Virus record (IMG/VR): IMGVR_UViG_2706794686_000014 | DNA length: 7,332 nucleotides | Source of the DNA: a virus | Taxonomy: Duplodnaviria > Heunggongvirae > Uroviricota > Caudoviricetes | Reading direction: 5' to 3' (one strand) | Shown here: piece after piece, positions 1-7,332 of the stretch | How positions within the stretch are numbered: the first letter of the stretch is position 1 | How the letters are laid out: every line of letters starts with the position of its first letter | The notes under the pieces: generated by a model | Told to the model about the DNA's origin: nothing | What the model saw: the letters and a program-made list of their open reading frames with translations, nothing else | Database searches by the model: none | Program-made: the position numbers and the translations under genes

Positions 1-824
1 TGTTTGATGACCGTATTTATCAGATGACTAATGGCGTTAAAGCTGCCGACCGTATTATTTACACTGTCATGTTGAATGAACAAAAGTTTTATCACGATAA
101 GGGGCAATATTATACCCCTTCATATGCTCATCTTGGTCAGTATGCTGGAATCACAAGAACATCCGTGATTGCATGTATGAAACAACTTGAGGCACATGGT
201 TTAATCAAGAAAACTAACGTTGCAAGCAATCAGTGTGTTATTAAAGTTTATTCACTTGATGAAGTACCGGAGGTTTTAACAGAGCTTACAGCTAAGGAAG
301 CCAGAAAGGCAAAGCTGGAGTCTAAAGTTACTCAGTCAGTCAAGAAAGATGACCCACTGAGTCAAAATTCTTTACCCACTGAGTCAAAATTTTTTACTCA
401 GTCAGTCAAAATCTTTGACACGTATAATAACAGTAATAACAAGAAAGAACTTATTAATAACAATAAAGAAGATGACTTTGAAGAAGAATATTTTAAGAAG
501 GGAGCTTCGCTCTGTGATTCACATGAATGTGATTCTCTTGGTATTGAAGAGGCTATTANNNNNNNNNNNNNNNNNNNNNNNNNNNNNNNNNNNNNNNNNN
601 NNNNNNNNNNNNNNNNNNNNNNNNNNNNNNNNNNNNNNNNNNNNNNNNNNNNNNNNNNNNNNNNNNNNNNNNNNNNNNNNNNNNNNNNNNNNNNNNNNNN
701 NNNNNNNNNNNNNNNNNNNNNNNNNNNNNNNNNNNNNNNNNNNNNNNNNNNNNNNNNNNNNNNNNNNNNNNNNNNNNNNNNNNNNNNNNNNNNNNNNNNN
801 NNNNNNNNNNNNGAACAAGGTTAG
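1..824 (+). CDS. Replication initiator-like protein (lambda O-type, winged helix-turn-helix N-terminal domain); 5' partial, 3' end uncertain because of N block 559-812
   Basis: The frame is open from the window edge through the first ATG at 24, which has no Shine-Dalgarno, so the true start is probably upstream. The N-terminal region (YTPSYAHLGQYAGITRTSVIACMKQLEAHGLIKK) looks like the HTH DNA-binding domain of phage replication initiators. Iterons and an AT-rich tract lie inside the ORF, as in lambdoid O genes. With the N block taken at face value the frame stops at 822-824. Confidence 0.55.
   Translation, partial: FDDRIYQMTNGVKAADRIIYTVMLNEQKFYHDKGQYYTPSYAHLGQYAGITRTSVIACMKQLEAHGLIKKTNVASNQCVIKVYSLDEVPEVLTELTAKEARKAKLESKVTQSVKKDDPLSQNSLPTESKFFTQSVKIFDTYNNSNNKKELINNNKEDDFEEEYFKKGASLCDSHECDSLGIEEAIXXXXXXXXXXXXXXXXXXXXXXXXXXXXXXXXXXXXXXXXXXXXXXXXXXXXXXXXXXXXXXXXXXXXXXXXXXXXXXXXXXXXXEQG
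328..410. repeat. Iteron-like direct repeats inside the replication gene (candidate origin of replication)
   Basis: TTACTCAGTCAGTCAA occurs perfectly at 328-343 and 394-409. CCCACTGAGTCAAAATT occurs perfectly at 353-369 and 375-391, spaced 22 bp (about two helical turns). All four copies share an AGTCA(A) core. Confidence 0.6.
415..500. other. AT-rich tract next to the iterons (candidate DNA-unwinding element)
   Basis: Strongly A/T-biased stretch (e.g. cgtataataacagtaataacaagaaagaacttattaataacaataaagaag) immediately 3' of the iteron array. The frame-1 ORF the track opens at 415 is most likely an artefact of this tract. Confidence 0.45.
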
Positions 825-948
825 TGACCTCGATGACTTTGATGATAGTGACGATGATTTTACTTTTACACCAAAAAAGAAAACTCACACCGAGCCAAAG
901 AAAGAAAAAGTTAAAGTCAGACGTGTTTATGGTGGAGGAATGTTTTAA
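813..948 (+). CDS. 3' end of a frame-1 ORF of unknown function whose start is hidden in the N block; could instead be the C-terminus of the replication protein if the block length is not exact
   Basis: Open frame leaving the N block and ending at TAA 946-948, encoding an acidic stretch (DLDDFDDSDDDFTF) then a basic tail (PKKKTHTEPKKEKVKVRRV). Its stop overlaps the next start (TAATG). Confidence 0.4.
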
Positions 949-1244
949 TGAAAACTTATAATGGCGAGAGAAAATACCGTGACTATTTACTCAGACGTTA
1001 CAGCATTTCTCGTGAAGGTTACTTGATGAAAGATACTCACGGGGAAGTTTACCGGATTCGACCGAAGAAAGAAGGGAGGGATTATTATTTCGTCGATGAT
1101 GTGACAGATTTAAAGATTGACGCTTTGAAGTTTGCGGTGCTGTATCATTACGATTTATGGGATTCAGTCCACCAGCTACGATTAAAAGACGGTGACCCCG
1201 GTAATCTGAGGGCCACCAATATTATCAAGGGAAAGTGCCGGTAA
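948..1244 (+). CDS. HNH-family endonuclease (phage-associated, 98 aa)
   Basis: ATG 948 overlaps the upstream stop (TAATG) and is preceded by GGAGG at 934-938. The C-terminal HQLRLKDGDPGNLRATNI stretch matches the H...DG(D)...N...N spacing of HNH/HNN nuclease cores. Confidence 0.5.
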   Translation: MKTYNGERKYRDYLLRRYSISREGYLMKDTHGEVYRIRPKKEGRDYYFVDDVTDLKIDALKFAVLYHYDLWDSVHQLRLKDGDPGNLRATNIIKGKCR

Positions 1245-1253
1245 GGCCACCAG

Positions 1254-1430
1254 CTATTTATTTACTGAAATCTCTATCTCAACACGAAGAAGTTTAAGTC
1301 GAATTGTAAGCTTTGTCTTTTTTGTAATGACTCGATTCATAACGCAAAACACCAATAGCACAATAAATACCGCAAAGCCCAACGAGCTAAAACGATGAGA
1401 TTCAATAATTGCTGTGAAAAAATCATGCAT
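1254..1430 (-). CDS. Small single-pass membrane protein (58 aa from the ATG; function unknown, could be a type I toxin-like or superinfection-exclusion peptide)
   Basis: The track calls GTG at 1460, but the in-frame ATG at 1430-1428 has a good SD (AAGGA at 1441-1437, 6-nt spacer). The product MHDFFTAIIESHRFSSLGFAVFIVLLVFCVMNRVITKKTK... has one hydrophobic helix followed by a basic tail. It is the only credible minus-strand gene. Confidence 0.5.
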   Translation of the reverse strand: MHDFFTAIIESHRFSSLGFAVFIVLLVFCVMNRVITKKTKLTIRLKLLRVEIEISVNK

Positions 1431-1480
1431 TAATTTTCCTTTTGTGAAAGGAAACAGCACCTGTATCAGCCCCTACAACC

Positions 1481-1531
1481 ATAGTATCATGTAAATGAGG
1501 TACTGACAATATGTTAAATAGATGTTAAGAT
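1481..1531. promoter_or_regulatory. Candidate back-to-back divergent promoters sharing the -35 region
   Basis: Plus strand: -35 CTGACA 1503-1508, 17-nt spacer, -10 TAAGAT 1526-1531. Minus strand: -35 TTGTCA (complement of 1504-1509), 17-nt spacer, -10 TACTAT (complement of 1481-1486). ATGTTAA is repeated at 1511-1517 and 1522-1528. Confidence 0.35.
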
Positions 1532-1567
1532 TGTAGTATGAGTAAGAGATTTAAGGAGATTTTTACA

Positions 1568-1858
1568 ATGACTCACACAGTTACGCGCCTTTTGCCAGAG
1601 GCATTTGAACGACTGGCAGCAATCAAAGCCAAATATCCCGATATGAAGCACACAGCGCTTGTTGGGGAGATTTTAAAAGAGTCGGTAAACCTTAGCCCTT
1701 TCGATAACGTTAAGGGCGTCGCAGAGGGTTCTAAGGCCATCAGAATCACAACGGGCCAACTGGAACTACTCAAAGCACAGTCCGCAGTAGCAGGTTGCTC
1801 AATGATTCAGGTGTTAAGCGCTAAGGTCCATCAACTGGCGGATAGATTGGAGGTTTAA
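1568..1858 (+). CDS. Small protein with ribbon-helix-helix-like N-terminus (putative DNA-binding regulator or antitoxin-like), 96 aa; alternative start 1538
   Basis: AAGGAG at 1553-1558 sits 9 nt before ATG 1568; the upstream in-frame ATG 1538 has no SD. The N-terminus THTVTRLLPEAFERLAAIKAKY...HTALVGEILKE fits a strand-helix-helix pattern. Its stop overlaps the next start (TAATG at 1856-1860). Confidence 0.6.
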   Translation: MTHTVTRLLPEAFERLAAIKAKYPDMKHTALVGEILKESVNLSPFDNVKGVAEGSKAIRITTGQLELLKAQSAVAGCSMIQVLSAKVHQLADRLEV

Positions 1859-2079
1859 TGTGTTATAGGTTCCAATATTCCACACTTGGCCGCCACCTAA
1901 TCAGACAGAATTTAGCAGATGCTGAATTTGAAGATGTGACCCTCAAAGCAAACAAACGATTAAAACCCTCTCAAATCCACCAGCTTAAACACGAATTAAA
2001 GCCACTGGTAATACTCGACTATAACGACCCTGAACAGCTTGAGCAGGGAATTAAGCTTATTTCTGAATGGGGTGCTTGA
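1858..2079 (+). CDS. Hypothetical protein, 73 aa, translationally coupled
   Basis: ATG 1858 overlaps the upstream stop, with GGAGG at 1849-1853. No recognisable domain. Confidence 0.5.
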   Translation: MCYRFQYSTLGRHLIRQNLADAEFEDVTLKANKRLKPSQIHQLKHELKPLVILDYNDPEQLEQGIKLISEWGA

Positions 2080-2294
2080 TGAAAACTATCACAGTACAAC
2101 TTCAGACTAATAAAGCATTTCGTTATTTTGAAAACTTGCTTGAGTTATACGAAGGATGGGGAAGTATCCACGGCAAAGATGATATCTATCTTCACTTGTC
2201 AGCCCCTAACTATTCTCTGAAGACTCCGGTTAAGCAAAGCTGGTTAAAAGACTACGGTCACCAGATGGGGCTATTAGTCTCAGACTTGAGCTAA
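2067..2294 (+). CDS. Hypothetical protein, 75 aa (71 aa if it starts at ATG 2079, which overlaps the upstream stop as TGATG)
   Basis: Open frame to TAA 2292-2294; third gene of the coupled operon; no recognisable domain. Confidence 0.5.
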   Translation: MGCLMKTITVQLQTNKAFRYFENLLELYEGWGSIHGKDDIYLHLSAPNYSLKTPVKQSWLKDYGHQMGLLVSDLS

Positions 2295-2440
2295 AAACAG
2301 CAAAACATATCTCTCAGGCTTTACCAGACGCACCAGAAACGTTTTTAAGCCCCTAATCAGGGTAACTTAGGGAATCGCCTTAAGTGGTCTAAAAAAGGGG
2401 TTAAAACGTCTTAGAATGCGATACAGGAAGGATTTTAAAA

Positions 2441-2746
2441 ATGAATTACCCAATGCAAATTATGGTTGACCAAGAAACCATGAATTGGTTGATTGACCTG
2501 AACAGGTCGGGCTTTAATATCTATTTCATGCATTGTTTTGAAGCGTCAACGTATATTGACAAGCATATAATCAACGAAATTAAACTTGGTGACTATGTTC
2601 ACAAGCTGGAAGTAACAGACCCATACAATAAGCGCTTTATCATTGAAGAGTGCAATCGACTTGATTTAAGCCCTGAGCAATTATTGAAGCTGAATGTATT
2701 CTTGACCTATCAGAATGAATTAAACCCTTACAGCGAGGTGATGTAA
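2441..2746 (+). CDS. Hypothetical protein, 101 aa
   Basis: Strong SD AGGAAGGA at 2425-2432, 8 nt before ATG 2441. A -10-like TAGAAT lies at 2412-2417. No recognisable domain. Confidence 0.6.
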   Translation: MNYPMQIMVDQETMNWLIDLNRSGFNIYFMHCFEASTYIDKHIINEIKLGDYVHKLEVTDPYNKRFIIEECNRLDLSPEQLLKLNVFLTYQNELNPYSEVM

Positions 2747-2823
2747 TGACACTCGTTATTCTCTGGATGACTTTAGGGTTATTTGTTGGTTGCTGGGTAG
2801 GTAATACGGTAAATAAGAATTGA
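2746..2823 (+). CDS. Candidate 25-aa hydrophobic micro-ORF (MTLVILWMTLGLFVGCWVGNTVNKN), translationally coupled
   Basis: ATG 2746-2748 overlaps the stop of the upstream gene (TAATG), the same coupling used at 948, 1858 and 2079. The product is almost entirely hydrophobic. It is below the ORF-track size cutoff and was found by hand translation. Confidence 0.3.
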   Translation: MTLVILWMTLGLFVGCWVGNTVNKN

Positions 2824-2847
2824 TGTTACCAATCTGTTAAAAAGCTG

Positions 2848-2901
2848 TTGACAAATAACCTTAAGCATGAGATGATGGTAATAGGGAAGAGCAACTCTTC
2901 C
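2848..2901 (+). promoter_or_regulatory. Candidate promoter (perfect -35) followed by a 17-bp palindrome that could be an operator
   Basis: TTGACA at 2848-2853; only weak -10 candidates follow (GATGAT 2871-2876, or TGgTAATAG around 2876-2884). Perfect palindrome GGAAGAG-caa-CTCTTCC at 2885-2901. Confidence 0.3.
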
Positions 2902-2942
2902 TGAATTAAACTATTAATCATTCTACATCAATGATAGTTATT

Positions 2943-2998
2943 CTGAAAGGTGCAATGCTTTTCGCTACATGACCTTTCAGGTTAGTCTGAGAGGTCAT
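2943..2998 (+). other. Two mutually exclusive stem-loops (possible RNA switch or attenuator-like element, or protein-binding palindromes)
   Basis: Stem A pairs CTGAAAGGT 2943-2951 with ACCTTTCAG 2972-2980 (9 bp, 20-nt loop). Stem B pairs ATGACCT 2969-2975 with AGGTCAT 2992-2998 (7 bp, 16-nt loop). They share 2972-2975, so both cannot form at once. Confidence 0.35.
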
Positions 2999-3024
2999 CT
3001 CGAAAAGTACTCTTGTTCATTCGT

Positions 3025-3046
3025 TTGAATCCTTTTTGAATCCTTT
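3025..3046. repeat. Perfect tandem 11-bp direct repeat (TTGAATCCTTT x2)
   Basis: Copies at 3025-3035 and 3036-3046 in non-coding DNA. Checked against a tRNA T-arm and rejected. Confidence 0.5.
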
Positions 3047-3221
3047 AGATGTTTTAATTTCTTCACCTTATGAATGGCCCTTTATAAGAAATTATCTAGG
3101 GCTATTCAGCTTTTAAAAAGCATACTTGGCAAACCGCCTTTTAAGTCTCTTCTAAGTTTAGATAGGCTGTCAGGTGTGCTTTTTAAAAACTGAAACACTT
3201 CCGCTTAGAAGAGGAAAAGCA

Positions 3222-3458
3222 ATGANNNNNNNNNNNNNNNNNNNNNNNNNNNNNNNNNNNNNNNNNNNNNNNNNNNNNNNNNNNNNNNNNNNNNNNNNNN
3301 NNNNNNNNNNNNNNNNNNNNNNNNNNNNNNNNNNNNNNNNNNNNNNNNNNNNNNNNNNNNNNNNNNNNNNNNNNNNNNNNNNNNNNNNNNNNNNNNNNNN
3401 NNNNNNNNNNNNNNNNNNNNNNNNNNNNNNNNNNNNNNNNNNNNNNACAGCGCCTTAG
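3222..3458 (+). CDS. Small protein (about 78 aa) of unknown function; all but the start and last codons are hidden by N block 3226-3446
   Basis: GAGGA at 3211-3215 sits 6 nt before ATG 3222. The same frame emerges from the N block and stops at TAG 3456-3458. The track's GTG 3174 start is less likely. Confidence 0.4.
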   Translation: MXXXXXXXXXXXXXXXXXXXXXXXXXXXXXXXXXXXXXXXXXXXXXXXXXXXXXXXXXXXXXXXXXXXXXXXXXXTAP

Positions 3459-3489
3459 ATTAGATGACGCTTACAGCAAAGTTACCTTG

Positions 3490-3909
3490 ATGCAATCAGC
3501 TATTGAGCCGTCAGAATTTGAGATTCAGGATGAATTGTCACAGAAACCATTTGTCTATTACCAATACGAAGATAATGATGGTTTTGGTACTTTTCAAGAA
3601 AACGTCGCAGCCGTGATTAGTAGTCTTCCTGCTGGACATCGAATTGTGAAGATGGTTAAGGCATCAAGAGGTGCTGGTCAGTTTATTTACATGACTAATA
3701 AGAGCGATGAAGAACTCGCTGAAATTGCTAGACAGAACATCTTGGCATCACGTAACAAGCAACTTGATAATGTTAAGTTGTATCTCTCAAGAGAGCTTCA
3801 GGCTATGAAAGAGCTTGTGAAAGAATATGAAGATGCTAAGAAGATTGCTATGCAGGCTGATATTGAGCAGCTTACGAAGATTTCTAGCAAATATGCAAAG
3901 GCTATTTAA
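3490..3909 (+). CDS. Hypothetical protein, about 139 aa, acidic N-terminal half with a coiled-coil-like C-terminus; possibly a tail-assembly chaperone-like protein given its position
   Basis: Long open frame with codon usage like its neighbours. No SD before ATG 3490 (the track uses TTG 3487), so translation may be coupled to the masked gene. No slippery heptamer or overlapping shifted frame was found that would make a G/GT-type frameshift product. Confidence 0.5.
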   Translation: MQSAIEPSEFEIQDELSQKPFVYYQYEDNDGFGTFQENVAAVISSLPAGHRIVKMVKASRGAGQFIYMTNKSDEELAEIARQNILASRNKQLDNVKLYLSRELQAMKELVKEYEDAKKIAMQADIEQLTKISSKYAKAI

Positions 3910-3933
3910 TTAATAATTAAAAGGTGGTGGTGA

Positions 3934-4140
3934 ATGATTGATTTAACAGAACGCTATGAGCTTATTAAAGCAATTAGTGAACGATTGAAAGAACAACCCA
4001 ACAAACCAAAACGAATCAAATCATTCACCTCCTCTAAGCAAAAGAATAGAATCAGGAAAATAGCTAAGTGGTGTCTTGATAAATTACCAAGTGATTGTCA
4101 GATTGTTGGTGAAGATGGTAATTATTATCTGGTTAGGTAA
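3934..4140 (+). CDS. Hypothetical small basic protein, 68 aa
   Basis: SD AAGGTGG at 3921-3927, 6 nt before ATG 3934. Lysine/arginine-rich centre (KPKRIKSFTSSKQKNRIRKIAKW). Confidence 0.55.
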   Translation: MIDLTERYELIKAISERLKEQPNKPKRIKSFTSSKQKNRIRKIAKWCLDKLPSDCQIVGEDGNYYLVR

Positions 4141-4238
4141 CAAGATTGGTTGGGTGAAAATCTACGGGAGAGATTATCGAGTGATATCGGTAGTCTTTCC
4201 CTTTTTCGTATATGAACACTTAAAGAGGTGAAACATGA

Positions 4239-6419
4239 ATGAGCAAATTCACAGTTGATAGTTTTATCGTTGAACTTAGTTTCAGTGAAAACGTTATTAA
4301 GGGCTTGCAAAGAGTTGAAAAGGCAGCTTTGCAGTCAGCACAAAGAATTGAACGCAATTTGAATAGAGCGTTTAAGGTCGATACCAAGCAACTTGACAGC
4401 AATCTGACAAGTTCTTTAGGGCAGCTTGAAAGGAAGTTTAATAAGACCTTTGACAAGATTGAGCAGAGAGCAAGAAGCACAAAAGCATTTCAGTTTGCCA
4501 CCAGATTTAATGACACTGTTAATCCTCCAAAACAATCAAGGCAACCACGAATTAGCGGAAACAGAGCAATCACAGCAGCGCATAGCGTGAATATGTCTAA
4601 GCTTGGTGATATTAATCCGCTGATGGCTAAAATGTTTAAAGCACAGTATTACAGCTTAAGCGGTAAGGCTGGTAATATTGGAAGTGAAAAGTTTAACGCT
4701 GAACTTGCAAAATTAAATCAATCTCTTCGTGAAACGTTGAATAAACTCAGGTCACAGACAAAGACCGCCAGCATTAACAATACAAGCGACGCATTTAATA
4801 ATCTTGCAAGCAATGCGATTAAATTATCTGGTGCATTTTACTCTGTGATGGGTGCTCTTAACGCTTACAAGGCCATTATGAATGCAGGTCTTAAACGAGA
4901 TTCCGCACAGAGAGCCGCTAAGTTTGTACTTGGTGATAAAGCATCTGAAGCTGAGGTATTTATTCGAAATTTAGCAGACAAGACAGGTCTTAATATCTCT
5001 GAAGGGCTATCAAGCTACGCTAAGTTTGCAGCAGGTGCTCAGGGTTCTATGTCACAGGAACAGACACAGGAGCTATTTGGTAATGCAACGGCTATGAGTC
5101 GCTTAATGGGGCTTTCTAACGATGAGCTAAACGGCATTTTGAGAGCATTTGAGCAGATGGCGAGCAAGGGCAAGATTCAGGCTGAGGAATTACGTGGGCA
5201 GTTAGGTGACCGTATGGCTGGTGCATTTAAGCTATTCGCTGAAGCATTGGGTATGACTGCTACAGAGCTTGATGCAGCCATGAAAAACGGGAAGGTACTT
5301 TCCGCTGATACTCTCCCTAAAGTCGCTAAACAGATGGGCTTGATGATTGATAAAGCGGGTGGCTGGGCTGAAGTCACTAAGAGCACTCAGACAGCTTTAG
5401 GTAAGTTAGCAAACAATTGGGATGATACGATGGTGAAAATCTTCTCAGGTTCACAGGATGAGCTAAACGGCTTCTTATCCAGCCTGAGTAACCTGCTTAG
5501 TGAAATGGGGATGAGTTCTTCTATCGCTGGTGATGCTATCGGTGGACTTATCGACATGCTTAAAGCTGGTGTAGATGATATTCGCGTATTCAATAACACC
5601 ATTGAAGGCTGGATTTTACAGACTAAGAAGTTCTATTACAGCCTTGATGACACTAAACGAAAACTACTTGATGAAGTCGGTGATGGTTTTATCAACTTCG
5701 TCAAAGGTCTTGCTATAGCGTTATCTGCAAAGACGCTATTCAGTGCTACTACAGGGGTTATGAACCTGACAAGAGCAATCACAACGTTAGGTACAAGAGC
5801 TAATCAGGTGGCTGGTCAGGTAGCTACTGGTAAAGGTGGTGGAAAACTGAAAGGTGTAGCTGGTGGTGTAGGTAGTGCTCTTGCAATTGGTTATGCTGAT
5901 GACGGTTATGAAACAGCGTTAGCATTAGCTTCAATGATTCCACAAATCAGAGGCGTCACTCTTGGTTTATATGCATTGAAGAAAGCACTGGATTTTATGA
6001 ATCAGGAAGTAGTCAAAAACGCTAATATGCATCCGTCTGGGGTAGGTGTGGGTAGTGACTTTAATCCCGTGTATTCTGGTGACCCTAATAAACCGAATAT
6101 GATTAACGAAGGATGGAGTAGAATTTTTAGTTCAATGGGTGAATTGTTTAACAATGCCACAATGAATATTGCAAGATTCAATCATCCAGAGTTAAACAAC
6201 ATTAAGCAAGATTCAGCATTAACGAGTGCAGATATTCAGGGTCTGAGGGATGAAATTAGTGCTTTGAGTAAGCGTATTCAGGAGCCAGTGAAAGTTTCAC
6301 TTGGTGGTCAAGTTGTCGTTCGACCAGATGAACCATCTTTCTTTACTTTCAATCAATCAGCTAATGACCAGTTCACGCAGGATATGCTCTTAAGTTCAAG
6401 CTATCCAGAGGAAGAATGA
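4239..6419 (+). CDS. Phage tail tape measure protein (726 aa)
   Basis: SD AAGAGGTG at 4223-4230, 8 nt before ATG 4239. Long helical N-terminal region. The central stretch SRLMGLSNDELNGILRAFEQMASKGKIQAEELRGQLGDRMAGAFKLFAEALGMTATELDAAMKNGKVLSADTLPKVAKQ matches the conserved tape-measure domain. A glycine-rich hydrophobic segment (GKGGGKLKGVAGGVGSALAIGYA) follows, typical of these proteins. Confidence 0.85.
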   Translation: MSKFTVDSFIVELSFSENVIKGLQRVEKAALQSAQRIERNLNRAFKVDTKQLDSNLTSSLGQLERKFNKTFDKIEQRARSTKAFQFATRFNDTVNPPKQSRQPRISGNRAITAAHSVNMSKLGDINPLMAKMFKAQYYSLSGKAGNIGSEKFNAELAKLNQSLRETLNKLRSQTKTASINNTSDAFNNLASNAIKLSGAFYSVMGALNAYKAIMNAGLKRDSAQRAAKFVLGDKASEAEVFIRNLADKTGLNISEGLSSYAKFAAGAQGSMSQEQTQELFGNATAMSRLMGLSNDELNGILRAFEQMASKGKIQAEELRGQLGDRMAGAFKLFAEALGMTATELDAAMKNGKVLSADTLPKVAKQMGLMIDKAGGWAEVTKSTQTALGKLANNWDDTMVKIFSGSQDELNGFLSSLSNLLSEMGMSSSIAGDAIGGLIDMLKAGVDDIRVFNNTIEGWILQTKKFYYSLDDTKRKLLDEVGDGFINFVKGLAIALSAKTLFSATTGVMNLTRAITTLGTRANQVAGQVATGKGGGKLKGVAGGVGSALAIGYADDGYETALALASMIPQIRGVTLGLYALKKALDFMNQEVVKNANMHPSGVGVGSDFNPVYSGDPNKPNMINEGWSRIFSSMGELFNNATMNIARFNHPELNNIKQDSALTSADIQGLRDEISALSKRIQEPVKVSLGGQVVVRPDEPSFFTFNQSANDQFTQDMLLSSSYPEEE

Positions 6420-6431
6420 TTTAACGGTGTT

Positions 6432-6484
6432 CTACGTGAATAAAGCAAAGTTAATACCCACACCAAAAATTATTTTTCACGTAG
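6432..6484. repeat. Inverted repeat with a long spacer in the intergenic region after the tape measure gene
   Basis: CTACGTGAA at 6432-6440 and TTCACGTAG at 6476-6484 are perfect 9-bp reverse complements, 35 nt apart. Confidence 0.4.
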
Positions 6485-6514
6485 CTCACGCTTAACAGAG
6501 AAAATACATATATA

Positions 6515-7320
<806 letters not shown>

Positions 7321-7332
7321 TTTGGCATCCAT

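Follow-up and report, generated by a model that had tools for sequence, protein, structure and literature searches.

A probable replication origin within its own initiator gene in an integrative element of Escherichia coli and Shigella

Origins of replication embedded in the gene of their own initiator are already known from phage lambda and from the plasmid pSK41. In ori-lambda, four iterons occupy codons 117–145 of the O gene and an A/T tract lies behind them; in Stx phages there are six iterons, so that iteron number varies and the extra peptide is tolerated (PMC7466680). The pSK41 Rep protein has 319 aa, and its gene carries four Rep boxes in a central position, where the origin encodes a dispensable linker; in the chimeric gene of pPR9, the N-terminal domain and the origin were exchanged while the C-terminal domain was kept (PMC5703833). 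The iterons of RepA_N initiators are semi-palindromic, with arms that converge on a poly-A, and the structures 4PTA and 4PT7 are those of RepA proteins of Staphylococcus aureus plasmids (PMC7145576). RepA_N-like initiators are rare in Gram-negative bacteria, and the RepA protein of PLE, a phage satellite of Vibrio cholerae, is reported as the first to be functionally characterised there. This initiator, of the RepA_N type, comes from an integrative element of a Gram-negative host whose integrase is of the large serine recombinase type, and 4RO3 is the structure of its N-terminal domain (PMC7145576).

We analysed a stretch of 7,332 nucleotides from the IMG/VR virus record IMGVR_UViG_2706794686_000014 (the window), the features of which are collected in Table 1. 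Our analysis makes it likely, with good confidence, that positions 328–482 constitute the vegetative (theta-type) origin of an integrative element of about 11.5 kb, placed inside the gene of the element's own initiator. The comparative evidence indicates that the region is probably an origin; iteron binding and replication are predicted from it.

Table 1. Features of the rep locus in the window and iteron arrays of the rep alleles
Feature	Position in window (strand)	Size or array	Sequence	Remarks
rep, winged-helix initiator gene	1..948 (+)	317 codons		Open frame, PHROG, AlphaFold2, Foldseek
Iteron 1	328..343 (+)		TTACTCAGTCAGTCAA	Gene codons 115-120
Iteron 2	350..365 (+)		TGACCCACTGAGTCAA	15-bp core TGACCCACTGAGTCA, an imperfect palindrome
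Iteron 3	372..387 (+)		TTACCCACTGAGTCAA	
Iteron 4	394..409 (+)		TTACTCAGTCAGTCAA	Same sequence as iteron 1
A/T-rich tract, A-rich strand; presumed DNA unwinding element	416..482 (+)			GC, AT skew, stability
Start of conserved 3' rep module	478..558 (+)			Inter-allele DNA similarity begins; encodes EEE..KKGASLCDSHECDSLGIEEAI
98-codon ORF	948..1244 (+)	98 codons		ATG overlaps rep stop codon by one base
Array of allele 1		4 x 22 bp		
Array of P0121 (81% identical)		4 x 22 bp		Diverged version
Array of allele 2		3 full copies + half copy x 23 bp	ACCCAACCAGAATTTGGTTACCT	
Array of P0130		4 x 22-23 bp	AGTGACAAAATGTCA	
Array of P0134		3 x 23-24 bp		
Array of P0136		4 x 22-23 bp		
Array of P0138		2 x 21 bp	CCGATTAAACAAAGTTTAA	

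The first base of the window is nucleotide 17 of rep, and the frame is open from base 3. Near-identical copies encode the full 317-aa protein (P0001, 99% identical), which starts with MEKFHM upstream of the window. Bases 559–812 of the window are masked with N and the rep frames before and after this stretch differ by one base, so that the window copy may not be intact. Rep matched the PHROG category "replication initiation protein / O-like / DnaD-like" with E values of 2e-11 to 1e-5, and all of its significant PHROG matches are replication initiators. Pfam yielded weak generic HTH matches, and DnaD_N reached E 0.0019, below its cut-off. An AlphaFold2 model built on a 12-sequence alignment predicts a winged helix at residues 8–100 (pLDDT 85–94) and disorder at residues 125–244 (pLDDT below 50). 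The top Foldseek matches of the predicted fold were the initiator or Rep–DNA complex structures 4PQL, 4PT7, 4PTA, and 5KBJ (probability 1.00, E 3.5e-5 to 9.5e-4 within the top ten). The fold also matched 4RO3, with a TM score of 0.68–0.69 and an rmsd of 3.3–3.6 over 113 columns, and 4RO3 was the best PDB sequence match of the Rep family profile (E 1.8e-4). These profile matches and the predicted RepA_N-like fold agree with the preliminary description, which had placed the repeats in a replication gene. Within rep, the start of the conserved 3' module carries two copies of TGTGATTC 15 bp apart (repeat D12). The 98-codon ORF follows rep in all E. coli/Shigella-type loci examined; a family search gave no match for it, and its product is possibly an accessory factor.

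The four iterons follow one another in uniform steps of 22 bp. The outer pair (iterons 1 and 4) shares a perfect 16-mer at a distance of 66 bp, and the inner pair shares a perfect 18-mer (352–369 and 374–391) 22 bp apart; the preliminary description had given the outer length and the spacing correctly, but had taken the inner repeats for 17-mers. The core that it gave as AGTCA lies within coding sequence in each iteron and can be extended to AGTCAA in all four. Tandem Repeats Finder described the array with a period of 22, 3.0 copies, and a score of 95. Of all periodic arrays in the window it ranks first, with 77% of positions matching over three periods, a value reached by none of 200 first-order Markov nulls (mean 0.58, sd 0.033, maximum 0.73). 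The pattern ACYCASTSAGTCAA, with up to two mismatches, occurred seven times, always within 330–409, against 0.29 expected, and none of 200 shuffles reached seven. Three of these matches are on the minus strand because the iterons have partial dyad symmetry; in TGACCCACTGAGTCA, for example, 12 of the 15 positions are self-complementary by eye.

Since 22 bp is not divisible by three, the repeat is read in three frames, and the successive iterons (frames 1, 2, 0, and 1) encode TQSVK, PLSQN, PTESK, and TQSVK. A protein-level tandem repeat is ruled out by this reading. The peptide TQSVKKDDPLSQNSLPTESKFFTQSVK given in the preliminary description agrees with the actual translation, and the predicted disorder covers the segment encoded from just past iteron 1 through the whole A/T tract. 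The three reading frames and the location of most encoded residues in a predicted disordered region uphold the earlier proposal of a constraint on DNA rather than on protein. Several other assignments of the array were considered and rejected. A predicted terminator at 350–364 on the minus strand is merely the palindromic iteron 2, and the three promoter sites predicted in 1–1600 do not exceed the 4.0 expected by chance. If the small serine recombinase encoded nearby were an invertase acting on the array, its crossover sites would be inverted, a geometry that four direct copies 22 bp apart do not have.

The array is directly followed by an A/T-rich tract, as had been noted earlier, and the stability calculation revealed that this tract includes the weakest duplex of the window. 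The GC content is 20–25% across 421–500 and 39% in the window overall, and the AT skew of the tract is +0.33 to +0.38. By nearest-neighbour free energy, positions 423–482 (20% GC), which are coding sequence, have the lowest stability of any 60-mer in the 7.3 kb (−63.0 kcal/mol, against a window mean of −76.2 with sd 4.0; z = 3.3). The tract contains 9-bp units of the AACAGTAAT type and the motif AACAAGAAAGAACTT. This motif is common to the distant alleles P0121, P0134, and P0136, and in P0136 it stands in another reading frame. For DnaA, the window has only one 1-mismatch site, at 5548, and no box within or close to the origin; a DnaA-dependent origin was rejected. For IHF, no site was found within 300–560; the nearest 1-mismatch site is at 228–240, and the count in the window is not above chance.

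The comparison of relatives supports an origin. Seven lineages, with 22–81% protein identity to the Rep of the window, carry their own, differing arrays of 21–24 bp periods at the same rep codons, each followed by an A/T-rich tract (Table 1). The 70 nt after every listed array have a GC content of 0.21–0.33, and the 40-mer of lowest GC in rep lies at gene positions 421–439 in five of the listed alleles. The arrays of P0134, P0136, and P0138 were found by repeat search, and the three-tandem-unit statistic was not above its null for them because the spacing varies by 1 bp or only two copies are present. No array was found in P0137 and P0139, two of the most distant relatives. The proteins of alleles 1 and 2 share 43% of their residues in the N-terminal domain, 25–27% in the origin-coded part, and 61–83% in the C-terminal part. 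In blastn, only gene positions 491–929 of the two rep alleles align (84% identity), and Megablast matches of the window to other alleles start at 469–477. The N-terminal domain, the iterons, and the A/T tract have thus been swapped as one module between the two E. coli alleles.

The number of iterons also differs between genomes, being 3, 4 (the usual number), or 10. No length change over the array was seen in 23 of the 27 allele-1 genomes, and both of the two inspected have four copies. Strain RM9088 has three iterons, and its rep is annotated as frameshifted (pseudogene). The ten iterons of MDR_56 (+132 bp, in frame) leave the ORF intact, with 363 aa, and in strain 2013C-4830 the A/T tract is expanded by 18 bp. 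The preliminary description had proposed comparing repeat number with domain conservation in related rep genes; with 3, 4, or 10 repeats, the protein domains are unchanged. Such variation might also be expected of a passive, slippage-prone tandem repeat that sits in a tolerant disordered linker and has no function at the DNA level, since copy number shifts by unequal recombination, the A/T tract too expands by 9-bp units, and the encoded region is predicted to be disordered. A passive repeat, however, is not expected to be rebuilt in seven lineages with new sequence, similar period and copy number, and the same position. Nor would one expect of it the reading in three frames, the dyad symmetry, or the linkage to the N-terminal domain in one exchange module, and we regard this explanation as very improbable.

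Each iteron type is restricted to its cognate rep gene among 18 loci, including loci of 24 kb and 40 kb; no iteron copy was found in the promoter region of about 380 bp or elsewhere in the loci. This distribution bears on the possibility that the array is an operator or another regulatory site, from which a MarR/SlyA-like transcription factor, bound within the gene that encodes it, would act as a roadblock or an autoregulator, with the A/T tract being incidental. MarR/SlyA-type regulators are numerous among the lower-ranked Foldseek and PDB sequence matches of Rep, its Pfam matches are limited to the weak generic HTH families, and initiators that bind iterons commonly autoregulate as well. Nevertheless, the top fold matches and all the significant PHROG matches point to initiation, a promoter without iterons is not what an autoregulator suggests, and the least stable DNA always comes after the array. 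Four phased sites in mid-gene, at the codons used in lambda and pSK41, also suit an origin better, and we therefore consider a regulatory site unlikely.

The probable origin belongs to an integrative element of E. coli/Shigella with tail genes related to those of Felix O1-like phages, which are used in biocontrol and therapy. It encodes a homologue of their baseplate protein (75% identity) and a full-length homologue of their tape-measure protein (29% identity), and was found in approximately 1.3% of complete E. coli genomes (70–71 of 5426). These relatives of phage tail genes raise another explanation, namely that the array is an origin-like decoy that titrates or misdirects replication or packaging proteins of a helper phage, or a pac-type site. 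Packaging sites often lie inside small-terminase genes, and the element looks satellite-like. Ectopic copies of an origin can reportedly arrest phage growth (PMC4488673). On the other hand, the iteron sequence covaries with the element's own N-terminal domain, which suggests that the element's own protein is the binder, and neither Pfam nor PHROG gave terminase-like matches for Rep. A tblastn search with the 317-aa Rep found no match in 50,697 phage records or 72,556 plasmids; the phage records thus contain no initiator whose N-terminal domain resembles that of Rep and which the array could titrate. Taken together, a decoy or packaging site appears improbable.

The element was missing from every phage, plasmid, and viral-contig collection that we searched. 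Positions 1–558 gave no match to the 50,697 phage records in blastn (distant mode), and no relative was found among IMG/VR viral contigs searched with the window protein, P0130, P0136, and P0134, or among GTDB species-representative genomes searched with the family alignment. The seven small ORFs of the window, concatenated, had no tblastn match in phages, and a 236-aa ORF annotated as "transposase" had neither a phage match nor an NCBIfam family. In the literature, our searches gave nothing relevant on the element itself or on satellites of Felix O1-like phages. A tentative reading, possible rather than probable, is that the element represents an undescribed E. coli/Shigella family of PLE-like phage satellites of about 11.5 kb that parasitise virulent Felix O1-like myoviruses, and that initiation at the origin inside rep begins only once infection has taken place. 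The features that would make the family PLE-like are the large serine recombinase integrase, the RepA_N-like initiator, and the lack of capsid and terminase genes. If this is true, replicon specificity, or incompatibility between elements that share a cell, would depend on the exchangeable module made up of the N-terminal domain, the iterons, and the A/T tract.

For the probable origin, we propose the following mechanism. Dimers of the N-terminal winged helix (about residues 8–120) would bind the four partly palindromic iterons of 15–16 bp. Since 22 bp corresponds to about two helical turns, the four iterons would lie on one face of the DNA. The resulting nucleoprotein complex, aided by the A-tracts after iterons 2–4, may then strain and melt 416–482, and the conserved acidic/basic C-terminal half may recruit replisome proteins, helicase and primase included, of the host or of a helper phage. 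Among the genes of the element, none was recognised as coding for a helicase, a primase, or a loader. Because the peptide encoded by the origin is predicted to be mostly a disordered linker, the DNA would be free to evolve as a binding array. The element presumably replicates after excision. In complete E. coli genomes, all 71–72 matches lie on the chromosome and none on a plasmid; therefore, autonomous replication, if any, must be transient.

The claim of a probable origin inside a replication gene was thus strengthened by the phased array, the weak duplex, the conserved position with variable sequence, and the module swap. Since lambda and pSK41 already show this layout, the origin is a further example and not a new principle, but it would bring RepA_N-like initiators with origins inside the gene to the Enterobacteria. 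It also locates the replicon of this small mobile element, a possible satellite of Felix O1-like phages. The natural allele series, in which seven or more iteron specificities, a sharp boundary of the module, and variants of 3, 4, and 10 copies occur, offers material for studying the co-evolution of winged-helix initiators and iterons.

In iteron plasmids of the Rep_3 type (pPS10, F, R6K, and RK2-like), the iterons lie outside rep together with DnaA boxes. In contrast, the iterons described here are inside rep and have no DnaA box nearby, and Rep_3 was absent among the listed Pfam matches of Rep. The comparison with PLE covers the RepA N-terminal domain, the recombinase type, and the iteron location. 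Both the family profile and the predicted fold of Rep match 4RO3, and the element ends in a 506-aa serine recombinase, comparable to the large serine recombinase of PLE. Replication of a PLE-type satellite requires infection by one particular lytic helper phage; for the element described here, the homologues of Felix O1-like tail genes are circumstantial evidence of such dependence. The PLE iterons, however, are in the non-coding NCR3 and not inside repA (PMC7145576).

The lambda-like arrangement that had been proposed is confirmed in its geometry: four dyad-symmetric iterons lie in the initiator gene at codons 115–144, compared with 117–145 in O, with an A/T tract that has an A-rich strand immediately behind them, and iteron number varies between relatives in both systems. 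Both proteins also match phrog_678 and phrog_345 over their N-terminal parts, which is the sole, indirect link between them. In contrast, Rep and lambda O have no pairwise similarity (BLASTP E 2.4), PF04492 (Phage_rep_O) is absent among the Pfam matches of Rep listed at E up to 0.1, and P0001 has no match to the families of the O C-terminus (phrog_2357, and phrog_391 over its C-terminal part). No P-like helicase-loader gene was recognised, the downstream gene being the unrelated 98-aa ORF, and the regular spacing of 22 bp differs from the 20, 24, and 23 bp of lambda.

The likeness to pSK41 extends further. Rep has 317 aa (319 in pSK41), with a predicted DNA-binding winged helix in about its first 120 residues and a central linker encoded by the origin, followed by a separate C-terminal domain (PMC5703833). 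The four iterons, at codons 115–144 of 317, are central in rep like the four boxes of pSK41, and the swap of N-terminal domain and origin with retention of the C-terminal part resembles that in pPR9. pSK41 uses antisense RNA control. In RepA_N initiators (among them those of pSK41, pTZ2162, and pAD1), the C-terminal domain binds a protein of the host replisome, DnaG. For a dispensable linker in Rep, the predicted disorder of residues 125–244 and the intact ORF with ten iterons are indirect evidence. The best PDB fold matches include the S. aureus plasmid RepA structures, and the iterons of allele 2 (AACCA-AAAAT-TGGTT), P0130 (TGACA-AAA-TGTCA), and P0138 (TTAAAC-AAAG-TTTAA) are inverted repeats around a poly-A centre. 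The iterons of allele 1 are without the central poly-A typical of RepA_N iterons; the dyad TGACCCACTGAGTCA has its A-tract on the 3' side and not inside. Further differences are the absence of PF06970 (RepA_N) among the Pfam matches listed at E up to 0.1, a C-terminal half that is unrelated in sequence to that of pSK41 and mostly predicted to be disordered, and the setting in a Gram-negative chromosomal integrative element instead of a Firmicute plasmid (theta plasmids of Staphylococcus and Enterococcus). Since Rep is not demonstrably a member of the lambda O family and is nearer to RepA_N, the term "lambdoid" describes the arrangement and not the ancestry. On the predicted fold, the closest structural relatives of Rep are the RepA_N initiators, whose pSK41 prototype has its origin within the gene.

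Our analysis revealed four direct repeats within rep, spaced exactly 22 bp from start to start. This confirmed the preliminary description, which had reported such repeats at this place and proposed an origin of replication at 328–500. The outer two, iterons 1 and 4, are identical 16-mers. The inner two, previously described as perfect 17-mers, do form a perfect repeat, and its length is 18 bp. Tandem Repeats Finder assigned the array a period of 22 and a score of 95. By a periodicity statistic it is the top periodic array of the 7.3 kb, with 77% of positions matching over three periods, a value reached by none of 200 first-order Markov sequences (mean 0.58, maximum 0.73). The consensus ACYCASTSAGTCAA, with up to two mismatches, occurred seven times against 0.29 expected, always within 330–409. 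Its matches on the minus strand indicate that each iteron unit is partly palindromic; 12 of the 15 positions of TGACCCACTGAGTCA are self-complementary (counted by hand).

The rep reading frame is open from base 3. Near-identical Rep proteins of E. coli and Shigella sonnei, including P0001 (99% identity), have 317 aa and start with MEKFHM just upstream of the window, so that window base 1 is gene nucleotide 17. In this numbering, codons 115–144 hold the iterons and codons 144–166 the A/T tract. Pfam gave weak generic HTH and DnaD_N matches, all below the cut-offs, and PHROGs gave replication-initiator families (‘replication initiation protein’, ‘O-like’, ‘DnaD-like helicase loader’) with E 2e-11 to 1e-5. 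An AlphaFold2 model built from a 12-sequence alignment predicted a confident winged helix at residues 8–100 (pLDDT 85–94), a helix at 103–119, disorder at 125–244, and one more helix at 250–273. The earlier placement of the repeats in a linker-like part of the protein agrees with this model: residues 125–166, encoded by iterons 2–4 and the A/T tract, are predicted to be disordered, and iteron 1 encodes the end of the 103–119 helix. A peptide repeat as the explanation of the array was ruled out, since 22 bp is not a whole number of codons and successive copies are read in different frames (1, 2, 0, and 1 for copies 1–4, giving TQSVK, PLSQN, PTESK, and TQSVK).

An A-tract (GTCAAAAT) directly follows each of iterons 2–4, and downstream of the whole array lies a tract of 20–25% GC with an A-rich top strand. 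The weakest 60-mer of the window by nearest-neighbour energies falls here (−63.0 kcal/mol; mean −76.2, sd 4.0). It is coding, and by the ORF list most of the stretches that rank next in weakness fall between genes or at gene edges. The motif AACAAGAAAGAACTT in the tract is common to allele 1 (the window's type of rep), P0121, P0134, and P0136. In some alleles it encodes NKKEL, and in P0136 EQERTF. In alignment, identity to the window's protein is only 26% for P0134 and 25% for P0136. The retention of the motif in such distant alleles, with differing translation, again indicates constraint at the DNA level. In strain 2013C-4830, the tract is 18 bp longer through two more 9-bp AACAGTAAT units (L018 1676–1710, corresponding to window 427–443); thus, the presumed unwinding element is also length-polymorphic.

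Features of the window and iteron arrays in relatives of rep
Feature	Position in window	Copies and period	Sequence or remark
Iteron 1	start 328		TTACTCAGTCAGTCAA
Iteron 2	start 350		TGACCCACTGAGTCAA
Iteron 3	start 372		TTACCCACTGAGTCAA
Iteron 4	start 394		TTACTCAGTCAGTCAA
18-mer common to iterons 2 and 3	352–369, 374–391
A/T tract	416–482
Weakest 60-mer	423–482
TGTGATTC pair	513–540	2, 15 bp apart	around small palindrome ATTCA-CA-TGAAT
Tail-related parts of element	4239–6419, 7009–7320
Tandem repeat	7277–7330	2.3 × 23 bp	TGGCATCCGAATCGATCACAATT; TRF score 66
GATC sites	7290, 7313
P0121 array		4 × 22 bp	diverged version of the window's iteron; protein 81% identical (phmmer search)
Allele 2 array		3 full + 1 half copy × 23 bp	ACCCAACCAGAATTTGGTTACCT; protein 43% identical in N-terminal domain
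P0130 array		4 × 22–23 bp	AGTGACAAAATGTCA
P0134 array		3 × 23–24 bp	GGTGAGTCCTGAAGACACA
P0136 array		4 × 22–23 bp	CTACACCTCT(G/C)A(A/G)AGCAC
P0138 array		2 × 21 bp	CCGATTAAACAAAGTTTAA

The variation in repeat number among relatives that the preliminary description had proposed as a check was found, and it supports the reading of the segment as an origin. Among 27 genomes with allele 1, 23 match the query without length change over the array, and both genomes fetched from these carry four iterons. Four are also present in 2013C-4830, whose length difference lies in the A/T tract. In RM9088 exactly one 22-bp unit is missing, and its rep is annotated as frameshifted. MDR_56 carries ten copies; the array has grown by 132 bp, as two 66-bp blocks each holding three units, which keeps the frame and leaves a 363-aa ORF intact. 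In JNU, the match reaches query position 230 only. A neutral slippage repeat fits the array less well than an origin does.

The Rep family is very small: searched exhaustively with phmmer, 1.84 billion representatives yielded only 19 proteins at E ≤0.001. The DNA of diverged members and of other E. coli alleles was fetched as loci and compared. Seven relatives carry arrays of similar period and different sequence at the corresponding position of their genes. Most of these arrays have dyad symmetry, the 70 nt after every one have 21–33% GC, and in five genes the lowest-GC 40-mer lies at gene positions 421–439. No array was seen in the genes of the distant relatives P0137 and P0139. In the 18 fetched loci, including one of 40 kb and one of 24 kb, each iteron type is confined to its cognate gene. 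An array serving as an operator, or as a decoy or pac-like site, fits less well than an origin.

The proteins of allele 1 and allele 2, a diverged E. coli type, share 43% identity over the N-terminal domain, 25–27% over the origin-coded part, and 61–83% over the C-terminal part. The DNA of the two genes is unalignable before gene position 491 (window 475) and 84% identical from there on. This pattern indicates that the exchanged unit comprises the N-terminal domain, the iterons, and the A/T tract, and their swapping together is as would be expected if the domain reads the iterons.

On the basis of anatomy, co-variation, and fold, the segment is most probably the theta-type replication origin of the element. 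The variable arrays at the same place, the module exchange, and the copy number provide independent comparative support for the interpretation first proposed. In the mechanism we infer, dimers of the N-terminal domain would fill the four sites, which are spaced in phase by two turns of the helix, and the nucleoprotein complex would bend and strain the DNA. The adjoining A/T tract would then melt, and the C-terminal half of Rep would bring in replisome proteins. No helicase, primase, or loader was recognisable in the element. In the C-terminal half (window 814–948), a basic tail, KKKTHTEPKKEKVKVRRVYGGGMF, comes after a conserved acidic motif, DLDDFDDSDDDFTF; the motif is kept across the E. coli/Shigella-type sequences aligned (P0001, P0121, P0126, P0130, and loci L003–L006). 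The acidic motif presumably resembles the acidic C-terminal tail of SSB, and could be a docking site for replisome proteins.

Ahead of the masked N run (559–812), rep codons start at positions divisible by 3; beyond the run, a codon starts at 814, so that the two frames are one base apart. The gap 558–813 measures 256 nt in the window, where P0001 has 82 codons. Either this copy of rep is frameshifted, or it has another length in the variable acidic region, or the mask is not true to length. The TGTGATTC pair encodes the invariant CDSHECDS and lies within the first stretch of rep kept in DNA between alleles; it is either a DNA element flanking the origin or simply a protein motif.

The rep gene is present in 70–71 of 5426 complete E. 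coli genomes, always on the chromosome. In MRE162, the element is ~11.5 kb long and lies between yciI and tonB (L007 17400–29050). It encodes, in order, a small serine recombinase, a DNA N6-adenine methyltransferase, Rep, ~7 small ORFs, a 236-aa ORF annotated as ‘transposase’ without family or phage match, a tape measure protein, a ‘baseplate’ protein, and, at its end, a 506-aa serine recombinase. The chromosomal site varies by strain, mdtG being interrupted in FDAARGOS_944 and RM9088. The FDAARGOS_944 element carries IS911 in the tape measure gene and an ISEc12 copy after the baseplate gene. GATC is strongly avoided in the window (2 sites against 21.6 ± 4.4 expected from dinucleotide shuffles), despite the methyltransferase gene just upstream of rep (L001 10942–11604). 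Both sites lie inside the 23-bp tandem repeat, which is part of the baseplate-like gene and reaches the window edge.

The annotation of the element shows no capsid, portal, or terminase gene. Its baseplate-like protein has 74–75% identity over 98% of its length to a Felix O1-like lytic myovirus protein, and its tape measure protein 29% identity over the full length to the Felix O1-like counterpart. Rep and the small ORFs had no match in the phage collection searched, the element family was absent from the viral-contig collection searched, and no description was found in the literature searched. The element may be an undescribed PLE-like satellite or tail-interference island. In combining borrowed tail genes with a RepA_N-like initiator and a large serine recombinase, the element recalls PLE with its lytic helper ICP1; that it is a satellite of this kind we consider possible, if less likely than not.

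The feature draws its interest chiefly from its host element, which is uncharacterised, and from the specificity alleles that occur as a natural series, rather than from the layout of the origin. The feature is probably an origin of known architecture, with iterons inside the gene as in lambda and pSK41. In lambda (J02459), four annotated iterons at O codons 117–145 precede an A-rich tract with 25% GC, a placement nearly identical to that in rep. The lambdoid origin lies in mid-gene and varies in iteron number, with four in lambda and six in Stx phages (PMC7466680). In contrast, Rep shows no pairwise similarity to lambda O (BLASTP E 2.4), the two having only phrog_678 and phrog_345 matches in common. 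No counterpart of the lambda P-binding C-terminal domain was recognised in Rep, nor a P-like gene in the element.

In predicted fold, the initiator appears closest to RepA_N proteins and PLE RepA. The best PDB matches (4PQL, 4PT7, 4PTA, and 5KBJ; E 3.5e-5 to 9.5e-4 among the top ten) are, by their descriptions, structures of a DNA-binding N-terminal domain, of initiators, and of a Rep–DNA complex; 4PTA and 4PT7 are pSK41/pTZ2162-type S. aureus plasmid RepA proteins (PMC7145576). The RepA N-terminal domain of the Vibrio cholerae satellite PLE, 4RO3 (PMC7145576), matches the predicted fold with TM 0.68–0.69 and is the best sequence-level PDB match of the Rep family profile (E 1.8e-4). PF06970 was absent among the Pfam matches listed for Rep at E ≤0.1; thus, the grounds for RepA_N membership are architecture and predicted fold rather than a curated sequence model. 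The iterons of allele 2, P0130, and P0138 are arms around a poly-A centre, just as described for RepA_N iterons (PMC7145576). The RepA_N prototype, pSK41 Rep, has 319 aa, binds four Rep boxes central in rep, and contains an origin-encoded, dispensable central linker; pPR9 is a natural chimera in which the N-terminal domain and origin were exchanged and the C-terminal domain kept (PMC5703833). Judged from sequence and predicted structure, the rep gene described here appears to reproduce each of these points: the size, the central boxes, the origin-coded linker, and the exchange.

Follow-up and report, generated by a model that had tools for sequence, protein, structure and literature searches.

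A divergently transcribed four-gene module with a predicted double-RHH protein in a small chromosomal island of Shigella and Escherichia coli

Our analysis covered a DNA stretch of 7,332 nucleotides (hereafter the window), in which a gene for a small membrane peptide on the minus strand is followed, on the plus strand and in the opposite direction, by three small genes that we call g1, g2 and g3. A preliminary description of this DNA had reported a 58-aa minus-strand gene and three coupled plus-strand genes (96, 73 and 71 aa) between replication and structural genes. The four ORFs are positioned as it claimed, and the surroundings are also as it had them, with an initiator-like gene upstream and tail genes downstream. 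The features, with their positions in the window, are as follows.

1237-1254, no strand assigned: GC-rich hairpin flanked by T runs (terminator scan; minus-strand match 1254-1237)
1254-1430, minus strand: membrane-peptide gene, 58 aa (coding 1257-1430, stop TAG 1254-1256, ATG at 1430)
1435-1454, minus strand: leader hairpin, pairing the Shine-Dalgarno (SD) sequence AAAGGAAA with the upstream UUUCCUUU
1473-1536, no strand assigned: imperfect inverted repeat CTACAA ... TTGTAG, with the shared -35 region at its centre of symmetry
1481-1509, minus strand: predicted promoter P(-), with -35 TTGTCA (1509-1504), a 17-nt spacer and TG-extended -10 TACTAT (1486-1481)
1489-1528, plus strand: candidate operator of ATGTWRA direct repeats, from a repeat search (copies at 1489, 1511 and 1522)
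1503-1531, plus strand: predicted promoter P(+), with -35 CTGACA (1503-1508), a 17-nt spacer and TG-extended -10 TAAGAT (1526-1531)
1568-1858, plus strand: g1, 96 aa (ATG at 1568, SD AAGGAG at 1553-1558)
1858-2079, plus strand: g2, 73 aa, its start overlapping the g1 stop
2079-2294, plus strand: g3, 71 aa, its start overlapping the g2 stop; no recognisable domain

The overlapping stop and start codons of the preliminary description were borne out, since both junctions among the plus-strand genes are one-base overlaps (TAATG and TGATG), and these are accompanied by SD-like motifs. Longer forms of three genes were rejected. For the membrane peptide, a GTG start at 1460 (68 aa) was ruled out by the 61-aa variant, in which an in-frame stop closely precedes the homologous ATG. 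The ATG at 1538, which would give a g1 of 106 aa, is not conserved, being out of frame through a 1-nt indel in the related loci L001, L002 and L005 and missing in the second clade of g1, and a start at 2067 for g3 (75 aa) is missing from the 69-aa variants.

Across the 13 loci that were compared, and in the Citrobacter and E. albertii copies as well, the reading frames are open, the one exception being locus L008, in which g1 is frameshifted and g2, g3 and the membrane-peptide ORF are intact. Between variants, pN was 0.18-0.42 and pS 0.53-0.84, with pN < pS for every gene, and the synonymous differences were near saturation. That the ORFs stay open as such diverged variants, with pN well below pS, goes beyond chance and indicates that the four genes are real. 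The 58-aa gene is predicted by some gene callers, and RefSeq annotation frequently skips the 58-aa and 73-aa ORFs. These omissions would suit the view that the ORFs are functionless leftovers of a decaying element with a fortuitous architecture, as would a number of promoter-like sites at chance level (see below) and the state of the Shigella copy of the island, which is decaying as judged from its broken Dit-like gene and inserted IS elements. All four module genes are intact in that copy, however. The conserved open frames, the pN below pS in every gene, a nearly invariant intergenic core and a gene order that is constant at four or more insertion sites make this view very improbable. In the decaying Shigella copy, the module may no longer be doing its original job.

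Profile searches against Pfam, PHROGs, NCBIfam and PADLOC returned nothing significant for any of the four proteins or their variants, in agreement with the earlier statement that no domain beyond an RHH-like fold was recognised, and PDB sequence searches with family profiles gave chance-level matches only. Homologues among 5.8 billion and 1.84 billion proteins formed narrow families confined to Escherichia, Shigella, Citrobacter and Kluyvera. The four protein families are new, and the regulatory design is familiar. An anti-defence island, also raised in the preliminary description, is unsupported, since PADLOC gave no match. DNA of the same variant type is almost identical across strains, even beside neighbouring genes that differ by 30%, which indicates that the region is a mosaic of old recombining cassettes. 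The types of g1, of g2/g3 and of the membrane peptide reassort freely across loci, and BLAST breakpoints were located near 1396, 1860 and 2008.

The RHH-like call for g1 holds, and it is made more precise by the predicted structure, which has two RHH units per chain. The model, whose confidence is low (pLDDT 60), consists of a strand-helix-helix unit at residues 3-36, a variable linker at 37-55 and a second strand-helix-helix unit at 57-93, and its best fold matches were TraY, single-chain Arc and AvtR. The RHH hallmark, a strand-helix-helix unit with an N-terminal DNA-reading strand, is present in the model. RHH proteins also have a G-x-S/T/N turn that starts the second helix. In unit 2 of g1, the turn reads G76-C77-S78 and varies little or not at all; unit 1 carries K/S-H-T, which lacks the glycine and in which H28 is invariant. 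No match of g1 to an RHH profile was found in Pfam, NCBIfam, PHROG or PDB-sequence searches, even at E values of 1 to 10. Judging from the model, we predict that g1 is a DNA-binding protein with two RHH units in a single chain. Its sequences form two clades with about 70% identity. An internal duplication was not detectable, the two halves having no sequence similarity in hhalign.

Two of the fold matches belong to natural double-RHH proteins of other systems. TraY, the relaxosome accessory protein of the F plasmid, has two RHH units per chain, as predicted for g1, but there is no sequence similarity between them and g1 has no match to Pfam TraY. Moreover, none of the island copies examined contains relaxase or conjugation genes, and instead of an origin of transfer, it is a (predicted) divergent promoter at which g1 lies. 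The transcription regulator AvtR, from an archaeal lipothrixvirus, has a double RHH like that of the g1 model, although it is of archaeal-virus origin and has no sequence similarity to g1.

Between the membrane-peptide gene and g1, the preliminary description had placed two promoters face to face with a shared -35 region around 1503-1509. The shared -35 region is retained in our prediction, but the two promoters stand back to back and point away from each other. Scanning positions 1150-2500 gave three promoter-like sites against 3.1 expected from shuffles, so that the promoter call rests on conservation. In 12 of 12 relatives, the predicted -35 of P(+) is a perfect TTGACA, and the predicted -10 of P(-) is TATTAT or TAATAT in most of them. 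The intergenic core of about 60 nt is nearly invariant in the 13 loci, while the flanking genes have diverged to 40-70% amino-acid identity, and it is the most conserved DNA of the region. The Citrobacter-type loci L024 and L025 have the same control-region design.

The ATGTWRA array spans the spacers of both predicted promoters. The spacing of the repeats in the relatives is exactly 11 bp; L004 and L002 carry four copies at 11-bp steps, and the fourth copy, ATGTTGA at about 1500 in most relatives, is degenerate in the window. This is the only ATGTWRA cluster in the island, and clusters appeared in 2 of 2000 shuffles, with the motif defined after inspection. The E. albertii copies keep the membrane gene, g1 and a long g2, but their intergenic region is only 81 nt long and contains one exact ATGTWRA repeat, in the opposite orientation, instead of an array. 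The array is therefore not universal, which makes the idea of an operator less general. The outer arms of the inverted repeat fall at both predicted transcription starts, which lie near 1474 on the minus strand and near 1538 on the plus strand, and its paired positions are C/G in the window and T/A in L003, with one mismatch in most other loci. Note that the terminator scan gave no terminator-like site after g3.

The membrane peptide is a single-pass protein with a short N-terminal tail that contains a conserved ESHRF motif, a hydrophobic helix of about 16 residues and a basic C-terminal tail that has a conserved strand-turn-strand pattern. An N-out/C-in topology is suggested by the positive-inside rule only. 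Four variants of 58-62 aa always occupy the same position, and the three that were aligned are about 40-48% identical. Equivalent leader hairpins, different in sequence, are predicted in the other variants, including that of E. albertii. The folding energies of these hairpins were no better than those of shuffles (z from -0.04 to -1.45), so that the leader hairpin is suggestive only. At the other end of the gene, the hairpin at 1237-1254, which separates it from a convergent gene of 98 aa (stop at 1242-1244), is likely to be a bidirectional terminator.

From these properties, the peptide might be the effector of the module, either an inner-membrane toxin (abortive infection, or a toxin of hok-like type I character) or a superinfection-exclusion protein that would keep the DNA of Felix O1-type or other phages from entering, with the RHH operon controlling it. 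Such a role would fit a small bitopic protein with a basic cytoplasmic tail, the pairing of its SD in a predicted leader hairpin that four sequence variants retain, and the control region that the peptide gene has in common with g1. The variants are old, with saturated synonymous sites, and each type is near-identical across strains, as expected of specificity or arms-race genes. In addition, the island encodes a tape-measure protein, and since the tape measure of a phage comes into contact with the inner membrane, the two may be connected. On the other hand, the peptide had no PADLOC or PHROG match, and the scans revealed neither an antisense promoter nor an RNA family: there were no plus-strand promoter-like sites inside 1254-1460, the Rfam scan, like the tRNA scan, gave nothing real, and the two predicted mRNA leaders of the divergent pair do not overlap. 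An antisense RNA of a weak or unconventional kind is conceivable. The conserved strand-turn-strand tail suggests a specific partner rather than a generic pore, and the intact peptide ORF in L008, despite its frameshifted g1, is a poor fit to a derepressed lethal toxin. On balance we consider an effector role of the peptide unlikely.

The second gene of the plus-strand series occurs in short and long forms. The short forms of g2 (73 and 76 aa) are 56% identical, and alignment with the long forms (124-141 aa) showed that the latter add a C-terminal three-helix HTH to the g2 domain. The model of a long g2 (pLDDT 72) has an N-domain, homologous to the window g2, with the order strand-strand-strand-helix-strand-helix, followed by a linker and a three-helix bundle. 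The fold matches of this bundle were HTH domains of resolvases, TrpR, small terminases, sigma region 4 and Mu C. No informative fold match, including those in BFVD, was obtained for the N-domain; weak BFVD matches to homing endonucleases had suggested a GIY-YIG-like domain, which was rejected on its strand order, its conserved residues and the poor scores. The forms of g3 (71 and 69 aa) are 49% identical, and g3 was found only alongside short g2, which suggests that short g2 and g3 stand in for one long DNA-binding protein. That g3 is the split-off HTH of the long g2 was rejected, as the two have no similarity.

The preliminary description had suggested a toxin-antitoxin module. This could be an addiction module of type II, perhaps with three parts, that would keep the island stable, with g1 as RHH antitoxin and autorepressor and g2 and/or g3 as toxin. 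Type II operons (ParD, CopG/TacA, MazE-like) are indeed alike in gene order, gene size, translational coupling, an RHH DNA-binding protein (predicted for g1) encoded first, and location on mobile elements. However, no toxin is recognisable in the module. Neither g2, g3 nor the long g2 matched a toxin family in Pfam, NCBIfam, PADLOC, PHROGs or PDB sequences, and the fold matches of the long-g2 model were HTH DNA-binding domains and no toxin fold, so that the long g2 probably carries an HTH for DNA binding. Two RHH units and a 19-residue linker fill g1 and leave no toxin-binding tail. The supposed partners are not co-inherited, since each of the two g1 clades is found beside the 73+71 cassette as well as beside long forms, unlike cognate pairs, and a natural variant, L008, tolerates the loss of g1. 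Taken together, the lack of a toxin family or fold and of a g1 tail, the free reassortment, the L008 locus and the HTH on long g2 disfavour the toxin-antitoxin suggestion, which we regard as improbable.

To place the module in its surroundings, the whole window was compared with bacterial and phage genomes. With two masked N runs (559-812 and 3226-3446) left out, it is 100% identical to Shigella sonnei chromosomes, in which ordinary coding DNA underlies both runs. Whole-window identity to the best complete E. coli genomes is only about 92%. The stretch 1200-2440 is matched in 128 of 5,426 complete E. coli genomes, in every case on the chromosome and as a mosaic, and coverage of at least 80% was reached in only 16 of the 128. 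The element in which the window lies is an integrative chromosomal island of Shigella and E. coli of about 11 kb (about 10.9 kb in intact copies), not a phage, and our literature search found no paper that describes it. Its order begins with a small serine recombinase, a Dam-type methylase, an HTH initiator-like protein and a 98-aa orphan; the four-gene module comes next, followed by orphans of 101, 236 and 68 aa, and the order ends with a 726-aa tape-measure protein, a Dit-like tail protein and a large serine recombinase. Serine recombinases thus lie at both ends. The DUF72 gene yecE is interrupted by the island in L003, L004 and L024, and the other sites of the island are between ymdF and wrbA, between yciI and tonB and, in E. 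albertii, a position near msyB.

The HTH protein upstream of the module resembles replication initiators (PHROG, E = 2e-11), and three 22-bp iterons lie within the initiator-like gene itself (338-416 of the window). The only structural genes of the island are those for the tape-measure and Dit-like proteins; capsid, terminase, portal and lysis genes are absent from every island copy examined. The 726-aa protein matches Pfam TMP_3 and is 33% identical to that of the Felixounavirus phage garuso, the similarity being much higher at the N-terminus, and the Dit-like protein is 72% identical to the product of the garuso gene directly after the tape-measure gene. In part of the Dit-like gene, the DNA is 92-93% identical to that of many Felix O1-like phages. 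A search by tblastn of 50,697 phage genomes, with nine island proteins joined as one query, gave no match, and this holds for the four module proteins too. The 68-aa island protein was considered as a tape-measure chaperone and rejected, since it has no similarity to the Felixounavirus chaperone.

With a probability that we put at roughly 0.45, a little short of even, the region is a module for transcriptional control in a small island that can integrate and replicate and that carries Felix O1-type tail genes. It would work from two back-to-back sigma-70 promoters with one common -35 region. The leftward promoter would express the 58-aa inner-membrane peptide, whose ribosome-binding site would be partly masked by the leader hairpin, and the rightward promoter would express the translationally coupled operon g1-g2-g3. 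One g1 chain, with its two RHH units, would be equivalent to one RHH dimer, and several copies would most likely bind side by side on the 11-bp-phased ATGTWRA repeats, across both spacers. We infer from this arrangement that g1 binds at the repeats and represses both promoters, so that its own operon and the membrane-peptide gene would be shut off together, with an Arc-like negative feedback that gives a burst of expression and then silence. In the same model, g2 and g3 would be the two-protein equivalent of the g2-HTH fusion in other island variants, and in view of this equivalence they would most likely be a DNA-directed regulator or effector and not a toxin; they would act downstream, and their targets may be island genes or an infecting phage. 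What g2, g3 and the membrane peptide do in this scheme is our proposal from sequence and predicted structure. The control module and an effector role of the membrane peptide are not mutually exclusive.

The closest parallel to this control module is the immunity I region of phage P22, in which Arc and Mnt, both RHH proteins, are encoded at overlapping divergent promoters; Arc is a homodimer of 53-aa chains, and the leftward gene encodes the second repressor. The module resembles it in having a putative RHH repressor encoded first in the operon that one promoter of an overlapping, divergent pair (predicted here) would drive, and a likely operator inside the promoter, for which the candidates here are the ATGTWRA repeats over both spacers. 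A burst followed by self-shut-off, with effector genes co-transcribed downstream, would be expected by analogy. In contrast, g1 is a (predicted) single-chain double RHH instead of a homodimer like Arc, the leftward gene encodes a membrane peptide and not a repressor, and g2 and g3 have no similarity to the antirepressor Ant.

The island has an integrase and its own replication functions and is without capsid, terminase and lysis genes, which is the gene content by which phage satellites are recognised. It is conceivable, although on present evidence we think it unlikely, that the island family represents undescribed satellites of virulent Felix O1-like myoviruses of Escherichia, Shigella and Citrobacter, with the module as a helper-sensing switch. 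In that case, the double-RHH protein would keep the island silent, and the reassorting cassettes of g2/g3 (or g2-HTH) and membrane peptide would determine which helper phages in particular are sensed or attacked. PLE of Vibrio cholerae is a satellite of the virulent myovirus ICP1. Like PLE, the island is a small chromosomal element that encodes a large serine recombinase, has a replication initiator and an origin of its own, lacks genes for capsid and packaging, and is clearly tied to virulent myoviruses, here through the Dit-like protein (72% identity) and DNA of up to 93% identity to Felixounavirus. Unlike the case of PLE, the satellite likeness here is one of gene content, and family searches gave no homology to PLE genes. 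The Shigella and E. coli island also has its own tape-measure and Dit-like tail genes, and to our knowledge PLE is not known for either. If the satellite reading is true, the pairing would be of the PLE/ICP1 kind, and unusual in that the island brings its own tape-measure and Dit-like proteins.

By itself, the module adds four orphan protein families, among them a (predicted) single-chain double-RHH protein of a kind that is rare in nature, and a pair that exists split or fused, the g2 domain being accompanied by g3 in the one case and by an HTH in the other. The island, a compact and widespread element that has apparently not been described before, is perhaps a larger story than the module; it combines serine recombinases and its own origin and initiator with two tail genes close to those of virulent Felix O1-type phages. 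Phages of the Felix O1 type serve for typing Salmonella and as therapeutic phages. Should the island prove to be a satellite, or a defence element that targets tails, the module would be the obvious place for its induction logic, and the variable cassettes could explain differences between strains in their susceptibility to Felix O1-type phages. One related locus was found among the GTDB species representatives, and one in IMG/VR.

The window forms the inner part of an island of about 11 kb, intact copies of which were found in the loci L003 (5770-16716), L004 and L002 (12398-23562). The island is bounded on both sides by serine recombinases and also carries genes for a Dam methylase and an initiator-like protein; just two structural genes are present, one encoding the tape-measure protein and the other a Dit-like tail protein. 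Across E. coli, Shigella, Citrobacter and E. albertii, the island occupies at least four different chromosomal insertion sites. The island resembles a satellite-type element, and a literature search found no published description of it.

Features of the island within the window, by window coordinates
338-416: three 22-bp direct repeats, ACCCACTGAGTCAAAATTCTTT-like, within the initiator-like gene
2747-2824: 25-aa hydrophobic micro-ORF, MTLVILWMTLGLFVGCWVGNTVNKN, whose start codon and the stop codon of the 101-aa gene overlap as TAATG
2849-2854: TTGACA, within the gap 2825-3173
Within 2825-3173: 11-nt tandem repeat, two copies of TTTGAATCCTT
4239-6419: tape-measure gene
6576-7269: Dit-like gene

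The two masked N runs in the window (559-812, 254 nt; 3226-3446, 221 nt) each correspond to 244 nt in the identical Shigella genomes, and therefore the window coordinates 3' of each run are offset from the real sequence.

The 22-bp repeats are probably iterons of the replication origin of the island. At the left end of the island, the orientation of the small recombinase gene of the resolvase/invertase type depends on the strain (L003:6196-6765 on the minus strand, L004:5840-6388 on the plus strand), and the adjoining Dam methylase gene is present in some copies and absent or truncated in others; this segment may be invertible or recombining.

The tape-measure protein shows 33% identity to its counterpart in the Felixounavirus phage garuso, and the Dit-like protein shows 72% identity to the product of the next gene in that phage. 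Many Felix O1-like phages also match the window at 6600-7035 with 92-93% DNA identity. These similarities of both proteins and of the DNA indicate that the island and virulent phages have recently exchanged sequence. At 6576-7332, the Shigella copy has only a pseudogene of the Dit-like protein: residues 77-255 are out of frame with residues 1-49, and about 27 residues are absent. From about 7262 onward, the window matches DNA that is common to many plasmids of Shigella and E. coli and is most likely the end of an IS.

The micro-ORF, which carries no annotation, encodes a second small membrane peptide and was kept in all 13 loci compared, with amino acid changes. The following stretch of about 350 nt (2825-3173), up to the 236-aa gene, contains no convincing ORF and gave no match in Rfam; this gap, in which the TTGACA and the tandem repeat are located, could carry a promoter or a packaging site, or encode an RNA.

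The E. albertii copies (L026:8743-9680 and L027) retain the membrane peptide, g1 (97 aa), the first gene of the operon opposite, and the long form of g2, the second gene. In these copies the membrane peptide gene comes right after a shorter initiator-like gene, and the intergenic region is just 81 nt long and lacks the four-repeat array, the candidate operator.

Follow-up and report, generated by a model that had tools for sequence, protein, structure and literature searches.

A conserved promoter and long folded leader RNA that probably gate the tail genes of a small phage-parasite-like island

Why should about 400 nt of DNA, devoid of genes and rich in palindromes, stand directly before a block of tail genes? 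The question arises in a stretch of 7,332 nt catalogued as viral DNA (hereafter the window), in which the original prediction had seen the gap as a break in a tightly packed phage genome. This premise was wrong: rather than a phage, the window represents a degraded copy of an integrative, satellite-like chromosomal island of about 11 kb. The gap itself is probably a conserved control region, made up of a promoter and a long folded leader, that gates the tail genes of the island. The region was found at 70–87% identity in 478 of 5426 complete Escherichia coli genomes (about 9%), and many genomes carry the identical island layout with differing insertion sites. The island encodes two serine recombinases (one of them large), a Dam methylase, an O-like replication initiator with iterons inside its gene (344–418), and a tape-measure and a Dit-like protein, whose genes are the only two recognizable tail genes. 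Domain searches of the island genes detected no capsid or terminase domain. Thus, an integrase and a replication module are combined within about 11 kb without a complete set of virion genes, as in phage satellites. Both tail genes have matches in Felixounavirus, where the two matching genes are adjacent, and this homology is the one observation suggesting that the island may be a satellite of a Felixounavirus helper. A literature search on the island or on a Felixounavirus satellite returned nothing relevant, and this small, phage-parasite-like island is apparently undescribed. Two stretches of the window are N-masked (560–812 and 3226–3446), and the second covers part of the gene that follows the gap.

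The description of the gap as gene-free was confirmed, with no conserved ORF between the end of a micro-ORF at 2823 and the ATG at 3222. The preceding gene ends, and the micro-ORF begins, in the overlapping codons of TAATG, and the frame and hydrophobicity of the micro-ORF are preserved among the homologues although the nucleotides differ; it has no annotation in the RefSeq records. The small ORFs within the gap were not conserved, and a 39-aa ORF (3074–3193) depends on an insertion limited to the sequence type of the window. A tRNA/tmRNA scan detected none. The gap is followed by a 236-aa gene, the first of the tail operon, whose homologues are annotated in other genomes. Its protein had no match in Pfam, PHROGs, or a phage tblastn search and only chance-level matches in NCBIfam and the PDB, and its family comprises only 19 cluster representatives. 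The RefSeq label "transposase" for this gene was unsupported by any search in the analysis. The 68–69-aa gene and the small upstream ORFs likewise matched no family in Pfam or PHROGs. The features of the region are collected in Table 1.

Table 1. Positions of the features in and around the gap (window coordinates)
Feature	Position	Strand	Details
Micro-ORF, 25 aa, hydrophobic, MTLVILWMTLGLFVGCWVGNTVNKN	2746–2823	+	Left border of the gap
TGTTA direct repeats, 11 bp spacing	2824–2850	+	TGTTA 2824–2828, TGTTA 2835–2839, TGTTG 2846–2850
Sigma-70 promoter (predicted)	2848–2876	+	TTGACA, 17-nt spacer, TG-n-GATGAT
SL1, hairpin at transcript 5' end, 8 bp, loop CAA	2884–2902	+	−9.9 kcal/mol
Conserved 20-nt box, GAAAGGTGCAATGCTTTTCG	2945–2964	+	6-bp stem 2945–2950/2958–2963
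SL2, 12-bp hairpin, loop GUUAGU	2969–2998	+	Arms 2969–2980/2987–2998
11-nt tandem duplication, TTTGAATCCTT twice	3024–3045	+	Exact
T2, terminator-like hairpin	3071–3114	+	UGAAUGGCCCU 3071–3081 with AGGGCUAUUCA 3098–3108
SL4, hairpin of about 27 bp	3105–3194	+	Arms 3105–3131 and 3168–3194
Anti-Shine-Dalgarno segment, CUCUUCUAAG	3147–3156	+	Apical loop of SL4
Translation start region of the 236-aa gene, CUUAGAAGAGGAAAAGCAAUG	3204–3224	+	GAGGA 3211–3215, ATG 3222–3224
Tail-gene operon: 236-aa gene, 68–69-aa gene, tape-measure gene, Dit-like gene			

The perfect TTGACA reported at 2848–2853 is present and serves as the −35 hexamer of the predicted promoter, which has TG at 2868–2869, GATGAT at 2871–2876, and 10 of 12 matches plus the extended −10. 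Promoter scans including the homologues gave 10–11 of 12 matches plus TG, and TG-n-CATAAT was the −10 form in most homologues. The −35 hexamer lies on the same strand in all 111 copies, the key promoter positions are invariant, and the −35 and −10 elements, which sigma-70 promoters have 16–18 nt apart (17 here), are conserved among the homologues. The + strand offers no other sigma-70-type match from the micro-ORF to the ATG, and the predicted transcription start falls near 2883. These features suggest that a strong, near-consensus sigma-70 promoter drives the tail operon. An A-tract at 2837–2845 resembles what we take to be a proximal UP element.

The third TGTTA-type repeat (TGTTG) runs into the −35 hexamer. 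Comparison of the homologues showed that the repeats are preserved where the spacers change, and in three distant islands (L173, L174, and L175) TGTTA-N6-TGTTA precedes TTGACA with different spacers. Furthermore, TGTTG-N6-TGTTA-N6-TGTTA recurs at the other promoter of the island (window about 1500–1537), and phage garuso has a non-coding region of 1.6 kb filled with a TGTTA-type repeat at the identical 11-bp spacing. The repeats in the gap are candidate operators, probably bound by a DNA-binding regulator. Repressor operators had originally been proposed at the palindromes, which are RNA stems; the idea may hold for the TGTTA repeats at 2824–2850, which recur elsewhere.

The + strand RNA of 2883–3225 was predicted to fold to −111.9 kcal/mol (z = −7.8), compared with −92.5 kcal/mol (z = −4.1) for the − strand. 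The stems contain G-U pairs, which place the RNA on the + strand, and the features form one unit that is read from left to right on this strand. Compensatory changes over about 100 homologous copies back the hairpins and the pairing of a loop with the Shine-Dalgarno sequence, and islands with unalignable leaders retain the same layout. Of the checks proposed with the original prediction, the comparative alignment revealed compensatory changes in SL2, SL4, and the box stem, and the Rfam covariance search matched no family: nothing came near a gathering threshold for the window (E up to 10) or for the long variant L001 (E up to 1). The sub-threshold matches were to eukaryotic miRNA and snoRNA models, reflecting generic long hairpins. 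The types of SL2, SL4, and the upstream ORF assort freely, so that no partner protein can be inferred.

The same evidence bears on the possibility that the palindromes act as DNA, as attP, a cos or pac site, a replication origin, or a promoter switch inverted by the small serine recombinase. The inverted repeats are numerous, the island encodes two serine recombinases, and the TGTTA-type repeats of garuso occupy non-coding DNA, all of which would fit such a role. However, the stems tolerate G-U pairs but rarely contain A-C mismatches, as expected of RNA rather than DNA, and the iterons of the island lie elsewhere, inside the replication gene. An attP function, one of the original suggestions, is excluded by the position of the region, which sits intact in the middle of L001, L002, and L003, about 4–5 kb from either end, and is thus internal to the integrated copies and far from the island ends and the integrase. 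The suggested packaging site found no support either: a blastn search (11-nt words) of window 2400–3225 against 50,697 phage records gave no match, although a very short pac motif could escape such a search. An invertible switch was rejected, as the promoter and the box never change orientation with respect to the flanks among the 111 copies. Taken together, a DNA-level role appears highly improbable.

At the 5' end of the predicted transcript, the 17-bp palindrome described at 2885–2901 (GGAAGAG-CAA-CTCTTCC) is present and constitutes an RNA stem, SL1. A hairpin was predicted at this position in 32 of 32 sequence variants, and its arms swap from GAAGAG/CUCUUC to GGAGAG/CUCUCU and AGAGAG/CUCUCU. 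SL1 may stabilize or protect the RNA.

The stem of the conserved box presents a 7-nt loop, UGCAAUG (2951–2957). The invariance of the box is partly by construction because 18 nt of it (2947–2964) served as the search pattern for homologues; rare variants of its GAAAGG (GGAAGG) were seen. In the divergent islands L174 and L175, which were located via protein rather than the box pattern, the stems are AGUAAG/CUUGCU and GGUAAG/CUUGCU, with pairing and loop retained. The loop and box are missing from the more distant L173 and L178, which retain the overall layout. No target complementary to the box over at least 9 nt was conserved in the island or related loci, and a 33-nt query around the box gave only chance matches among phages, to cyanophages and a Helicobacter phage. 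Two internal candidates were discarded: an 8-nt box match to the left arm of SL4 is confined to one sequence type, and the potential of the box to pair with the start-codon region over 11 nt (2953–2963 with 3214–3224) is not conserved.

SL2 was predicted independently in 49 of 49 variants, with pair swaps at 6 of 13 positions and 50 G-U pairs, and its mean energy was −15.1 on the + strand versus −10.2 on the − strand. In the covariation test, 98.1% of cells were paired, 5 of 12 pairs were compensatory, and none of 500 shuffles reached the observed score, in an alignment that was fitted to the model and hence favoured the structure. An outer helix around SL2 (GCUUUUCG/CGAAAAGU) was paired in 91% of cells and never covaries. 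Two overlapping, mutually exclusive hairpins had been described at 2943–2998. The arms of both are present, and the second, SL2, covaries; the first (2943–2951/2972–2980) shows no covariation, was matched by 183 of 500 shuffles, and has 2 of its 9 pairs broken in about half of the sequences. An attenuator working by alternative pairing is accordingly unsupported, as only the second helix covaries. The tandem repeat described next to it is an exact duplication (3024–3045, equivalent to 3025–3046) but is private to the window and was not confirmed as meaningful; every aligned homologue (sets of 14 and 30) has a single copy of TTTGAATCCTT.

Further downstream, T2 has an inner helix, with GCUUUU following the stem, and a predicted energy of −18.8 kcal/mol (z = −5.1). 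Most homologues have the form AAAGCCCU..AGGGCUUUUUU; the GCCCU/AGGGC stem occurs in 96 of 97 variants, in most of which a run of 4–7 U follows directly, and 11 variants instead share the extended stem of the window. In the window, 2 nt separate the U-tract from this extended stem, which shares 4 nt with the base of SL4. The T2 loop spans 17–60 nt across the variants, with the inner helix; because it is longer than 8 nt, T2 escapes a simple terminator scan both in the window and in L004. The long variants carry an extra canonical terminator, T1, before T2, which the scan calls in L001, and the distant island L178 has a canonical CAGCCCUC..GAGGGCUUUUU at the relative position of T2. These results suggest that transcription may terminate at T2, in which case most transcripts should end there, as an RNA of about 230 nt.

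Such a short RNA could be the functional product. The unit from the promoter to T2 (about 2883–3114) might be a free-standing sRNA gene acting in trans on host, island, or helper targets, by base pairing or via a protein that binds the UGCAAUG loop, with the short PR'-tR' RNA of Stx phages and the P4 CI RNA as parallels; in that case, the hairpin further down and the masking of the Shine-Dalgarno sequence would belong to an element of their own in the 5' UTR. We regard this as possible, though doubtful, and it overlaps in part with the preferred explanation, since one RNA could do both. A strong promoter in all copies, a protective 5' hairpin, a terminator-like 3' end, and the retention of the loop in divergent islands while the adjoining stems vary are all consistent with an sRNA. 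However, no conserved complementary target of at least 9 nt was found in the island and no match in enteric phages, and L173 and L178 keep the layout without the loop and box, suggesting that the layout matters more than the sequence of this RNA. In addition, promoter scans found no sigma-70 promoter for the operon downstream of T2, so that this one transcript apparently has to serve the operon as well.

Read-through of T1 and T2 into the tail genes could also be achieved if the leader were a nut- or put-type site of processive antitermination, with the box and SL2 recruiting host Nus factors and an N-like protein or acting on RNA polymerase directly. The order of promoter, conserved loop or single-stranded element, variable hairpin, terminators, and genes matches the pL-nutL-tL1 order of phage lambda, and SL2, like boxB, comes in several sequence types. 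By contrast, UGCUUUUCG matches what we take to be the boxA core consensus at only 6 of 9 positions, a level of agreement that, by our estimate, chance alone would yield about three times in 340 nt. Searches of the island ORFs detected neither an N-like or Q-like protein nor an antiterminator domain, the SL2 type tracks no neighbouring protein type, and Rfam gave no match. Antitermination of this type is therefore considered unlikely.

The palindromic GCTTTT(T)AAAAA motifs of the original prediction are present, GCTTTTAAAAA at 3109–3119 and GCTTTTTAAAAA at 3178–3189 (originally given as 3179–3190), but they are the two arms of one long hairpin, SL4, rather than separate sites. SL4 folds to −39.4 kcal/mol (z = −7.2), and a helix of 22–30 bp was present in 78 of 78 distinct variants belonging to four sequence types, with 206 G-U pairs versus 52 A-C/C-A mismatches. 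In the alignment, 93.1% of cells were paired, compared with at most 52% in slid controls; 14 of 27 pairs had changed on both sides, and none of 500 shuffles reached the observed score.

The SL4 apical loop could pair with the region around the Shine-Dalgarno sequence of the 236-aa gene: 3147–3156 and 3204–3213 are complementary at 10 of 10 positions. A loop-to-tail duplex of −13 to −22 kcal/mol was predicted in 78 of 78 variants (mean z = −3.8), and the partners co-vary: UCUCUUCUAAG with CUUAGAAGAGG, UCUUCUAAGUGU with ACACUUAGAGGA, and UUCACCUCU with AGAGGUGAA. In the unalignable island L178, UUUCCUAUU pairs with AAUAGGAAA, and L173 shows weaker pairing. As in a sequestering operator, the complementarity to the Shine-Dalgarno sequence survives changes on either side. 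Because the anti-Shine-Dalgarno segment lies in the apical loop and the Shine-Dalgarno sequence 3' of the helix, the interaction would take the form of a loop-to-tail pseudoknot or an alternative fold; it requires a pseudoknot across the 27-bp helix or partial melting, the feasibility of which was argued from the lengths. This co-variation suggests that the SL4 loop masks the Shine-Dalgarno sequence and may repress translation of the 236-aa gene.

A different use of such a mask is known from the T4 genes e and soc. Following this precedent, transcripts of the whole leader would be silent, and a helper-specific late promoter in the right arm of SL4 (about 3168–3200) would yield late transcripts that lack the anti-Shine-Dalgarno segment and would be translatable. 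The A/T-rich arm does lie between the anti-Shine-Dalgarno segment upstream and the Shine-Dalgarno sequence downstream, and GTGCT with a TA-rich run is found in every sequence type (GTGCTTCTATAAAT, GTGCTTTTTAAAAA, and GTGCTCTATTAAGAA). This conservation is explained equally well by the invariant AGCA/UGCU pairs of the SL4 helix, however, and in phage garuso GTGCT occurs only once, within a gene, where a late-promoter search gave no support. A late promoter within SL4 is thus judged distinctly unlikely.

The reading that we favour, and consider likely, is that the gap comprises the promoter and a 5' leader of roughly 340 nt of the tail operon, acting as a multi-layer gate. RNA polymerase would start at the promoter (2848–2876), which is overlapped by TGTTA repeats probably bound by a regulator. 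The + strand transcript would fold into the 5'-terminal hairpin, the UGCAAUG-loop hairpin, and a second hairpin, followed by T2, which in many relatives is preceded by the canonical terminator T1. Transcripts that read through would form the hairpin of about 27 bp, whose apical loop would pair with the Shine-Dalgarno sequence and block translation of the first gene. Expression of the tail genes would thus be gated at initiation, at elongation through termination, and at translation, and the gate would presumably open only on infection by a helper phage. The original suggestion of a regulatory hub, a structured non-coding RNA or attenuator, is supported by the conserved promoter, the covarying hairpins, the terminator-like hairpins, and the Shine-Dalgarno-sequestering element.

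A more speculative extension, which we think rather unlikely in full, is that the leader is the infection sensor of an unrecognized satellite family parasitizing virulent Felix O1-like phages in E. coli, Shigella, Salmonella, and Citrobacter. A helper factor, targeting the TGTTA repeats, the UGCAAUG loop, or the 27-bp helix, would switch the output from the short RNA to tail proteins, and the tape-measure and Dit-like proteins of the island would replace those of the helper during tail assembly. If the gating model is true, this stretch would be the main switch that times the production of tail proteins, copied from a virulent phage, in a widespread mobile island. The island and its leader RNA are both unannotated, and Rfam has no matching family; the covariance-supported helices could seed a new RNA family and provide a marker for finding such islands in genomes. 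The TGTTA repeats, the UGCAAUG loop, T2, and the loop-to-Shine-Dalgarno pairing are elements that can be mutated in studies of helper sensing.

Among known systems, the late leader of lambdoid phages (PR', a 6S/StxS-type RNA, and tR') has a comparable organization. In lambda and Stx phages, as here, a strong promoter that is always present lies just upstream of the structural genes, and an intrinsic terminator (in the island, a terminator-like hairpin at which termination is predicted) marks the end of a short structured RNA, so that the structural genes need read-through. The island differs in having no detected Q-like gene or Q-binding architecture, in the added Shine-Dalgarno mask, and in being a satellite-like island rather than a lambdoid phage; the two leaders have no sequence or Rfam relationship. 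With the lambda N leader (with its RNase III site), the T4 e/soc early transcripts, and the rpoS leader, it shares a Shine-Dalgarno sequence that is, or in the island would be, hidden in the leader, here by a long helix and a co-varying anti-Shine-Dalgarno segment. Unlike in these translational operators, this segment lies in the apical loop of a helix of about 27 bp and not in a simple hairpin; RNase III, a helper factor, or an alternative start might open it.

The CI RNA of P4 and the C4 antisense RNAs of P1 and P7 (which we take to be Rfam RF01695) also offer a parallel. P4 immunity combines a satellite, a promoter-proximal structured RNA, and premature termination in the leader, all of which have observed or predicted counterparts in the island. 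Unlike these systems, the island leader gave no Rfam match, no repeated targets complementary to the loop were found in the leader or the island, and none of the P4 genes looked for is present. At the level of the whole element rather than the RNA, the island is similar to PLE, the ICP1 satellite of Vibrio cholerae. As PLE is described in the literature, both elements are small, encode an integrase of the large serine recombinase type and a replication initiator with iterons, and apparently depend on a virulent myovirus; the island differs from PLE in its host and helper lineage and in carrying homologues of the tape-measure and Dit-like genes of its presumed helper.

The window proved to be a chromosomal island and not the compact phage genome for which it had been taken. 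Its likeness to Felixounavirus was limited to the tape-measure gene and the gene that follows it (6-7% of the window, at nucleotide identities of up to 88-93%), and no match to phages was found outside these two genes. E. coli chromosomes matched the entire window at approximately 90-93% identity, and annotated copies showed an island of approximately 11 kb at differing chromosomal insertion sites. The island starts with a small serine recombinase, a Dam methylase, an HTH/O-like replication initiator, and several small ORFs; these are followed by the gap (390-580 nt), a gene of approximately 236 aa, and a gene of approximately 69 aa; and it ends with the tape-measure gene, a Dit-like "baseplate" gene, and a large serine recombinase. 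Pfam and PHROGs upheld these assignments, revealed no capsid or terminase domain in the island, and left several ORFs without any family match. Since the homologues of the tape-measure and Dit-like genes are neighbors in phage garuso (MN850566), and no capsid or terminase domain was found, the island looks, by its gene content, like a phage satellite, the helper of which would be a Felix O1-like virulent phage. No paper describing the island was found, and the island family itself appears to be undescribed.

The window's copy is decaying. The Dit-like gene is a pseudogene with a 74-bp deletion after ~6724 relative to the homologous island L001, an IS end, likewise matched by many plasmids, has taken the place of its 3' end at ~7256, and the large serine recombinase gene expected after it is absent from the window. 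The two N runs, one over part of the initiator gene and one over the initial ~75 codons of the 236-aa gene, are a data-set artifact and not biology.

Coordinates of the island copies, the leader elements, and the features discussed with them
Feature	Location	Remark
Island copies	window 1-7332; L001 9880-23671; L002 9398-20562; L003 3726-15052	
Three direct repeats	window 344-418	within initiator gene
N runs	window 560-812, 3226-3446	
68-aa ORF	window 1254-1460	- strand
Second promoter	window ~1495-1540	TGTTA at 1512 and 1523
Micro-ORF	window 2746-2823	25 aa
Gap	window 2824-3221	
TGTTA, TGTTA, TGTTG	window 2824, 2835, 2846	11-bp spacing
Folded RNA	window 2883-3225	
SL1	window 2884-2902	
Box	window 2945-2964	
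SL2	window 2969-2998	
Alternative hairpin	window 2943-2951 with 2972-2980	
SL4 arms	window 3105-3131 with 3168-3194	
SL4 apical loop	window 3147-3156	
Complement of the loop	window 3204-3213	
236-aa gene	window 3222-3909; L001 15371-16078; L003 9472-10182	
Dit-like gene	window 6577-7332	
~28-nt insertions	L002 14410-14440; L007 ~1625-1655	alignment columns 245-275 and 152-180
Regulatory regions	garuso record 12076-12312, 47875-48094, 57600-57812	
Gene-free region	garuso record 48950-50600	1.6 kb

Of 5426 complete E. coli genomes, 478 carried the gap in conserved form (70-87% identity), and it was also present in E. albertii and in Citrobacter. A set of 97 distinct full-length versions was assembled from E. 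coli genomes, IMG/VR, and metagenomes, most of them via the 18-mer AAGGTGCAATGCTTTTCG, so that conservation of this 18-mer within the set is by construction. The original prediction was largely right in what it observed, all of its listed sequence features being present within 1 nt. Its attP reading failed, as the region is internal to integrated islands, and a helper-derived cos or pac site was rejected for want of similarity to phage records. Frequent indels and the lack of any conserved ORF ruled out coding DNA, and an invertible switch was rejected, as 111 of 111 copies have one orientation. The + strand RNA folded at -111.9 kcal/mol (z = -7.8), compared with -92.5 kcal/mol (z = -4.1) for the - strand; no membership in an Rfam family was found.

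The promoter combines TTGACA with TG-n-GATGAT (in most copies, CATAAT) at a 17-nt spacing, and has 10-11 of 12 matches and an extended -10. All 111 copies had the -35 hexamer on the same strand, key -10 positions were invariant, and the + strand from the micro-ORF to the ATG showed no other sigma-70-type site. This conserved promoter, together with the predicted + strand fold and covarying helices, bore out the proposal of a regulatory hub with a structured RNA.

The palindrome and the two GCTTTT(T)AAAAA motifs had been offered as possible operators, wrongly, as they are parts of RNA hairpins. The palindrome is SL1, at the predicted 5' end, where a hairpin with swapped pairs was predicted in 32 of 32 variants. 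The spacer 3' of SL1 is variable, and in some copies it contains hairpin insertions of 28 nt. Two different hairpin-capable insertions of ~28 nt (GTTGGTGAGGTATGTTCTATACCGAACA and GAGGATAGTCTTCTATCCGAAGTCTATA), present in some variants and missing from others on several backgrounds, look like small mobile or recombining modules. The box can fold into a 6-bp stem topped by the loop UGCAAUG; it barely varies in the main set and is uninformative there. In two divergent islands found via the protein, the stem has a different sequence (AGUAAG/CUUGCU and GGUAAG/CUUGCU) that still pairs, and the loop is identical; these one or two independent events lend the stem suggestive support. SL2 was predicted independently in 49 of 49 variants, with pair types swapping at 6 of 13 positions and 50 G-U pairs that would be mismatches on the - strand. 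In an alignment fitted to the model, 98.1% of SL2 cells were paired, 5 of 12 pairs were changed on both sides, and none of 500 shuffles reached the score. Covariation thus supports SL2, and more weakly SL1 and the box stem. The proposed attenuator of mutually exclusive hairpins failed because the alternative hairpin was no better than shuffled columns and was broken in approximately half of the sequences; the 11-nt tandem duplication is private to the window.

In most variants, T2 consists of AAAGCCCU, an inner helix, AGGGCU, and then 4-7 U. In front of T2, long variants carry an extra canonical terminator (T1), which was called by the scan in L001. Predicted terminator-like hairpins lie between promoter and operon, and termination at T2 is likely within the family. 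It is uncertain in the window's copy, which shares with a minority of variants (11 of 97) an extended stem (UGAAUGGCCCU with AGGGCUAUUCA, -18.8 kcal/mol) and a U-run beginning 2 nt later, and in which a simple terminator scan did not call T2. A nut-like boxA was rejected, since we estimate its 6/9 resemblance to be at chance level and the search of the island ORFs turned up neither an N-like nor a Q-like gene.

A single hairpin, SL4 (-39.4 kcal/mol, z = -7.2), has the two GCTTTT(T)AAAAA motifs as its arms. A helix of 22-30 bp was predicted in 78 of 78 distinct variants, which fall into four sequence types differing at most arm positions. In a plain MAFFT alignment with the register checked by hand, 93.1% of cells were paired (at most 52% in slid controls), 14 of 27 pairs were changed on both sides, and the covariation score was 0.493 versus 0.245 for shuffled alignments, with 0 of 500 shuffles reaching 0.493; SL4 is thus supported by covariation. 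The excess of G-U pairs over A-C mismatches (206 versus 52) is as expected of a + strand RNA rather than of a DNA palindrome. The apical loop CUCUUCUAAG is the exact complement of CUUAGAAGAG, which overlaps the Shine-Dalgarno sequence. In each of the 78 variants, this loop-to-tail duplex was predicted at -13 to -22 kcal/mol (mean z = -3.8 versus shuffled loops), and the putative partners show co-varying complementarity (UCUCUUCUAAG with CUUAGAAGAGG, UCUUCUAAGUGU with ACACUUAGAGGA, and UUCACCUCU with AGAGGUGAA).

In relatives with a 236-aa protein only 27-55% identical, the order of the genes was unchanged and the gap measured 390-530 nt. The leader of the distant island L178 cannot be aligned to the window, yet its parts and their order are those of the window: a promoter (TTGACA and TATAAT, 17 nt apart) comes first, a canonical terminator (CAGCCCUC..GAGGGCUUUUU) next, and a long hairpin last. 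The loop of this hairpin, UUUCCUAUU, complements L178's own Shine-Dalgarno region, AAUAGGAAA (-16.9 kcal/mol, reached by 4 of 300 shuffles). The long-range match was weaker in L173 (27 of 300). This layout, conserved without sequence conservation, is the strongest argument that the arrangement is functional.

The element is probably a new, unannotated example, of unusual architecture, of a known control, namely a promoter-proximal terminated leader combined with Shine-Dalgarno occlusion. The promoter would fire from ~2883, and most transcripts would end at T1 or T2, giving an RNA of ~230 nt in the window's copy. Read-through transcripts would be translationally silent, with the SL4 loop covering the Shine-Dalgarno sequence, until a signal linked to helper infection lifts one or more blocks. 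Candidate triggers are a TGTTA-binding protein, a factor binding the UGCAAUG loop, RNase III cutting the 27-bp helix, and a start site within SL4. A role of the short RNA in trans is also conceivable; no target for it was found.

The TGTTA-type repeats, which lie directly upstream of the promoter and are kept where spacers differ, are candidate operator sites for a regulator. Divergent islands retain them (TGTTA-TCAGGG-TGTTA-AATATG-TGTTGACA in L174, TGTTA-ACAAAA-TGTTA in L173, and also L175). A second, nearly invariant island promoter (around 1500-1537) also has TGTTG-N6-TGTTA-N6-TGTTA, and the same 11-bp-spaced repeat at both suggests that one regulator may control both. The second promoter reads (TG)TTGACA, 17 nt, TAAGAT in most copies (CTGACA in the window), and its TGTTA-N6-TGTTA spans the spacer and -10 region. 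The gene-free region of garuso, between convergent genes, is full of TGTTA(A/G) repeats, often spaced by 11 bp (30 copies in 2 kb versus ~1.7 per kb expected from base composition). In garuso, three large regulatory regions have TGTTGACAA-type -35 contexts behind A-tracts, like the island promoter; leaders are rich in CTTAAAAG/CTTTTAAG (CTTAAAAG, 23 copies versus 2.8 expected); and one region holds a 13-nt palindrome, GCTTTTAAAAAGC, identical to window 3109-3121 in the SL4 left arm. These short motifs, compared by eye, weakly suggest that the island control region may be tuned to the helper's regulatory vocabulary.

The first gene of the regulated operon is called a transposase in many RefSeq records. 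Searches of Pfam, PHROGs, and phages (tblastn) gave no match to its product, and those of NCBIfam and PDB gave matches at chance level only. The family is small, with just 19 cluster representatives, and every one examined sits in such an island. The label looks like an inherited mis-annotation. The hydrophobic micro-ORF is conserved, its start overlaps the upstream gene's stop (TAATG), and it lacks RefSeq annotation; divergent islands encode a membrane-like peptide of 21-25 aa in its place. The 68-aa ORF, between the 98-aa and 106-aa genes, is likewise without annotation in RefSeq copies. The three direct repeats of ~22 nt (ACCCACTGAGTCAAAATTCTTT, ACCCACTGAGTCAAAATTTTTT, and ACTCAGTCAGTCAAAATCTTTG) are an iteron-type origin that lies inside the initiator gene, on the pattern of lambda O.

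Follow-up and report, generated by a model that had tools for sequence, protein, structure and literature searches.

A chromosomal island of Escherichia coli with mosaic Felixounavirus-type tape measure and tube initiator genes as a candidate satellite of Felix O1-like phages

The 7,332-nt stretch of DNA analyzed here (the window) is, by comparison with complete relatives, the central part of an integrative chromosomal island of ~11.4 kb. With moderate confidence, we interpret this island as a probable satellite of virulent myoviruses of the Felix O1-like group (Felixounavirus). The reading is supported because the island is discrete, encodes its own recombinase and replication module, and carries only two tail genes, both matched to the helper: a tape measure protein (TMP) and a tail tube initiator (TI). 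By alignment, both are mosaic copies of Felixounavirus genes, with a TMP body and a TI arm found only in islands, and the island probably lets hybrid phage tails be built with its own TMP and TI. Satellites are defined as integrated elements with their own integrase and without a full virion gene set, as found here; the replication module that the definition also includes is predicted from an initiator gene and iterons. Positions below are those of the window, and all genes and directional signals lie on the plus strand.

Complete relatives of the island occupy the yciI/tonB, ymdF/wrbA and lafU/dinB intervals and the interior of yecE; the one in Pluralibacter uses a different site. At least five insertion sites carry the same gene set, and every site comes with a distinct allele of a large serine recombinase, whose gene lies outside the window. 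Each complete relative has only ~10–12 genes. Of 5426 complete E. coli genomes, 466 (~9%) contain related sequence, always on the chromosome and in up to four places per genome. The module order p235, p68, TMP, TI is the same in every island, across genera and down to 25–30% identity in p235, and the core module is accompanied by the recombinase in 12 of the 14 surveyed loci, namely those with sequence extending far enough. The dN/dS ratios over TMP, TI, p68 and p235 range from 0.04 to 0.53, so the island genes are taken to be functional. A reading made from the sequence alone (the sequence-only reading) had noted that no head or terminase genes separate the replication module from the tail genes, and this observation extends well beyond the window: head, terminase and major tail genes are absent from the window and from the complete islands, capsid, portal, sheath and tube genes are likewise absent from the complete relatives, and annotation of the wider locus in these relatives reveals no canonical head or major tail genes outside. 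The only circularly permuted metagenome contig (L049) is not clean evidence of an excised form, because its recombinase is truncated and its methyltransferase deleted. Judged from their identifiers, the IMG/VR matches appear to be prophage-style calls in isolate genomes, not virion DNA. Prophage finders miss the island locus.

The TMP gene (4239..6419) encodes 726 aa, and its identification as a genuine tape measure gene is borne out by matches to Pfam TMP_3 (PF20155; 2e-21; 77 bits, cut-off 41), TIGR02675 (1.7e-15; 57 bits, cut-off 21.35), phrog_4036 (4e-93) and, as the top PDB match, 9ndy_F, ‘Tape measure protein (gp017)’ (3.4e-74). The best matches are full-length Felixounavirus TMPs (tblastn, 100% of the query covered), with an overall identity of only 29–33% and no phage record above 60%. 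This identity is unevenly distributed: in the alignment with phage garuso, 77% of positions are identical in residues 1–30, 83% in residues 301–330 and all in the last 10 residues, while the remainder is 10–37% identical. The alignment is collinear end to end, and the length is close to the 735 aa of garuso and the 735–742 aa given for Felixounavirus gp17. Collinearity, length and conserved termini mark the island gene as a predicted orthologue of the Felixounavirus TMP, although its identity falls far short of that typical of the genus, whose structural module is nearly identical among members (PMC12609058). Island TMPs vary between 696 and 726 aa, with dN/dS of 0.12–0.21. The usual rule of tail length is 1.5 Å per TMP residue; taken as given, it converts 726 residues into a tail of ~109 nm. 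The tail of the helper-type phage Bas63 has 26 discs with a rise of 38.1 Å, or ~99 nm (PMC12609058).

The gene for the Dit-like TI (6576..7320) follows TMP, the order of gp17 and gp18 in Felixounavirus (Bas63, PDB 9ndy). Intact TI proteins of relatives are 257–262 aa long and match Pfam Dit_like (2.9e-20) and, as the top PDB match, 9ndy_A, ‘Tube initiator protein (gp018)’ (3.6e-114). TI is likewise mosaic: residues 21–180, which include the shared tube-like domain, are 85–100% identical to garuso in each 20-aa block, whereas residues 181–240, the C-terminal arm, are 20–25% identical. At the nucleotide level, positions 6600–7035 are 87–95% identical to >200 Felixounavirus-type phages. For TI, dN/dS is 0.04–0.14. 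In the Bas63 virion, TI forms a tube-like hexamer with an arm that runs through the baseplate, and the last 25 TMP residues touch the puncture apparatus and the hub (PMC12609058). Neither the island-type TMP body nor the island-type TI arm has a match in 50,697 phage records. The window copy of TI is broken: a 74-bp deletion at 6723/6724, seen against both a related island (L002) and the phage as well as in the translations, introduces a frameshift and a stop at 6726–6728, and the 3′ end is replaced by an IS insertion. TI function is lost in this copy, which is probably no longer fully competent.

The two tail genes overlap in Felixounavirus, whereas in the island a 156-nt spacer extends from the TMP stop to the TI start and harbors an inverted-repeat element (6432..6496), consisting of CTACGTGAA, 35 nt, TTCACGTAG and then CACGCTTAAC. 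The element is kept in all Escherichia islands and is absent from the garuso genome; a second copy lies upstream of TMP in one island (L006) and, by alignment, apparently in another (L007). Other features connect the island to the phage at the level of composition and control regions. GC content is 39.1–39.4% in the island, 38.9% in the phage and 48.5–55% in the host flanks, and the left control region of the island shows short non-coding matches to phage intergenic regions (~83–86% over 40–63 nt). In overall organization, the ~86-kb virulent phage has a gene order wholly unlike that of the ~11-kb chromosomal island, and the TMP chaperone genes present in the phage are missing from the island.

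Ahead of TMP, the sequence-only reading saw something other than the usual major tail and chaperone genes, which holds, and listed a masked 78-aa gene (3222–3458) and a 139-aa protein (3487–3909) as separate genes, which does not. They constitute a single gene, p235 (3222..3909; ~229 aa here, with 3226–3446 masked), because every unmasked relative has a single protein of 235–236 aa. If the N-mask keeps the length, the reading frame of the ATG at 3222 is not that of the unmasked sequence beginning at 3448; the window copy is thus either frameshifted or has its start codon under the mask. In an AF2 model (pLDDT 79.5), the p235 protein forms a coiled-coil hairpin that bears a small alpha/beta domain at its tip, with fold matches to generic coiled coils only. 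By database searches p235 is island-specific: tblastn returned no match in the 50,697 phage records, and only 19 representatives were found among 1.84 billion proteins. The gene is currently mis-annotated as ‘transposase’. The core island gene p68 (3934..4140) encodes a 68-aa basic protein. Both genes appear constrained, with dN/dS of 0.16–0.53 for p235 and 0.11–0.28 for p68. As first reported, there is no programmed-frameshift overlap: p235 stops at the TAA at 3907–3909, and p68 starts at 3934, in the same frame as p235 but after a second stop. Searches of Pfam, PHROGs, NCBIfam and PADLOC revealed no chaperone or other family for either protein, nor did comparison of the p235 family with the two tail chaperones of the helper phage (hhalign), of p68 with the helper's small chaperone (BLASTP), or a fold search for chaperone relatives of both. 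The 139-aa protein, which corresponds to the C-terminal portion of p235, matches no known chaperone, and the doubt expressed about it stands. The role of p235 and p68 is a guess, because they have no detectable relation to chaperones.

The replication initiator gene (24..1000; 5′ end cut by the window edge, end coordinate approximate) is N-masked at 559–812, and the listed frames 24–824 and 415–948 join under the mask. Its product combines a winged-helix, DnaD-N-like N-terminus with an acidic C-terminus and matches PHROG replication-initiation families (2e-11); in Pfam, the DnaD_N and HTH matches are weak and below the gathering cut-offs. The relative in L002 is 325 aa long, and some island variants (L004 and L006) have no counterpart. 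Inside the gene lie ~3–4 repeats of a 22-nt unit (338..416, no strand assigned; Tandem Repeats Finder score 95), and an equivalent array of three to four 23-nt units is found inside the initiator gene of L003. These iterons are a candidate origin, placed within the initiator gene as in lambda O. Four small island genes (948–1244, 1538–1858, 2067–2294 and 2441–2746, encoding 98, 106, 75 and 101 aa) have no significant family matches and are 86–100% identical in related islands.

The tail module is preceded by a sigma-70-type promoter (2848..2876; TTGACA, 17 nt, GATGAT, with an extended -10 TG), which matched at 10 of 12 positions in the promoter scan. Six islands, the distant one from Pluralibacter among them, share its TGTTGACAA unchanged. 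Between the promoter and p235 is a structured leader (2877..3221). It contains conserved hairpins, a GCCC...GGGC hairpin that resembles a terminator and precedes a T-run (~3078–3105), and an inverted repeat with 27-nt arms (3105–3194). Compensatory changes are seen at three base pairs of the leader, and the region matches no Rfam family. An intrinsic-terminator-like hairpin with a T-run (4166..4211; 15-pair stem in the scan) separates p68 from TMP and is conserved across islands; in L002 and L007 its sequence differs and the hairpin is kept.

These features suggest the following course of events. Infection by the helper phage would switch on the island, whose left control region has patches that appear to be copied from phage intergenic sequence, and the island would then excise and replicate. 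Island TMP and TI would replace phage gp17 and gp18 at the center of tails otherwise built by the phage, yielding chimeric tails about equal in length to those of the phage, while p235 and p68 may stand in for, or antagonize, the phage's tape-measure chaperones. Particles carrying island DNA would spread the island at a cost to the phage. The chances seem to us evenly balanced that the islands represent a widespread, undescribed satellite family that rebuilds the helper's tail core, with p235 and p68 replacing or antagonizing chaperones, in E. coli, Shigella, E. albertii, Citrobacter and Pluralibacter.

The closest parallel is found in the PLEs of V. cholerae, whose tail genes specify a chaperone, a TMP and a baseplate hub protein. 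Together with the virulent myovirus ICP1, PLEs build chimeric tails, and the PLE TMP is required for transduction (PMC12987554). PLEs and the island are alike in being chromosomal islands with a large serine recombinase and their own replication initiator, in having a virulent contractile-tailed phage as helper (inferred for the island), and in carrying a partial tail-assembly cluster centered on a TMP of low identity to the helper's (~20% between PLE11 and ICP1, ~30% for the island), together with a second central, baseplate-proximal tail part. They differ in host genus and helper family, in the size of the island (~11.4 kb), and in the second tail gene, which encodes TI in the island but the baseplate hub BhuB in PLE. 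Next to its TMP, PLE has a tail assembly chaperone where the island has the unrelated p235 and p68, and TMP and TI of the island show a sharp mosaic in which some segments are almost identical to the helper. No capsid-remodeling, nuclease or other PLE functions are recognized in the island. The likeness is one of architecture and inferred strategy only.

P4-like satellites, PICIs and capsid-forming PICIs (cf-PICIs) are likewise small integrative islands of E. coli, and they depend on helper phages. The recombinases of these families are of the tyrosine type. Hallmarks of P4 are a tyrosine integrase with Psu, Sid, Delta and alpha, those of PICIs are AlpA, Pri-Rep and terS or redirecting genes, and those of cf-PICIs are capsid, portal, protease and terminase. 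Family scans and island annotations yielded no capsid, portal, protease, terminase, Psu, Sid, Delta, AlpA or primase-helicase; with these hallmark genes absent and recombinases of the serine type, membership of the island in any of the three groups is rejected. The inferred helper also differs, being a virulent myovirus and not a temperate phage. Some cf-PICIs carry putative tmp genes (PMC12987554, Extended Data Fig. 10).

The first demonstration of satellite-encoded TMPs and chimeric tails dates from 2026 and concerns one Vibrio system (PMC12987554). If the satellite reading is true, a second, unrelated family in E. coli would make the strategy general and open to genetics, and would offer an independent, tractable counterpart of PLE–ICP1 in the main bacterial model organism. 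It would raise the questions of which TMP and TI surfaces decide partner choice, what p235 and p68 do, and how an 11-kb element uses the capsid of an 86-kb phage. Felix O1-type phages have been proposed in published papers as agents of therapy and of biocontrol, the latter for Salmonella and E. coli. If such phages are exploited or blocked by an element that ~9% of complete E. coli genomes contain, this element could alter their efficacy and could move DNA between strains.

The main competitor to the satellite reading is a tail-poisoning defense, which we consider less likely. TMP and TI would be decoys that dock by their phage-identical ends while their divergent parts block tail assembly, possibly with help from p235 and p68; the outcome would be tailless or dead particles and a protected population, with the island unpackaged and spread otherwise. 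A dominant-negative protein would be served just as well by a mosaic in which docking ends are conserved and bodies diverge. No gene or site for packaging was found in the island, be it a packaging signal, a terminase subunit or a factor for capsid size. Upstream of the module is a conserved promoter of host type, and the island is very common in E. coli. Tail assembly is, moreover, a known target, of Tai systems (PMC11364771) and of Rta of PLE11 (PMC12987554). Both act on the tail assembly of a helper or invader and are carried by mobile elements, but the candidate effectors of the island are full-length homologues of the tail parts themselves. A decoy would need no full-length TMP of helper-like length, under purifying selection throughout, and an own replication initiator with iterons is not obviously useful to it. 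No PADLOC defense model matches the island proteins, and in PLE, the one tested precedent, transducing particles contain the satellite TMP as a structural component. Defense and satellite roles are not exclusive.

It is improbable, in our estimate, that the island is a plasmid-like or mobilizable integrative element whose two tail genes are cargo acquired by recombination, with no role in transfer; they might, for example, be a reservoir sampled by phages. Clear recombination tracts do join island and phages, one contig (L049) is circularly permuted, and an in silico study reported that the virulent phage vB_EcoM_DE7 had exchanged 544 bp with E. coli chromosomes in which PHASTER found no prophage at that place (PMC11069274). 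As described there, the exchange would fit the TI tract. Against the cargo reading, the four-gene order is kept in every island and across genera, and the module is under purifying selection. Phages also appear not to draw on island genes, because none of the phage records contains the island-type TMP body, the island-type TI arm or p235, and the island annotations contain no relaxase or oriT-type gene.

Of the four options raised by the sequence-only reading (satellite, tailocin-like cluster, prophage remnant or unusual module order), the satellite is supported, and tailocin and prophage remnant do not apply to the family. A tailocin-like cluster is rejected, as TMP and TI are present without sheath, tube, baseplate wedge, fiber or lysis genes. 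Decay of a Felix O1-like prophage is very improbable: the deletion in TI, the IS21 insertion and possibly the p235 frameshift of the window copy would fit it, but Felixounaviruses are virulent and differently organized, and the family has defined ends, the same compact content at several sites, its own recombinases and genes under purifying selection, so that a passive prophage remnant is rejected for the family as a whole (at least five sites, dN/dS 0.04–0.53, 466 of 5426 genomes). The sequence-only reading overlooked the gene that follows TMP, did not name the helper, listed one gene as two and made no mention of the recombinases outside the window.

The window copy itself is decaying, as displayed by the 74-bp TI deletion and the IS21-like insertion. 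The latter is represented by the left end of an IS21-family element (7262..7332), which resembles ISSso4, has terminal repeats of 23 nt and has its insertion point at the 3′ end of TI. This end contains tandem repeats at 7277–7330 and is 97% identical to a sequence ~170 bp upstream of istA in Shigella sonnei plasmids.

By megablast against complete E. coli genomes, the window falls within a chromosomal island of ~11.4 kb. Insertions lie between yciI and tonB (locus L002, NZ_AP042701), between ymdF and wrbA (L003, NZ_LR890508), between lafU and dinB (L004, APEC O18) and inside yecE, which is split (L006, NZ_CP148339), with a large serine recombinase at one island end and a different allele of it at each site. 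A small resolvase-type recombinase is found in most islands as well, and a Dam-type methyltransferase in many; the left half is variable and can hold the initiator, an HNH endonuclease or an AP2-type regulator. A module of four genes, encoding p235, p68, the tape measure protein (TMP) and the tail tube initiator (TI), occurs together with the recombinase in 12 of the 14 surveyed loci, these being the loci with sequence reaching far enough. Head, terminase, sheath, tube and fibre genes are absent from every island surveyed. Related sequence is present in 466 of 5426 complete E. coli genomes, on chromosomes only and in up to four places per genome. A Pluralibacter locus (L007) shows the same synteny as the islands, and a scan of species-representative genomes yielded two loci, both from Escherichia. 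Within the window (7332 bp, N-masked at 559-812 and 3226-3446) every sizeable ORF lies on the + strand. The left part encodes a replication initiator matching PHROG replication-initiation families (2e-11), followed by four small genes without family matches. Three to four copies of a 22-nt iteron lie inside the initiator gene at 338-416, as do three to four units of 22-23 nt in L003 (11856-11943), an arrangement like that of the lambda-O-type origin.

The 726-aa tape measure protein proposed in the sequence-only reading is borne out: the ORF at 4239-6419 (+ strand) matches Pfam TMP_3 (2e-21), TIGR02675 (1.7e-15) and phrog_4036 (4e-93), as well as PDB chain 9ndy_F, 'Tape measure protein (gp017)', from the virion of the Felixounavirus member Bas63 (3.4e-74). 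The closest phage TMPs match over their full length at ~29% identity and all belong to Felixounavirus (Felix O1-like virulent myoviruses). This identity is unevenly distributed: in an alignment of the island TMP (726 aa) with that of the comparison phage garuso (735 aa), it amounts to 77% in residues 1-30, 83% in a core motif at residues 301-330 and 100% in the last 10 residues, and to 10-37% in the remainder. In the Bas63 virion, the TMP makes contact with the puncture apparatus and the hub through its last 25 residues (PMC12609058). Between islands, TMP identity spans 38% to 96% at lengths of 696-726 aa, with dN/dS of 0.12-0.21; the wide identity range at steady length, together with the dN/dS pattern, suggests that the island TMP is functional but fast-diversifying.

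The gene 3' of TMP, which the sequence-only reading overlooked, is that of the TI (6576-7320). In intact relatives, the TI matches Dit_like (2.9e-20) and PDB 9ndy_A, 'Tube initiator protein (gp018)' (3.6e-114). Compared with garuso, residues 21-180 show 85-100% identity per 20-aa block, residues 181-240 only 20-25%, and the C-terminal motif SVNPNK is conserved. At the DNA level, window positions 6600-7035 are 87-95% identical to more than 200 Felixounavirus genomes, and dN/dS between islands is 0.04-0.14. The Bas63 TI forms a tube-like hexamer adapting the hub to the tube, and its C-terminal extension of ~100 aa passes through the baseplate alongside spacer proteins (PMC12609058). The mosaic of identity, read against the Bas63 contacts, therefore indicates that the island keeps the tube-like domain of TI as well as the TMP tip that meets the hub and puncture apparatus, and differs elsewhere.

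Upstream of TMP, what had been described as a masked gene and a separate 139-aa protein is a single gene of 235-236 aa, p235, in every unmasked relative. If the mask keeps length, the ATG at 3222 is out of frame with the p235 sequence readable from 3448 onwards, which suggests that the window holds a frameshifted copy or that the mask conceals the start codon. The basic protein of 68 aa (p68, 3934-4140) is genuine and conserved, and the reported absence of the usual chaperone pair stands, since p235 and p68 do not match the garuso chaperones gp116 and gp117: no likeness was found by BLASTP of p235 against gp116 and of p68 against gp117, or by hhalign of p235 against both. An 11-residue N-terminal resemblance (INGKKV) to the chaperones of the putative Felixounavirus helper gained no support from profile comparison. 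No match to p235 exists in Pfam, NCBIfam, PHROG or PADLOC, and the 'transposase' label that it bears in hundreds of genomes (PGAP/NCBI) is backed by no transposase family or fold match. The protein is rare, with 19 representatives in 1.84 billion cluster representatives; distant homologues of 25-41% identity occur in Citrobacter, Pluralibacter gergoviae and E. albertii. p68 is found in Escherichia only, and its predicted model has low confidence and no fold match. Between islands, dN/dS is 0.16-0.53 for the C-terminal part of p235 and 0.11-0.28 for p68. The fixed position of both genes upstream of TMP suggests that their products take part in tail assembly, substituting for chaperones or else inhibiting the helper TMP pathway. 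An extra small gene separates p235 from p68 in L004 (9114-9530, 138 aa) and L007 (9697-9972, 91 aa); the two products have the motif DGRDDLTFL in common and no family match.

Further ties to Felixounavirus are apparent outside the tail genes. The GC content of the islands (39.1-39.4%) is close to that of the phage (38.9%), compared with 48.5-55% in the host flanks. The left control region of the islands, outside the window and upstream of the methyltransferase-initiator operon, contains patches of 40-63 nt with ~83-86% identity to phage intergenic regions (L003 10286-10418; L002 ~10746-10879). Their garuso counterparts are intergenic, at 57722-57782, between divergent genes, and at 50075-50115, and one patch includes the palindrome GGATATC...GATATCC from a divergent phage promoter region. 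Judged by sequence, these patches may be phage-responsive control elements. In L004, an island variant without the initiator gene, 58 nt (4508-4565) have ~83% identity to an annotated garuso repeat region (5652-5709, ACCAnACC repeats); from this similarity the stretch might represent an origin taken over from the phage, or some other cis site. The TMP body, the TI arm and p235 of the island type have no counterpart among 50,697 phage records.

The module is accompanied by a set of candidate regulatory elements. A sigma-70-type promoter at 2848-2876, conserved in six of six aligned islands, precedes a structured leader of ~340 nt that runs to 3221 and includes conserved hairpins, with a terminator-like hairpin at ~3078-3105 and, at 3105-3194, an inverted repeat whose arms are 27 nt long. 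An Rfam scan of the window returned nothing credible, leaving the leader without a family match; it may serve as a regulatory RNA or as an attenuator. Another conserved terminator-like hairpin, followed by a T-run, lies between the p68 and TMP genes (4166-4211) and is kept in L002 and L007 despite a different stem sequence, implying that TMP and TI are expressed separately or anti-terminated. The phage has overlapping TMP and TI genes; in the Escherichia islands a conserved spacer of 156 nt lies between the two. It harbours an inverted-repeat element, CTACGTGAA-N35-TTCACGTAG followed by CACGCTTAAC (6432-6496), which is not in the garuso genome and has a second copy upstream of TMP in L006 (9769) and apparently, by alignment, in L007. 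We infer from the promoter, leader, hairpins and spacer element an expression programme that they suggest to be staged and possibly helper-dependent.

The closest precedent is found in the PLEs of V. cholerae, islands that integrate through a large serine recombinase and live as parasites of the virulent myovirus ICP1. As reported in 2026, PLEs have their own chaperone and TMP genes, and some variants a gene for a baseplate hub protein as well; the encoded proteins replace their phage counterparts in chimeric tails, and the PLE TMP is needed for transduction (PMC12987554). The E. coli island differs in host, helper and size, swaps the tube initiator where PLEs swap the hub protein, and is without a recognisable chaperone. 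The likeness lies in architecture and inferred strategy, and because of it we lean towards regarding the island as a satellite of Felix O1-like phages, whose own TMP and TI would be installed in tails otherwise built by the helper. The main rival, a tail-poisoning defence role for the island TMP and TI, possibly joined by p235 and p68, is rather unlikely; among the proteins scanned with PADLOC defence models, the only match is to an orphan methyltransferase model. By analogy the two readings are compatible, as shown by PLE11, a variant carrying the tail-assembly-targeting protein Rta. That the tail genes are cargo only is improbable and fits the data poorly. A prophage remnant or tailocin is a poor fit and very improbable, the tailocin and plain-remnant readings being ruled out by gene content and selection. 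On the satellite interpretation, the islands would form a putative new family employing the chimeric-tail strategy that was discovered recently. Our literature search, which was not exhaustive, found no paper linking satellites with Felix O1 or Felixounavirus, and an earlier description may exist; an in silico study recorded that a virulent coliphage and E. coli chromosomes without detectable prophage had exchanged 544 bp, and left the locus uninterpreted (PMC11069274).

Judged by their identifiers, the IMG/VR matches appear to be isolate-genome calls, and two of the ~12-kb metagenome contigs checked are integrated copies, since their ends are host flanks. In another metagenome contig (L049, SKEF01003551.1, 10,636 bp) the island sequence is circularly permuted, and the contig ends overlap by 146 nt at 99.3% identity. 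The methyltransferase is internally deleted and the large recombinase is reduced to a 283-aa C-terminal fragment, a truncation that keeps the contig from being clean evidence for an excised form. The copy in the window is itself damaged: relative to both related islands and phage, its TI gene carries a 74-bp deletion at 6723/6724, which shifts the frame and leads to a stop at 6726-6728. The TI sequence beyond the deletion is still readable in another frame; at the 3' end the gene gives way to the left end of an IS21-family element (ISSso4-like, 7262-7332) with 23-nt terminal repeats at 7277-7330. In L002, the recombinase gene is interrupted by an ISEc12 element.
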